A DNA stretch of 64,000 nucleotides from an uncultured delta proteobacterium (GTDB taxonomy: Bacteria; Desulfobacterota; Desulfuromonadia; Desulfuromonadales; BM103), in NCBI GenBank assembly GCA_963825615.1, contig CAWGTV010000002.1:29520-93519 (forward strand), in the 5' to 3' direction. Positions 1 to 64,000 of this stretch are shown here, piece after piece. Position numbers and translations under genes: made by a program. The stretch's first letter is position 1, and each line of letters begins with the position of its first letter. The notes below the pieces were generated by a model. The model was not told the DNA's origin and ran no database searches. It saw only the letters and a list, made by a program, of their open reading frames with translations.

Positions 1-602
1 CCATCAACGACGATCTGGGACCGGTCTACACCGGCGACACGGTGTTCGGCTTCTTCTCGGCGGAATCCTTAGCGCAGCAGGTCGGCATCCGCGAGGCGAA
101 GCCCTATCAGCCGACTGAAACCGAAGTCGCACGGGGCGAGCAGTTCAATTACCCTGTCGATGCGCCTTTCCCGGACAGTCAGCTGCGCATGATTGACCAT
201 ATTGACTTATTCGTGCCCAACGGTGGTCCGCAGGGGATGGGCTTTATTCGCGGCAGCAAACTGATCGATTCTGACGAGTGGTTTTTCAAGGCCCACTTTT
301 ACCAGGACCCGGTCTGCCCCGGCTCGCTCGGGCTCGAATCGTATCTGCAGTTGCTCAAGGTGGTTGCGGTGCAGCGCTGGGGGTGCGATGCCGGCAGCGC
401 GTTCGAGACCGTCGCCCGCGGTGAAAAGCACAGCTGGAACTACCGTGGCCAGATTATCCCGAGTAACGGTCAGGTTCTGGTCGAGACCGTGGTTACGGCG
501 ATTGACGATGAGCAAAAGCTTCTTAAAGCTGACGGTTACCTGTCGGTGGATGGTAAGGTTATTTATCAGATGAAGGACTTCTCCTTGCGATTCAAGCCGT
601 AA
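1..602 (+). CDS. 3' end of a PUFA/polyketide-synthase-type protein with a FabA-like hot-dog dehydratase domain (PfaC-like); open at the window edge
   Basis: The frame is open from base 3 (INDDLGPVYTGDT...) to the TAA at 600-602. The segment DEWFFKAHFYQDPVCPGSLGLESYLQLL matches the FabA/Pfa dehydratase active-site region. Confidence 0.6.
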   Translation, partial: INDDLGPVYTGDTVFGFFSAESLAQQVGIREAKPYQPTETEVARGEQFNYPVDAPFPDSQLRMIDHIDLFVPNGGPQGMGFIRGSKLIDSDEWFFKAHFYQDPVCPGSLGLESYLQLLKVVAVQRWGCDAGSAFETVARGEKHSWNYRGQIIPSNGQVLVETVVTAIDDEQKLLKADGYLSVDGKVIYQMKDFSLRFKP

Positions 603-719
603 AGCTTAATAGCCGCAAGGTGTTCTCCCCTACCGCCTTACAGCTTTACAGCCTTTTCGCTTGCTTGTAGTATGTGCGGAACCAATGCCAAGCAGGTATG
701 ATGCAGAACGGTGGTGTGA

Positions 720-1763
720 ATGAGGTACTCACGAGTCTTTGTCGAATCGGTCGGCTACGAGCTGGCGCCGATTGTCGTCACGTCGACTGAGCTGGAAAAC
801 CGCTTGAAGCCGATGTACGAGGCGTTGCACATCCCGCCCGGGCAGTTGGAAGCCTTGACCGGGATCAGGGAACGGCGCTGGTGGAAACCGAATACAAGCA
901 TTTCTGAAGGGGCGATCGCCGCCGCCAAAAAGGCGCTGCGCGAACGTAACATCTCCCCGGCGGACATCGGTGCGGTGATCTATGCCGGCGTTTGCCGTGA
1001 ACATTTCGAGCCGGCTACGGCCTGCCAGGTGGCCTCGGCCCTCGGTGTGCAGGGTGACGTGGCGGTTTACGATACTTCCAACGCCTGTCTCGGTGTGCTC
1101 AACGGTGTGCTTGATCTCGCCAACCGCATCGAGCTGGGGCAGATCCGCGCCGGGCTCGTGGTTGCTTGCGAGAGCTCCCGCGAAATCAACGAGATCATGA
1201 TCCAGCAGATGCTGGACAAGCCGACCATGGAGAGCTTTTCCAAGTCGCTGGCAACCCTGACCGGCGGCTCGGGCGCGGCTGCCGTGCTCCTTACGGACGG
1301 CTCTTTCACCCCGGCGCGGCGCCCCCGCCTGCTTGGCGGCGTCAACCTGGCCGAACCTCAACACCATACCCTGTGCCGTTGGGGGATAAAGTCGGACGAT
1401 CCGGAAAATCATGTACCCTACATGCAGACCGATGCCGTTGCCGTCATGAAGTACGGCGTTGAGCTCGGCAAGAAGACCTGGGACGCTTTCCTCAAAGAGC
1501 TCGACCTGACCACGGAACGGATCGACAAAGTCATCTGTCACCAGGTTGGCGAGGCTCATCAGAAACTGATCCTGCAGAAGATCGGCATCTCCCAGGAGAA
1601 GGACTTCTCCTCCTACGAGTTCCTCGGTAACATGGGGACTGTCTCTCTGCCGGTCACCGCGGCAATCGCCAAGGAACGCGATTTTCTCCTCCCCGGCGAC
1701 ATCGTCGGTTTTCTCGGTATCGGCAGTGGCCTGAACTGCCTGATGCTCGGCATCCAGTGGTAA
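720..1763 (+). CDS. oleA: OleA, thiolase-fold (FabH-like) fatty-acyl-CoA condensing enzyme for olefin biosynthesis
   Basis: 347-aa ORF. The catalytic Cys context is TSNACLGVLNG. The C-terminus FLGIGSGLNCLMLGIQW resembles the Xanthomonas OleA end as I recall it. It is the first gene in the diagnostic FabH-like / ab-hydrolase / AMP-ligase / 3b-HSD order. Confidence 0.8.
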   Translation: MRYSRVFVESVGYELAPIVVTSTELENRLKPMYEALHIPPGQLEALTGIRERRWWKPNTSISEGAIAAAKKALRERNISPADIGAVIYAGVCREHFEPATACQVASALGVQGDVAVYDTSNACLGVLNGVLDLANRIELGQIRAGLVVACESSREINEIMIQQMLDKPTMESFSKSLATLTGGSGAAAVLLTDGSFTPARRPRLLGGVNLAEPQHHTLCRWGIKSDDPENHVPYMQTDAVAVMKYGVELGKKTWDAFLKELDLTTERIDKVICHQVGEAHQKLILQKIGISQEKDFSSYEFLGNMGTVSLPVTAAIAKERDFLLPGDIVGFLGIGSGLNCLMLGIQW

Positions 1764-2677
1764 TGAGCGATCTCTATCCTTTTCAGAACAACTTCCTCGA
1801 GCTGAAGGGTTTACAGTATCACTACCTCGACGAGGGGCAGGGGGACCCGGTCGTGATGGTGCACGGCAACCCGAGCTGGTCCTTTTACTACCGCGACCTG
1901 GTCAAGGCGCTGCGCGGCAGGTATCGGGCCATCGTACCCGACCACATCGGCTGCGGGCTTTCCGAAAAACCGGGTTCGGCGGACTATCCCTACTCACTGC
2001 AGCGGCGGGTCGACGATCTCGAGGCCCTGCTCGAACATATCGATATCCGTGAGCGTATCACCTTGGTGGTGCACGACTGGGGGGGGATGATCGGCATGAC
2101 CTATGCCTGCCGCCATCCCGAACGCATCGCCCGTCTGGTCATCCTCAATACGGCGGCATTTCACCTGCCGGCTGGTAAGAAATTCCCGCTGGCGCTGAAA
2201 ATCTGCCGCGATACGGCCCTTGGCAGGTTCCTGGTCCTGAAACTGAACATGTTTGCCCTGATGGCGGCACGGGTCGGCTGCAAGCGCAACCCGATGTCCG
2301 AGGCGTTGCGTGGAGCCTATTGTGCACCTTACGATACGTCTGCGGACCGCATCGCCACCCTGCGTTTCGTCCAGGACATTCCGCTCCGCCCGGGAGATTC
2401 CGGTTATGACCTGGTCAGTGAAGTCGAGGCCGGATTGGAGCGCTTTGCCGACCTGCCGATGACGATCTGCTGGGGGCTCAAGGATTTCGTCTTCGACCGG
2501 CATTTCCTGAAGGAGTGGCAGCGCCGCTTCCCACGCGCCGAGGTCCACACCTTTGCCGACTGCGGGCATTACATCCTCGAAGATGCCAAGGACGAAGTGA
2601 TTCCGATCATCGAGCGCTTCCTGGCAGCCCATCCCCTTGAGTTGCCGGCGGGCGACCCGATCGCTGGGAAAGCGTGA
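1763..2677 (+). CDS. oleB: OleB, alpha/beta-hydrolase (haloalkane-dehalogenase-like) beta-lactone decarboxylase
   Basis: Motifs HGNPSWSFYYR and the nucleophile elbow VVHDWGG. The ATG at 1763 overlaps the oleA stop (TAATG). The track ORF starts at GTG 1757. Confidence 0.75.
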   Translation: MSDLYPFQNNFLELKGLQYHYLDEGQGDPVVMVHGNPSWSFYYRDLVKALRGRYRAIVPDHIGCGLSEKPGSADYPYSLQRRVDDLEALLEHIDIRERITLVVHDWGGMIGMTYACRHPERIARLVILNTAAFHLPAGKKFPLALKICRDTALGRFLVLKLNMFALMAARVGCKRNPMSEALRGAYCAPYDTSADRIATLRFVQDIPLRPGDSGYDLVSEVEAGLERFADLPMTICWGLKDFVFDRHFLKEWQRRFPRAEVHTFADCGHYILEDAKDEVIPIIERFLAAHPLELPAGDPIAGKA

Positions 2678-4335
2678 TGAGCGTGGCGGGCTCTGCCAAC
2701 ATCGCCGCGCACCTGCCGGAGATGACCGGCCTCCAGCCCGACACCCCGGCGATCTTTATCCCCAATCGTTCTCAACAGAACGGTTACGATCAATACACTT
2801 TTGCCCAGCTTGACCGACAGAGCAGCCGCATGGCCTATGCTCTCGAGAGGCGCGGCATCAGGCGCGGCGTGCGTACCGTGCTTATGGTCCCACCCGGGTT
2901 CGAATTCTTCGCCTTAACTTTCGCTCTCTTCAAGATCGGCGCCGTGCCGGTACTGGTCGATCCGGGCATGGGGGTCAAAAACCTCAAGACTTGCCTCGCC
3001 GAAGCGCAGCCGCAAGCATTTATCGGGATTCCCAAGGCGCATCTGGCCCGGGTCCTGCTCGGCTGGGGTCGGCCGACCGCAAAAATCTTTTTGACTGTCG
3101 GCCGACGCCTATGCTGGGGGGGCGCCACTCTCAAGAAGCTTCTGGCCGCTGTGCCCTCTGACCAGCATTACGCAACGGCAAAGACCGCGGCCGACGAAAC
3201 GGCAGCGATCCTCTTTACCAGCGGCAGCACCGGTGTGCCGAAGGGGGCCGTCTACAGCCATGGCAACTTTTCCGCTCAGGTGGAGCTGCTGCGCCAAGTT
3301 TACGATATCCGACCGGGTGAAATCGATCTGCCGACCTTCCCGCTCTTCGCCCTGTTCGCTCCGGCGCTGGGAATGACTTCGGTGATTCCGGAGATGGATT
3401 TTACCCGACCGGCCGATGTCGACCCGGTCAAAATAACCGCTGCGATTGAAACCTTTCGGATCACCACCATGTTCGGCTCTCCCGCCCTGATCAACCGGGT
3501 CGGCCGCTACGGCGCAACCCATGGTATCAAGCTGCCGAGCCTGAGGCGGGCCATCTCCGCCGGGGCGCCGGTGCCGGCGGCGGTGCTGGAGCGTTTCGCA
3601 GGGATGCTTTCGGCTCCGGCGCAGGTTTTCACCCCCTACGGTGCCACCGAAGCCCTGCCGGTCTGCTCGATCGGCAGCGACGAGATCCTCGGCGAAACCC
3701 GCCATGCCACCGACCGGGGGCGCGGCGTTTGCGTTGGCCGGCCGGTGCCGGGGATCGCACTGGAAATCATCAACATCACCGACGAGCCGATCGAGGAATG
3801 GCATTCCGACTTGCAGCTTGCCGACGGTGAAATTGGCGAAATTGTCGTCCAGGGCCCGCAGGTGACACGCAGCTATTTTAACCGATCGGCATCGACAGCT
3901 CTTAGCAAGATTACCGATCCCGACCATGACGGCTTCTACCATCGCATGGGGGACCTCGGCTATCGCGACGATCAGGGCCGGATCTGGTTCTGCGGACGCA
4001 AAGCGCACCGGGTGGTGACCGCCGAGGAAACCCTCTTTACCATCCCCTGCGAGGCCGTTTTCAATACGCACCCGGAGGTGTTCCGCACGGCCCTGGTCGG
4101 TGTTGGCGTGACGGGTCGGCAACGCCCGGTTGTTTGCGTGGAAGTGGAAAAAGGCGTCGATCCCTCGGACCTGGCGCGAATCCATGAGGAACTTCTCGGG
4201 ATCGGCGCCGGTCATGCGAGCACGCGCAACCTCAAGACCTTTCTCTTTCATCCTGCCTTCCCGGTTGACATCCGCCACAATGCCAAAATCTTTCGCGAGA
4301 AGCTGGCGGTCTGGGCGGCGGAGAAATTATCATGA
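2674..4335 (+). CDS. oleC: OleC, AMP-dependent synthetase family (beta-lactone synthetase)
   Basis: AMP-binding motif ILFTSGSTGVPKGAV. The start GTGATG (2674/2677) overlaps the oleB stop. Confidence 0.75.
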   Translation: MMSVAGSANIAAHLPEMTGLQPDTPAIFIPNRSQQNGYDQYTFAQLDRQSSRMAYALERRGIRRGVRTVLMVPPGFEFFALTFALFKIGAVPVLVDPGMGVKNLKTCLAEAQPQAFIGIPKAHLARVLLGWGRPTAKIFLTVGRRLCWGGATLKKLLAAVPSDQHYATAKTAADETAAILFTSGSTGVPKGAVYSHGNFSAQVELLRQVYDIRPGEIDLPTFPLFALFAPALGMTSVIPEMDFTRPADVDPVKITAAIETFRITTMFGSPALINRVGRYGATHGIKLPSLRRAISAGAPVPAAVLERFAGMLSAPAQVFTPYGATEALPVCSIGSDEILGETRHATDRGRGVCVGRPVPGIALEIINITDEPIEEWHSDLQLADGEIGEIVVQGPQVTRSYFNRSASTALSKITDPDHDGFYHRMGDLGYRDDQGRIWFCGRKAHRVVTAEETLFTIPCEAVFNTHPEVFRTALVGVGVTGRQRPVVCVEVEKGVDPSDLARIHEELLGIGAGHASTRNLKTFLFHPAFPVDIRHNAKIFREKLAVWAAEKLS

Positions 4336-5321
4336 AGGCCCTGGTCACCGGTGGCGGCGGCTTTCTCGGCAAGGCGATCATCACTTTGCTGCGCGCACGC
4401 GGCGACGAGGTGTGCTCCTTCTCACGCAGCGAGCATCCTGCTCTGGCTGCACTGGGAGTCAAGCACTGCCGTGGTGAACTGGGTGACGCCGAGGCCGTCG
4501 GACGCGCCGCTGCCGGGTGCGACATCGTTTTTCACGTTGCGGCCAAAGCCGGGGTATGGGGCCCCTTTGCTGAGTTCTACCGTGCCAATGTCCTCGGCAC
4601 CAAGCATGTCATCGCCGCCTGCCACCAGCACAGTATCAAGCGCCTGGTCCATACCAGTTCGCCGAGTGTCGTGTTTGATGGCACTGATATGGAAGGTGTC
4701 GATGAATCGATCCCTTACCCTCAACATTTCGAAGCCTTTTATCCACAGACCAAGGCCGAGGCCGAACAGTTGGTGCTTAACGCCAACGATGCGCAACTGG
4801 CCACGGTTGCCCTGCGGCCACACCTGATCTGGGGACCGGGGGACAACCACTTGGTGCCACGCATCCTCGCCCGCGGCGCCAAGGGGACCTTGCGCAAACT
4901 CGGCTCTCGAGAATGCCTGGTGGACACCCTTTACATTGACAATGCTGCGCTTGCCCATCTGCAGGCCGCCGAACACCTTGATATCGGCTCGGCCGTAGCC
5001 GGCAAGGCCTATTTCCTCGCCCAAGGGGAGCCGCTGCCGGTCTGGGAAGTGATCAACCGTATCCTCGCGGCCGGCGGCTTGCCACCGGTAACCCGCACCA
5101 TTTCACCCGAATTGGCCTACCGTATCGGCGCGGTCCTGGAAAAAATCTATAGCTTGCTGCGGTTGTCTGGTGAACCGCGCATGACCCGCTTTGTCGCCCG
5201 CGAGCTCTCTACGGCGCACTGGTTCGATCTGAGCGCCGCTCGGCGCGATTTCGGTTATCAGCCGAGCATCTCTTTCGATGAGGGGATCGAACGCCTACGC
5301 TCCTGGCTGGCGGCAAAGTGA
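4332..5321 (+). CDS. oleD: OleD, NAD(P)-dependent 3-beta-HSD/epimerase-family reductase
   Basis: Rossmann N-terminus VTGGGGFLGKAI. There is an ATGA overlap with the oleC stop. Its fourth position in the cluster fits oleD. Confidence 0.75.
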   Translation: MKALVTGGGGFLGKAIITLLRARGDEVCSFSRSEHPALAALGVKHCRGELGDAEAVGRAAAGCDIVFHVAAKAGVWGPFAEFYRANVLGTKHVIAACHQHSIKRLVHTSSPSVVFDGTDMEGVDESIPYPQHFEAFYPQTKAEAEQLVLNANDAQLATVALRPHLIWGPGDNHLVPRILARGAKGTLRKLGSRECLVDTLYIDNAALAHLQAAEHLDIGSAVAGKAYFLAQGEPLPVWEVINRILAAGGLPPVTRTISPELAYRIGAVLEKIYSLLRLSGEPRMTRFVARELSTAHWFDLSAARRDFGYQPSISFDEGIERLRSWLAAK

Positions 5322-6049
5322 TGATGTGCGAGGCACACGTGACTGCTGTTTCGCTCACGCCCTGGCAATCGCCACCGCCCAGAAAGGCCCTCGCCGAAAG
5401 GACGGTTCATCTCTGGCGTTTCTCCCTCGTGCAAGACGCCTGCACCCCGGACCTGTTAAGCCCGCAGGAACAACAGAGGGCAGAGCGCCTGCGTGTCCCG
5501 CAAAAAGCCAGGACGTTCACCGTCGCCAGGACCCGCCTGCGGCAAATCCTCGGAAGTTATCTGCAGATTGCCCCACAGCATGTCAGCTTTACATGTAATG
5601 CCAACGGCAAACCTCTTCTGGACTGTGGTCCCGGCGCCCAGATCGCTTTCAACTTGTCACACTCTGGTGACTGGGGCCTTTGTGCTGTTGCCCAAGCCAC
5701 CTCAGTCGGCGTCGACCTGGAAGCGATTCATGCCGGCCTGGCCTTCGAGCCGCTGGCGGAAAGATTCTTTTCGCCCACAGAGCTAGGCTGGTTGCGGTCC
5801 TGCCCGACGGGGCGGCGGCGCAGGAATTTTTATCGGCTTTGGACACGCAAGGAAGCCTGGCTGAAAGGCAAGGGAGGGGGCTTCTCGGAATCCGAGCTGG
5901 GTCTCGATCCACCTCTGGTTGCCGCAGTTTCAGCGTGTGGCGGAGGCTGGTGGGTGATGAACTTCCCGGTCGCCCGCGGGTATGTCGGGGCTGTGGCCGT
6001 CGCCGGCACCGTCGATCGCATTGAACGCTGGGACTTGTTTGTTCAGTAA
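5318..6049 (+). CDS. Sfp-type 4'-phosphopantetheinyl transferase (PfaE-like)
   Basis: Motifs GKPLL, FNLSHSGDWGLCAV, VGVDLE and WTRKEAWLKGKG. The start region GTGATGATG overlaps the oleD stop. Confidence 0.7.
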   Translation: MMMCEAHVTAVSLTPWQSPPPRKALAERTVHLWRFSLVQDACTPDLLSPQEQQRAERLRVPQKARTFTVARTRLRQILGSYLQIAPQHVSFTCNANGKPLLDCGPGAQIAFNLSHSGDWGLCAVAQATSVGVDLEAIHAGLAFEPLAERFFSPTELGWLRSCPTGRRRRNFYRLWTRKEAWLKGKGGGFSESELGLDPPLVAAVSACGGGWWVMNFPVARGYVGAVAVAGTVDRIERWDLFVQ

Positions 6050-6053
6050 CCAG

Positions 6054-7241
6054 TCACACCTGCCGGCAGCTAGAGACCCCAGCCCTCTTCTTGAAATAAG
6101 CCCCTAAACGGTCGATGGCTTTATCAAGATTTTCCATGGAGTTGGCATATGAGAAACGCAAGAAGCCTTCGGCCCCTTGGCCGAAGTCGATCCCGGGCGT
6201 TAACGCAACGCCGGTGGCTTCCAGGATGTCCCTAGCCAGTGACAGAGAGTCCAGGGAGATGTGCCGTGCATCGGCGAGCACGTAGAAAGCGCCAGCAGGA
6301 CGGGTATGCACCTTGAGGCCGATCTCTTTCAGGCGCGGAATCAAGTGCCGACGTCGGCGATCATACTCGGCTCGCATCTGCGCGACGTAGGGAGCCCCTT
6401 CGCGCAAAGCAGCCACGCCCGCCAACTGGACGAAGCTGTTGGCGCTGATCATCACATTCTGATGAAATGTCTGCAGGGCCCTGATGGCACTTTTCGGTGC
6501 GATTAGGTAGCCGAGCCGCCAGCCTGTCATGGCATAAGCCTTGGAGAAGCCGCCGAGCACAAAGGCGTCCGGGGTTACCTCGAGAATGCTGTGCTCATCA
6601 CTTTCGTAGGTCAGGCCATGGTAGATCTCGTCGGCAATCAGCGGAATCGGCAGCTCGGCAAGTTTTTCCATTTCTGCGCGGCTCAGCACGGAGCCGGCCG
6701 GATTGGCTGGAGAGTTTATCAGCAGACCACGCGTCCGTTCGCCGATCAATGTCCGCACGTCCGCCGGCTGTGGCTGAAAACCGTGCTCCGGGCGCGTTCT
6801 CAGGAAGCGCGGCTCACCGCCGACAAAGCGTACAAAGTTGGGGTAGCAGGCGTAGCCGGGGTCGGTCATGATGATTTCGTCCCCTGGGTTGCACAGCGCC
6901 GCGAAGAGCAGCAGCATGAGGGGACTGGTGCCGGAAGAGACGATGATCTGCTCCGGATCGACCGTCACCTGGTAACGGTCACGGTAATGCTCTGCCAGCG
7001 CCTCGCGCAGCTCGAGACGGCCCAGGGAGTGGGTATAGCGGGTCTCGCCGGCCAGCATCGCTTCGCGCGCTGCAGCGACGATCGGTGCCGGTGTCGGGAA
7101 GTCCGGCTCGCCAAGACAGAGGTAAATGATCTCGCGCCCTGCGGCTTCAAGCGTCTTGGCACGCTCCATGATCTCCATGGCGAGAAACGGGGTGATTTCT
7201 TTGACACGTTGGGAGAGGTGGATGTTTTTGGGCAACGTCAA
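6054..7241 (-). CDS. Class I/II PLP-dependent aminotransferase (aspartate-aminotransferase-like)
   Basis: 395 aa. Motif LGEPDFPTP and the PLP-lysine context GGFSKAYAMTGWRLGY. Confidence 0.8.
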   Translation of the reverse strand: MTLPKNIHLSQRVKEITPFLAMEIMERAKTLEAAGREIIYLCLGEPDFPTPAPIVAAAREAMLAGETRYTHSLGRLELREALAEHYRDRYQVTVDPEQIIVSSGTSPLMLLLFAALCNPGDEIIMTDPGYACYPNFVRFVGGEPRFLRTRPEHGFQPQPADVRTLIGERTRGLLINSPANPAGSVLSRAEMEKLAELPIPLIADEIYHGLTYESDEHSILEVTPDAFVLGGFSKAYAMTGWRLGYLIAPKSAIRALQTFHQNVMISANSFVQLAGVAALREGAPYVAQMRAEYDRRRRHLIPRLKEIGLKVHTRPAGAFYVLADARHISLDSLSLARDILEATGVALTPGIDFGQGAEGFLRFSYANSMENLDKAIDRLGAYFKKRAGVSSCRQV

Positions 7242-8165
7242 GCCTCCTGTCGACCGAAAGGCCTGTCGGGACGTCTTTAAAGATTTTTTCTGAGACTGTA
7301 TGTCGCGACGATTGGAGCCAACCGGTTATAGTTTGTTGGAATCAACTATCCCACAGCATTTCGCAGTTATCAAGGCTCTCTGTAAACTGACGTTCACTCG
7401 GATTCAGCCGTTTTGTATAACCATACTTGAAACGCCAGCGAGGGCTGGAGCTTCAGCAGAGGTAGTAACATGTGAAACCATCAAGTTACTCTACGGATAA
7501 TTCCTTCAGGCGTAATGTGGGCTTCAGAAAGAAGGTTGGGCGGTTTGCTGGTTTGAAATTGTCCTGGCGTATGGGCGTAGTCAGTTGTTGTGTTTCAAGT
7601 TCTTAAGGTTGGATAGTTGCCGTTGGGTTGTTTGAATTGAGCCCTGGGCTTCATGATGCTGCGGCTTGAGTTCGAGAACCTGTTGTTGAACGCCTGAAGG
7701 GATTCCTTGGCGAAAACCTGCTCCACAACCCCCTTGCAATTTCATTCTGGATATAGGCGATGGTGCCGGCATAGTCCCGTGCATTCAGCAAGCGGCGTGA
7801 CTCTTGCCGGGCTCCGCAATGGTCCTTTTTTGGCACTTCGCTGGGCTCAAGGGGTTTTTATCTGTTTACGCTCTCGGTGGATTCTTAAGATTTGGGCGGC
7901 AGCACCCCGCACGCTCTCAGCGCTCTTATCAACATAAGAAGCATGAGAATATATAAAGTGATGTGCTTCTTTCTGCCCTCCCTTTGCGAATAAAATTCTA
8001 CATTGAAATGATTAAGGTCTCGACATGAAAGAAGTGCAAACAGACGAGAGGAGTTAACTTCCCGATATGATGGAGGTAAGCAAGGGATGGAGTCGTATCG
8101 GATGTGAAATGGGATATTAAGGTGAAAAGAAGAGCCCTTGGAAAGGCTCTGTCGAAGGCTCTGTT

Positions 8166-8681
8166 TTACAGGTTACGCTCCTCGCTTTTATGCGCACGCA
8201 GCGTCGCCGATTTGTTGCGATCCTCAAACCACATTTCGATAAAGAGCAGAGTGACGCCAATGGTGATCGCCGAGTCGGCGACATTGAAGGCCGGCCAATG
8301 ATGGCTCTTCCAGAAGACATCGAGGAAGTCGATCACCTCGCCGTAGCGGATGCGGTCGATCAGGTTGCCGAAGGCACCCGAAAAAATCAGCGACAGGGCA
8401 AAGTACACCAGCTTCTGATCATCCCTGATGCGCTTGATATACCAGAGAATGCCCAGCATGGCGATGCTAGAGACGGTAATGAAAAAGGGGATGCGTACTG
8501 CATTGTCGGCTAGGATGCCGAAGGCGGCGCCTTTGTTGCGCACGTAGGTCAGGTGAAAGAAGCCGTCTATGACCGGCACCGTTTCATGAAGGCGGAAGTT
8601 GGTATCCACGTACAGCTTGGTCACTTGGTCGAGGACCAGGATGACAAAGGCGATGATCGATAGTCTGCGGTATCTTGACAT
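8166..8681 (-). CDS. lspA: Lipoprotein signal peptidase II
   Basis: I chose the internal ATG at 8681 (MSRYRRLSIIAFVILVLDQVTKLY...). The upstream 68 codons of the 239-aa track ORF run into ileS and are not LspA-like. Motifs NKGAAFG and FNVADSAI. The position downstream of ileS is the classic arrangement. Confidence 0.85.
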   Translation of the reverse strand: MSRYRRLSIIAFVILVLDQVTKLYVDTNFRLHETVPVIDGFFHLTYVRNKGAAFGILADNAVRIPFFITVSSIAMLGILWYIKRIRDDQKLVYFALSLIFSGAFGNLIDRIRYGEVIDFLDVFWKSHHWPAFNVADSAITIGVTLLFIEMWFEDRNKSATLRAHKSEERNL

Positions 8682-8814
8682 AAAATCTCGGGTTGCGGGA
8701 CGCGGAACGAGTGACGCGGACAACCTGTTCGCACTACATACGGCTATGCGGGCATGTCGGCGCCAGGGGCAGGGTTTGGGACATGACTCGTCTCGCGCCC
8801 CGCGTTCCGGCTTT

Positions 8815-11592
8815 TCAGGCCAACGCCTGAAGGCAACGGTGACAGATTTCCGGATGCGCTTCGCTTGCACCGACGGTAGTTGCATAGTTCCAGCAGCGGG
8901 AACATTTCTCCCCTGCCGCTTTACTGACCCGAATCTTCAACCCCGCCAGGTTCTCTGCGGAGTGTCCTTCGGCCAGGCTGTCAGACACCTCGACCTGGGA
9001 GACGATAAAGAGTTCGGCAAGCTGTGCCGCTTCGCTTTTGAGCATTAGACCAAGATCACCGCTGGCCGAGAGTTCCACCCGAGCATCGAGAGAATGGCCG
9101 ATGATCTTTTCCGTACGGGCCTGCTCCAGGATCTTGGCGACATCGCTGCGCAGGGTCAACAAGCGATCGTATTTGGTTTCCAGGGCGTTATCGATCAGGC
9201 TGGCGGAAAAAATCGGGAAGTCGGCGAGGTGCACACTCGCTTCGCGCTCGCCCGGCAGAAAACTCCAGATCTCTTCGGCTGTGAATGACAGCACCGGGGC
9301 CATCATCCGGGTGAGGGCGTCGAGGATGCGGTACATGGCGGTCTGGGCGCTGCGCCGGGCCAGACCCGTGGTTGGCGAGGTGTAGAGCCGGTCCTTGAGA
9401 ATGTCGAGATAAAAAGCGCTCATGTCAACAGCGCAGAAATTATGTACGGCATGGTAAAGCACGTGGAAGTCGTAAGCCTCGTAGGCTTTCAAGACGCGTT
9501 TGACCAACCCCTCCAGGCGCGAGAGGGCCCAGCGGTCGATTTCGAGCAGGGCGCTGTCGGCAACAGTGTCGGTGGCCGGATCGAAATCGTGAATATTGCC
9601 GAGGATGTAGCGGGCCGTGTTGCGGATTCGCCGGTAAGCCTCGGAGACCTGTTTGAGTATGGCGTCGCCGACCCGGGTGTCGTTGCGGTAGTCTTGGGTG
9701 GCGACCCAGAGACGCAGAATTTCGGCACCGTACTGATTGATGACTTTCTCGGGCGCCACCACGTTGCCCACAGACTTGGACATCGGCCGGCCCTTTTCAT
9801 CGAGGACGAAGCCATGGGTCAGGACGGCCTTGTACGGTGCAGCATCACGGGTGCCGACTGCTGCCAGCAGGCTGGAGTGAAACCAGCCGCGGTGCTGGTC
9901 GCTGCCTTCCAGATAAAGGTCTGCCGGTGACTGCAGATGCTCGTTCTGTTCCACCACGGCGGCATGGGAAACGCCGGAATCGAACCAGACGTCGAGAATG
10001 TCCATCTCTTTGCGGAAATCGTCATGACCGCAGGCGGTGCAGGTAGTCCCTGCGGGGAGCAGTTCCCTGGACTCCTTCTCATACCAGATGTCGCTGCCGG
10101 TCTCTTCGAAGAGGTCGGCGACATGGTGCATGATCCTGCCGTCGGCGAGGGCTTCGTCGCACTTGCTGCAATAGAAGACCGTGATCGGTACGCCCCAACT
10201 GCGTTGGCGACTGATGCACCAGTCCGGGCGGTTCTCGATCATGTTGTAAATGCGGTCACGTCCCCAGTGGGGAATCCATTGCACATCGTTGATGTGCTGG
10301 AGCGCTTTCTCGCGCAGCTGGTTTGCCTCCATGGAAATGAACCACTGTTCGGTGGCGCGGAAAATGATCGGTTTCTTGCAGCGCCAGCAGTGCGGATAGC
10401 TGTGCGAGATCTTGCTTTCGCTGAGCAGAGCGCCGACTTCATCCAGCTTAGCAGTGACCTGGGGATTGACGTCCGGAACTCTGAGGCCGCCGAAAAATTC
10501 CAGGTCGTCCCGGTAACAGCCGTAGTCGTCCACCGGGTTGTAGATGTCCAGACCGTAGCGCAGGCCCGTCAGGTAGTCGTCATGTCCGTGGCCGGGGGCG
10601 GTATGCACGCAGCCGGTACCGGCTTCGAGGGTCACGTAGTCACCGAGCACCAGCAGCGAAGCACGGTCGTAGAGTGGATGCCGACAGGCACGCTTTTCGA
10701 ACGGCTCGGCCGAGAAGGTTTTGAGGACCTGGCAGTCTGTAATGCCAACGGCAGCCATTACCTTGGCGTAAAGACCCTCCGCCATGACCAGGATTTCCGC
10801 GCCGATATCAATCGCCACGTAGGGCAGCTCCGGATGAAGGCAGACCGCTAGGTTGGCCGGAATCGTCCAGGGTGTCGTCGTCCAGATCACGAAGGACAGC
10901 GGCTTTCCGCGCAGTTCCTCGAATCCTGGAGGAAGCTCCTCGCGGTAAGGGAATTTGACGTAAATCGACGGAGAGGAATGATCTTCGTATTCGACTTCGG
11001 CTTCGGCCAGGGCCGTGACGCATGACGAACACCAGTGGATCGGTTTTCGTCCCTTATAGAGCCCCCCACGTTCGGCGAAACGTGCCAGTTCCCGGGCAGT
11101 GGCCGCTTCGTAGTCGGCGGTCATGGTCAAATACGGGTGCTGCCAGTCACCGAAAATCCCAAGGCGACGGAACTCATCACTCTGAATCTGGACCCACTCC
11201 TGGGCATAGGTACGACATTCCCGGCGCACCTCGGCCTTACTCATCTCACGCTTTTTCTTGCCGAGCTTTTGATCGACTTTGAGTTCGATGGGCAGACCGT
11301 GGCAATCCCAGCCGGGAACGTAGGGTGCGTAAAAACCCTGCATGCGTTTGCTTTTGATGACAATGTCCTTGAGAATCTTATTCAGGGCATGGCCGATATG
11401 GATGTTTCCGTTGGCGTATGGGGGGCCGTCGTGCAGGGTGAAGTTCGGCTTGCCGAGAACCGGTTCACTGACCAGTCGGTCGATTTCAAGATCCGCCCAA
11501 CGCTGCATGATCTCCGGTTCGCGCTGCGGTAGGTTGCCGCGCATCGGAAAGTCGGTTACCGGAAGATTGAGAGTCTCTTTGTAGTCCATCAT
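8815..11592 (-). CDS. ileS: Isoleucyl-tRNA synthetase
   Basis: 925 aa. HIGH region PYANGNIHIGH, KMSKS-type PMSKSVGN, and a C-terminal zinc finger CSRCWNY...CHRC. Confidence 0.95.
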   Translation of the reverse strand: MMDYKETLNLPVTDFPMRGNLPQREPEIMQRWADLEIDRLVSEPVLGKPNFTLHDGPPYANGNIHIGHALNKILKDIVIKSKRMQGFYAPYVPGWDCHGLPIELKVDQKLGKKKREMSKAEVRRECRTYAQEWVQIQSDEFRRLGIFGDWQHPYLTMTADYEAATARELARFAERGGLYKGRKPIHWCSSCVTALAEAEVEYEDHSSPSIYVKFPYREELPPGFEELRGKPLSFVIWTTTPWTIPANLAVCLHPELPYVAIDIGAEILVMAEGLYAKVMAAVGITDCQVLKTFSAEPFEKRACRHPLYDRASLLVLGDYVTLEAGTGCVHTAPGHGHDDYLTGLRYGLDIYNPVDDYGCYRDDLEFFGGLRVPDVNPQVTAKLDEVGALLSESKISHSYPHCWRCKKPIIFRATEQWFISMEANQLREKALQHINDVQWIPHWGRDRIYNMIENRPDWCISRQRSWGVPITVFYCSKCDEALADGRIMHHVADLFEETGSDIWYEKESRELLPAGTTCTACGHDDFRKEMDILDVWFDSGVSHAAVVEQNEHLQSPADLYLEGSDQHRGWFHSSLLAAVGTRDAAPYKAVLTHGFVLDEKGRPMSKSVGNVVAPEKVINQYGAEILRLWVATQDYRNDTRVGDAILKQVSEAYRRIRNTARYILGNIHDFDPATDTVADSALLEIDRWALSRLEGLVKRVLKAYEAYDFHVLYHAVHNFCAVDMSAFYLDILKDRLYTSPTTGLARRSAQTAMYRILDALTRMMAPVLSFTAEEIWSFLPGEREASVHLADFPIFSASLIDNALETKYDRLLTLRSDVAKILEQARTEKIIGHSLDARVELSASGDLGLMLKSEAAQLAELFIVSQVEVSDSLAEGHSAENLAGLKIRVSKAAGEKCSRCWNYATTVGASEAHPEICHRCLQALA

Positions 11593-11740
11593 TCAGCTCC
11601 GCAGGCCCCCTTGTGGTGCAGATTTAGAACTTGGCAACTTATCAAAATGGCTGAATAAGTCAAGGTAAATCAGGGCATTTGCCGGGAGTCAAAAGCTTTG
11701 CAAAGGGGTGATGCTTGCAGATGTCGCTTTGCTGCGGTAC

Positions 11741-12442
11741 TCACGCTGAACTTTGCTTTGGTGGGTCGGTCCCGGGTGGCTGAGCGGCGAGGCATTTTTG
11801 CTTGAGTGGGCAATCCTCACAGAAGGTCTGGTTTTTACGGCAGCAGGTTTTGGCCAGTTGCACGATTTGGGCGTGGTATTCATTGTAAAGCTGAACGTCC
11901 TCGGGAAGGTTCTGCATGAACATCTGCCGGATCTCGTTATAGTTCTCTCCACCCTGCAACAGGCCGAAGCGCGTGAAAATGCGCCTGGTGTAGGCATCGA
12001 CGACAAAGGAAGGTCGGCCGGCGGCATAGAGCAGAATGGAGTCGGCGGTTTCAGGGCCGACCCCTTCCAAGGACAGCAACCTTGTCCTGGCGACATCGAG
12101 GGGTCCACTACAGAATGCAGTCAGGTCCGATTGCCATTCTTCCACGAGGTGTTTTGCCAGGGTTTGCAGGCGCAGCGATTTCTGCCGAAAAAAACCGGCC
12201 GGCCGGATCAGTCCTTCGAGTTGGGAGAGGGGCAGTGTCGCCAGCCTCTCAGGGGAGAGCGCCTCCGCTTGCCGGAGATTCCCAATGGCCCGCTCGACGT
12301 TGGTCCAGGCTGTGTTTTGGGTCAGGATGGCACCGACGACAACCTCGAAAGGGCTCTCTGCCGGCCACCATTGGCGCGGGCCAAAATGCTCTTGAAGTTG
12401 CTGTTGAATGAACAGGAGGAGATGATCTGTGTGGATGTGCAT
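11741..12442 (-). CDS. Endonuclease III-related HhH-GPD base-excision protein with a C-terminal Fe-S Cys cluster
   Basis: Segments GAILTQNTAWTNVERAI and LLSLEGVGPETADSILLYA (HhH-GPD), plus the Cys cluster C..C..C...C at the C-terminus. The start is set at MHIHTDHLL (ATG 12442). Confidence 0.7.
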   Translation of the reverse strand: MHIHTDHLLLFIQQQLQEHFGPRQWWPAESPFEVVVGAILTQNTAWTNVERAIGNLRQAEALSPERLATLPLSQLEGLIRPAGFFRQKSLRLQTLAKHLVEEWQSDLTAFCSGPLDVARTRLLSLEGVGPETADSILLYAAGRPSFVVDAYTRRIFTRFGLLQGGENYNEIRQMFMQNLPEDVQLYNEYHAQIVQLAKTCCRKNQTFCEDCPLKQKCLAAQPPGTDPPKQSSA

Positions 12443-12488
12443 GACAGGTCGGCGATGGCGGACAGCGCATGGTGTCCGGGTAACCTGC

Positions 12489-13996
12489 TTAATGCTCAAC
12501 TTCGGGCTGCTGAGCTAAGTTGGGAGCTTTCGGCACTGAAACACAGAAGGTTGCACCCCCCCCGGGGGTCTGTTCTACCCAGGCCTCGCCGCCGCAGCGC
12601 AGGGCGACTTTGCGCACTATGGCCAGGCCAACTCCCGTGCCGCGCTGCTGTTTGGCTGCCTTGCCGCGATAAAAAATATCGAAGATCGCTTCCCGTTCAT
12701 GGTAGGGGATCCCCGGGCCATGATCACGGACAAAGTAGGTGATGTTTTTCTTCTCCTCCCAGCAGCCGATTTCAATGGCGCCGCTTTCTTTCGGTACATA
12801 GTTGCAGGCGTTGCCGAGCAGGTTGGCAAACAGTTGATATACCAGGGCGTCCGGGAGCCACGACTTTGGCAATTCATCGCTAACGATCTCACGGTCGTCG
12901 ACAATTTTCGTCACGTCTCAGCTCATGCATAACTTCGTCGACGATCTTGTTGACATCTGTGAGCTGCTTGCCGGGCGTTATGTGGCCAACCTGCGCAAGG
13001 TCGAGAAGATCGTCTAGCAGGGCAATGGCACGTTCACTTTGCCGTTCCACTTCGGCGAGAACCTGCAGAACCTGTTCGTCGAAAACGTCGCTGTAAGTTA
13101 TGCGCAGGAAGTCCATGTAGGTGACTACCGGAGACAGGATGCCGCGCAGGTCGTGGGAGATGGAGTGGGCGAAGGCGTCGAGTTCGCGGTTGGCTTCCCT
13201 TAAGTCCAGTTCGGTCTTTTTGCGTTCGGTGATGTCCCTGCAGACGGCAAGCTTCTGCTGGAGACTCGTCTTCGTCCGGCAAGGGGGTATGGATGATTTC
13301 ATAGAACCTGCCATGGTTGCCGAGTTGGCGCTCATCACGCATCGTACGTTGCTTGAACACCTTGTCCATAGGACACCATGAGCACACGGCATGTTCGTTA
13401 TGCAGAACCTCGTGACAGGGCTCACCGACCCGATCGCCGAATATTTCCAGCATGGAGCGGTTCATGAATGTCAGGACATGCTCTTCCGTGGCGATGTAAG
13501 CCATGTCGTCCATGTTGTCGAGTACGGTGCGGAAGCGGGTTTCACTCTTCTTGAGTTCGGCAGTGCGCTCCTTGACGCGTGCCTCGAGAGTCACTGTCTG
13601 CTCGCGGAAAGAGGCTTCCAGGGATTTCTGGCGCGTCACATCGATGAACGATTCGATGCCGCCGATGATTTCTCCTGCGGAGTTGCGCAGGTAATCCATG
13701 TTTTTGAGCAGGTGTATTGTTTCACCGGACTTGTTCACGATGGTACATTGACCGTCAATGATCGGCTTGGGCTTTTTCGAGTTGAACAGTCCGCAGCTGT
13801 CACCACACGGAATGCCTTGCAGAAATGAACAGTGCTGGCCGACGGCTTCTGCTGCAGAATAGCCGGTGATTCGCTCGGCGGCGGGGTTCCAGTAGAGAAT
13901 CTGCATCTCTGTGTCGACGACGTAAAGGCCGCTGGGAATTGTCGCCAGGGCCTGCTCGAGCGTGATGTTCTCTATGATTGAATTAAAAAGGGTCAT
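12489..13996 (-). pseudogene. PAS-domain sensor histidine kinase split over three frames
   Basis: The PAS part is at 13034-13996. The HisKA part (FAHSISHDLRGIL) sits in the 12889-13425 frame. The HATPase_c part (DHGPGIP, GTGVGLAIV) sits in the 12489-12914 frame. Frame changes are near 13262-13266 and 12905-12925. Confidence 0.75.
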
Positions 13997-14070
13997 TTCA
14001 TCAATTGTATCCTGGATAAGTACCGGGACATTTTAGCAGACATGCGCCGCTTGCGACAATCATTGATTCA

Positions 14071-14820
14071 TCAGGACCGACCGACAACGGCAACCTGAAC
14101 ATCTGCCGCGCCTCCAAGTAGCAGTATACGGCAGTATTCGCGCACGGTTTCGCCGGTGCTCATAACATCATCGACCAGCAGGGTCCTGAGCCCGGCAACC
14201 TCGGCATTCAGGGCAAAAGCGTTGCTTAGGTTGCTTTTACGCTCGGCAGCGGTCAACCCTTGCTGCGGCGGTGTCCTGCGGGCGCTCTGCAGCAGGCCGG
14301 TGCAGGGTGGCACACGCAACTGGCAGGCAAGCGTCTCGGCAAGTTCGAGCGCCTGGGTGTAGCCGCGTTTTTTCAGTCGCTGCGGGTGCAGCGGAACCGG
14401 AACGATGCGGTGCGGGATGAACACCCGTCTTTTTGCTGCGGACGATCATGGCCAGACGTTGTCCAAGAGGTCTCGCCAGGGCGACTGATCTCGGTATTTC
14501 AAGCGCTGCACGGCGTCTCTGAGGGTCCCTTGATAGAGACCGGCAGCGTGAACGATGGAGAATGGTGGCGGTTGTTTATGGCAGGTGCTGCAGAGGTGTT
14601 TCGAGGTTGCATCGGGGAAAGGCTGCGCACACAGCAGGCAGTGTGCCGGGCCGATTGCCGACATGCAGGCCTAGCAATCCCAGCAGAAGGACTTATGGCC
14701 ACTGTCGCTGGCCAGTCGGCGGCCACAGAGCAGGCATGCCGGCGGCAAGAGCAAGTCGACGCATGCGGTCAAGACTCGGAAGTCGGTCCACACAGTACCG
14801 CTCCAGGGTGAACAAAACAT
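14071..14820 (-). pseudogene. comF: ComF/GntX-family phosphoribosyltransferase-like protein, frameshifted
   Basis: The N-terminal Cys-rich part (LLLPPACLLCG...FCWDC) and a second zinc-finger part (CLLCAQPF...CSTCHK) are in different frames. The PRTase part LLVDDVMSTGETV is in the 14071-14424 frame. There are at least 2 frame changes. Confidence 0.65.
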
Positions 14821-14872
14821 AACAAACGAGCGAGTCAGCTCGAAAAAAACACCCGGTAAAACAGGGTGCAAA

Positions 14873-16405
14873 TTATACGATCAGGTTCTTGCCGGTCATC
14901 TCTGCCGGAACCGGAAGGCCCAGCAGATTGAGGATGGTTGGGGCAAGATCGGCGAGGATGCCCTGGCTGCAGTCTGGCCTGCTGGTTGTCGGGGTCGACC
15001 AGGATCAAAGGGACCCGGTTGGCCGTATGTGCCGTATGCGGTGAACCGTTGCGGTCAGCCATCAACTCGCAGTTACCGTGGTCGGCTGTGATCAGGGCGC
15101 AGCCGCCGGCTTCAAGCAGGGCGTCGACGATGCGTCCGGTGCAGCTGTCGACCGTTTCCATGGCCGCTACGGCCGCAGCGAGCACACCGGTGTGACCGAC
15201 CATGTCGGGGTTGGCAAAATTCAGGATGATCAGGTCATAGGTCCCCTGCCGGATCCGCCTGATCACCTCATCTGTCACTTCCAGGGCGCTCATGGCCGGC
15301 TTCAGGTCGTAGGTGGCGACATCCTTGGGTGACGGGATCAGCACCCGGTCTTCGTTGGCATAAGGGATTTCGTTGCCGCCATTGAAGAAGAAGGTGACAT
15401 GGGCATATTTTTCCGTTTCCGCAATCCGCAACTGATGCAGCCCCGCATCAGCGACCACTTCTCCCAGGAGCTTGGGGTAACTTTCGGCGGCAAAGGCTGC
15501 CGGCAGATGGAATGTTTCGTCGTACTCGGTGAGGCCGACAAAGACCGATAGCTCTGGGGTCTCTGAACGCTCGAAGGCGGAGAAGTCTGGCTGGGTGAAG
15601 GTGCGGGTAATCTCCCTGGCACGATCAGCGCGGAAGTTGAAGAATATGATGCCGTCTTTGTCGTTGATGCGACCGACTGGCCGACCGTCGCGGCAAATGA
15701 CCCGCGGCTCAATGAATTCATCAGTCTGACCGGCCGCATAGGCCGACTGGATTGCTGCTGCACCCGATTCGGCCTGCCGCCCCTGGCCAAGGGTCATCGC
15801 CTGCCAGGCCCTCGCCACGCGCTCCCAGCGGTTGTCACGATCCATGGCATAGTAGCGGCCGATGACCGTCGCCAGGCAACCGTGGTTCAAACGCGTCATC
15901 TCTGTTTCGAGTTGCGCAAGGTAGCCGGCACCACTCTTGGGGGGCGTGTCACGGCCGTCCATGAAAGCGTGAACGTAGGTGGCAACCCCCTCGCGCTTCG
16001 CCAGTTCGATCAGGGCATAGAGGTGTTTGATGTGAGAATGGACCCCGCCATCTGATACGAGCCCCATCAGGTGCAGTTTGCCGCCGGCGCTGCGAATGTG
16101 GCGCAAGGCCTCGAGCAGGACCGGGTTGGTAAAGAAGTCGCCTTCTTCGATGCTGCGGCTGATGCGGGTCAGTTCCTGGTAAATGACCCGGCCAGCGCCG
16201 ATGTTGAGGTGGCCGACTTCCGAATTGCCCATCTGACCTTCGGGCAGGCCGACGTTGAGTCCGGAGGCGTTCAGCCAGGACGTTCGGGTAGCTTTTGGGC
16301 GAGCTCTTTAAGTCGTGGGGTGCGCGCCTGACAGACGGCGTTGTTCTCGCACTCTTCGTTGATTCCCCATCCATCCAGAATGATCAGTGCAACCGGTTTT
16401 CTCAT
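14873..16405 (-). pseudogene. gpmI: 2,3-bisphosphoglycerate-independent phosphoglycerate mutase, about three frame changes
   Basis: The N-terminus MRKPVALIILDGWGI...NAVCQARTP, the segment SYPNV, and [23 protein letters not shown] lie in three frames (changes near 16295 and 16278). The true C-terminus [28 protein letters not shown] lies in another frame (change near 14961-14963, a GGG run). The total span is about 511 codons, normal for GpmI. The ATG overlaps the lapB stop (ATGA). Confidence 0.85.
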
Positions 16406-17784
16406 GCACCTTGCCATTCTTTCTGCTCGCCATGATGAATAATCATCTTGTCCAGTTCAAGCGGTCGGGCCTCCTGGATGACTTTGCGGTCGATCAGGCT
16501 GCTCGTGTCCCACTTGCCGCACGCCGGGCAGCGGCTGTTCCACTCGGGAGTGACGTGCTGGCACTCTTCGCAGAAGAAGTTGAGGTGCAGGCGCTTGGAG
16601 ATGCCCAACGCCTTCTGGTATTCATTGATCGCCAGATCCGTTTGGCGGCAGCGGCGATAGGTTTCCGCCAGCAACAGGTGAACCTGCGAGGACTCGACGC
16701 CCGAACTCTCCACCGCCTGCAGTTGTTCTTTTGCTTCATCAACTATTTCCAGGCGCAGGCAGAGCTTGCCGTAGAAAAGGCGGAACATGAGGTCGTTGCC
16801 CTGTTCGAGGACCTGGCTGCGGAAAAAGTTAAGCAGCGATGAGGGGTCTTCGCGCTCCATGAAATAATCCTCGAGGCGTTCGAGGAAAATCCCTTTGCCG
16901 AGCTTCCGGTAGCCGTCCTGCCAGACCTTGACAGCCTCATCACCGCGATTCATCGCGGCATAGGCGTCACCGAGGGCAACCTTTGCCGGGGCAAAATCGG
17001 CCTTCTGGCGCAGGATGTCTTTCAGCTCCGATTTGGCATCTTCGGGGGTGCCGTTGTTGATTGCCTGGTGGGCCACTTCGTAACGCAGGTAAAGGAGCAG
17101 TTCCTTCTCCTGTTCAACACGGTTGGCGCCGGGGCCGGCCTTGAGCACCTGACGTTGGCTGTCCAGGGCCTCTTGCCAGCGGTTGTCCTTGATGTAGAGA
17201 TCGCGCAGGGCACGCAAGGCCTTGCGGTTGTCTTTTTCCTGGGCAATCAATGCCTGGTAGGAGGCGATGGCGTCTTCGTCATTGCCGGTCTCCTCCTGGA
17301 TGGATGCTGTTTTGAAGAGCACTTCCATGCTTTTCTGGTCGATTTCATGGGCCTTACGCAGGAGTTCCAGACCTTCGGCAGGATTGCCTTCCTGGCTGGC
17401 CAGGCTGGCCAGGGCAATCAAGGTGTCAACCCGCCTGGGGTCTCGATCCAGCGCTTTGGTAAGCAGGGTCCGGGCTTTCTTGAGGTCACCGGACAGGAGC
17501 CGGCCGACGCCCTCGCGGTAGATCGTGCTGATCTCCCGCTGCTTTTTCTCGAAGCGATCGCGGTTCCAGTGCGTCATCCAGTGGGCAAAAGTGCTGTACA
17601 CGTGTGCGCTGAAGCCAAGGATCAGGCCGACGATGATGCAGCCGATCACGACCATTGCCACCGGATAGGTCAGGGCCTGCTCGGGCAGGTAGAAAACCGT
17701 GACCATGTGGGGGTTGAGCCCCCAGAAATAGAGAAAAAAGAGCACAAAGAAAATAAACAGCAGGATCACGGCCATGAATGTCAT
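16402..17784 (-). CDS. lapB: LapB/YciM-like TPR protein with N-terminal TM segments and a C-terminal rubredoxin-type zinc finger
   Basis: 460 aa. Hydrophobic N-terminus, multiple TPR-like repeats, and C-terminal FFCEECQHV...CPACGKWD. Confidence 0.65.
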   Translation of the reverse strand: MTFMAVILLFIFFVLFFLYFWGLNPHMVTVFYLPEQALTYPVAMVVIGCIIVGLILGFSAHVYSTFAHWMTHWNRDRFEKKQREISTIYREGVGRLLSGDLKKARTLLTKALDRDPRRVDTLIALASLASQEGNPAEGLELLRKAHEIDQKSMEVLFKTASIQEETGNDEDAIASYQALIAQEKDNRKALRALRDLYIKDNRWQEALDSQRQVLKAGPGANRVEQEKELLLYLRYEVAHQAINNGTPEDAKSELKDILRQKADFAPAKVALGDAYAAMNRGDEAVKVWQDGYRKLGKGIFLERLEDYFMEREDPSSLLNFFRSQVLEQGNDLMFRLFYGKLCLRLEIVDEAKEQLQAVESSGVESSQVHLLLAETYRRCRQTDLAINEYQKALGISKRLHLNFFCEECQHVTPEWNSRCPACGKWDTSSLIDRKVIQEARPLELDKMIIHHGEQKEWQGA

Positions 17785-17824
17785 TGTTTCCTCCCGGAAT
17801 TCACTCCGTCAAGAGTGAGGGGTG

Positions 17825-18175
17825 CTACTCCCCGAATTTTTCTATGTCGGTTTTACACTCAATACAATAGCGCGAAAAAGGCCGGACTTCCATGCGGCGC
17901 GGCGATATTTCCTCCCCGCAGCTCATGCAGATGCCGTAAGCACCCTTTTCGATCTGGTCCAGCGCCACATCGATGTCGTGGATACGTTGGCGCTGGGTTT
18001 CACTGAGGTTGAAGAGCACATCGCGGCTGTAGGCCAGAGAAGACATGTCACCTATGTCGGGCACTCCGTCCTGCCCTATCTCACGACAGGTTTCATACGA
18101 ATTGCTGACTTCCTGTATCAGCTCCTGGCGTTGTTTGAGTAACTGCTCTTTGGCCTTGGCAAACCTTCCACTCAT
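17825..18175 (-). CDS. DksA/TraR-family C4 zinc-finger protein
   Basis: 116 aa with a coiled-coil N-terminus and CMSCGEEI...RYCIEC. Confidence 0.75.
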   Translation of the reverse strand: MSGRFAKAKEQLLKQRQELIQEVSNSYETCREIGQDGVPDIGDMSSLAYSRDVLFNLSETQRQRIHDIDVALDQIEKGAYGICMSCGEEISPRRMEVRPFSRYCIECKTDIEKFGE

Positions 18176-18313
18176 GCTCCGCTCCTTGGTGGCGTGTAAA
18201 TCCTATTCTCAAAATATATCGTTACAGTTAACCACAAAAGTGGGGTTTCATGCGAAAAAAAAACATGCTGCGCGAGCTAGTTTGCCATCCTTCAGGAGGT
18301 CGGCGGGCAACCG

Positions 18314-18785
18314 CTAATGATGGTAGGGTTCATTGCGGAGGATCGTGCAGCAGCGATAGAGTTGCTCAAGGAGCAGCAGTCGCGCCATCTGATGTGTCAG
18401 GGTCATTGGTGAAAGTGACAGGACCAGGTCTGCCCGCTTGCGCAAATTCTGCACTCAGGCCGTAGGGCCCACCGATCAGCAGGGTCCATTCCGGGATGCT
18501 GCGCACCATGTGGTCGTTCATGAACTCGGCCAACTGCTCGGAACGCATATTTTTGCCGCCTTGATCCAGGGCGATAACGAAAGACCCCTGGGGGATGCGC
18601 TGCTCGAGATTCTCCCCCTCTGTCGCAATGATTTTTGGTAAATCCTGTTTACGACCGGTTTTGTGCTCCTTGATTTCAGTGATGGTCAGTGGCAGGTAGC
18701 GTTTGAGCCGTTCGGCGAATTCGTCGCAACCTGCCCTCAGAAAAGGCAAGGTCAGGCGGCCGATGCAGAGCAGGTTCAATCTCAT
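18314..18785 (-). pseudogene. rlmH: 23S rRNA (pseudouridine1915-N3)-methyltransferase RlmH, one frame change near the C-terminus
   Basis: SPOUT body up to [10 protein letters not shown]. The conserved tail [35 protein letters not shown] is in another frame, with the change near the GGG run at 18433-18435. Confidence 0.8.
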
Positions 18786-19246
18786 GAGACGTTCTGTACC
18801 GCCCTAGGTTCATCGTCGAGCACCTTGACCTCTTCTGCATCGCACCAGAGCCCGTCCAGGTCGTAAAAGTGCCGGACCGGTTCGTGGAAGACATGCACCA
18901 TCACATCACCATAGTCGATGAGCACCCAACGCCCCTCGTTGAGGCCTTCGATGCCGATCGGCATGGTGTCATGCTCTTTTTTCAAGCCCAGGTGTACGGA
19001 TTCAGCGGCTGCTTTGACCTGGCGATCGGAGCTGCCGGAAGCGAGCACGAGAAAATCTGTCAGTGATGAAATCTTGCGAACGTCGAGGATGCGAACGTTA
19101 AAGGCTTTCTTGTCGAGAATGAAGGCGGCGCATTTTTGCGCCCGGTCTTGCGATTGCAAATCAATGACTCCCTTTGGTTGTTTACCGATGTTAAAACGAC
19201 CCGGTGTGGTAGAGGCCATGCTCTTCAATGTAGTCAGCGACCTCAT
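18782..19246 (-). CDS. rsfS: Ribosome silencing factor RsfS (start codon uncertain, possibly further downstream)
   Basis: Segments FNVRILDVRKISSLTDFLVLASGSSDRQVKA and WVLIDYGDVMVHVF are typical of RsfS/Iojap. The nadD-rsfS-rlmH order is typical. Confidence 0.8.
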   Translation of the reverse strand: MRSLTTLKSMASTTPGRFNIGKQPKGVIDLQSQDRAQKCAAFILDKKAFNVRILDVRKISSLTDFLVLASGSSDRQVKAAAESVHLGLKKEHDTMPIGIEGLNEGRWVLIDYGDVMVHVFHEPVRHFYDLDGLWCDAEEVKVLDDEPRAVQNVS

Positions 19247-19844
19247 TTGGCACCAGGTGTCGGATCGATTGGCCTTTGGCCAGCAGTCTGCGAATCTGTG
19301 ATGAAGAAATATCCAGACAAATTTCTTTTAAAAAAATCAAGTAATTGCCTGACTTGTGCCGGATTTTAGCCGAGTGTTTATCGTAGCAGAAGTCTGTGTG
19401 CATCGCAACGGGCAGGGGGGCAAGCGGATTGCTTAGCTCCACGCCAGGGCGGGTCGTCACCACCAGGTGGCTGAGGCTGAAGATCCGGGCGAAGTCTTTC
19501 CATGAGGCGATGTCGCGATAAGAATCGAGGCCTATGATGAAGTAGCGCTCGCCGTGTGGATCTTCACGGCGCAGGATTTCGAGGGTATCGACCGAGAAAC
19601 TTTTGCCGCTGCGGCGTATCTCCAGATCCGAGGCCTGGAAACCAGGATGGCTGCGGATGGCAACTTCGACCATCGCCAGACGCTGCTGGAAGGAGACCTC
19701 TCCGGCAACTGTTTTGTGGGGTGGCTCGGCGGCCGGGATGAACAGGACCCTGTCAAGTTGACAGGTTTGCTGCACTTCCTCGGCAATGCGCAGGTGAGCA
19801 AGGTGAATCGGATTGAATGTGCCGCCGAGGATACCGGTCTTCAT
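19191..19844 (-). CDS. nadD: Nicotinate-nucleotide adenylyltransferase
   Basis: The start is set at MKTGILGGTFNPIHLAHL (ATG 19844), which carries the GxFxPxHxxH motif. Confidence 0.85.
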   Translation of the reverse strand: MKTGILGGTFNPIHLAHLRIAEEVQQTCQLDRVLFIPAAEPPHKTVAGEVSFQQRLAMVEVAIRSHPGFQASDLEIRRSGKSFSVDTLEILRREDPHGERYFIIGLDSYRDIASWKDFARIFSLSHLVVTTRPGVELSNPLAPLPVAMHTDFCYDKHSAKIRHKSGNYLIFLKEICLDISSSQIRRLLAKGQSIRHLVPNEVADYIEEHGLYHTGSF

Positions 19845-19851
19845 CGCGTGT

Positions 19852-21108
19852 TTAAGTGCGGATCTGGCCATCGCCAAGCACGATGAACTTGCGTGTGGTC
19901 AGATCTTCCAGGCCCATGGGGCCGAAGGAGTGCAGCTTGGTAGTAGAAATGCCGATCTCTGCACCCAGTCCAAACTGGTTGCCATCGGAAAAACGCGATG
20001 AGGCATTTACCATGACCACGCTGGAATTGATCTCGCGCAGAAAACGCTGTGAGTTCTGGTAGTCGCAGGTGACGATCACCTCGGTATGCAGCGAACCATA
20101 CTTGCGGATGTGCGCAATGGCTTCATCAAGACTCTCAACCACCCGTACGGCCAGGGTCAGGTCGAGATATTCGGCGTACCAGTCGTCTTCACTTGCCGGC
20201 AGGACCTCTTCGGCAAATTCGCGGGTGGTTTCACAGCCGCGGAGTTCCACCCCTTGGGCTCGCATGGCCAGGGCAATCCGCGGTACGAAGGTCTCGGCGA
20301 TGTCCTGGTGGATGAGCAGGGTCTCCATGGCATTGCAGACCCCCGGGCGCTGGACCTTGGCATTGATACAGATTTTTTCGGCCTGCTCATAATCAGCGCT
20401 GGCGTCGACAAAGGTGTGACAGACCCCCTTGTAGTGCTTGATGACCGGAATCCGGGAGTGCTCGCTGACGAAACGGATCAGCCCTTCACCGCCGCGCGGG
20501 ATGATCAGGTCGATCTGCTCTTCGAGTTTGAGCAGCTCGAGGATGGCGGTACGGTCCGTGGTTTCAATGACCTGCAGGGCGGCGCCGGGCAGGCCCATGC
20601 GCTCCAGTTCGTTTTTGAGAATCCTGGCGATCGCCAAATTCGAGTGAATCGCTTCCTTGCCGCCACGCAGAATGACGGCGTTGCCGCTCTTCAGGCAGAG
20701 TGCGGCAGCGTCGGCTGTGACGTTTGGGCGCGACTCGTAGACGATGCCGATCACGCCGAGAGGAATGCGCATGCGGCCGATCTGCAGGTCGTTGGGACGT
20801 CGCCACATGCCGGTGATCTCGCCGACCGGGTCGGGCAGGTCGGCGACCTCACGCAGGCCGTCAGCCATCCCGCGGATGCGCGCAGCGTCGAGAGTCAGGC
20901 GATCGACCATGGCGGCGGCCAGCCCTTCTGAGCGGGCCGCGGCAAGGTCCTCTTCGTTGGCTTCGATCAACTCCTCGGTGTGGTCGAGTAGCGCCTTTGC
21001 CATGCGTTGCAGCAATTCGTTCTTGACTGCAGAGGAGAGGCTGGCCAGGGTCTGGGAGGCCTTTTTGGCGTCCTGTGCGATTGTCAGCATCTGTTCAGCT
21101 ACGCTCAT
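19852..21108 (-). CDS. proA: Gamma-glutamyl phosphate reductase
   Basis: 418 aa, full-length ALDH-fold ProA-like sequence, located next to proB. Confidence 0.9.
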
Positions 21109-21158
21109 GGTTTTGCTCCTTCACTGCGCCTGGGTCGGAAAAAAATGGCGACGAGGCC

Positions 21159-22295
21159 CTAGTCTGAGTCTTCACTGGTGTTCATGACCAGGTTATCGCG
21201 ATGGACGATCTCGTCACCGTACTGGTAGCCGAGGATCGTTTCGATTTCCTTGGTTTTCTTGCCGAGGATGCGGCTCAGTTCCGCCGAGGTGTAATTGGTC
21301 ACCCCCTTGGCAAATTCGGTGCCATCATGGTTGCACAGGCGTACGGCATCCCCACGCTCAAAGCTACCGTCAATCTTGAGAATTCCCGAGGGCAACAGGC
21401 TTTTCCCCCGCTCGGTCACGGCTTTTTGTGCCCCTTCGTCGAGGATCAGCCGGCCTTTCGGTTTTTTGGTGAAGGCGATCCAGTGCTTGCGGGCGGCCAT
21501 CGGGTCACGTGCCGGCAGAAAATAGGTGCCCAGTTCATGGCCGTCGAAGAGGTAGAGCAGGTTGTGCGGTGTGCGGCCGTTGATAATCGCCGTGCCGGCT
21601 CCGTAGAGGGTGGCACGCTTGGCGGCTTTCAGTTTGGTGGTCATGCCGCCGGTCCCGAGATCTGTGCCTTCGCATCCGGCCATGGCTTCGATGTCCGGAG
21701 TCAGGCGCTCAACCTCGGAGATCAAACTGGCGTCGGGATTGTGGCGCGGGTCACTGTTGTAGAGACCATCGACATCCGAAAGGATGACCAGCAGCTGGGC
21801 TTCTACCAGGTTGGTGGCCATGGCCGAGAGATTGTCGTTGTCACCGAAACGGATTTCATCGACCACGACGGTGTCGTTCTCGTTGATGATCGGCACGATG
21901 CCGTATTCCAGCAGAGTCATCAAGGTATTGCGTGCATTCAGATAGCGCCGTCGATTGGCCAGGTCGTCACGGGTCAAAAGTACCTGACCGGCCTTCAGAC
22001 CGTGTATGCGCAGTGCATCCTTGTAAGCACGCATCAAGCGGCTTTGGCCGATGGCGGCGGCGGCCTGCTTGAGGGGGATGGTCTTCGGTTTGCCGACGAT
22101 GCCGAGGTCCGCCTTGCCGGCAGCAACGGCTCCCGAAGAAACCAGGATGACTTCATAACCGCGCTGGCGAAGCTGGTGCACATCTGCGCAGAGGGTTGCA
22201 ATGCGATCAAGATCGAGACCGTCGGTATTGGAAATAACGCCGCTGCCGATTTTTATGACGACCCGCTTGACATGTGCCAGAAGAATTGTGCGCAT
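21159..22295 (-). CDS. proB: Glutamate 5-kinase (with C-terminal PUA domain)
   Basis: 378 aa. Amino-acid-kinase N-terminus VVIKIGSGVI and a PUA-like C-terminus. Confidence 0.9.
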   Translation of the reverse strand: MRTILLAHVKRVVIKIGSGVISNTDGLDLDRIATLCADVHQLRQRGYEVILVSSGAVAAGKADLGIVGKPKTIPLKQAAAAIGQSRLMRAYKDALRIHGLKAGQVLLTRDDLANRRRYLNARNTLMTLLEYGIVPIINENDTVVVDEIRFGDNDNLSAMATNLVEAQLLVILSDVDGLYNSDPRHNPDASLISEVERLTPDIEAMAGCEGTDLGTGGMTTKLKAAKRATLYGAGTAIINGRTPHNLLYLFDGHELGTYFLPARDPMAARKHWIAFTKKPKGRLILDEGAQKAVTERGKSLLPSGILKIDGSFERGDAVRLCNHDGTEFAKGVTNYTSAELSRILGKKTKEIETILGYQYGDEIVHRDNLVMNTSEDSD

Positions 22296-22346
22296 GGTCC
22301 TCTTGCTTGCTCTGAGTCTGAAACTTATTGAAAAAACTGAAAAATA

Positions 22347-23387
22347 TTAGCGTTCATGGTCAATGGTGTCAAGCGGATCGGCCTGGCGCATGCGGTCCAG
22401 TTCCCGGGCGACAGTCGTGACCAGCTCAGGCAGCCCCTCCCTGGTGACGGCCGAGATGGCCAGGGTCCGAAATCCGCGGCTCTCAAAGACCGGGCGGAGC
22501 AATGCTGTCTGCTCCCGGACTTCGGTAATGTCCTGCTTGGTGAAGATTACCAGCATCGGGCGCTCACTCAAAGCCTGGTTGTAGCGTGCCAGCTCGCGGT
22601 TGATCGTGTCGAAGTTCTCCAGCGGATCCCCTTCCTGGAGCGAGGACAGGTCAACGAGGTGGAGAAACAGATCGGTACGTTCTATATGGCGTAAAAAACG
22701 TGCCCCCAGCCCCTGTCCGTCGCTTGCCCCCTCGATCAAGCCGGGTATGTCGGCCATGACAAAGGAGCGGAAGTCGCCGTGGCGGACGACGCCCAGGTTC
22801 GGCACCAAGGTGGTGAAGGGGTAGTCGGCGATCTTTGGCCGAGCGGCGGAGACGCTGGAGATCAGCGTCGATTTGCCGGCGTTGGGCAGTCCCACCAGTC
22901 CGACATCGGCAAGGAGTTTGAGCTGCAGGCGCAGAGTGCGCTCTTCGCCGGGGATGCCCGGCTGGGTGTGGCGCGGCGCCCGGTTGGTCGAGGTGAGGAA
23001 GCGGGCATTGCCGCGTCCGCCCTGACCGCCTTTGAGTAGTAGAAAACCTTGGCCGGCTTTGGTCATGTCGGCAAGCAATTCACCGGTTTCGTCGTCATAG
23101 ACCAGTGTCCCTGGCGGGACCTTGATGGTCAGGTCTTCACCACTCTTGCCGTGCATGTTCTTGCCCATGCCGGGAGTGCCATTCTGAGCCTTGATATGCT
23201 GCTTGTAGCGCAGGTCAAGGAGCGTTGAAAGGGCCATATCCACTTCGAGCAAGACATCCCCGCCGCGACCGCCGTCGCCACCATCCGGCCCGCCAAGCGG
23301 CACAAACTTCTCGCGGCGGAAGGAAAGACAGCCGCGACCGCCATCTCCGGATTTGACGTGAATTTTAACTTCGTCGATGAATTTCAT
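22347..23387 (-). CDS. obg: GTPase Obg/CgtA
   Basis: Obg-fold N-terminus [28 protein letters not shown] and G1 motif GLPNAGKST. Confidence 0.9.
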
Positions 23388-23475
23388 GTGCTCGTGGCGT
23401 GTGGCGCGTGGCGCGTGGCGCGAAAATCATTTTTCGCACAAAACGTTTCTTGCCACTTTCTTCTTTCTTTGTAAC

Positions 23476-23517
23476 ATAAAAAACCCGAAGCTCACTGGAG
23501 AACCTCGGGTTTTTTGA
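23476..23517 (-). terminator. Hairpin plus U-tract between rpmA and obg (terminator/attenuator)
   Basis: Minus-strand RNA reads ACCCGAGG-loop-CTTCGGGT followed by TTTTTTAT. Confidence 0.45.
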
Positions 23518-23536
23518 CTTATTCAGGAGCCCTGCT

Positions 23537-23788
23537 TCAGGCGTAGACGCTGACTTTCTTGCGGTCCTTGCCGAGGCGCTCGAACTTGACCTTGCCTTCA
23601 ATCAGGGCGAAGAGAGTGTAGTCCTTGCCGCAGCCGACGTTATTGCCGGGGTGAACGGTCGTACCGCGCTGGCGAACCAGGATCGATCCGGCTGTTACCA
23701 ACTGGCCGTCGAAACGTTTGACTCCGAGGCGCTTGCCTGCACTGTCACGGCCGTTACGAGAACTGCCGACACCTTTTTTGTGAGCCAT
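23537..23788 (-). CDS. rpmA: 50S ribosomal protein L27
   Basis: [16 protein letters not shown]... is a canonical L27 N-terminus. Confidence 0.95.
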
Positions 23789-23799
23789 GGTTTTACTCC

Positions 23800-24108
23800 T
23801 TAAGCTTCAATAGCTGTAATCTTCAAACGGGTGAGAGGCTGACGGTGGCCGTTCATCTTGCGATAGTTCTTGCGACGCCTAGATTTGAAGACCAGGATTT
23901 TTTTGTCTTTGCCCTGCTCAACGATCTGCGCCTTGACTTTCGCTTCAGGTAAGAGAGGTGTTCCGATTTTAACCTCTTCTCCGCCAACCATGAGGACTTC
24001 GTTCAGTTCGATGGTATCGCCCACCGCACCGTCCAGTTTTTCGACCTTGAGAAGGTCGCCTGCGGAAACTTTGTATTGTTTTCCTCCGGTTTTAATGACC
24101 GCGTACAT
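23800..24108 (-). CDS. rplU: 50S ribosomal protein L21
   Basis: [14 protein letters not shown]... is a canonical L21 N-terminus. Confidence 0.95.
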
Positions 24109-24168
24109 GCCGATTCACCTCGCATTCTTGCCTGGGTTTGCGGACGTGAATCCGCTCAGGAACTGGTA

Positions 24169-24197
24169 CTTATACGTCTGCGCTGCAGGCATGTCAA
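24169..24197 (-). promoter_or_regulatory. Sigma70-type promoter for rplU-rpmA(-obg)
   Basis: On the minus strand: TTGACA, 17 nt, TATAAG, about 60-75 nt upstream of the rplU ATG. Confidence 0.45.
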
Positions 24198-24220
24198 GAA
24201 AAAATTGGTGATGGCGCCAC

Positions 24221-25732
24221 TCAACCGACAATGATCTCGAACTGTTCAAGATGAAAGCCCTGGCGTGCCGTGATCGTGATCTGCTTTTCAAATTTTTTCT
24301 CCAGTTCCTCGATGCCGTGACGCTCCTCGTCGTAAAGGAGTGACGCGATGTCGGGATGCACCAGCAGCGTCATGCGATAGCCCGGTGCCGGCCCCATTTC
24401 GCGCTGCAACTCGCGGAAGATCTCGTAAACCGTGGTCGTGCGGCTTTTTACGTAGCCTTTGCCGTCGCAGTAGGGGCAGGACTCGCACAGCGTCCGGCCG
24501 ATGCTTTCGCGGACCCGCTTGCGCGTCATCTCCACCAGGCCAAGTTCCGAGATCTTGAGGATATTGGTCTTGGCCTTGTCGTTTCTCAGGGTCTCCTCAA
24601 GGGCGGCATGGACCTTCTCCCGATGAGGCTCCTTTTCCATGTCGATGAAATCGATGATGATCAGCCCGCCGATATTGCGCAGGCGCAGTTGAAAGGCGAC
24701 TTCCTTGACCGCCTCCAGGTTGGTCTTGAGAATCGTGTCCTCGAGATTGTGTTTGCCGACAAAACGGCCGGTATTGACATCGACGGCCGTGAGTGCCTCG
24801 GTCTGTTCGATAATGATGTAGCCGCCACTCTTCAACCAGACCTTGCGGCCCAGTGCCCGGGCAATTTCCACCTCAAGGCCGAAGGTATCAAAGATCGGTT
24901 CGTTGCCGTGATACTGTTCGACCTGGAAGTTATGGCCGGACATGAAGGTGTCGAGAAAACTGACGATCTTGCGGTACTCGACGGAGCTGTCGACGATGAT
25001 GCGCGAGACGTCCTCGGTCAGAATATCGCGCAGGACCTTGCTGGTGACATCGAGGTCCGAGTGGATCAGGCAAGGGGCTTTTTTGCCTTCGCAGTGTCTA
25101 CTGATATGGTCCCAAAGGTTGACCAGGTAGTCCATATCGGCTTTGAGCTCCTCGCCGTCGCGGCTCTCCGCCACGGTGCGGACAATGAAGCCGGTACCCT
25201 CCGGGCGCATGACGTCCACCAGGTGGCGCAGGCGCTCACGTTCTTCTTCATTCTCAATCCGGCGCGAGATACCGACATGATCAACGGTCGGCATGTAGAC
25301 CAGGTTGCGCCCCGGCAAGGAGATGTGCGAGGTGATGCGTGCCCCTTTGGTGCCGATCGGCTCTTTGGCTACCTGGACCAGCAGTTCCTGCCCTTCCTGT
25401 AACAGTTCCTCGATCGGCGGCAGCGGTGGGCGCTCTTCGCCGGCCTCTTCGCTTTGTCGATCGTGACGATGGCCGACCTCGACGTAGTGCTCGACAGCTT
25501 CCATCTCATCAAGCACGTCGGCGACGTAGAGGAATGCCGCTTTTTCCAGGCCGATATCGACAAAAGCCGCCTGCATGCCGGGCAGGACCCTGATCACCCG
25601 GCCGCGATAGATGTTGCCGACGATGCCGAGCTCACGGTAACGCTCAATGTAGAGTTCGGCAATATGGCCGCTCTCCAAGAGGGCGATCCGCGTCTCATGG
25701 GACGTGGTGTTGATGACCAGTTCTTTGGTCAT
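24221..25732 (-). CDS. rng: Ribonuclease G (Rne/Rng family)
   Basis: 503 aa. S1 domain GNIYRGRVIRVLPGMQAAFVDIG followed by the RNase E/G catalytic core. Confidence 0.85.
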   Translation of the reverse strand: MTKELVINTTSHETRIALLESGHIAELYIERYRELGIVGNIYRGRVIRVLPGMQAAFVDIGLEKAAFLYVADVLDEMEAVEHYVEVGHRHDRQSEEAGEERPPLPPIEELLQEGQELLVQVAKEPIGTKGARITSHISLPGRNLVYMPTVDHVGISRRIENEEERERLRHLVDVMRPEGTGFIVRTVAESRDGEELKADMDYLVNLWDHISRHCEGKKAPCLIHSDLDVTSKVLRDILTEDVSRIIVDSSVEYRKIVSFLDTFMSGHNFQVEQYHGNEPIFDTFGLEVEIARALGRKVWLKSGGYIIIEQTEALTAVDVNTGRFVGKHNLEDTILKTNLEAVKEVAFQLRLRNIGGLIIIDFIDMEKEPHREKVHAALEETLRNDKAKTNILKISELGLVEMTRKRVRESIGRTLCESCPYCDGKGYVKSRTTTVYEIFRELQREMGPAPGYRMTLLVHPDIASLLYDEERHGIEELEKKFEKQITITARQGFHLEQFEIIVG

Positions 25733-25880
25733 GATGAGTCTCCTTGCAAAAGATATATATGGTTAAACCCTTGTCTTTGTGTTGGATCACAGCGATAGCA
25801 GGCGCGGAATTACAGCATTCGGGTCGTCCAGGTCGACGACGACTGCGGGCCATGCATGCTGTGCAGAGGTGCACCCCTCT

Positions 25881-28403
25881 CTATAAATCTACCTGTGTTG
25901 GCGAGTCTTTCAACTCGACGGCGGTTTTGCATATTCCCATAGTGCGCACCTCTTCAACATCCTTTTCCAAAAGGTAGGCGGCAAGAAAGAGGGGGCTTCC
26001 GGAATGCATTTTCATCCAGAGCAGATGGTCCTGCTGATGCAGATCAAGCACCCATGGGCGCAGGTCAATTTCGATGATACGGTTCTTCTTGGTCCTTTTG
26101 GCGATGACGCTTTCCTTCTTGAGAAAGTCTGTCAGGCGATCCCCAAGCTTTGTCCCCGTGCCCTGCGGTAGGGGCACCTTGTAGATCGCCGCGAGGATGC
26201 TGTTAGCTGGGGCTTCACCCTTGCGCGGCCAGCTCTCGGCTTTGAGGATTTTTACTCCTGCGGGGAATTCGCGGTCGAGACGCTCGAAAATGTCCTGTGG
26301 CGCGCAGGTCGTGGTCAGCTCCAGGTCGATGATTTCCGCTTCGCTGGCAACACCAAGCGGCAGGGCATCGCCAAAACTGATGCGCGGGGCCGGATGAAAG
26401 CCTGCCGAGTACTTGATTGGTAGGTCGGCGCGGCGGATTGCCCGATGGATCAGGGTCATATATTCGAGGTGACTGAGGCTGGCAGTGCGGCCAGTTTTGG
26501 TCAGTGTCAAGCGGACTTTCGGTAACAGTTCCGGTTGCTCAATGGCTGCCACCGGCGCCAGTGCAGGGAATACCGGTCGCAGGTTATCGGCAAGGCGCGG
26601 TCTGATGTTTTCGAAATCGCAGAGACCGCAGTAGCTGCATTGGCCGTTTCGGCAGTCCGGAGTCGCCTTGCCGAGTAGGGCGGCTTGGCGCTCGCGTAAG
26701 AGGAAGTGCTTGCTGACCCCGGCATCGATGTGATCCCAGGGAAAGGTCTCTCCTGGCAGGCGCTGGCGCAGATACCAGGCCGGGTCAAGGCCTGCTGAGA
26801 CAAAGGCCTCCTGCCATAGATCCCAACGAAAATGGTCGCGCCAGCCATCAAAGCGACAGCCAAGCTTGACCGCGGCTTCGAGAACCCGTCCCAGTCGGCG
26901 ATCGCCGCGAGCAAAGACGCCCTCGAGGAAGGAGAGTTCCGCTTCGTGCCATTTCAGACGCAGCCGTCGTTTTTTAAGGCCCTCGCGCAATTTTTTTTGA
27001 CGAGCCAGCGTCTCATTGATGCCGATCTGGGCGTCCCATTGAAAGGGCGTGTGGGCTTTGGGAACGAAGGTCGAGACCGACACGTTCACATCGGCTCCTC
27101 CCTGGGTCCCGCGCCCGGCTGCCTTGACCTGCGCGGAAAGATCAACCAAGGCGTCCAGGTCCTCTGCTGTTTCGGTCGGCAGGCCGATCATGAAGTAGAG
27201 CTTGATAACACGCCAGCCGAGCTCAAAGGCGGCGCGGGCGCTTGTCACCAGGTCTTCTGCAAGGATTCCTTTGTTGATCACCTGGCGCAGGCGTTCGCTG
27301 CCCGCCTCGGGAGCGAGGGTAAAACCGGTTTTGCGGACTTTTTTGATCTCGTTCATCAGTTCCGGCGTGAGGGAGCCGACCCTAAGGCTTGGCAGGGAGA
27401 TGGCCACGCGCTGGTCTGCATAACAACCCATGAGATCCTGTATCAGCACTTCGATGGCGCTGTAGTCGCCGGTCGAGAGCGAGAGCAGGGAGACCTCGTC
27501 GTAGCCTGAGTGGCGTAGCAGTTTGTCAACGATTTTGCGGATAGTCTCCGGCTGCCTTTCCCGCACCGGACGATAGATGTAGCCGGCTTGACAGAAACGG
27601 CAGCCACGGGTACAGCCACGTGCTACTTCGACGGCGACCCGGTCGTGGATGGTTTCCAGGAAGGGTACTATCGGCTGTTCCGGGTAGGGCGCAGAGTCGA
27701 GGTCTACCAGCACCCGGCGGCGGACTTTCGGCTGCTGCGGGTCATGTGGTGCGATATCGGCGACCCGGCCGTCAGGGTGATAGGTGACGGCGAAATGCGC
27801 CGGAACGTAGATGCCCTCGATCGTTGCCAGGCGTTGTAGCAGTTCCGCCCGGGTTTCACCTGCGGCTCGGCTGCATCGAACGGCATCGCAGAGTTCAACG
27901 ACAACCTCTTCACCGTCGCCGATGACGGCGCAATCGATAAAGTCGGCGATGGGTTCCGGGTTGAAGGCGCAGGGCCCCCCTGCCACCACCAGAGGTGCGT
28001 CGTCCCGCCGTTGGTCGGCTCGCAGTGGTAATCCAGCGAGGGTGAGCATCGTCAGGATGTTCGAATAGCAGAGTTCGTACTGCAGGGAGAATCCGACAAT
28101 GTCAAATTCACCCAAGCTGCGGCCGCTTTCCAGGGTCGTAAGCGGCAGATTGTCATTGCGCAGCTGTGCCTCGCGATCTGGCCAAGGGGCATAGGTGCGC
28201 TCTGCGGCAATCCAGGGTGTGTCGTTGAGCACCCGGTAAAGGATGGCCGAGCCGATATGGCTCATGCCGACCTCGTAAACATCGGGGAAGGCTAGTGCGA
28301 AGGTAATGTCAACCTGGCTGTGGTCTTTGCAGACACTGCCGCGCTCGCCGCCCAGGTAGCGAGCGGGTCGGTTCAGTTGGTAAAGAGATGATTCTTTCGT
28401 CAT
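25881..28403 (-). CDS. Large radical-SAM protein (B12-binding-like N-terminus, radical-SAM core, DUF2344-like C-terminus)
   Basis: 840 aa. CxxxCxxC motif in ARGCTRGCRFCQAGY. This family commonly neighbours rng. Confidence 0.8.
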   Translation of the reverse strand: MTKESSLYQLNRPARYLGGERGSVCKDHSQVDITFALAFPDVYEVGMSHIGSAILYRVLNDTPWIAAERTYAPWPDREAQLRNDNLPLTTLESGRSLGEFDIVGFSLQYELCYSNILTMLTLAGLPLRADQRRDDAPLVVAGGPCAFNPEPIADFIDCAVIGDGEEVVVELCDAVRCSRAAGETRAELLQRLATIEGIYVPAHFAVTYHPDGRVADIAPHDPQQPKVRRRVLVDLDSAPYPEQPIVPFLETIHDRVAVEVARGCTRGCRFCQAGYIYRPVRERQPETIRKIVDKLLRHSGYDEVSLLSLSTGDYSAIEVLIQDLMGCYADQRVAISLPSLRVGSLTPELMNEIKKVRKTGFTLAPEAGSERLRQVINKGILAEDLVTSARAAFELGWRVIKLYFMIGLPTETAEDLDALVDLSAQVKAAGRGTQGGADVNVSVSTFVPKAHTPFQWDAQIGINETLARQKKLREGLKKRRLRLKWHEAELSFLEGVFARGDRRLGRVLEAAVKLGCRFDGWRDHFRWDLWQEAFVSAGLDPAWYLRQRLPGETFPWDHIDAGVSKHFLLRERQAALLGKATPDCRNGQCSYCGLCDFENIRPRLADNLRPVFPALAPVAAIEQPELLPKVRLTLTKTGRTASLSHLEYMTLIHRAIRRADLPIKYSAGFHPAPRISFGDALPLGVASEAEIIDLELTTTCAPQDIFERLDREFPAGVKILKAESWPRKGEAPANSILAAIYKVPLPQGTGTKLGDRLTDFLKKESVIAKRTKKNRIIEIDLRPWVLDLHQQDHLLWMKMHSGSPLFLAAYLLEKDVEEVRTMGICKTAVELKDSPTQVDL

Positions 28404-28878
28404 TTAAGGCCCAGGTGCTGCTGACTGGTCTCACGAGACAAGTCGGCCGCTGATGGCAAATTACTGTTATGCGAAAACATTAAAAATAGCACGTTTATTT
28501 CGATCTGAACAAGAGAATCTCCGGTTTATCAAAGAAATTGAACGAGAATGTACGCGAGTGTCAAAACCTTTGGACGAACTCGCTTGCCATGTGGATTTGT
28601 CACCCACTTATGGTAATCCGGCTATGTCGCTGGTATGGCAGTTGACTGAGTAATTTATCCAGAGTCCTGCTCCATTGACCAGGTCAGCATGCTTTGTGAC
28701 GGCAAAAAACAGAGGTGTCCCCTGATGACGAACAAGGTGAGCAGGCATTTAATGTGGGCTCTTCCCGCCGTCCGGTTTCGGGGGTGTAGCAGTAATTTTT
28801 GAAAGCAACGAAAAAGAGCAGAAGGATGGCGTATTGGAAAGGCTTTGTTTCACTGCGCAGAACGACTTCAGGGACCAA

Positions 28879-28983
28879 TCAGCGATTGCGGATGCTGTGT
28901 TTTGTAGCAAGACATTGACGACAAGCGGATGAGTACGCTTTGCCGCACTCCTTACACTGCTGCAGTTTTGTGTTGTCGTTCAT
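28879..28983 (-). CDS. Candidate 34-aa zinc-ribbon mini-protein
   Basis: MNDNTKLQQCKECGKAYSSACRQCLATKHSIRNR* has CxxC-N8-CxxC. A GAGGA SD lies about 10 nt upstream. It is too short for the ORF track. Confidence 0.3.
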   Translation of the reverse strand: MNDNTKLQQCKECGKAYSSACRQCLATKHSIRNR

Positions 28984-29327
28984 GGGGAGGTTTCCTCTAT
29001 ATGTAGTGTCTGGATAATGGCCTCATACCATAGGTCGTATGTTAATCCCTATAACTGGACGGAGCAAGTTATATTTTAATCCATATCGGCTTTTTTACTT
29101 GCGTCTGGCCAGGATGGATGATGATAGCACAGTGCATGGTAAAACATGTTGCTGGATGGCTGATTTTTTGGCAGGAACATTAGTGAGGTTTGAATAAAAA
29201 ACATAGAAATAAACATTAGTAGTCAGTCCCTGCCGAGACAGGAAGCGCTCAGTTTTTAATATTTAAATAATAATAACGGTAACTTATGCTGATTTACGAA
29301 AAAATGAAAATATTTTAACTTTTCTTG

Positions 29328-29356
29328 TTGACATGAAATTATTTTAATGTTAAAAG
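29328..29356 (+). promoter_or_regulatory. Sigma70-type promoter of the small-peptide unit
   Basis: TTGACA (29328-29333), 17 nt, TAAAAG (29351-29356), preceded by a very AT-rich UP-like stretch. It lies about 40 nt upstream of the first ATG. Confidence 0.4.
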
Positions 29357-29399
29357 TTTAATCAAGAGTAAGGGACAACGCACATCACAGGAGGACGTT

Positions 29400-29546
29400 A
29401 TGAAAACTCAAAGCCGCTTCATGGATACCGTTAAAAGCAGTTACCTGGTTCTGATCATCGCCATGCTCGGCGTGTTCGCTTTTATCTCGGCCGTGTTGAT
29501 CGCCTGGCCGGCGCTCGCCTACATCGGCTCGAAACTGTTCAACTAG
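29400..29546 (+). CDS. 48-aa single-TM peptide, copy 1 (unassigned family)
   Basis: MKTQSRFMDTVKSSYLVLIIAMLGVFAFISAVLIAWPALAYIGSKLFN*. SD AGGAGGA at 29389-29395. A paralog lies immediately downstream. Confidence 0.5.
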   Translation: MKTQSRFMDTVKSSYLVLIIAMLGVFAFISAVLIAWPALAYIGSKLFN

Positions 29547-29600
29547 GAATCTCAACAATCAACCCTCCCGCCCGGCGGGAGCGCCCATAGGAGGCCCACC

Positions 29601-29747
29601 ATGAAAACCGCAGCCACTCTCGTCAATACCGTCAAAGCCAGTTACACCGTCGCCATCATGGGCGTGCTGGGTGTGTTCGCGTTCGTCTCCGCCGTGTTGA
29701 TCGCCTGGCCGGCGCTGGCCTACCTGGGCGCCAAGATGTTCAACTGA
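29601..29747 (+). CDS. 48-aa single-TM peptide, copy 2 (unassigned family)
   Basis: MKTAATLVNTVKASYTVAIMGVLGVFAFVSAVLIAWPALAYLGAKMFN*. SD AGGAGG at 29589-29594. 32/48 residues are identical to copy 1 by hand alignment. Confidence 0.5.
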   Translation: MKTAATLVNTVKASYTVAIMGVLGVFAFVSAVLIAWPALAYLGAKMFN

Positions 29748-29799
29748 GATAAAAAAGGAGCGGGGACAACTCCCCGCCTCCTGTAGTCACAATAAAAAA

Positions 29800-29830
29800 G
29801 GCCGCCCCCGGAAGGGGGCGGCCTTTGAAT
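29800..29830. terminator. Bidirectional rho-independent terminator
   Basis: GGCCGCCCCC-GGAA-GGGGGCGGCC is flanked by an A-run upstream and TTTGAATTTT downstream. It sits between the small-peptide unit (+) and the ferritin-like gene (-). Confidence 0.6.
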
Positions 29831-29852
29831 TTTCGTGATCTTCTGCTGACGG

Positions 29853-30316
29853 TCAGCGGCTCATGCCGAACATGGCCCGGTAGTCTTCTTCCACCAGTTC
29901 CAGATGGTTGTGAGTTGAGGTGGCGTTGGCAAGGTAGACCCGGGCGATGTCAGGGTTATCTATCTTGGCGGCCATCTCGCGCAGACTTTTTTCCAGAGCA
30001 TCTTCCTGTTCAATAGCCAGTTCGAGTGCTTTGCGCTCATCAAAATCCTGAACCAGGAGGCTTGCAGGTTTTTCCACCAGGACGATTCCGTGTTGGGCGG
30101 TGCGTTCATGAATTCCTGGAAGGAAGGGATATCGTCCCCGGGGTAAATTCTGTAGAAGGATTCAGCATGTTGATACTCTTCCCGGGCAAGAATTTCGAAT
30201 GTCTGTCTTGCCTTATCCTCCGCCATACGTTCGGCACCGTACTTGTAGTAATCCATGGCGTCTTTTTCAGTCTGGATGGAGTCCTTGATCGCCTTTTGCA
30301 CGTCAATGATTCCCAT
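29853..30316 (-). pseudogene. Ferritin-like/rubrerythrin-family diiron protein (no rubredoxin domain), one frame change
   Basis: The N-terminal half MGIIDVQKAIKDSIQTEKDAMDYY...LAREEYQHAE and the C-terminal half EKPASLLVQDFDERKALELAIEQEDALEK...THNHLELVEEDY are in two frames. They join at the T5/A5 run at 30069-30073. Confidence 0.6.
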
Positions 30317-30664
30317 GATTGTAAGCCTCCTCTGCTTCCTGATTTCTACTCAAAATTTAACCGGGCATATTCATAACACATTTTAAGGAACAGGTCTTGC
30401 TTTTTCTTCTCGCAGGGGCCGAGTTTCTTCTCTTGCGGATTGAGCAAAAGCCTCTGTTTATATGTTTTTTGTCATTATAAGATTGCAGTTATCTTTGCCT
30501 GTCGGCATCTGTGATCAGGTTATTTCGGCAGCAAATGATGCGAAATAACGGTATCTCGTCGCTTTGGCGAGGCATCGGGTCGGCCGGCAGTCATGAGTGT
30601 GATAGCCTGTTATGCTAAAACTTGTTAGCTTGACGGCAGTTATTTTACCGCAGAGGTCCTGGTG

Positions 30665-31408
30665 ATGCTCTTTCTTGGTTCTGGGTGGGCATCTCTCTCT
30701 CAGCTACTGCTGTTGCGCATTGATGCTTTACGATGAAGCTCATGGCCATCCTTACCGTATAGGCAATAGTGACCCACTGGACCTATCTGACCTGGCCGCA
30801 CTTTACCGGTCCAACGGTTTTCAGGTCGCAAGCAATGTCGAGATCTTCACCCGGGAGACACTGTCCCCGGTTGACGCCCTGATCATCTCCGGATTCTTCC
30901 TGCCACTCACCGAGAGCGAGCTTGCAGTCGTGCTTGACTTCGTCAATGCCGTTGGCGGGTTGGCCATCGTGCTCCACATCGCGCTTCCCGTACGCGACCT
31001 GCGGCATCATCTCAAGGTCGTTTTTACCAGCGGTCCCCTGCGTGAGACAAACCAACTCATCAATGGCAACTCTCTCGATTTCAAGGTCGCCAATCTGGCT
31101 GACCACCCATTGACTTCAGGCATGGCGTGCTTTTCAGTTTACGGAGCCCAAGCACTGCGTGGTACGGACCCTCACACCAGATGCTGGCTGTGACCAGCCA
31201 GTATGGCTGGGTTGACCTTGACCATGACAGCCAACTTTCTCAAAGGGATGCTGTCCAACCGTTCGGGGTCATGGTTGCCGTAGAAATTGGGCAAAGCTGT
31301 TTCGTTGTTGTCGGCGACGATGCGCTTTTCCAGAACCGTTTTTTCGTTGCGGACAATCGCCAGTTGGCACTTCATTTGGTGGACTGGCTTGGTCCCCGGC
31401 AACGTTAG
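30665..31408 (+). pseudogene. DUF4350-like protein (secreted/periplasmic?), at least one frame change
   Basis: The two track ORFs 30675-31193 and 31127-31408 join as ...HPLTSGMACFSVYGAQAL... / ...FGVMVAVEIGQSCFVVVGDDALFQNRF...LVDWL. This is the DUF4350 pattern as I recall it. A signal-peptide-like MLFL... ATG at 30665 lies in a third frame. Confidence 0.4.
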
Positions 31409-31420
31409 AGCCTAGACACG

Positions 31421-31463
31421 CAACGCAAAAAAAGGCAACCGAATGGCTGCCTTTTTTGCGTTG
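31421..31463. terminator. Bidirectional terminator hairpin
   Basis: CAACGCAAAAAAAGGCAACC-GAAT-GGCTGCCTTTTTTGCGTTG sits between the convergent DUF4350-like and PilZ genes. Confidence 0.5.
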
Positions 31464-31481
31464 TCGTTGGTGCTGCCGGAT

Positions 31482-31841
31482 TCAGTCACTGAGCCAGGCG
31501 GACAATTCGCTGCGTGTCGCCTCGGCGTCTCCTGTATTGAGTTCAATCAATTTGCGCAGATGCGTCAGGGTCTCGAGGTTCTCGCTGATGAATTTGAAAC
31601 CGTATTGACACCCTTCAAAGTGCCTGAGTTCTGCCTGAAACTCTAATGATATCGGTGTCCCCGGCAGGGTAATGCAGAGGCTGCATTTGCTCCCAATCTC
31701 CAGGGGGAGCGGCGCAGAAGTCCCAATCATTGCGCCCTTCATGGCAACTTCGAGCAGTTCCGCCGACCAGTCGTTCTGACCGTCATTCAGGGTGACTTCG
31801 GCTACAAATGGAATTCTGCGGAAACGGCGGGTTTGCATCAA
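31482..31841 (-). CDS. PilZ-domain protein
   Basis: 119 aa. N-terminal RRFRRIP (RxxxR) and a downstream beta-barrel-like region. The second PilZ motif is degenerate. Confidence 0.55.
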   Translation of the reverse strand: MMQTRRFRRIPFVAEVTLNDGQNDWSAELLEVAMKGAMIGTSAPLPLEIGSKCSLCITLPGTPISLEFQAELRHFEGCQYGFKFISENLETLTHLRKLIELNTGDAEATRSELSAWLSD

Positions 31842-31939
31842 TGACCTCTTTCGATTAATGGTGTGTTCGGCTCTGCAATGGATTCCGCGATCTTATCGGC
31901 ATTTTAACTCAGAATGATGGCCAGGCAAGCAGCCATTCG

Positions 31940-32563
31940 CTAAAGTGTTCCTGGAGGCTTGTCCGCCAAGCCGAACTCCTGGCCGCATAAAGCGAAAAAA
32001 TTACGCATCAGCCGATAAGTTATCCCCCAGAGCAGAGGGCCCTGTGGGCCCAGAAGTTCAACCACGGGATGAGTCCGCTCTGCACCACGATAATAAAAGC
32101 TCCTGTGCTGCTGTCGTTCAGGCTCCAGCAGTTTCACGAGTGGGCACCAGAAAGTTTTGGCGACCTCGTGGTTAGGCTGCAGTTCAGCGGGGTGCAGAAG
32201 CTGATAGACAAAGCATGACACCAGGACCGGCATGATGGCCCCGTAGAGATCATCCAACCGGCCGAGATAGCTGCTCTGGCCGAGGTCAAGAGCCAGCTCT
32301 TCACGGGTTTCCCGCTCGGCGGCCTGCTGCGGCAGTTCGCCTGACGGATTTAGCCGGCCGCCTGGGAAGCCGATGTTTCCCGACCAGGGGTCATGGTCAT
32401 GCTCAGCCCGGACAATAAAGAGGACCTCCGGTGACAGCGGCCCCTCCCTGAGGAGCAAGGCAACAGCAGCGTGGCCACGGTCAACGGGCGCCAGTATCTC
32501 GGCGCGATGATTGGCGAGACATTGGGTGATGTCCGGTAGGTGGATTGTTCTGGTAGTGGTCAT
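31940..32563 (-). CDS. Nudix hydrolase, CoA-pyrophosphatase-like
   Basis: Nudix box GFPGGRLNPSGELPQQAAERETREELAL. The ATG overlaps the VWA stop (ATGA). Confidence 0.75.
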   Translation of the reverse strand: MTTTRTIHLPDITQCLANHRAEILAPVDRGHAAVALLLREGPLSPEVLFIVRAEHDHDPWSGNIGFPGGRLNPSGELPQQAAERETREELALDLGQSSYLGRLDDLYGAIMPVLVSCFVYQLLHPAELQPNHEVAKTFWCPLVKLLEPERQQHRSFYYRGAERTHPVVELLGPQGPLLWGITYRLMRNFFALCGQEFGLADKPPGTL

Positions 32564-33378
32564 GACGTTGGCAAGGGTCCTGATCCTTCGATGAGTTGCA
32601 GCACCTCTCCGCTGCGCAGTTCGTGAATCTGCTGGTATACGCTGCCGAGAGCTTGTGCCAGTCGCGGCATGAGGCTCAGATGATTGTAGCTCGCATTGGT
32701 GTCGATAATCAGCGCCCGAATCTTCTCCTGGTGCATCTGCCTGGCTATGCTGAGCACTTCTTCGGTCGGGTCTCCCCCGTTTTCTAAAGCAACGGTTGCC
32801 TCTCCATCGGATAGGAGCACCATCAAGGGTTCTACTGCCGGACTTTTGATCCTGGCCTGTAGAATCAACTGGCGAGCCTTCTTCAAACCCGCTGCCAGTG
32901 GAGTCGCCCCGCCGATGGGTAGGCTTTGCAACTGCTGCCTAAGCTTTGTCACACTGTTTGTGGGCGGAACCACGATCTGGGCCTCCCGGTCGCGGAAGGT
33001 CACCAGGCAGACCTGGTCCCGGTTCAGATACGCATTTGCCGCTAATGCGATACTGGCGCCAAGGGCCGCCGAGATCCGTGCTGTTGGGCCGTCACCCATG
33101 GAGTCCGAGGTGTCGATGACAAACACCACCAAACGGCGCGACTGACGGCTGCGTACCTGCAGGTGCAGGTCCTCCTCCGTCAGACGCAGCCCCGGGTGCG
33201 ACCCGGGAGACCTCACCTGGCGAATAATCGCATGATTCAGTGTCCTGCCCAGGTCGAGCGGGATGCAGGGCTCGCCCGGCTGCCATTGGCGGGTGCCGAT
33301 GCGCCGTCCGTTGGCTGCCGCCCTGGCAGGGCCAAGTCCCTGGCCACGTTTGGGCCTGGGTTGAGGGGTTTTCAACAA
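32560..33378 (-). CDS. von Willebrand factor A domain protein (ChlD/BchD C-terminal-like), possibly the C-terminal half of a fusion with the upstream AAA+
   Basis: MIDAS motif VVFVIDTSDSMG. The only in-frame start is TTG with no SD. The frame is open upstream through the A11 tract. Confidence 0.7.
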   Translation of the reverse strand: MLKTPQPRPKRGQGLGPARAAANGRRIGTRQWQPGEPCIPLDLGRTLNHAIIRQVRSPGSHPGLRLTEEDLHLQVRSRQSRRLVVFVIDTSDSMGDGPTARISAALGASIALAANAYLNRDQVCLVTFRDREAQIVVPPTNSVTKLRQQLQSLPIGGATPLAAGLKKARQLILQARIKSPAVEPLMVLLSDGEATVALENGGDPTEEVLSIARQMHQEKIRALIIDTNASYNHLSLMPRLAQALGSVYQQIHELRSGEVLQLIEGSGPLPTS

Positions 33379-33389
33379 CGCGTTGTGAC

Positions 33390-34587
33390 TCAGGTCGAGG
33401 GAGTTGTCGGCACAGTAGAAACGGTCTTCATTTTTTTTTTTAGGTAAGTGAATAACATGCTGCCTGCAGCGGCAGCTCCGGGAAAGTCCATATTGTCCAT
33501 CAGCGGCAGCTCTTCATGGTCTGCAACGACAGCGTTCTGGTATTGAACAGCGCCTTCCCCGGAGAGCTGATCAGCCAACAACCCGGCAATCTTTCCGTCA
33601 ATCTCTGCCGGCGTTAGAAACGCAGGCCCCGGGAAGCGATGGGCCAGGGCAAAACCGGCAACCTCGGCTAAGGTCGGCCTGGGTGACACGGTCGCGTTCA
33701 AGCAATGCCGCCAGCGCTCTGGCGGCGCGGACCAGGGCCAACTCCGCCCTGTGTCCCTGGGCCTTGGCCGCGGTGGCAATGGCAACGGCCCGCTCGACGA
33801 TCTCGTCCGGAAGCGCCACCTCTTCGAGACGCGCCCTGGCGGTGATAAGTTGTTGCCGTAATGCCATGTCATGTTCGTGGTAAGCAAGGCAAAAGCTCTG
33901 CGGATCACGATCATAAGCGAGGCGACGCATGACAATTTCACGTCGCAGCGACAGATCGTCAAGGCCGGAAATCGTAACGCAGAGGCCGAAACGGTCGAGG
34001 AATTGAGGGCGCAGTTCGCCTTCCTCAGGGTTCATGGTGCCGATCAGGATGAAACGTGCGGCGTGGCTGTATTGCAGCCCCTCCCGTTCAACCAGGTTGT
34101 TGCCGGAAACAGCCGTGTCCAGAAGCAGGTCGACCAGATGGTCGGGAAGCAGGTTGACTTCATCGACATAGAGGATACCGCGATGGGCGGCGGCAAGCAG
34201 CCCCGGTTCAAACTGGCGCTGACCGCTTTGCAGGGTGCGTTCGAGGTGCAGAGTCCCGACCAACCGGTCTTCCGTGGTTGAGAGGGGCAAGTCGACAAAT
34301 GGTGTGGCCACCATGTCACGCGGCAGGGCGGTCCCGGTGGTTTGCCGGGCCTGGCAGTCGGTGTGCAGTTCTTCTGGGCGGTCGGGATCGCAGTGGAATG
34401 GACATGCCGAAACAACGCTAATTGATGGCAGCATGGCTGCCAGAGCTCTGGCAGCGGTTGATTTTGCGGTGCCCTTCTGGCCGCGCACCAGAACCCCGCC
34501 GATCGCAGGGTCGACTGCGCTGAGCAGAAGGGCGGTCTGCATGGCCTCCTGGCCGAGAATGGCGGTGAAAGGGTAGGCAGCTGGCAT
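33390..34587 (-). pseudogene. ChlI/BchI-like AAA+ ATPase, frame change near 33655
   Basis: Walker A GQKGTAKS, Walker B ILYVDEVNLL, and sensor regions. After ...RVTQADL the conserved continuation AEVAGFALAHRF... is in the frame of track ORF 33390-33962. Confidence 0.75.
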
Positions 34588-34667
34588 GATCGCTGGGCAA
34601 GCCTCTCGTTAAATGTTCCGTGGTCCAGTATCTCAAGAGCTTTTTGCCGGAGTCAACTCCCCGGGCA

Positions 34668-36488
34668 TCAGTCTGTCGAGTAGTGTTCCTTCTTCTTTTC
34701 CAGTTCCGTAGCGTAACGGGCCAGTACCGCGCGCCGGGTCAGCATGAAAAGCACTTTTTGAGGGTCTTCGTCGTCAACCACCGGAATCTCTTCCAGTCCG
34801 CGACTGGACAACTTGCGCATGACTTCAGTGAGAGCCTCGTCGGGGGTCGTCGTGATCACACGGGATACGGCGATATCACGGGCCAGGACCAGGCTGGGTG
34901 GGAGGTCCTCGGCCAGGATGCGGCGGATATCATTGACCGAGAAGATGGCGGTCATGCGCATTTTCTCGTCGACAACGGGATAATAGGCCCCCTCGGCACT
35001 GGCTATTTTCTCAAGGATTTCCGGCAGGGGCAACCCCTCGGCAATCAGGGTCGGCTTGCGGCCGTGTTCATGCAGATCGGAAACGCGTAGCCCTTCCAGG
35101 ACGTCGACGATGAATTCGCCGAGATGAACCGGTGAATCGATGCGGCTATTGACTTGTTTCTGGTAGATCGAGTTGCGCGGGTAAACGATCATGGCCACGG
35201 TGCAGACCAGCATCAGCGGCGCCAAAAGGCCGTAATTGCCGGTTAGTTCGCTGACCATGATCAGGGTGGCGATCGGCGTGTTGGAGACCCCTGCGAAAAA
35301 CCCGGCCATGCCGATCAGGACATAGGCGCGCGGGTCATGCACCATGGCCGGAAAAAGTGCTTGAGCTGAGGCGCCGAAGGCCCCGCCGAGCATGGCACCG
35401 ATGACCAGGCTGGGGGCGAAGACGCCACCGGAGCCGCCGGAAGAAATCGTCAAGCTGGTGGCGAGGATCTTGGCCAGGGCAACGACCAGCATGACCCAGA
35501 GGGCGACCTTGCCGTAAAGCGCCGCCTGCACCATGCCGTAACCGGAGCCGAGCACCTGGGGGACGACCATGGCCAGCAGGCCGAGCAGGAATCCGCCGAC
35601 TGCAGGTTTGAACATGACTGGGAAATCCCAGAGCTTGAACAGGTGTTGGATCCCGTAGAAACACTTGACATAGAGCTTGCCGAAGAGGGCGCAGGCGATG
35701 CCGAGCAGCACGAAAAAAACCAGTTCACGTGGGTGCTCGAAGCTGAAATGCGGGGTGGCCAGCAGCGGCTTCCAGCCGGTGGTGGCCCCGAACAGGGAGA
35801 AAGCGGTGATCGAGGAGATGATCGCCGGGATCAGTCCCTCATGTTCGAATTCCGGGTTCTTGTAGAGCACTTCGACAGAAAAGAGCGCGCCGCCCAGGGG
35901 GGAGCGGAACGTGGCGCCGATACCGCCGGCCATGCCGGCCAGCAGCAGGATGCGCCGGTCGCTTGAGGTCAGCTTCAGCTTGCTGGCGATAAACGAACCG
36001 AAGCCTGCGCCGATCTGTGCAATCGGACCTTCGCGGCCTGCCGACCCGCCGGTGCCGATGGTCGCAATCGAGGCCAGCCCCTTGATGATCGGCACGCGCC
36101 CCCTGATGATGCCACCCTTGTTGTGAAAGGCATCGATCGCCGCATCCGTGCCATGCCCTTCGGCTTCCGGGGCAAACTTGAAGACCAGGAAGCCGGAGAT
36201 CAAGCCGCCAATGACCGGGACCAGGAAGAGGAACCAGCGGTGATCCATGGCCAGGCTGTTGATCATCTGATCGCCCATGGCCAGCATGGCTTCCGCACCC
36301 TCTCGCGGAGGGTGATAGCCGGCCAGGTTGTTGAGAAACAGGTGCTCGATGCTGTTGGTGGCAAAGAAGAACAGGACGGCGGCGCTGCCGGTGACCAGGC
36401 CGACCACCACACTGAGGATGACTGGGCGCGTCATCAGCCGCCAGTCGAGTTTTTTCAGGTTGTTGAAGAGCAGGTCAAGGTTGGCCAC
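34668..36488 (-). CDS. ClC-family chloride channel/antiporter with C-terminal CBS pair
   Basis: 606 aa. Selectivity motifs GSAGREGP and GGVFAPSL. The C-terminal CBS-like region is ...PVVDEKMRMTAIFSVNDI...IPVVDDED. Confidence 0.85.
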   Translation of the reverse strand: MANLDLLFNNLKKLDWRLMTRPVILSVVVGLVTGSAAVLFFFATNSIEHLFLNNLAGYHPPREGAEAMLAMGDQMINSLAMDHRWFLFLVPVIGGLISGFLVFKFAPEAEGHGTDAAIDAFHNKGGIIRGRVPIIKGLASIATIGTGGSAGREGPIAQIGAGFGSFIASKLKLTSSDRRILLLAGMAGGIGATFRSPLGGALFSVEVLYKNPEFEHEGLIPAIISSITAFSLFGATTGWKPLLATPHFSFEHPRELVFFVLLGIACALFGKLYVKCFYGIQHLFKLWDFPVMFKPAVGGFLLGLLAMVVPQVLGSGYGMVQAALYGKVALWVMLVVALAKILATSLTISSGGSGGVFAPSLVIGAMLGGAFGASAQALFPAMVHDPRAYVLIGMAGFFAGVSNTPIATLIMVSELTGNYGLLAPLMLVCTVAMIVYPRNSIYQKQVNSRIDSPVHLGEFIVDVLEGLRVSDLHEHGRKPTLIAEGLPLPEILEKIASAEGAYYPVVDEKMRMTAIFSVNDIRRILAEDLPPSLVLARDIAVSRVITTTPDEALTEVMRKLSSRGLEEIPVVDDEDPQKVLFMLTRRAVLARYATELEKKKEHYSTD

Positions 36489-36589
36489 GGTTGCTGGGCT
36501 TTATCTTTCGTCAGGTTCTGCCGTTCAATTGGTGGTGGTCCGGAAGGTTGTCCTGCTAGCCGTTGTCGGCCCGGACGACCTGGCTGTGC

Positions 36590-36901
36590 TCAGTAGCTGT
36601 TAAGCCGGGTTTGCAGGACGGCTTTGGTCTCCTCGACCCACTTGGTGTTGATCATCTTGACTTTCTTCAGGTAGCCGGAAGAAATCATCTTGCTGTCTAT
36701 CTTGGTTTTCATGAACGAACAGACCATGAAGTTCGAGTAATCGATGTCTCTCCAGATCTTCTCCTGCATCTCCTGCGGGATCGGGTAGCCCTGCTGCAGT
36801 TGGCTGAGCAGGAAGGCTTTGTGGTCCTCGATTTTTGGTGTCGTATAATTGAGGTAGACCAGGCCGGCAATCAGGACAAAAAGGATCAGACGGTTAAACA
36901 T
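36590..36901 (-). CDS. Small membrane-anchored protein (DUF4359-like)
   Basis: The start is set at MFNRLILFVLIAGLVYLNY (N-terminal TM). The rest is soluble. The family call is from memory only. Confidence 0.4.
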   Translation of the reverse strand: MFNRLILFVLIAGLVYLNYTTPKIEDHKAFLLSQLQQGYPIPQEMQEKIWRDIDYSNFMVCSFMKTKIDSKMISSGYLKKVKMINTKWVEETKAVLQTRLNSY

Positions 36902-37074
36902 GATGCAGAACACTCCTCGGCAATTTTTGATGCACGGGTTAAGATAACGCAAAAAAGTCTTGATGAACAGGTTTCAATCGCCTCTTTTGCCGATAATATG
37001 TGTTTGTATGGTTTTTATGAACCGTTGAGGTCCCCTTCGGAACAGTCGGAAAACTAGTAAGAAAAGGACGCGCC

Positions 37075-38497
37075 ATGCATCAGGCTTTGCTGACAGATCT
37101 CTATGAATTGACCATGCTGGCCGGATACCTGCGCGAAGGGATGCATGAACAGCCTGCGGCGTTCGACCTGTACTTTCGCGAGACACCGTACCAGGGGGGC
37201 TACGCGGTCTTTGCCGGTCTGCAACCGGCCCTGGAGTATCTCTCCACGCTGGCCTTCACCGCTGCCGACCTGCAGTACCTGGCAAGCCTCGACCTGTTCG
37301 ATCAGGCCTTTTTACGTTTTCTGCAAGACTTCCGCTTTCGCGGTCGGGTTACGGCGCCCCGTGAAGGCGAGGTGGTTTTCCCTGGCGAACCTCTCTTGAC
37401 TGTTGAAGGCACCTTGGCGGAGGCCCAGTTTGTTGAAACGGCCCTGCTCAATATCATCAATTTTCAGACTCTGGTTGCAACCAAGGCGGCCCGGCTGACC
37501 CAGGCTGCCCGCGGCAGTGAAGTGATCGAATTCGGCTTGCGTCGTGCCCAGGGGCCTGATGGGGGGATGAGTGTCGCCCGGGCCGCTGCGGTCGGCGGTA
37601 TCCTTGCGACCAGCAACGTCCTGGCCGGGCGTTGTCTCGGCCTGCCGGTCAAAGGGACCCATGCCCACAGCTGGGTGATGGCCTTTGCCGATGAACTGAG
37701 AGCTTTTCGCGCCTATGCGGAATGCTTTCCGGACAGCTGCGTGCTGCTGGTCGATACCTACGACACCCTGACCAGCGGCCTGCCGAACAGCCTGGTTGTG
37801 GCGCGCGAACTGCGCGCGGCCGGTCACGAATTGCTCGGTGTCCGGCTCGATTCCGGAGACCTGGCCTATCTCAGCCGGGAAGCACGGAGAATGTTTGATG
37901 AGGCCGGTTTCCCTGACGTCAAAATCGTCGCTTCGAATGAGCTCGACGAACATGTCATCGATTCAATTCGCAACGAAGGCGGGTGCATCGATATCTTCGG
38001 AGTGGGAACACGCCTGGCAACCTGTGCCGGGCCGGGCGGCGGTGCCCTTGGTGGTGTCTACAAGCTGGTGGAATATGCCGGCCAGCCGCGCATGAAGGTC
38101 ACCAGTGATCCGGCCAAGAGCACCCTGCCGGGGTGTAAACGATGGCTGCGGGCGATCGACGGCGGCGGCCAGTTCGTCATGGATGTCCTCGACCTCAGGG
38201 ATGGACCGGGAGAAGTTTTCGCTGTCGGCCAGGTCGCCAGCGATCCTGCCAATCCGCAACGGCAGAAAACGGTCGCCAAGGGATCCCGTCTAATCGACGT
38301 GTCGGACTGTGGTTATGGATCAGGGGGAGATCTTGCAAGCCGCCCCGACACTGCAGGAAATGGCCGATTACTGTGTCGGGCAATTGCGATGCATGCCCGA
38401 GGGCAGCCTGCGTCTGGTCAACCCGCACATCTACAAGGTCGGCATCAGTCAGCGCCTGCTCAAGCTGAGAAACCAACTGGCCCAGGACTCCGGTTGA
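37075..38497 (+). pseudogene. pncB: Nicotinate phosphoribosyltransferase, one frame change near the C-terminus
   Basis: N-terminus [14 protein letters not shown], plus FGLRRAQG and GTHAHSWVM. The true tail [22 protein letters not shown]...[15 protein letters not shown]...* is track ORF 38309-38497. The change lies near 38295-38310. Confidence 0.8.
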
Positions 38498-38508
38498 TTC
38501 CATCACGG

Positions 38509-38577
38509 GGGTCAGGTCTACACATTTCACTAAAAGTGCACATTATGCAAAAAAAGTGAAATGTGTAGACCTGACCC
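38509..38577. repeat. Perfect 22-bp inverted repeat with a 25-nt loop
   Basis: GGGTCAGGTCTACACATTTCAC (38509-38530) and its exact reverse complement (38556-38577). The repeat fills the gap between the convergent pncB and pncA genes. Confidence 0.8.
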
Positions 38578-39102
38578 TTATCGAGCGACATTTACACCGA
38601 GGACTTCTTCCATCTGCTTCAGGGCGAAAGTCCCATCTTCGGCGGCCAGGTTGGCGACGCAGTCGACGGGGACTGTGACATTGTATCCACGGATCACCGC
38701 GTCGTAGGCAGTGTAGAGGACGCAGATGTTGGTGACGCAGCCGGTCAGAGTCAGGTGGTCGATCTTGAGGCTTTGCAGCAGACCTTCCAGGCCGGTCTGG
38801 TGAAAGCCGGAATAACCGGTTTTTTCGATCACCGAATCCTGCTCTTTTGGAGCCAACTCGCTAATGATCTGAGCCCCTGCGGTGCCACGTACGGCATGTG
38901 GCGGCCAGTTCATGCGGGTGAATTCCGGGTCGTCAGGTGCGTGGGCATCACAGATGTAAATTACTGGCTGTTTTCCGGCCCTGGCTTTGGCCACCTGTGC
39001 CTGGATAGCCTTGATGATCGAACGGGTCTCCGGAACCTCCAGTGGTGCCCCTGGCCTGACGAAATCATTGAGCATATCGATAATCAACAGTGCCTCGGCC
39101 AT
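38578..39102 (-). CDS. pncA: Isochorismatase-family nicotinamidase
   Basis: 174 aa. LLIIDMLNDF and the catalytic Cys context LTGCVTNICV. It is adjacent to pncB. Confidence 0.7.
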   Translation of the reverse strand: MAEALLIIDMLNDFVRPGAPLEVPETRSIIKAIQAQVAKARAGKQPVIYICDAHAPDDPEFTRMNWPPHAVRGTAGAQIISELAPKEQDSVIEKTGYSGFHQTGLEGLLQSLKIDHLTLTGCVTNICVLYTAYDAVIRGYNVTVPVDCVANLAAEDGTFALKQMEEVLGVNVAR

Positions 39103-39125
39103 TATTATCTCCTTTGTCTCTTAAC

Positions 39126-42100
39126 TTAGCGAACAGTAGCGCCGAGCTCGACCCGGGCGCGATTGGCTGTTGTCGGTTCTGGTTCTGCCGTGATGTCGAG
39201 CTTCTTTAAAAAGATTCTTTCCTGAGCGATCTGGCCCTCTTCAATCAGGAAGTTCTGTACTGCCAGAGCCCGTGCCTGGGCGAGCTCGGAGAGATCGTCC
39301 TCGGTCACCTTGGTGCTGGCGTAGATCAATTTCTCCATTTCCGAGGGAGGCAGCTTTTTCGTCATGCCAATGAAATTGCGTGGTTTTGGGAAGTCGGCCT
39401 CACGGTAGGCTTCCCACAGGTAGTCCGGATATTCTTCGTCAGTGACGGTGATGTCTTCCTCTTTGGTGCCTTCCGGTACTTTATCCTCTTTTGCCAAATC
39501 GAGGTACTTGAGGTGCTTGATCTGCATGCTGAGCTGTTCTTTGCGGTAGCCTTCGGGATCATTCTCGGGATCGATAAACCCGCTGACTTCAACCTCGAGG
39601 GCTGGGCGGTCAATAAGCGCCTGCGCGAGCTGTTGCAGCTTGTTCTGTTCGGGACTGCCGAGTCGGGCAGATCCAGGCTCGAAAGTGACGCTGCTGAAGT
39701 CCTCATCGCCACCTCCGATCATCGCACCGAGCAGGGCGAATGGCGAGGTGGCCGCCTTGACAAGCAGATTCTTGATAATCGTCCAGACCACGCCGCTGAT
39801 GCTGAACTGCGGATCGTCGAGACTGCCGGTCACGGGAATATCCAGATGAATCTCGCCGTTGCGGTCCTTGAGCAGGGCGACGGCGAGCTTGACCGGCAGG
39901 CTGGTCGCTTTTTCGCTCTCGACTTTCTCGCCAAAGGTGAACTGGTCGAGGAACACTTCGTTCTTCGCCTTGAGCTCGGTCATCTTCGATGAAATAGTCG
40001 AGGGCCAGGTTGAGTTTGCCCTTTTCGATCAGGTAGCCGACATAGGTGCCTGAGTAGGGAGAGAGGGGACTCAGCTCGATATCGTTGAAGCTCAGCTTGA
40101 GGTCGAGGAACAGCTTTTCGGCCAGCGGGTTGACGGTGCCGGTGATCGCCAGTGGCGACTGGTTGCGCAGGCTGCCGCGCAGGTCAACCGTTGCCCGGGC
40201 ATCGACGGCCGAGGCGAGCCCTTCGATCCGCCCGCCCAGTTCACGCATGTCGGCGTGGAAAGGACGGGGAAGGTGCCGATCGGTGAAGTCGACCCGGCCA
40301 CCCTGCAGTATGACGGTGTCGATCCGGACATCTCCGGGGGGCGCTGCCGCTGCGGGGCTCTGTTCCAGCGACGCTTGTGCCGGTATCCTGTGCTTCTGTC
40401 TCTGTGCCCGCGCCAGGCGTTGCAGAGGACTCTTTGCGGAACGCCTCGACCAGGTTGAGCCGTGAGGCCTCATCGATCAGGACCTTGGCAAAATAGTCGC
40501 TGAGGGTTATCGACTTGACGTCTACAGAGAGGGGCACGGCCTGCGACTTCGATGCCGGCGATCTGCAGGCTGTCCCACTTCAACAGGTCTTCACGGTGCA
40601 GGCTGTCGAGGAGGTGAAATTTGCTGATACCGAGATCGCCGCCGAGAGATATTGCTACCGGTTCGGAGCCTGCAGACGATAGCACTTTTCAGGCGTGCAT
40701 CCAGGTAACCGTCGGCGAGAACCAGGTTCGCCTGCTCGGCCAGATAGGGTGCGAAGGGTGCCAGAGGAAGCCGCTTGAGCCGGGTCTCCAGGCGGACCGA
40801 TTTGCCGGCGAGGGAGGCGGTTCCCTTGATTGTGATCTGCCCCTTACGCTGGAATGTCGTTGAGAAAGTAAACGGACTCTCGACTTTTTCCGGTGCGGCC
40901 AGGTTGTTGAAGGTCAGGTTGAAATTGCTGGCCTCAAGCCTGACCGGGGTTGCCGGGAGATTGTCGACGACTTTGAACTCCCAGTTCTGTGCGGACAGTT
41001 CACCGATGCGGTAGCTGAAGGCCGGGCCTTCTTTGGCGGGTGCCGGCGCCGGTTGTTTATCCGGCGACTCGGTCAGCCCGGCCAGGAGCGGAAATTTCCT
41101 GGAGAGGAAAGACCACTCTCCGGCAGGGTTTCGGGAGAAATTGACCCGGCCGTTGACATAGCGTGCCGTGTCAACCTCGAGCCGGTTCTTGTTCAGGTCG
41201 AAGGAGAGTCCGGCAACGCTGACCAGGGACGCTCCCAGCCCCTCCTGCGTCGTTGAAGGCCATGTAAAGGTCCTGCCACTGGATCATGCCGTCGCTGATC
41301 AGCAGCGGCTGCTCGGGGTTGATCGTGAGATTTGCCTGGAGCCCGAGCCTTCCACCCAGCGGACCGGCATAGGTGCCGTGGTAATAGGGCTCATAGGCAT
41401 CCATTTGGAGGTTGCGCAGATCGGTTTGCAGCTGCAGGGTGAAAGGCTCGAGTTGGAACTGCCCGTTGACGGTCAGACTCTCGTCCCGGTCCGTTGCCAG
41501 GGAGAGGTTGAAAGGGATACCGCTTTGCGCAGCGAGGGCAAAATCCTTGACATCGATATTGATGTCCCGCGCCACACTTTTGAATTCTGTGGCCGGCAGA
41601 TGATCTGCAAAGACAAGAATCCCGTCACGGATTTCGATTGTGTCGATTTCAAGCTGGAAGGCTGACCCGCTCTGCTTCTGCTTCTGCTCGTCTTCTGCTG
41701 CCGGTTCTGCTCCGGCCGGGGCCATGCGGGCATGGTTCCAGCGCCCCTGGCGATCTCGGTTGAGCTGAACTTCCAGATTGTAGATGCGCAAAGCCGCAGA
41801 GGTGCAGCTGCTTCTCCAGGGGATGTGACGGGGCGATCTCGGCCCGCAGCAGCGGCAGGAAGAAGAGTTTCTCCTGCTGCCGGTCCCAGATGTCGAGGGA
41901 GGTCAGGTCAAGCTTGCCGCTCAACTCGAATTCGCCGCCCTTTTCTGACGAGATGCGGTACAAGGAGGTTCAGATCGAGGCTAAGTCTGCCGTTGCGCAG
42001 TTCAACCGGCATTTCGAGCGGGACGTAGCCTAGATAGAAGGGCAGGTCAATGTCATCGAGAACCAGAGCGGCCTGCATCTCCTGAGTGCTGCTGAAGGGC

Positions 42101-42730
42101 TTCAGTTGACCTTCGATGTTGATGGGGGAATCGTTGATGACGGCCCGAAACAACGGTTGTGCAGGGTTGTCGATCATGTAGGGGAGGTTGCCGATTATCG
42201 GCAGGACCAGCTGCAGATCGCTGATTCTGTGGTGAATCGGCTCGGCAAGGCTGCTGTCGATAAAATCGACCTGACCATTGCTGATCGACCAGGTTGCTTA
42301 CCGAGAAGCGCGCTGCTTCGCCGGGCGCTTCGTTCGGGGCCTCCTCAGTTTTCGCAGGGACCAGGTCGCTGAAGTTGAAAGTGTCGGCGGTCTTTCGTTC
42401 CAGGTTGATAACGGGACGATCAAGGCGCAATTCACTGATGACCGGAGCGCGATAAATAATCGATTTGGGGCTGAGTGAAACGCGCAACAGGTCCCAGGCA
42501 ACGAAACGTTGCGCATGGTCCTGTTCGCTTAAGCTCAGGTCGCGGATTTCGACAGTCAAGCTGAGCGGGTTGATGCTGACGGAGCCGATAGACAGCGCTC
42601 GCCCGGTCTCTGCGGCCACCCAGTCCTGTGCCTTTGTCACGAGGATGCCGGGCAGCAGCAGGGTGACAAAGAGCAGGGTCAGCAGAATGAGGCCAGCGCA
42701 GGCGAGAACTAAACGTTTCCAGGTAAACAT
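39126..42730 (-). pseudogene. DUF748/AsmA-like large envelope protein fragmented over at least 7 frame segments
   Basis: N-terminal TM anchor MFTWKRLVLACAGLILLTLLFV. DUF748-type repeats (IDTIEIRDGILVFADH, IDTVILQGGRVDFTDRH) and a conserved C-terminus lie in track ORFs 42053-42730, 41908-42177, 41649-41963, 41171-41791, 40470-40685, 39703-40473 and 39126-39983, which alternate between frames. Confidence 0.6.
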
Positions 42731-42808
42731 GGCTGCTTCCTTCAGGGAGATGATTCCTAAAGGCTAGCAGGAATGTCGTCAGACGCAATAGCCTGAAGAT
42801 GATTGGAA

Positions 42809-43250
42809 TTATAGCTGGTGACGATACTGTGCGGTGATTTCATCTTGTCGGCACAGCTTGGTATCCGCCGCCTGCTGGACGGTGTCTGGTTCAACCGGGG
42901 CGCAACCGGTGAAGGGTTGAGGCGTCGGAAGAGCAGTTTGCCGCTATGCTCCATGGTGGCGCACCCCGTTTCGGTCCACTGCTGGTCACTGCAGTTCATT
43001 TCGACGAAGAGAACCTGGTTGGTGTCGCGTTTCGACAAGGGCATGAGGACGCGCTTTTGCGTAGGGACAGATTTTATCCGTGGAGCGATAATTGCCGCTG
43101 GGTAAACGTTGTACGTCCTTCCGGTCGAGGAAAAAGGCTTGTGCTCCGGTGTCGCCGAGCAACGCCCAGCGTGGCTCTTCCATAGCGGCACAGCCTGTTA
43201 AGAGCAACACGTAAGAATCGTCCGACCCCCCCCAGCGTGTTATGCGCAAC
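42809..43250 (-). pseudogene. Small lipoprotein (surface-adhesin-E-like?), frameshifted
   Basis: Lipobox VLLLTGC. The segments AFFLDRKDVQRLPSGNY, LFVEMNCSDQQWTETG and APVEPDTVQQAADTKLC...* lie in three frames. C8 and C6 runs lie in the 5' part. The family call is weak. Confidence 0.3.
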
Positions 43251-43388
43251 TCCCCCCATTTGGACTTGGTTTGTTTTCAATAAGCGCGCACAGACTAAAG
43301 GATTAATGCCATTTTGAAAACAGGGCTGTCACGCACAGGCCACGTCATCAACGGGAGAATTCTCTTGACCGTATTCGAACAAGCGTTT

Positions 43389-43406
43389 AAATCATACGTA
43401 TGATTT
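43389..43406. promoter_or_regulatory. Perfect 18-bp palindrome, candidate TetR operator overlapping the promoter
   Basis: AAATCATACGTATGATTT lies directly after a TTGACC (43365-43370), 17 nt, TAAATC promoter-like sequence and about 40 nt upstream of the tetR ATG. Confidence 0.5.
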
Positions 43407-43445
43407 TATTCTACAGCCTTTTTGTCCGGGAGGTTGAGTGCGTCA

Positions 43446-44081
43446 ATGAGCCAGCCAGATACCAAGCAGAAAATCCTCGATGCCGCGGAGCATCTGTTCG
43501 CCAAAGACGGCTACCATGTCACTTCCCTGCGCGGCATAACGCAGAGTGCCGTGGTCAACCTGGCCGCGGTCAACTATCACTTTGGCAGCAAGGAGGCGCT
43601 CCTCGAGGCGGTCATCGAACGTCGCCTGGGCCCCCTCAACGCGGCACGCCTAGGCCAGCTTGAAAAGCTTCTGAAGCAAGCGGCAGATGCTGGAGTAAAG
43701 CCGACCTGCCGCGATGTCCTGCGGACATTTATCGAGCCCACCCTGCACCTGCGCAAGCAGGGCTCAGATACTGAGGATTATATCGCCCTGATCGGTAGGA
43801 CTCTTGCTGAGCCGCGCGGCGTGGCCATGTCGATCTTCATGCAGCAGATGGAGCCGCTGATGAATCGGTTGTTTCAGGCCTTGACCCTTGCCTTGCCCGG
43901 GTTGACACACCAGACCCTGTTCTGGCGAGTCCATTTTGCGATCGGTTCCTTAAGTCACATCATGCGGTGTCATGATCGTCATGCCATGGTGCCGGAGGGT
44001 CTCGATGTCGATCTGACGGTCGATGTTCTGATTGAACTTTTCCTTGATTATGCGACCGCCGGGATGGAGGCGATACAATGA
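43446..44081 (+). CDS. TetR/AcrR-family transcriptional regulator
   Basis: HTH region KILDAAEHLFAKDGYHVTSLRGITQSAVVNLAAVNYHFGSKEAL. The ATG at 43446 has a GGGAGG SD. The track ORF starts at TTG 43422. Confidence 0.85.
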   Translation: MSQPDTKQKILDAAEHLFAKDGYHVTSLRGITQSAVVNLAAVNYHFGSKEALLEAVIERRLGPLNAARLGQLEKLLKQAADAGVKPTCRDVLRTFIEPTLHLRKQGSDTEDYIALIGRTLAEPRGVAMSIFMQQMEPLMNRLFQALTLALPGLTHQTLFWRVHFAIGSLSHIMRCHDRHAMVPEGLDVDLTVDVLIELFLDYATAGMEAIQ

Positions 44082-45493
44082 TGCTGAGCCTTGCTGTTCT
44101 TGTCGTGATGCTCCTCTCCGGCTGCTCGCTCCACCAGCCGGCGAAGGTCGAGCTGCCAGTGGACGTGCCGCCGGCATACCTCGAAAACCAGTCTACCGAT
44201 GTGCCCGGCTTGCCGGTCGACCAGTGGTGGCTGGCCTTCAACGATGAGCATCTTGACCTGTTGATGGACGAACTCTTCGCTCATAACCTTGATCTGACCC
44301 AGGCGATTGCGCGCCTGGAGCAGGTCGAGGCGTCCTTCAGGATCACGCGCAGCGCCCAGTCGCCGTCCCTTTCCGCTGGCGGAAGCGTAAGTCGTTCCAA
44401 ACAACCTGGCCTGATCGATGATTATATCGGCGACAATTATCAACTGTCGCTGGCCGCCGGTTTCGAGCTTGACCTCTGGGGGAAACTGGCCGCCCTGAGC
44501 AGGGCGGCCAGCCAGGAGCTGGTTGCCAGCCAGCAGGATGTCCAGACCCTTTACCTGGGACTGTCGGCACGCTTGGCCGATCTCTACTTCCTCGCTGTTG
44601 AGCAGCGGTCCCAGCTGGTCTTGACCGACCAAGTGATAGCCTCCTTCTCGGATACGGCCGCGCGGGTCGAAAACCGCTATCGCAGGGGGTTGGTTCCGGC
44701 TGTTGACATGTACCAGGCGCGCCAGAACCTGGCCGCAGCAAAGGCGGCTAGACCGGTCTTCGCGGCCCGTCTGGCCGAAGCCGAGCATGCCATTGGTGTC
44801 CTGCTCGGGCGCTATCCCGAGCGTCTGTCCGGGGACAATCCCATCCAGGTGCCTGCCGCCCCGGTGCTCTTTGCAGTCGGCATCCCGGCCGGCCTGGTCA
44901 GTCAGCGCCCGGATTTGCAGGCGGCGTTGCAGCGGGTTGCCGCGGCCGACGCCAGGGTTGCCGCGGCGATTGCCGATCGGTTCCCATCCATCAACCTTTC
45001 CGGCAATTACGGCACCCTGCGTCAGGAGGTCGCGGCCGGCTTGATCAAAGGAGAATTCTGGAGCCTGCTCGGCAACCTGGCGTTGCCGGTGATTGATGGC
45101 GGCCGGCGGCGTGCCGAGGTCGACCGGAAAGAGGCTGCGCTGCGCGAAGCTGTCGCTGCCTATCAACAGAAGGTTCTCTCGGCTTTTCAGGAAGTCGAGG
45201 ACGCCCTAGTCAACAATTACGCCAGCGCCCAACGCATTGACCTTTTGGCCGAAACGGCACGGGCCACCGGGGCCAGCCTGCGCTTGTCGACGGATCGATA
45301 TCTCGCCGGTTTGGATGACTACCTCCCCGTGTTGACTGCCCAGCGTGTTGATGCCGATACGCGCAGCCGTCTGATTGCAGCGCAGCGACAACTGCTCGCT
45401 GATCGCATCAGCCTGGCGCGGGCGCTGGGGGGAGGCTGGATGCAGGACCAAATGAATGCCCGTGTGCAGATTGAAAAGGATAAGCATCAATGA
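44078..45493 (+). CDS. RND efflux outer-membrane factor lipoprotein (NodT family)
   Basis: Lipobox LLSGC and two TolC-like repeats. It overlaps the tetR stop. Confidence 0.85.
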   Translation: MMLSLAVLVVMLLSGCSLHQPAKVELPVDVPPAYLENQSTDVPGLPVDQWWLAFNDEHLDLLMDELFAHNLDLTQAIARLEQVEASFRITRSAQSPSLSAGGSVSRSKQPGLIDDYIGDNYQLSLAAGFELDLWGKLAALSRAASQELVASQQDVQTLYLGLSARLADLYFLAVEQRSQLVLTDQVIASFSDTAARVENRYRRGLVPAVDMYQARQNLAAAKAARPVFAARLAEAEHAIGVLLGRYPERLSGDNPIQVPAAPVLFAVGIPAGLVSQRPDLQAALQRVAAADARVAAAIADRFPSINLSGNYGTLRQEVAAGLIKGEFWSLLGNLALPVIDGGRRRAEVDRKEAALREAVAAYQQKVLSAFQEVEDALVNNYASAQRIDLLAETARATGASLRLSTDRYLAGLDDYLPVLTAQRVDADTRSRLIAAQRQLLADRISLARALGGGWMQDQMNARVQIEKDKHQ

Positions 45494-46662
45494 AAATCAA
45501 GAAAGCCATACTGCCGCTGCTGGTCATCCTCATCGCCCTGGGCCTGACCCTGGCCCTGATCAAATCGCGCAAGGCGCCCAAACCCCACGAAGCGCCGCAC
45601 CTCGGGCCACTGGTCGAAGTGGTGGAGGCGGTCAATACTGTGCGACCGGTAATCGTCAGCGGAACCGGTACGGTCCAGCCACGCTACGAGGTCAGCATAA
45701 CCCCGCAGGTCAAGGGCCGGGTCAGCGAGATCTCACCACAGATGGTTGCCGGTGGCGTGCTGCGCAAGGGCGAGCTGCTCTTCGCTATCGAGGATATCGA
45801 CTATCGCCTGGCGATCGATCTGGCAAAAGCCAGCCTGGCCCAGGCGGAACTGGAACTGCTGCGCAACGAAAACCAGGCCGATGTGGCCCGCAATGAATGG
45901 CAGGCCTTGAAGTCGTCGGGAGATGCCGAACCCAATCCGCTGGTTGTCTACGAACCGCAGTTGAACAGTGCCCGAGCCCAGCGTGACGCCGCCTTGGCCA
46001 ATGTCAGGCAGGCGGAAATCAATCTTCAGCGGACCAGGATTTTTGCACCGTTCAACTGCTACGTTCGCAGTGAGCAGGTTGAGATCGGCCAGTTCCTCAA
46101 TGCCGGCTCACCGGTTGCGACGATTGTCGGCACCGACCAGGCGGAGATTGTCGTGCCGCTGCCGCTCGACGAGCTCGCTTGGCTCCAGGTGCCACGCAAT
46201 GGAGCAGCGCAGCTGGGTTCTCCCGCACAGATTGAACTGCAATCCGGTGCACGGACATACCACTGGCAGGGTGCCATAACCCGGGCTCTCGGTGAGATTG
46301 ACCCGCGTAGCCGCATGGCCCGGGTCGTGGTCACGGTTGCCGATCCCATCTCTGCGGGGAGTCCCGCTCGGAGTCTGCTCAATGAGCTCTTGCCGGGAAT
46401 GTTTGTCGAGGTCAAGCTGCAGGGTGAAGAGCTGGTCGATGTCATCCCGGTGCCGCGTGGCGCGTTGCATGACAACGATACCGTCTGGGTTGTCGACCAG
46501 GAAAACCACCTGCATATGCGTACAGTCGATATCGTCCGCCGCGAGCGCGACGTGGTCCTGGTCCGGTCCGGTCTGCAGGCCGGAGAAATGGTCGTCATGA
46601 CCAGCCTGTCCGGTGCCGCGGAAGGGATGCTGCTGCGGCCGCAGCCGAGGGAGGCCCAGTAA
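45490..46662 (+). CDS. RND efflux periplasmic adaptor (MFP/HlyD family)
   Basis: 390 aa with an N-terminal TM, coiled-coil hairpin and beta-barrel. Its start overlaps the OMF stop. Confidence 0.85.
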   Translation: MKIKKAILPLLVILIALGLTLALIKSRKAPKPHEAPHLGPLVEVVEAVNTVRPVIVSGTGTVQPRYEVSITPQVKGRVSEISPQMVAGGVLRKGELLFAIEDIDYRLAIDLAKASLAQAELELLRNENQADVARNEWQALKSSGDAEPNPLVVYEPQLNSARAQRDAALANVRQAEINLQRTRIFAPFNCYVRSEQVEIGQFLNAGSPVATIVGTDQAEIVVPLPLDELAWLQVPRNGAAQLGSPAQIELQSGARTYHWQGAITRALGEIDPRSRMARVVVTVADPISAGSPARSLLNELLPGMFVEVKLQGEELVDVIPVPRGALHDNDTVWVVDQENHLHMRTVDIVRRERDVVLVRSGLQAGEMVVMTSLSGAAEGMLLRPQPREAQ

Positions 46663-49600
46663 TGAACGGCGCAATTCGCTGGATGGCGGAGAATCACGTC
46701 GCCGCCAACCTGCTGATGCTGGTGCTGATCGTCGGCGGCCTGATCCTCGGCTCCAACGTCAAGCAGGAAGTTTTCCCGGACGTGACCCTTGACCGGATCC
46801 AGGTCTCGGTCGCCTACCCAGGTGCAGGCCCGGAGGAGGTCGAAGAAGGTGTGATCCTCAAGATCGAGGAGAACCTGACCGGAGTGGATGGCATCAAGCA
46901 GGTCAAGTCGGTGGCCGCCGAAGGGTATGGTGTCGTTACCGCCGAGATCATGACCGACGCGGACATCGACCTGGTCCTGCAGGATATCAAGAGCGAAGTC
47001 GACCGCATCACCACTTTCCCACAGGACGCTGAAAAGCCGGTAGTCAGCAAGCTGCTCAACCGGCGCGAAGTGATTTCGGTGGTGGTCTACGGCAAACTGC
47101 CGGAACGCAGCCTGCGTGAACTTGCCGAGCAGGTCCGCGACGAGTTGCTGCTGGAACCGGGTATCACCCAGGTTGACCTGAGCGGCGTCCGCCCCTATGA
47201 AATTTCCATCGAGATCAATGAAACCAACCTGCGCCGCTACGGCCTGACCTTTGACCAGATCGCCCAGCGGGTGCGCCAGGCGTCCCTCGACCTGCCCGGC
47301 GGGACGATTAAAACCGGCTCCGGCGAGATCCTGGTCAGAACCAAGGAGCGCCGCTATGTCGGCCACGAATACGCCAGCATCGTCATCCTGACCACGGTGG
47401 ACGGCACGGAAGTCACCCTCGGCGACGTCGCGACCATCAAGGACAGTTTCGAGGAGACCGACCAGTTCGGCCTCTTCGACGGCCTGCCGGCTGCCATGAC
47501 CAAGGTCTATCGCGTCGGCGACCAGAAACCGACGGAGATTTCCGATGCCGTCAAAAGGTTTGTCGAGGTCAAGCGGCGGCAACTGCCGGCATCGGTCGAC
47601 CTGGCCACCTGGAACGACAACTCGGAGCTGTTCAAAAGCCGCAAGGACCTGCTCACCAGGAATGCCATGCTCGGTCTGGTGCTGGTCTTTATCACCCTCG
47701 GGCTGTTCCTGGAAATCCGCCTGGCCCTGTGGGTCATGCTCGGCATTCCCATCTCTTTTTGCGGAGCGCTGCTGTTCATGCCGGCGATCGGTGTCTCGAT
47801 CAACATGATCTCGCTGTTTGCCTTCATCATGGCGCTCGGCATCGTGGTTGATGATGCGATTGTCGTCGGCGAGAACGTGTACGAGCAGCGCCAGTCGGGT
47901 AAGCCGTATCTGCAGGCGGCAGTTGATGGCACCATCGAGGTCGCCCAACCGGTCGTCTTTGCCGTACTGACCTCGGTCACGGCCTTTCTGCCGCTGCTCT
48001 TTACCAGCGGCATTATGGGCAAGTTCATCCTGGTGATCCCGGCGATCGTCATTACGGTCCTGCTGGTGTCGCTGGTGGAATGCCTGTTCATCCTTCCCGC
48101 ACACCTGGCGATCGGCCAACGGACGCAGGCTCCCGGCCGATTCCTGGCCAGCCTCGAGAGGAACCGGCAACGTTTCGGCAAGCTTCTGCAGCGCTTTATC
48201 GACGGTCCTTACCGCAAAGGCCTGGCTCTCTGCCTCCGCCATCGCTACATGACCGTAGCGGTTGCCCTTGCCGTTCTGCTGCTGGCCGGGGTTGGACTGG
48301 TCGGCGGCGGAGTCGTCAAGTTCCGCTTCATGCCCGATGTCGATGCCGACGTCATCCAGGTCGCTCTTGAGCTGGCGCCCGGCAGCCCGGTGGCCATGAC
48401 CACACAGATCCAGGAGCAGATCGTCAACGCGGGCCTCGCTGTGGTGGCCGAGTACGACCGCGATCGCCCGGAAAGGGATTCGGTGCTGCGTCACGTCTTT
48501 GCGAACGTTGGTTCGTCTATCGCCGACCGCGGCCCTGCCGGGTCCTTCTCCAGTTCCGGTGGCAACCTCGCCAGCATCTCGATGTTTCTGACGCCGAGTG
48601 AATCGCGCGGTGTGCCGGCGAGCGAGATCGCCAACCGCTGGCGGGAGCGGGTCGGGGAGGTCGTCGGGGTGGAAACCCTGACCTTCACCTCGAACCTGAT
48701 TCATCTGGGTGCCAATATCGACGTGCAGCTGGCCCACGAGGATTTTGCGGTTCTGGATGAGGCGGCAGAGCGTCTCAAGGAGATCATCGCCACCTATCCG
48801 GGCACGGGCGACATCGCCGATAACTACACACTCGGCAAGCGGGAGGTCAAAGTCCGCCTGAAAGCTGAAGCCCGCACTCTGGGGATTACCGAAGAGGATC
48901 TGGGCCGCCAGCTGCGCGGTGCCTTCTACGGGGCCGAAGCCCTGCGCCTGCAGCGCGGCCGCAATGAAGTCAAGGTCTTGGTCCGCTACCCGGAGGAGAG
49001 CCGACAACGTTTCTGGGATCTGGAAAACCTGCGTATCCATGTGCCTAGCGGCGGGGAGATCCCCCTCGATCGGGCGGCGACCCTGGCCGAAAGCCGTGGC
49101 TTCAGCAAGATCAACCGCACCGACCGCAAGCGCGTCATCAATGTGACGGCGACTGTGGACAGTCATGTCGCCAACGCCGAAGAGATCGTCGCCGAACTCA
49201 AGTCGGATGCTTTACCGAAACTGATGGCTGATTATCCCGGTTTGAGCTATGACATGGAAGGGGAGGACAAGAACCGGCGGGAATCGATGGCGAGCATGTT
49301 TACCGGTTTCAAGCTGGTGCTGATCGTCATCTTCGCCCTGCTGGCGATCCCGTTCCGCAGTTACTCCCAGCCGCTGCTGATCATGGTGGCGATTCCCTTC
49401 GGCATCGTCGGGGCGATCCTCGGGCACTTTTTGATGGGCTATGACTTGAGCATCCTCAGCATGTTCGGTATCGTGGCCTTGACCGGCGTGGTCGTCAACG
49501 ATTCCTTGCTGCTGATCGATTATGTCAATCGTGCGCGGCGCCAGGGTCAGCCTCTGCACGATGCTCTCATGGAGGCAGGGCAAAGGCGCTTCCGGCCGAT

Positions 49601-49832
49601 TCTGCTGACCTCCCTGACCACTTTCTTCGGGCTGATGCCGATGATCCTGGAGACCAGCGTCCAGGCCCAGTTCCTGGTGCCGATGGCGATCAGCCTTGCT
49701 TTCGGCATTCTCTTTGCCACCGGTATCACGCTCCTGCTGATCCCCTCTCTTTACCTGGTGCTCGAAGATGTGCGGCTGTTGATCGGCCTGTCACCCAGCC
49801 ACGCCGATCATCATCACGAGCCGGGCAGTTGA
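46662..49832 (+). CDS. RND efflux permease (AcrB/HAE family)
   Basis: 1056 aa with the typical AcrB topology and motifs (e.g. ALGIVVDDAIVVGEN). Its start overlaps the MFP stop. Confidence 0.9.
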   Translation: MNGAIRWMAENHVAANLLMLVLIVGGLILGSNVKQEVFPDVTLDRIQVSVAYPGAGPEEVEEGVILKIEENLTGVDGIKQVKSVAAEGYGVVTAEIMTDADIDLVLQDIKSEVDRITTFPQDAEKPVVSKLLNRREVISVVVYGKLPERSLRELAEQVRDELLLEPGITQVDLSGVRPYEISIEINETNLRRYGLTFDQIAQRVRQASLDLPGGTIKTGSGEILVRTKERRYVGHEYASIVILTTVDGTEVTLGDVATIKDSFEETDQFGLFDGLPAAMTKVYRVGDQKPTEISDAVKRFVEVKRRQLPASVDLATWNDNSELFKSRKDLLTRNAMLGLVLVFITLGLFLEIRLALWVMLGIPISFCGALLFMPAIGVSINMISLFAFIMALGIVVDDAIVVGENVYEQRQSGKPYLQAAVDGTIEVAQPVVFAVLTSVTAFLPLLFTSGIMGKFILVIPAIVITVLLVSLVECLFILPAHLAIGQRTQAPGRFLASLERNRQRFGKLLQRFIDGPYRKGLALCLRHRYMTVAVALAVLLLAGVGLVGGGVVKFRFMPDVDADVIQVALELAPGSPVAMTTQIQEQIVNAGLAVVAEYDRDRPERDSVLRHVFANVGSSIADRGPAGSFSSSGGNLASISMFLTPSESRGVPASEIANRWRERVGEVVGVETLTFTSNLIHLGANIDVQLAHEDFAVLDEAAERLKEIIATYPGTGDIADNYTLGKREVKVRLKAEARTLGITEEDLGRQLRGAFYGAEALRLQRGRNEVKVLVRYPEESRQRFWDLENLRIHVPSGGEIPLDRAATLAESRGFSKINRTDRKRVINVTATVDSHVANAEEIVAELKSDALPKLMADYPGLSYDMEGEDKNRRESMASMFTGFKLVLIVIFALLAIPFRSYSQPLLIMVAIPFGIVGAILGHFLMGYDLSILSMFGIVALTGVVVNDSLLLIDYVNRARRQGQPLHDALMEAGQRRFRPILLTSLTTFFGLMPMILETSVQAQFLVPMAISLAFGILFATGITLLLIPSLYLVLEDVRLLIGLSPSHADHHHEPGS

Positions 49833-49856
49833 ACCGTAATCTGCCATTTTAATCCT

Positions 49857-49885
49857 CGCGACGGCGGCCGCGGGCTGCCGTCGCG
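49857..49885 (+). terminator. GC hairpin after the RND operon (weak U-tract)
   Basis: CGCGACGGC, an 11-nt loop, GCCGTCGCG, then TTCCGTTCTT. Confidence 0.35.
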
Positions 49886-49987
49886 TTCCGTTCTTGAAAA
49901 ATTCCAGCGTATATCGTTTAATGCTCCGTTGTTTTATTAAAATCTGGGTCTGCAGTCGTCAAGGACTCAGGGTAAAAAGGCAGGTTT

Positions 49988-50821
49988 ATGCCGATGCTGC
50001 TCAACAACGCCCACTTCCGTAAAGTTAAAAAGCTGACCGGCCAGGCGGTCGGTGATTTCAACCTGATCGAGGCAGGTGACCGCATTGCGGTCGCCGTCTC
50101 GGGGGGCAAGGACTCCTATGCCTTGCTGCACATCCTCCACCAGCTACGCCGCCGGGCGCCCATCGACTACGAATTGATTGCGGTCAACATCGATGCCGGT
50201 TTCCCCGGTTACCGCAAGGATGTCCTGGAGTCATATCTGCATGACTGTGGATTCGAGGTGCACATGGAAACCACTGACTGCTCGCACATCATTGATGAAA
50301 ACCTGCGCCCCGGTTCCTCCTATTGCGCTTTTTGCGCCCGGCTACGTCGAGGGTTTCTCTACACCGTGGCAGATCGGCTCGGTTGCAATAAGGTTGCCTT
50401 GGGCCATCACCTCGATGATTTCATCGAAACGCTGTTGCTCAACCAGTTCTACATCGGTACCCTGGCGGCCATGAGTCCCAAGCTGCTGGCCGATAACGGC
50501 CGACACACGGTGATTCGCCCGCTGGTTTACGTGGAAGAATCCGATATAATCAAATTAGCTCGGCAGAACAATTTCCCGACCATCGATTGCGGTTGTCCCG
50601 TTATGGGACAGACTGACCAGAAGCGCAAGAGAATGAAGCAGTTGCTCACCGAGCTGCACAAGGAAAACCGACACCTGAAGCGCAGTATGATCCGCGCTCT
50701 GAGCAATGTGCGCCCGCGCCACCTTTTGGACCGAGAGCTGGTCAGGCTCATGGAACGCGACGGGCAGAGCTCTGAGGGCCCACTCACGGGGAGATATGGA
50801 CCCGCCACTGAGAACGAATGA
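49988..50821 (+). CDS. ttcA: tRNA 2-thiocytidine biosynthesis protein TtcA (PP-loop ATPase)
   Basis: PP-loop AVSGGKDSYALLH, plus the Cys motifs CAFCARLRRG and DCGCPV. Confidence 0.8.
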   Translation: MPMLLNNAHFRKVKKLTGQAVGDFNLIEAGDRIAVAVSGGKDSYALLHILHQLRRRAPIDYELIAVNIDAGFPGYRKDVLESYLHDCGFEVHMETTDCSHIIDENLRPGSSYCAFCARLRRGFLYTVADRLGCNKVALGHHLDDFIETLLLNQFYIGTLAAMSPKLLADNGRHTVIRPLVYVEESDIIKLARQNNFPTIDCGCPVMGQTDQKRKRMKQLLTELHKENRHLKRSMIRALSNVRPRHLLDRELVRLMERDGQSSEGPLTGRYGPATENE

Positions 50822-51575
50822 CCCTCTTGAGGTCAAACTGGCCGGGCAGGTGCAGAAACTGCTGCTGCCTAAAAGTTCTCCTGCCTCTAGCTGGTGCTGT
50901 ATGGCGGCGAGAAATCGCATGGCCAACGTGCTCGGCGGCGATTTTTACGATTTCATCGAGCTCGACGATGGTTGCCAGGTCGTCTTTGTCGGTGATGTGA
51001 CCGGTCACGGCCTGCATGCTTCGGTCGTCATGTCGCTGGTCTACGGGTTTATCCATTGCGCCGCACGCGGGGTGTGCAACCCATACAAGGTGGTTACTGA
51101 CCTCAATACGTTTTTGCGCACATTCGCCAGGCGGTCGCAACTTCTCGACCATTTTTTTTCAGCGACACTCTTTTTCGGTGTGATCGATCCCCACAGCCTG
51201 ACCATGAACTATGTCAATGCCGGCCACCCTGCTGGTTTGGTGCGCCGCAGGGATGCGCTATCGCGCTTGCCGGCGACTAGCCATCCCGTCGGCTACTTCG
51301 ATCCGGCGGAATTCAAGGTGGATAAGTTCCAGCTGGAAGCTGGCGACCGCTTGCTGTTGTACACAGACGGGGTCCTTGATAGCTGCAACCCGGACGGCGA
51401 GATGTACGGTGCTGCACGACTCGATGATGCTTTCCGCAGATTTGATGGCGATCATATGCTATTTTTAGAGCGACTTTTTGCCGAGATCACCGATTATCTT
51501 GCTGGGCAACCGCCCTTTGACGACTGTACGGCGATCGTGGTTGACTTGCATGGGTCCAGTTTAGGCGGGGGATAG
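50796..51575 (+). CDS. PP2C/SpoIIE-family serine phosphatase
   Basis: Motifs GGDFYDF and GDVTGHGLHASVVMS. The ATG at 50796 has a GGGGAGA SD and overlaps the ttcA end by 26 nt. Confidence 0.75.
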   Translation: MDPPLRTNDPLEVKLAGQVQKLLLPKSSPASSWCCMAARNRMANVLGGDFYDFIELDDGCQVVFVGDVTGHGLHASVVMSLVYGFIHCAARGVCNPYKVVTDLNTFLRTFARRSQLLDHFFSATLFFGVIDPHSLTMNYVNAGHPAGLVRRRDALSRLPATSHPVGYFDPAEFKVDKFQLEAGDRLLLYTDGVLDSCNPDGEMYGAARLDDAFRRFDGDHMLFLERLFAEITDYLAGQPPFDDCTAIVVDLHGSSLGGG

Positions 51576-51579
51576 TGGC

Positions 51580-52284
51580 ATGGTCTTGTTAGGTGGTAGA
51601 GAATCTGATGTCAAGCAGGTCGCGGTTGTGACCCGCAACCAGAAATTCGCCAGGATTTTATGCAGCATTCTGGCAGATTGGAAGTTTTTTGCCGTAGACG
51701 ATCTCTCCGCGGCAAAAGTCGTGTTTGCTGAGCGCGGGGTGCATTTGCCAGCCCATGTCAGCAAGGTGGTCTGGTTGACGCCCATGCCGCTCGTGGCTGG
51801 GACCTTCCTGCAAACCCCCATTTGCCTTACCGAACTCTATCAGCTTCTCGAGGGTCAGTACTTCCCGAATCCCCGGCGCAATATTCGCATTTCCTTGGCT
51901 CTGGAGGTTGACCTGCAGATAGAAGGGGCTTGGCTGACCGGCCGTATGATCTCACTCTCCGATCGCGGCGGTCGTATCCAGTGTGCGGCGGAAATACCCA
52001 AGGGCAGGCGGGTGCATCTCGAAGTGAACCTGGCCGGCAGATTGCTGAAGCTTGACGCAGAGGTTCTCTATTGTGTGCCGGGGGGAGATTCGCCGGGGAC
52101 CTCGCAGCCCCAGACCGGCGTCCTCTTCAAACCGGCCAGCGATCGTGAATTCAACCTGATCCGTCACTTTATCGAAACTACCTGTATCGAACAGGCCTGT
52201 GCCAGGGAGGGGATTGCCTTGAAAGATCCCTGCGTCAGCTGGTTCGATGAGCCGACCGACCCCTGGAGTACAACTTGCAGATGA
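51580..52284 (+). CDS. PilZ-domain protein with an N-terminal receiver-like extension
   Basis: Canonical c-di-GMP motifs RRNIR and SLSDRGG. It starts 4 nt after the phosphatase stop. Confidence 0.65.
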   Translation: MVLLGGRESDVKQVAVVTRNQKFARILCSILADWKFFAVDDLSAAKVVFAERGVHLPAHVSKVVWLTPMPLVAGTFLQTPICLTELYQLLEGQYFPNPRRNIRISLALEVDLQIEGAWLTGRMISLSDRGGRIQCAAEIPKGRRVHLEVNLAGRLLKLDAEVLYCVPGGDSPGTSQPQTGVLFKPASDREFNLIRHFIETTCIEQACAREGIALKDPCVSWFDEPTDPWSTTCR

Positions 52285-54156
52285 TCAGTTGTACATCTTG
52301 CCGAACAGACCCTTTTTCTCTTTGTCGACTTCTCCCTTGCGCATGCTCATCGCACGCAGTTCCCTGAGGGTCTCGGTACAATTCGGGTTGTACGGGATCG
52401 CTCTTTCGAAACGCCGCTGGGCTTCCTTCTCTTTGCCTTCATCCGTGCTTCTATAGCCGAGGTACAAATGTGCCTGGCTCAACCTGGGATTCAGCTCGGT
52501 AGCTCACATCAGGTTTTACGGCTATTGATAATCACATCCGGTGCCCCTCTATCGGCCTTGTAAGCTGACCATGCCTGGAACATGAGGTATTCGGCTTCGT
52601 TGGGACTGAGTTCTACAGCGTCGGCAAAGGCTTTCTACGCGGCATCATATTTCTTGACGCGGAAGAGGCCCATGCCTTTCTGGAAGGCGGTCTCCGCTTC
52701 GAGGATGGTTTCCAGGCTCGTGGTCGTGCCGGAGGATATCCCTTTGCGATCGTTGAGGTAGCGCGCCTTGGCGGTTGCGTCGCTCAGCGTTTCATGGGCA
52801 TCGCTGATGCGCTGGAAGAGGGCATTGACCTTGTCCTTCAGGTCGAGCAGGACATCCTCCTCGAAAAAGCGGTCCGGGTGATATTTCTTGACCAGGCTGT
52901 GATAGGATTTGCGGACCTGCTCCCTGGAGTCAGATTCGCTCACGCCGAGCAGGGTGAAGTAATCCTGCGTCCATCATCCAGGCATAATCTTTCAGGAAGC
53001 TTTCCCGCCGGGAGCGAACATCCCTGGCCTCGCCGCAGTCGGCATCCTCGGCTTGCGCCTCCGGTTCGCTGCGCCCGACCAGGATGCCGGTACTCAGGAG
53101 CGTGGCCAGGAGCGGTTCCGCCTCTTTGCGCGACAGCAGATGCCTTTTGAGCACTTCGCGCAGGGTGGTCTTCCCCTGGCAACTGTCCAGGATGCGTTGT
53201 TCGCTGGCAGTGAGCTGGATTTCCTGGAAGCGGTAAAGCGGGTTCTCGGCCAGTTGCAGGTAGTGGTCGAGGTGCGGCTCAAGAATCTTCAGCAGCTGTT
53301 CGCGACCGGCATAGTCGCGCAGACCCCTGCAGGATCAGGTTGGCCGGCGACAGGTCGATGCTGGTTATCCCCTGTTTGAACTCGCGGGCCTGTACGAATC
53401 GGTAGCTGCCGTCCGGCCAGGAAAAGGTGTCGAGGAGTTTTTCCAGAACCTGCTTGCGCAGCACGTCGTTCAGCTGATGTGGCGTAATCAGCCCCATCTC
53501 GATCAGCGCCATGCCATGGCGCTGGCCATTCTCCTTGGCGATCTCAAGGGATTTCTGCAGCTGTTCGGCACTGAGATTGCCGGTGCGCACGAGCATCTGG
53601 CCGAGGAACTCCTTCACCAGGTTTGAGCGCACGAAAATCGGATAGCCGTTGCGAATGTAGACGACCTTCTTGACGCCGTTGCTCTCCAGGTGCAGCAGTC
53701 CGGTCGCCCGCAAACTGTAGAGGTTGTGCAGGACACGCGGCAGTCCTGTCTCGGAGAGCTTTTCCTCGACGCTGAGGCATTCTGCCTCTGTCGCGGCTGT
53801 CGGCACACCGATCAGGGCATCAATCTTCTCGTGGAGGGTCTTCAGGGGGAAGGGCTTGAGCAGGTAGTCGCGTCGCCCCGTACTGCTCGCGGGCTTCGCA
53901 GATATGGTCCGTCTGCTTGTAAAAAGCAGTCATCATGATGACCGGCAGCTCTTTGGTCTTCGACAGAGACCTGAGCTAACGGCAGAGTGCAGACCGTTGG
54001 TTCCTGGCAGGAGGATGTCCAGGAGTGTAGGTCAAACTCGTGATTGTTCAGTGCCCGCAAGGCTTCTTCCGCTTCTGCAAAACTATGGACCTTGTAGCCG
54101 CGCAGGCGCAGCGATTCGGAAATGAAGCGGCGGATATTCGGATCGTCGTCGACCAA
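52285..54156 (-). pseudogene. Response-regulator receiver / DUF4388 / DnaJ (J-domain) / TPR multidomain protein, multiple frame changes
   Basis: Receiver ILLVDDDPNIRRFISESL...; DUF4388 GLPRVLHNLYSLRATGLLHLESNGVKKVVYIRNGYPIF; J domain KSYHSLVKKYHPDRF; TPR tail. These are spread over track ORFs 53842-54156, 53279-53806, 52930-53154, 52635-52943 and 52285-52482 in different frames. Confidence 0.6.
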
Positions 54157-54191
54157 TAGAATGTGCTTGCTGTCCTCCTCAGAACGTCATG

Positions 54192-57100
54192 TTAAGCGCT
54201 CTCCGTGCAATTCAGGATGCGGTCGAATACCTCGCGAATGGTTTGGGTCGTCCCGGCATAGTCTTCCAAGAAAAGTTTTTCCGGTCGCCCATGGGCATCG
54301 GGGTAGCCCAGATGACGGGCCAGTTTTGCCAGGTAAGCGGGCTCGGCAGTCAACTCGTTGACCGACTGGTCGTGCACCAGGCGCAACTTGTTTTCCAGGC
54401 GGCGCAGGAACTTGTAGCCGGACACCAGAGGCTCACAGTCCTTTTTTGAAATCAAGCCTTCGCTCTGTAGGATCGCGGAGGGCATCCACCGTGTTGCGGC
54501 AGCGCAGTGTCGGCCTGTCCCTGCCGTGTCGCAGCTGCAGATACTGGGCAATGAATTCAACGTCAACCATGCCACCGCGGCCGGTTTTGATGTTGCGGTG
54601 CTGCGCGTCTTCTTTGCCGAGTTCTTTCTCCATGCGCTGGCGCAAGCGACAGATCTCTTCAGCAAGATTTTCCGGCAGGGGTCGCTCGTAGACGATCGCC
54701 GCGGTGAGGGCATCGAAATTTGCCGCCAGTTCCGTCGCCCCGGCAACTACCCTGGCCTTGATCAGCGCCTGTCGCTCCCATGGTGCGGCAGAGCTCTTGT
54801 GGTATTCGCGATATGCCGGCAGGGATGACACCAGCGGCCCCTGGTTGCCGGATGGTCGCAGGCGGGTATCGATTTCGTAAACATAGCCTTCCTGGGTCAT
54901 CAAGGTCAGAACCGAGATGATTCTCTGGGCAAGCCGTGCAAAATACTGTTGGTTGGTCTGTGGCCTGAATCGCTCCGAGGTCGGTCCCGGTAGCCGGCCG
55001 GGTGTTGCCTTCCCCTTCATAAATGAAGATGATGTCGAGGTCGGAGTGGTAGTTGAGCTCCATGCCGCCGAGCTTGCCCATGCCGATAATGGCAAATTCC
55101 GCTTCATGGGATGCGCCATTGTCGTTCTGGCAAAATGGCAAACCGTAGCGTTCCAGTAACTCCTCCCTGGCGACGTCGAGAGCGCACTGCAAGCAGACAT
55201 CGGCCACCAGGGAGATCTGGCTTGTCGTTTGCCCTTGAGGCGTGTGGCCATGAATATCGTTGAGGGCGATGCGCAGAAACTCTTCGTTGCGGAAGCGCCG
55301 CAGGGTGTTCAACTTGTCCTCGTAATGTGATGCGTTACTCATCTGCCCGGCCAGTTCGTCGGCGAGCTCTTCGGCACTCTTAAGGTTGCGGGCGTAGCTT
55401 GTTGAAACCAGGGAGTCGAGGACTTCTGGGTGCTGAATGAAATTGCGAGTGAGAAACTGGCTGGTCGCAAACAGGGAGACCAGGACCTTGATGATTTGCG
55501 GATTCTCGGCGAGCAGGGCGTAGTAGGTGCCGCGCGCCCGGCGACAGGCTTCAAGGAACTTTTCCATGTTCCCCAGGGCCATGGGCGGATCCGGGCTGAG
55601 CAGGACTTCCTGGAAGAGCAAGGGCGCAATGCGGTCAAGCTGGCGGCGCGCCCGTTCGGTCAGATACCCTTTGGTGCCACCTTGGCGCAAGACGGTCAGA
55701 CTCTCGTAAGCGCCTTCCGGAGGGCGGAACCCCTTCCCTTCGAGAATATCTAGGCAATAGTCCGGGTCAGCGTTGGCGTCGAACAGGATAGCCACCTCGG
55801 GGCTGACCTGAGTCGGCAGCTCTTCTTCGCTGGTGTAGAAAAGATCGCGGAAAATCGCCGTGACTTTGCCCCGGTGCTGCTGCAGTGCCGTCATGAATTG
55901 ATCGGTGTCTGCAAAGCCGCAGCGCCTGGCCAGCGACGTGAGCTCTTCAGGGCGCGTCGGCAGGTTGTGGGTCTGCTGCTCGTGGACCACCTGGATGCGG
56001 TGCTCAACGGTACGCAGAAAGCGGTAGGCAGCACTCAGGTCATCCCGCTCCTCGATAGTGATCAACTTCTCGGCGCAGAGCACCTGCAGGGCTTCGAGGG
56101 AATTGCGCAACCGCAGGCGTGGATTCTTACCGGCGTTGATCAATTGCAGGGCCTGGATGAAGAACTCAATTTCACGGATGCCGCCCCGGCCCAGTTTGAG
56201 GTTGCGTTCCCCTTCCTGCTCGCGCGTCAGGCTGCGGTCGATCTTCTGCTTCATGACCTTGATGTCATCGATCATGGCGTAATCGAGGTGGCGGCGGTAG
56301 ATGAATGGCTGCAAACGTTGCAATAGCTGCTCGCCGAGCTCCTTCGAGCCAGCCACCGGGCGGGCTTTGAGCATGGCCGAACGTTCCCAGCTCTGACCCC
56401 AGCTCTCATAGTAGGTTTCGCCGGCGGCGATCGAGTTTGCCATCTCGCCGCTGTTCCCTTCAGGGCGCAGGCGCAGGTCGACGCGGAAGACGAAACCGTC
56501 TTCCGTAGCTTGCCCGATGGCCCGGGTGATCAGCTCCGATAGTTTGACAAAGTATTGGTGTAGCGATATGCGGTTGCGCAGCCCGCGCACAGGGTCGTCA
56601 AAGCCCGTGGTCTGGCCGCGATCGGAACTGTAAAAGTAGATCAGGTCGATGTCGGAAGAGAAGTTCAATTCGCAACCACCGAACTTGCCCATGCCGAGAA
56701 TGGTGAATTGGGCTTCCTCGGCAGGGTGTTTGCCCACGGGGTCTAGAAGCGGTACGCCGTATTCGGCCTGCAATTGCAGCCTGCAGACTTCGAAGGCCCT
56801 TTGCAGGGTTGCGGCCGCTAGCGCGGAGAGCTCGGCCGTGACTTCCTCGAGTTCGGCCAGGCCGCAGAGGTCGCGACCGCCGATCCGCAGCATTTCCTGG
56901 GCCTTGAAGATGCGCAGCCCTTTCTTGAGGGCCGCCATATCGGCGTGGTCGGCAATTAACTCGCGCAGTTCACTGCACATTTGCTCTTCGGTTTTTCTGC
57001 TGCTGATTTGCCCCTTGCGAAACAACCCGGCGAAAAAATTTGCCCGGCGGCAGAGAATGCCGGCCAGGAAAGGGGATGCCCCGAGAATCGTGAGTAATTG

Positions 57101-57388
57101 GCGGGCAGAGGTCGCATCGATGAGAACGATTGGCAGGTCGGTTTGGTCGGCTGTACCGCTCAGGCGTTCGAGATTGTTAAGCGCCAGGTCCGGATCGGCG
57201 GTGGCCAATGCCTGCTCGGCGAGGGTGACGACAAGTCGCGGGTCGGTCAACGCCTGCTGCAGCAGGACGAGGTTGGTTGCGGTTTTGGCCGGCTCGGCAA
57301 AGCCGGCTTTGGCAGCACTGGTCGCCAGCGCCGTTTCATCGCCAGCGAGGAGCTGATCCTGCCATGTCTGGGACTCTGTGAAACTCAT
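54192..57388 (-). pseudogene. glnE: Bifunctional glutamine synthetase adenylyltransferase/adenylyl-removing enzyme, two frame changes in the C-terminal half
   Basis: Two nucleotidyltransferase repeats (GMGKFGGCELNFSSDIDLIYFY and GMGKLGGMELNYHSDLDIIFIY). The continuation QQYFARLAQRII...EIDTRLRPSG is in ORF 54433-55251 and the tail is in ORF 54192-54746. The changes lie near 54950-55010 and 54470-54490. Confidence 0.85.
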
Positions 57389-57396
57389 GTGGTTGA

Positions 57397-58473
57397 CTAT
57401 CCACTCTTGCGCACAAAGGCTGCCAGCTGTACGAGATAGTCGCCCTTGGCGACGCCATGTTCGGTGATGATGGCGCTGACCAGCCGGGCCGGGGTGACGT
57501 CGAAGGCCGGGTTGTACACGGCAATCTCCGCTGGCGCCAACTGCTGCTCGCCGATGTGGGTGACCTCGCGGGCATCGCGCTCTTCAATCGGAATCTGCGA
57601 GCCGTCGGGGATCTGCAGGTCGATGGTTGAAGTCGGTGCGGCTACGTAGAAGGGGATGTTGTGCTCCCTGGCCAGGACGGCGACCGTGTAGGTGCCGATC
57701 TTGTTGGCGACATCGCCGTTCGCGGCAATCCGGTCGGCACCGACGATCACCGCATCGATGGCGCCCTTGGACATCAGGTAGCCAGCCATGTTGTCACAGA
57801 TCAGGACCGTCGGGATATGGTCTTGCTGCAGTTCCCAGGCGGTCAATCGCGACCCCTGCAGGAAAGGGCGGGTTTCATCGGCAAAGACGGACACCTGTTT
57901 GCCGGCCGCCACGGCCGCACGGATGACGCCGAGGGCCGTGCCGTAGCCGCCGGTGGCGAGGGCCCCGGCGTTGCAATGGGTCAGGATGCGGACCTCGTCC
58001 GGGAGCAGCGCGGCACCGTGGCGCCCCATGCTCATGTTGATGCGGATGTCCTCCTCGTTGATCGCCATGGCCTCGTACTCGAGGCCGATCTTCAGGTTGC
58101 CGACGGGTTGATCGGCGTTGGCGCGCACCAGGCTCTGCATGCGCTCCAGGGCCCAGAAGAGGTTGACTGCCGTGGGTCGAGTGGCAGCCAGCACTGCGCA
58201 CACCTGGTTGAATGCGACGACAAAATCATTGTAATTGTCTGCCTCGATGGCGCGGGCACCGAAGTAGGCACCGTAGGCGGCGGTCACACCGATGGCGGGC
58301 GCACCGCGTACGACCATGCTGCGAATCGCTTCGGCGACCTCGCGATAATCAGTGTATTCCAACCAGATCTCTTCGCTCGGTAGGCGTCGCTGGTCGATCA
58401 GACGCAGAACGCCGTCGCTGTACTTGATCGGGCGGATACCCGCGGCGTTGGGGAAAAAATCACAATTGCTCAT
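57397..58473 (-). CDS. mtnA: S-methyl-5-thioribose-1-phosphate isomerase (eIF-2B alpha/beta/delta family)
   Basis: 358 aa. N-terminus [10 protein letters not shown] and the segment [13 protein letters not shown] are typical of MtnA. Confidence 0.8.
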
Positions 58474-58592
58474 GGCTTACGTCCCGTTCTTTGATGAGGA
58501 GGCCGGAGAAAGCATACACAAGACAGAGGGTTGTCTTTGAGACTCCTTCAGTATTTTACCTTCTGTGCCCTGTATTCGCGATTGCCCCCGCG

Positions 58593-60035
58593 TCATCCTT
58601 GCAGTTTCTTTTTCAACAACTGATTCACCATGCCGGGATTGGCCTTACCCTGACTGGCCTGCATGACCTTGCCGACGAAAAAGCCGATCAGTTTGTCCTT
58701 GCCGGCCAGGTACTCGGCCACCTGCTCCGGATTGGCAGCAATGACCTCGTCGACCAGTTCTTCGATCGCTCCCGTGTCGGTCACCTGCTTGAGTCCCTCC
58801 GATGCGATGATCTGGTCGGCGGTCTGGCCGCTGAGCCACATCTTCTCAAAGACGGTCTTGGCGATTTTGCCGGAGATGGTGTTGTCAGCGATGCGTGCGA
58901 GCAGGCCACTGAGCCGCTCCGGTGTCACCGGGGCGGCGACAATCGTGGCCTCGGTTTCCTTGAGCTTGCGCAGCACCTCGCCCATGACCCAGTTGGCGCA
59001 GGCCTTGGCATCTTTGGCGAGAGCGACACAGGCGTCGAAATAATCGGCCACGACACGGTCGGCGGCAAGAACTTCGGCATCGTAGGCCGGTAGCCCCAAA
59101 TCTTCGACAAAACGCCTGCGCTTGGCATCCGGCAGCTCGGGAAGGGTCGAACGCACTTCTTCGAGCCATTCCGGGCTGATCACCAGGGGGACCAGGTCGG
59201 GGTCGGGGAAGTAGCGGTAGTCGTGTGCCTCTTCCTTGCCGCGCATGGAACGGGTCATCCCAGTGTTGCTGTCGAACAGGCGGGTCTCCTGGACAACCTT
59301 GCCGCCGCTCTCGATCAGGTCAATCTGGCGGTCCACCTCGTATTCGATTGCCTGTTTGATGAAGCGGAAGGAGTTGATGTTCTTCAGCTCCGCGCGAGTG
59401 CCGAATTCTTTCTGGCCGCTGGGGCGGACCGAGACGTTGGCATCGCAGCGGAAGCTGCCTTCTTCGAGATTGCCGTCACAGACGCCGAGATAAACCACGA
59501 TCTGGTGCAATTTCTTCAGGTAGGAAATGGCTTCGTCGGCCGAGCGCAGGTCTGGTTCTGAAACGATTTCCAGCAACGGTGTACAGGCGCGGTTGAGGTC
59601 GACCAGGGAGCAGCCGGCGGTGTCCGGCGTTTCGCCATGGATCAGTTTGCCGGCGTCTTCTTCCATGTGCGCACGGGTAATGCCGATGCGTTTGCCAACA
59701 CCCCCGTCCAGGTCAATCTCTAGCCAGCCGTGCTCGCAGACCGGCAGCTCGAACTGCGAGATCTGATACCCCTTAGGCAGGTCAGGATAGAAGTAGTTCT
59801 TTCGGGCGAAGATCGAGCGCGGCGTGATTCGGCAGTTGGTTGCCAGTCCGGTGCGGATGGCCAGTTCCACCGCTTTGCGATTCAGGACCGGTAGGGCGCC
59901 AGGCAGGCCGAGGCAGACCGGGCAGGTCTGTGAGTTGGGCGTCTGGCCGAATGCTGTCGAACAGCCGCAGAAGATCTTGGTCCTGGTCGTCAACTGGACG
60001 TGCACTTCCAGGCCGATGACAGTTTCGTAATTCAT
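58593..60035 (-). CDS. gatB: Asp/Glu-tRNA amidotransferase subunit B
   Basis: The start is set at [15 protein letters not shown] (ATG 60035, AGAGG SD). Full-length GatB. Confidence 0.9.
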
Positions 60036-60116
60036 TGAGAACCTCTGTATTATGAGAACACAGAACACAGAAGGCAGGATGGGCTCATGAGCCTTTTTTC
60101 TCCTGTGTTCCTCCTT

Positions 60117-61574
60117 CTAAATCTCCGCTGTCCGCTTGTGCCAAGCCGTTGCCTGCTCGAACGCGTGTGCGGTGCGCAGGATGGTCGCTTCGTCGAAAGG
60201 CTTGCCGATCAGCTGCACGCCGATCGGCAGACCCTCTGTCGAGAAGCCGCAGGGCAGACTCATGGCACAGGTGCCGGCCAGGTTGACCGGAATGGTGTAG
60301 ATATCCGACAGGTACATCTGCAGGGGATCGTTGACCTTTTCTCCCAGGGCGAAGGCCGGGGTCGGCGCCACCGGCGTCAACAGGGTGTCAACTTTGGCAA
60401 AGGCCTCGAGAAAGTCCTGGCGGATCAGTGTCCTGACTTTCTGCGCCTTGAGGTAGTAGGCGTCGTAGTAGCCCGAAGAGAGGGCGTAGGTGCCGAGCAT
60501 GATGCGGCGCTTGACTTCGGCGCCGAAACCGGCGGCCCGGGTCTGCATGTACATGTCGATCAGGTTTTCGGCCCGGTCGGCGCGCAGGCCGAAACGCACG
60601 CCATCGTAGCGGGCCAGATTGCTCGAAGCCTCGGCGGTGGCGATGAGGTAGTAGCAGGCCACGGCATAGGCGGTATGCGGCAGGGAGACCTCGACAATCT
60701 CTGCCCCGAGATCGCGGTAGGTTGCCGCTGCTTGTTCGATGGCTTTGCGCACATCCTCATCCAGGCCGGCGATGAAATATTCCTGCGGCAGGCCGATGCG
60801 CAAGCCTTTCAGGTCGCCGCTCAGGCTGGCCTGGTAATCGGGGATCGCTGTATTAACAGAGGTCGAATCAGCAGAATCATGGCCGGCAATCGCCTGCAGC
60901 ATGAGTGCGCAGTCGCGCACGTCGCGGGTGACCGGGCCGACCTGGTCGAGTGACGAAGCGTAGGCAATCACCCCGTAGCGGGAGACGCGCCCATAGGTCG
61001 GCTTTAGGCCGACAACGCTGCAGTGCGCAGCGGGTTGCCGGATCGAGCCCCCGGTGTCGGTGCCGAGCGCCGCTGCGGCCTGGCGGGCGGCGATGCAGGC
61101 GGCGCTGCCGCCCGAAGAGCCGCCTGGAACATGGGTGAGCTTCCATGGGTTGCGTACCGCGCCAAAAGCGCTGTTCTCGTTGGAGCTGCCCATGGCGAAC
61201 TCGTCCATGTTCAGCTTGCCGATAATCACTGCCTGCTGCGCTTTGATGCGGGCAATGACCGTGGCGTCGTAAGGTGATATATAACCGTCCAGGATGCGGG
61301 AGCCGCAGGTGGTGGGCAGCCCGGCGGTGTTGAAGATGTCTTTTGCGGCGATCGGCAAACCGGTCAGGGGTGCTGCCTCACCGGCCGCAATCCGCCGGTC
61401 GGCGGCCTGCGCTTCGGCAAGAGCCGTTTCGTCGCAGACGGTAATGAAGGTGTTGAGGACAGGATTGGTCGTTGCGATTCGATCCAGGTAGGCTTGGGTT
61501 ATCTCAACGGCCGAGAGTTCCCGCTTGTCCAGTCCGGATCGCAATTCGGCCAGGGTCAGGTCGCAAATCGTCAT
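60117..61574 (-). CDS. gatA: Glu-tRNA(Gln) amidotransferase subunit A
   Basis: The start is set at [11 protein letters not shown] (ATG 61574). Amidase signature GGSSGGSAA. Confidence 0.9.
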
Positions 61575-61602
61575 AATGAGTTGTCCGAGAAAAGATAAAA
61601 GT

Positions 61603-61890
61603 TTATTCGATGACCCGGCGGACCCGGAATGCACTGTCAGCGGCGTCCGGGGCGTTGCTCAGAGCTTGCTCAGGAGTAAAGCTGGGTCTGACTACATCGT
61701 CACGGAAGGCATTTTCCATCGGAACGGCATGGGCGGTTGGTACAATGCCGTCAGTGTCAAGGCCTTTAAGCTGCTCCACGTAGTCGAGAATGGCATCCAT
61801 CTCGCCGGTAAGAGAGTCGAGTTCATCATCGCTCAAGGCCAGACGGGCCAGGCGACTGACATGCTCGACTTCTGCACGGGTAATTTTCAT
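61603..61890 (-). CDS. gatC: Asp/Glu-tRNA amidotransferase subunit C
   Basis: The start is set at [19 protein letters not shown] (ATG 61890, GGAGG SD). 95 aa. Confidence 0.85.
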
Positions 61891-62165
61891 TGTCCGGTAA
61901 ACCTCCAGGGCTTGGTCTCGTCTAAGAAAGCGAGTAAGAAAACTAGCACGGGCTCCCATGATATGGCAAGCGTGACAAGCTGGTTCCCGTCCGGTTTCCG
62001 CTGTGGTCCGTTTGTTAGTCAACAAAATTCGGTTGCTAAAATCGGCAGGAGTGACACAGTATACAGTAGAAGTCTCGAATGAACATGCTAAGGCAGAGAC
62101 CGGTTAATAGCCTCCATGCTCATCGACTTCTATACAACGAGAAAGCAAAAATCAAGGGAGGATGT

Positions 62166-62837
62166 ATGATGCAAACAATGAAGCGGTTTTCCTTTCTGGC
62201 CCTGATTGCGGTTACTATTTGGGGCTGTGCGGAACCGCAGACGAAAACCCAGCAGGGCGCCATCTACGGGACGGGTATCGGCGCTGCAGTCGGTGCCGGT
62301 CTGGGACAGGTGATCGGTGGCAACACCAAGTCAACTCTGGTCGGCGCCGGGATCGGTGCCGCTCTGGGCGGTATCGCCGGCGGCAGTATCGGCCGTTACA
62401 TGGACAATCAGGAAGCGGCCCTGCAGCAGCAGTTCGCGGCGTCAGATGCCGCCAATATCCAGCGTAATGCGGATGTCCTGGCGGTGACCTTCAAGTCGGA
62501 CGTGCTCTTTGATGTCAACTCGGCAACGCTCAAGGCTGGCGCTTACACGGAGATCAACCGTGTCGCCCAGGTTCTGGTCCAGTACCCGCAGACGACGATC
62601 CAGATCGCCGGCCACACTGATAGTACCGGGAGCGAGGTTTACAACCAGGATCTCTCAGAACGCCGGGCCATGAGCGTGCAGAACGCCCTGGTCAACCAGG
62701 GCGTTGACCCGGCGCGCATGCGCACCATCGGTTTTGGCGAGGGACAGCCGGTTGCCGACAACACCACGGAAGCGGGGCGCCAGTTGAACCGGCGGGTGGT
62801 GGTCACGATCACACCCCAGCAAAGCGGAGCCTATTGA
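62166..62837 (+). CDS. OmpA-family lipoprotein with a glycine-zipper region
   Basis: The start is MMQTMKRFSFLALIAVTIWGC (lipobox IWGC, AGGGAGGA SD). It has a Gly-zipper and a C-terminal OmpA domain (HTDSTGSEVYNQDLSERRA). Confidence 0.8.
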   Translation: MMQTMKRFSFLALIAVTIWGCAEPQTKTQQGAIYGTGIGAAVGAGLGQVIGGNTKSTLVGAGIGAALGGIAGGSIGRYMDNQEAALQQQFAASDAANIQRNADVLAVTFKSDVLFDVNSATLKAGAYTEINRVAQVLVQYPQTTIQIAGHTDSTGSEVYNQDLSERRAMSVQNALVNQGVDPARMRTIGFGEGQPVADNTTEAGRQLNRRVVVTITPQQSGAY

Positions 62838-62854
62838 TCCGCTTGCTTGTGTAA

Positions 62855-62897
62855 AATAAAAAGCGCCTCCCTTCAGTAGGGGAGGCGCTTTTTATTT
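62855..62897. terminator. Bidirectional rho-independent terminator
   Basis: AAAAAGCGCCTCCC-loop-GGGAGGCGCTTTTTATTTT lies between the convergent ompA-like and tatA genes. Confidence 0.6.
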
Positions 62898-62924
62898 TGA
62901 TATCTTCGGTGGTGTCAATCAGCC

Positions 62925-63107
62925 TTAGTCCTTGTCTATCTTGTCAGCATCCTTTTCACTCTTCTCTTCACCTTCCTTGACGCCATCCTTGAAGTTGCGC
63001 AATCCCTTGCCCAGGGCTCCTCCCACTGACGGTAGCTTGCCGGCACCGAAAATAATCAGCACGAGTACCAGGATGATAATCAGTTCTGTTGTGCCCAGTC
63101 CGAACAT
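62925..63107 (-). CDS. tatA: Twin-arginine translocase subunit TatA/E
   Basis: [26 protein letters not shown] is a canonical TatA N-terminus. Confidence 0.85.
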
Positions 63108-63208
63108 GGGAGTGACTCCTTAGGAAGAGGTTATGTGAGCCATCATCATAGACATATTCAGGGAAAAATCAACACATTTGCATTTATTAACCGTTGCGGA
63201 GGACAGAG

Positions 63209-63244
63209 AAAATAACAACGGGGGCCGGCGCATGCCGACCCCCG
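63209..63244 (-). terminator. Rho-independent terminator of the cytochrome gene
   Basis: Minus-strand RNA reads CGGGGGUCGGC-AUGC-GCCGGCCCCCG followed by UUGUUAUUUU. Confidence 0.5.
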
Positions 63245-63269
63245 TGTAGCCCATAACGGTCAGGCGGGC

Positions 63270-64000
63270 TTATTTGGAACGGGCGTATTTGGGGTTGTCC
63301 ATCGGGTCACCCTTGTAGCCGAGTTTGCTCCACTGCATGCGACCATTGTCGCCGTGGCAGTCGAGGCAGCCCGAGGGCTTCTTCCTTGGGCGAGACCATG
63401 TGATTGATTCGCCAGTACATCTCGGTCGGCAGCGAAGCCGTACTCTCCACTGTACTTTAGGCCGCTGGCTTCCATGCCGAGCTTGGCCGCCTTGTCCCAG
63501 TCGAAGTCACGCCAGTAGCCGCCGTCACCAAAAACCTTGGCGGTGATGAAGTACTTGTTCTTGGCGTCGTAGATCTGCTTGCCGGAATGGAGCTTGAACG
63601 GATAGATCTTGGCCGTTTCATCCTTGATGCTGCCATTCGGGTAGGTCAGCATGGTGACCTTGTCCGGATCGATCTTGTCGCCGCGCTCGTAGGCGTTGGC
63701 GCTGCCGTTGTACCAGAGGTATTCGGGCGTCACCATCTTGCCCCACTTGAAGTGCCCCTTTTTCTTATCATAGGCGTGCTTGCCGTATTCATCGCTGTGC
63801 TCCTCGAGATCCTGGCCGGCGGTCGACCAGTCCCACGAGAGCTTGGTCGGGACTTCCTTGGCGAAGAAAGGGATATGACAGGTCTGGCAGGCGACCGTGG
63901 CCGCGTGCTTGTTCAGGCGGCTCTGGGCGTGCGGCGCTGCGTCATGGCACTTCTCGCAGGAAAAATGCTTGGTGCCTCCCGGTGAGACGCCCAGCGAGTT
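63270..64000 (-). pseudogene. Multihaem (octahaem tetrathionate-reductase-family-like) cytochrome c, 3' part; two frame changes; continues beyond the window
   Basis: CXXCH motifs CEKCH, CQTCH and CLDCH. The tail TEMYWRINHMVSPKEEALG / CLDCHGDNGRMQWSKLGYKGDPMDNPKYARSK* is in two other frames, with changes near 63415 and 63372. The true stop is TAA at 63270-63272. Confidence 0.7.

Follow-up and report, generated by a model that had tools for sequence, protein, structure and literature searches.

Between a radical SAM gene and a rubrerythrin-like gene, the window (the whole stretch of DNA that was analysed, 64,000 nucleotides) contains two short tandem open reading frames, ORF-A and ORF-B, which a first-pass annotation had described as a self-contained promoter-to-terminator unit for two related hydrophobic peptides. 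The locus raises the question of whether these frames are genes and, if they are, what such a pair does in the membrane. The elements of the unit are listed below.

29299–29835, + strand: the conserved unit, about 530 bp, from A/T tract to terminators
29299–29327, + strand: A/T-rich upstream tract resembling an UP element, the left edge of the conserved, duplicated unit
29328–29333, + strand: −35 hexamer TTGACA (TTGACAT at least 90% conserved in 70 distinct upstream regions)
29348–29356, + strand: extended −10 element TGtTAAAAG, 17 nt after the −35 hexamer (TG at 29348–29349, TAAAAG at 29351–29356)
29358–29365, + strand: TTAATCAA, AT-rich discriminator and probable transcription start region, kept at most loci
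29389–29394, + strand: Shine–Dalgarno sequence AGGAGG of ORF-A, 5 nt before the ATG, with AGGAG conserved across loci
29400–29546, + strand: ORF-A (type A), 48 amino acids, MKTQSRFMDTVKSSYLVLIIAMLGVFAFISAVLIAWPALAYIGSKLFN
29565–29581, + strand: intercistronic RNA hairpin CTCCCGC-CCG-GCGGGAG, between ORF-A and the Shine–Dalgarno sequence of ORF-B
29589–29594, + strand: Shine–Dalgarno sequence AGGAGG of ORF-B, 6 nt before the ATG, conserved across loci
29601–29747, + strand: ORF-B (type B), 48 amino acids, MKTAATLVNTVKASYTVAIMGVLGVFAFVSAVLIAWPALAYLGAKMFN
29757–29781, + strand: first GC-rich hairpin after ORF-B, with a T run next to it at many loci
29791–29835, both strands: bidirectional intrinsic terminator (A run, 13-bp stem at 29797–29826, T-rich tail)

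Coding evidence and the transcription unit

The annotation had placed and translated both frames correctly, and its hand count of 32 identical residues out of 48 is reproduced by BLASTP of ORF-A against ORF-B (32/48 identities, 42/48 positives, no gaps). It had made its gene call depend on conservation of the frames in relatives, and such conservation was found. ORF-A has 311 homologues and ORF-B has 299, nearly all of them exactly 48 amino acids long and 75–100% identical; pN/pS is 0.11 for ORF-A and 0.17 for ORF-B, and diversity at the third codon position is about 3–8 times that at positions 1 and 2 in both. With some 300 homologues per frame, these values put the pair far beyond chance. 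The C-terminal 12 codons have the lowest pN/pS of both ORFs (0.05–0.07), and that of the helix is 0.13–0.14. Purifying selection on both reading frames is strong and, judged by these substitution patterns, they are very probably real, translated genes. The pN/pS values rule out a non-coding repeat. A leader peptide or attenuator was rejected, since no gene follows on the same strand and two terminators stand after ORF-B.

The base composition is as the annotation had described it. Third positions are GC-rich (GC3 of 0.78 and 0.84 for the two ORFs), and the region upstream is AT-rich, with 35% GC at 29100–29399 compared to 58% in the window. For the pair as a whole, GC3 is 0.81 versus 0.72 in the background, and 19 of 21 Phe, Tyr, Asn and Ile codons end in C, versus 64–76% in the background.

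The proposed TTGACA-17-TAAAAG promoter is present and almost base-for-base conserved in 70 distinct upstream regions of other loci. In their alignment, TAATGTTA is near-invariant and the final −10 positions vary; the A/T-rich tract, in which the direct repeat ATGAAAATATTTTAA occurs for the first time (29304–29318), is also kept. A consensus promoter scan missed this promoter only because it demanded T at the last −10 position. When paralogous copies are compared, or the window with either of two other loci (L001 or L019), similarity begins at 29299. The unit is self-contained, as had been claimed: the repeated segment coincides with the transcription unit, and its promoter and terminators are conserved across loci. 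Downstream of TTAATCAA lies a leader of about 35 nt, A-rich and unstructured, which together with the start region folds no better than its shuffles (z-score −0.04), and each ORF has the strong Shine–Dalgarno sequence ascribed to it (AGGAGG, 5 nt ahead of the ATG in A and 6 nt in B).

A hairpin after each ORF and a bidirectional terminator had also been described, and all three were found (29565–29581, 29757–29781 and 29797–29826). The hairpin between A and B, present at most loci, is a covarying RNA element: 94% of cells are paired, with changes on both sides in six of seven pairs, a level of pairing reached by 0/500 shuffles, and slid controls gave 38–64%. The hairpin at 29757–29781 is probably a proximal terminator, because a T run follows it at many loci. 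The bidirectional terminator, the 13-bp stem of which (AAAGGCCGCCCCC/GGGGGCGGCCTTT) is 100% complementary, is common to the pair and the convergent rubrerythrin-like gene. An Rfam scan of 28400–30400 gave sub-threshold matches only, centred on this terminator.

Copy number, host range and genomic neighbourhoods

The window holds no further copy of the unit. The 77 loci identified come from about 40 genomes, none with more than 4, and the unit is present in 2–4 copies per genome. Gene A is often 0.99–1.00 identical at different loci of one genome, and its median identity at the same locus of different genomes is 0.82. Gene conversion keeps the copies alike, as the 99–100% identity often seen between different loci of one genome indicates. 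Marks of a mobile element (terminal inverted repeats or target duplications) were absent, the only matches being hairpins and AT-rich low-complexity sequence, and a viral contig scan contained no relatives of the pair. Considering (i) the near-consensus −35 hexamer, extended −10 element and A/T tract, (ii) the open leader, AGGAGG sites and C-ending codons, and (iii) the gene dosage, the pair probably yields large amounts of product.

The gene order is always A then B, and the A–B pair occurs at 69 of 97 loci. Deeper lineages have a single gene, and A/B hybrid single genes also exist, so that a strict A–B heterodimer is not essential. The family is limited to iron-reducing members of the Desulfuromonadales, an order known for iron reduction. 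For most of its carriers, metagenome-assembled genomes are the only source, and at least two cultured isolates, IMCC39146 and IMCC39524, are among them.

The commonest locus (32/97) lies between the gene of a 486-amino-acid protein and an operon for NrfD (427 amino acids), a TtrB/DsrO-like Fe–S protein and a cytochrome c. The 486-amino-acid protein has three transmembrane (TM) helices, NrfH homology and six haem motifs; by the ImcH features given in bioRxiv 10.1101/2023.05.03.539133, it is a quinol-oxidising multihaem cytochrome resembling ImcH. In every case the pair forms a transcription unit of its own, oriented divergently to the cytochrome gene and convergently to the NrfD operon. The same locus is occupied by distant members with a single gene (L082, L091, L096), and the neighbourhood persists even when peptide identity has fallen to about 45–65%.

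The locus in the window is the second commonest of the family, and its flanking radical SAM and rubrerythrin-like genes do not explain the pair, in agreement with the annotation. The remaining 42 of the 97 loci belong to types other than the cytochrome and rubrerythrin ones. Apart from the site in the window, unrelated positions next to TatC, Usp and MobB/EamA genes are occupied, and very distant members adjoin Usp, MobB/EamA and metallophosphoesterase genes with no common theme, on short contigs. Across the 97 loci, the eight annotated recurrent neighbour clusters comprise cytochromes, NrfD, the Fe–S protein, a UbiD-family decarboxylase and the rubrerythrin-like protein, to which the locus gene tables add radical SAM, PilZ and NUDIX proteins; neither source contains an immunity, ABC-transporter or processing gene. 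Because the pair is an independent unit found at unrelated loci, its respiratory link could be inherited synteny only. The multiple copies and their gene conversion, the single-gene lineages, the cytochrome-gene locus and the covarying spacer hairpin all go beyond the earlier description.

Predicted membrane architecture and family assignment

Topology was assessed by simple hydropathy and charge rules. The Kyte–Doolittle 19-residue maxima are 3.0 and 2.7 for the two peptides, the apolar stretch Y15–W36 spans about 22 residues with an apolar core of 21, and the net charge is +2 on the N-terminal side versus +1 on the C-terminal side. The peptides would insert N-in/C-out as uncleaved signal-anchors with a helix from Tyr15 to Trp36, and by these rules each is probably an uncleaved bitopic membrane protein. 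Counting against the uncleaved reading, P37-A38-L39-A40↓Y41 is a textbook signal-peptidase site in both ORFs, and small residues are kept at −3 and −1 (A38 in 36 of 39 divergent members, A or S at position 40 also in 36).

Within the same 39 divergent members, G24 is found in 38, A27 in 33, A31 in 34 and A35 in 34, and the helical conservation moment is equalled by only 161 of 5000 shuffles. Through this small-residue stripe the helices would pack A with B, as homo-oligomers in single-gene lineages, or against a partner protein; we consider formation of an oligomer via this face an evenly balanced proposition. The residues that follow are W36 (31/39, the other eight having Y), P37 (38/39) and A38 (36/39), and an aromatic-[IL]-[AG]-[SA]-[KR]-h-h ending is kept across the wide family. 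A Trp-Pro hinge would place the 12-residue tail, WPALAY-G-K-FN, at the periplasmic membrane surface, and this most constrained part of the peptide is probably its working surface. Differences between types A and B cluster in the N-tail and in the third of the helix nearest the cytoplasm (L16/T16, L18/A18, I20/M20, A21/G21), the remainder of the sequence being common to both. AlphaFold2 modelling of a natural A–B read-through fusion (P0308) gave two long helices with a pLDDT of 69 and a pTM of 0.34 and no confident packing.

The annotation could assign the peptides to no recognised family, and scans of both ORFs against Pfam, NCBIfam, PHROGs, PADLOC and the PDB lead to the same result. Pfam and NCBIfam returned no matches at E ≤ 10 for either ORF and scattered sub-threshold matches only for the 39 divergent members, the best PHROGs match had an E value of 0.34, PADLOC had no match, and the best hit of a PDB chain profile search was an insignificant one to ATP synthase c (E 2.2). 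Every database name for family members is ‘hypothetical protein’, including that of the exact ORF-A sequence in public assemblies, and the literature on the motifs of the peptides, on the isolate by name and on small membrane proteins of Geobacter yielded nothing relevant. A Flp/Tad (type IVb) pilin was considered and rejected: there is no Pfam match at E ≤ 10, the Flp_Fap profile included, the helix is preceded by no Gly, S-S-Y or A-S-Y stands in place of the E-Y of the G↓XXXXEY processing motif, and tad/cpa genes are absent from the annotated neighbours of the 97 loci.

Candidate roles and likeness to known systems

We tentatively read the locus as one bicistronic unit for two paralogous 48-amino-acid inner-membrane proteins with packing helices and a periplasmic tail, and with a possible accessory role in respiration. 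Of the three roles that the annotation had offered unranked, ‘small subunit/regulator of membrane complex’ fits best, and the type I toxin and the two-peptide product are disfavoured. Given the commonest locus, between the ImcH-like cytochrome gene and the NrfD/Fe–S/cytochrome c operon, the peptides may serve the inner-membrane machinery of quinol-to-periplasm electron transfer as a component with an accessory, docking or organising function. This is the most speculative step, and from gene context a specific respiratory role for the pair looks unlikely. Less probable still is that A and B are an abundant alpha/beta-type pair that builds hetero-oligomeric rings or arrays in the inner membrane of marine iron-reducing Desulfuromonadales and there organises, docks or gates the ImcH-like and NrfD-type Cbc modules, the quinol-oxidising cytochromes at which extracellular electron transfer begins. 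The multicopy dosage suggests far more peptide than one respiratory complex needs.

It is also possible, although we lean against it, that the peptides are an abundant general membrane component that modulates the bilayer, stress tolerance or membrane shape and has no specific respiratory partner, the cytochrome neighbourhood being inherited synteny. Such a component would suit a unit that stands alone under a strong, conserved promoter and terminators of its own, two to four homogenised copies per genome (suggesting dosage), the many unrelated contexts at 42 of the 97 loci and the Usp or MobB/EamA genes beside distant members. The near-invariant periplasmic tail and small-residue face, however, suggest specific protein contacts over bulk lipid effects, and the cytochrome/NrfD neighbourhood is retained even at about 45–65% peptide identity. 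A type I toxin-like role, that of membrane-damaging peptides normally silenced by antisense RNA and multicopy like ldr, ibs or hok, is very unlikely. Ldr, Ibs, Hok, TisB and DinQ, often multicopy and tandem, are likewise small hydrophobic single-TM peptides encoded between genes under their own promoters, and 48 residues with one hydrophobic helix (hydropathy maxima 3.0/2.7) would fit among them. Unlike these toxins, the pair has an open leader with a free consensus Shine–Dalgarno sequence (z −0.04), wide conservation and no antisense RNA signal. The opposite-strand search for an antisense promoter that the annotation had suggested gave a single promoter-like match on the minus strand (29365..29338) versus 1.1 expected by chance; its −10 falls where the loci vary, and none is conserved. 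High synonymous diversity without a dip along both ORFs (pS 0.41–0.59) leaves no overlapping RNA constraint visible. Two distinct types in fixed order under strong purifying selection (pN/pS 0.11–0.17) mark an unusually conserved protein, and the PADLOC result also speaks against a toxin.

Cleavage after P-A-L-A would make the 48-mer a precursor in which residues 1–40 are a Sec signal peptide and the octapeptide YIGSKLFN or YLGAKMFN is periplasmic or secreted. The n-region/h-region/P-A-L-A↓Y layout, the strong constraint on the last 12 codons (pN/pS 0.05–0.07) and the conserved ending favour such processing, but we give it little credence. Under accepted rules for signal peptides, an h-region of 7–15 residues favours cleavage and longer helices are uncleaved anchors, whereas the h-region here is about 22 residues long; the helix shows strong conservation and a specific face (G24/A27/A31/A35), unlike ordinary signal peptides; V, M or Q stands at −1 in 3 of 39 divergent members; and there are no recurrent processing, export or receptor genes nearby. 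Neighbouring paralogous genes for two small peptides that carry small-xxx-small motifs also recall a two-peptide (class IIb) or leaderless bacteriocin, an idea that is hardly tenable here: no immunity, ABC-transporter or processing gene recurs among the annotated neighbours or in the locus tables (97 loci), a double-glycine leader is missing (no GG motif), the peptides are strongly hydrophobic, with only three to four Lys/Arg each, and not cationic-amphipathic, and the pair is near-invariant over many species and multicopy with gene conversion, unlike fast-evolving antagonism loci.

The accessory-protein reading can be set beside known small membrane proteins. The pufBA and multicopy pucBA operons of purple bacteria encode light-harvesting beta and alpha peptides, and the pair resembles both in its tandem paralogous genes, in fixed order, for single-TM peptides of about 50 residues, in hairpins within or after the operon and, as predicted from sequence for the pair, in high expression and in oligomerisation in the membrane; with pucBA it further shares several near-identical operon copies per genome. 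Unlike light-harvesting peptides, with their conserved His ligand for bacteriochlorophyll and their photosynthesis gene context, neither peptide contains a His or conserves any obvious cofactor ligand, the hosts are non-phototrophic Desulfuromonadales with respiratory or housekeeping genes as neighbours, and no entry of Pfam, NCBIfam or the PDB resembles the pair in sequence. CydX, AcrZ, KdpF and cytochrome b6f PetG/L/M/N are small bitopic accessory subunits or regulators that pack against larger membrane proteins, and like them the peptides have fewer than 50 residues and one TM helix, and their commonest locus adjoins quinol-oxidising complexes. The genes of those subunits, however, are usually single-copy and co-transcribed with the partner, whereas the pair is an independent multicopy unit without an NCBIfam or Pfam match, CcmD and YohP reaching only E 0.25–0.8 in single members. 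Cyanobacterial Hlips are multicopy one-helix proteins that pair via a conserved helix face and, like the pair, are encoded in multicopy monocistronic or short units; the pair has neither their chlorophyll-binding ExxNGR motif nor their Pfam family.

Small membrane proteins are routinely missed or labelled ‘hypothetical’. The combination seen here, of near-invariance over many uncultured species, fixed length, A-then-B order, homogenised copies and strong expression signals, normally marks a quantitatively important component, and the commonest locus sits among the inner-membrane quinol oxidases that supply extracellular electron transfer. Should the peptides belong to the electron-transfer machinery, they would fill a gap in a pathway that has been studied almost exclusively in Geobacter; were the hetero-oligomeric array reading true, they would add to extracellular electron transfer a structural component not seen before. 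Should they have no respiratory role, the pair would still offer a clear and testable example of an abundant membrane protein specific to one lineage.

A self-contained unit with two conserved small genes

Both 48-aa paralogous peptide genes described in the first-pass annotation of the window, ORF-A and ORF-B, were reproduced in coordinates and translation, as were the 32 identities in 48 residues between their products (42 of 48 are similar, without gaps). AGGAGG lies 5–6 nt before each ATG, in keeping with the strong SDs noted earlier, third codon positions are GC-rich (GC3 of 0.78 and 0.84), and the 300 bp 5′ of the unit are AT-rich, at 35% GC versus 58% for the window. No further copy of the pair was found in the window. 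The unit, read from promoter to terminator, comprises the following elements.

Features of the A-B unit in the window
29328–29333, + strand: −35 hexamer TTGACA, followed by a 17-nt spacer
17 nt 3′ of the −35 hexamer, + strand: −10 hexamer TAAAAG with TG in front
29400–29546, + strand: ORF-A
29565–29581, + strand: A-B spacer hairpin, 7 bp, just before the SD of ORF-B
29601–29747, + strand: ORF-B
29757–29781, + strand: hairpin after ORF-B
29797–29826, both strands: bidirectional terminator with a perfect 13-bp stem

Homologues number 311 for ORF-A and 299 for ORF-B, nearly all of exactly 48 aa and 75–100% identical. Conservation of the reading frames in relatives, a check set beforehand, held: length is near-fixed, and pN/pS among unique orthologous DNA sequences is 0.11 for ORF-A and 0.17 for ORF-B, with the lowest values (0.05–0.07) in the last 12 codons. 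As diversity at third codon positions of the orthologues is about 3–8 times that at positions 1 and 2, these patterns show purifying selection on both ORFs at the level of the protein, and not the conservation of a repeat in RNA or DNA. The two ORFs are already present in some GenBank MAG annotations, in every case as "hypothetical protein".

The earlier statement that the peptides belong to no named family was borne out by the lack of a match for either ORF in Pfam, NCBIfam, PHROGs, PADLOC and PDB, and 39 divergent relatives matched no family in Pfam and NCBIfam. When 1.84 billion representative proteins were searched with a profile, only 70 clusters were returned at E<0.001, which have in common the pattern [YW]-x8-G-xx-A-xxx-A-xx-[IV]-[AS]-[WY]-P-A-[LI]-[AS]-[YFH]-[IL]-[AG]-[SA]-[KR]-h-h, followed by the C-terminus. 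All 77 reference-genome loci belong to Desulfuromonadales, "Geobacteraceae" or deltaproteobacterial MAGs and the isolate IMCC39146; a second isolate name, IMCC39524, occurs in cluster listings. No relatives were found in the viral contigs scanned.

The TTGACA-17-TAAAAG promoter is present, its −10 element being extended by the preceding TG, and it is missed by a consensus scanner only because the scanner accepts nothing but T at the final −10 position. When 70 distinct upstream regions are aligned, TTGACAT, TAATGTTA (TG and the first part of the −10) and, just 3′ of it, TTAATCAA are near-invariant, with an A/T-rich tract 5′ of these elements and an A-rich leader and AGGAG 3′ of them. The leader shows no excess of folding over shuffled sequence (z = −0.04). 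A direct repeat, ATGAAA(A/T)TATTTTAA, occurs in two copies 29 nt apart (29304–29318 and 29333–29347) that flank the −35 hexamer; its upstream copy is partly conserved at other loci, and the repeat may represent a regulator site or no more than A/T-tract similarity.

The GC hairpin reported after each ORF and the terminator were all located. In 22 sequences of the A-B spacer, whose median length across loci is 58 nt, 94% of the cells of the hairpin are paired, and in 6 of 7 pairs both sides have changed. This covariation, together with a pairing level reached by 0 of 500 shuffles and with slid controls at 38–64%, indicates that the hairpin is a selected RNA structure. Its 5′ arm (CUCCC) is anti-SD-like and its 3′ arm (GGGAG) SD-like, while the true SD of ORF-B lies 8 nt downstream; the hairpin could possibly set ORF-B translation by alternative pairing, or affect mRNA stability. 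Most loci carry two hairpins 3′ of ORF-B, the second being a strong terminator.

Copy number and gene conversion

Genomes carry 2–4 loci (for example, L034, L035, L036 and L039 in one MAG and L018, L033 and L053 in another). Similarity between paralogous loci starts about 100–110 nt 5′ of the ATG of gene A (29299 in the window) and stops just past the hairpins, and the repeat unit is thus the transcription unit, which, with the promoter and two-hairpin 3′ end, upholds the description of the unit as self-contained. Gene A is often 99–100% identical in DNA between loci of one genome, compared to a median of 82% for the same locus across genomes, and this excess argues that the copies evolve in concert through gene conversion. 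As expected of a repeat, assemblies break at the unit in several cases (L079–L081, L085, L087–L090). In two metagenome proteins, P0277 and P0284, a portion of the peptide is fused to unrelated proteins; both are probably assembly chimeras due to the repeat.

Across 97 loci, the A-B arrangement occurs 69 times, A-B-A-B twice and a single gene 17 times; the order B-A is never seen. Three single genes at the cytochrome/NrfD locus described below (L057, L058 and L062) combine a type-A N-terminus with a type-B C-terminus (...AYLGAKMFN), and their genomes hold A-B pairs at other places as well. These single genes are probably A-B recombinants, and fit a deletion through recombination in a stretch identical between A and B. 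Since deeper lineages have only single genes (L072–L080, L082, L091–L096), the ancestral state was probably one gene, and a strict A-B heterodimer is not essential. ORF-A and ORF-B share one reading frame in the window, 201 nt apart; in the metagenome protein P0308 (119 aa), A and B are fused by in-frame read-through.

Genomic settings

Neighbourhoods were compared across relatives, as had been proposed, by clustering the neighbouring ORFs of all loci. In the commonest setting (32 loci), the divergent gene upstream encodes a protein of 486 aa that is homologous to NrfH and has three TM helices at its N-terminus and six haem motifs. These features agree with those published for ImcH, in which three TM helices are joined to a seven-haem domain of the NapC/NirT/NrfH-like multihaem kind (bioRxiv 10.1101/2023.05.03.539133). 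The convergent operon downstream encodes NrfD (427 aa), a TtrB/DsrO-like Fe-S protein and a small cytochrome c, and further upstream lies a UbiD-family decarboxylase whose best match is a menaquinone-biosynthesis decarboxylase model, at a score under the curated cut-off. Some distant single-gene members occupy the same place (L082, at 66% identity, and the 56–61-aa forms of L091 and L096). Because the peptide unit is transcriptionally independent at every locus, the respiratory link is suggestive only. At L009 (1–14638) and similar loci (L010–L013, L091), two consecutive NrfD/Fe-S/multihaem cytochrome modules lie downstream of the pair, and at L091 a cluster of complex I (nuo) genes is found on the upstream side, past the ImcH-like gene; jointly, these genes make up a dense, quinone-linked respiratory island.

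In the window, the pair has the second commonest setting (23 loci), between a radical SAM gene (840 aa) and a convergent rubrerythrin-like gene (29853–30316, − strand). The latter is split into ORFs of 118 and 74 aa by a 1-nt deletion at ~30061, which is either an error of sequencing or a frameshift particular to the strain; other genomes, and the near-identical contigs L002 and L004, have the gene intact (154 aa). At 28561–28689 (− strand), what remains of a gene for a small monohaem cytochrome c looks like a pseudogene, as it has SVNCH instead of CAPCH and an in-frame stop; in seven other loci, the interval from the radical SAM gene to the pair encodes an intact protein of 108 aa that has CAPCH. 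Some 420 nt 5′ of the pair, a 34-aa ORF (28879–28983, − strand; MNDNTKLQQCKECGKAYSSACRQCLATKHSIRNR) with a zinc-ribbon-like CxxC...CxxC pattern, whose core CK[ED]CGK[AS]YSxAC[RQ]QC is kept in about ten syntenic loci (L015, L020, L021, L023, L025, L028, L030, L049, L069, L075), is probably a second unannotated small gene. The remaining loci have varied neighbours (TatC, Usp, MobB/EamA and others).

Peptide features and candidate roles

Hydropathy gives each peptide one strong helix, with Y15 and W36 spaced 21 residues apart, fit for the two membrane interfaces; a net charge of +2 at the N-terminus versus +1 at the C-terminus favours an N-in/C-out topology. The best-kept positions in 39 divergent members are G24, A27, A31, A35, W36, P37, A38 and L39, and the conserved small residues lie on one helix face (conservation moment p ~0.03), an arrangement typical of helix–helix packing. 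Types A and B differ in the N-tail and the cytoplasmic third of the helix, where the bulky L16, L18, I20 and A21 of A correspond to the smaller T16, A18, M20 and G21 of B, differences compatible with complementary A-B packing. In the predicted topology, the most constrained segment is the periplasmic tail past the Trp-Pro hinge. Phe, Tyr, Asn and Ile codons end in C in 19 of 21 cases, versus 64–76% in the background; this bias, the promoter quality, the open leader and the gene dosage point to an abundant product.

Among the three roles put forward in the first-pass annotation, that of a subunit or regulator of a membrane complex is best supported, and the other two fare poorly. Size, hydrophobicity and copy number would suit a type I toxin, but the leader is open, the opposite strand carries no conserved antisense promoter, synonymous diversity is uniformly high and the peptides are strongly conserved. 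A two-peptide bacteriocin is at odds with the chemistry and evolutionary pattern of the pair, and neither the locus gene tables nor the recurrent neighbours in 97 loci (8 clusters annotated) include an immunity or export gene. Cleavage at P-A-L-A/Y, a textbook signal-peptidase site, would release an octapeptide from the most conserved part of the protein; against this, an h-region of 22 residues and the conservation of one helix face point to an uncleaved anchor, and the −1 residue is V, M or Q in three divergent members. That the peptides are a general membrane component strikes us as somewhat less likely than not; the present data do not separate this reading from that of a respiratory accessory.

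In organisation, the A-B unit is closest to the pucBA/pufBA antenna operons, with which it shares tandem paralogous single-TM peptides of ~50 aa, the presence of several copies, and RNA structure between the cistrons or 3′ of them, but it has neither a pigment ligand nor a phototrophic context. In probable action, the peptides may resemble small accessory subunits such as CydX or those of b6f, from which they differ in being independent and multicopy. They belong to none of these families, and we conclude that they constitute a new, unnamed small-protein family of unusual organisation: multicopy, gene-converted and two-type. In our best reading, A and B would form an abundant bitopic inner-membrane pair that oligomerises, presents a conserved periplasmic juxtamembrane surface and may serve the machinery of quinol-to-periplasm electron transfer.
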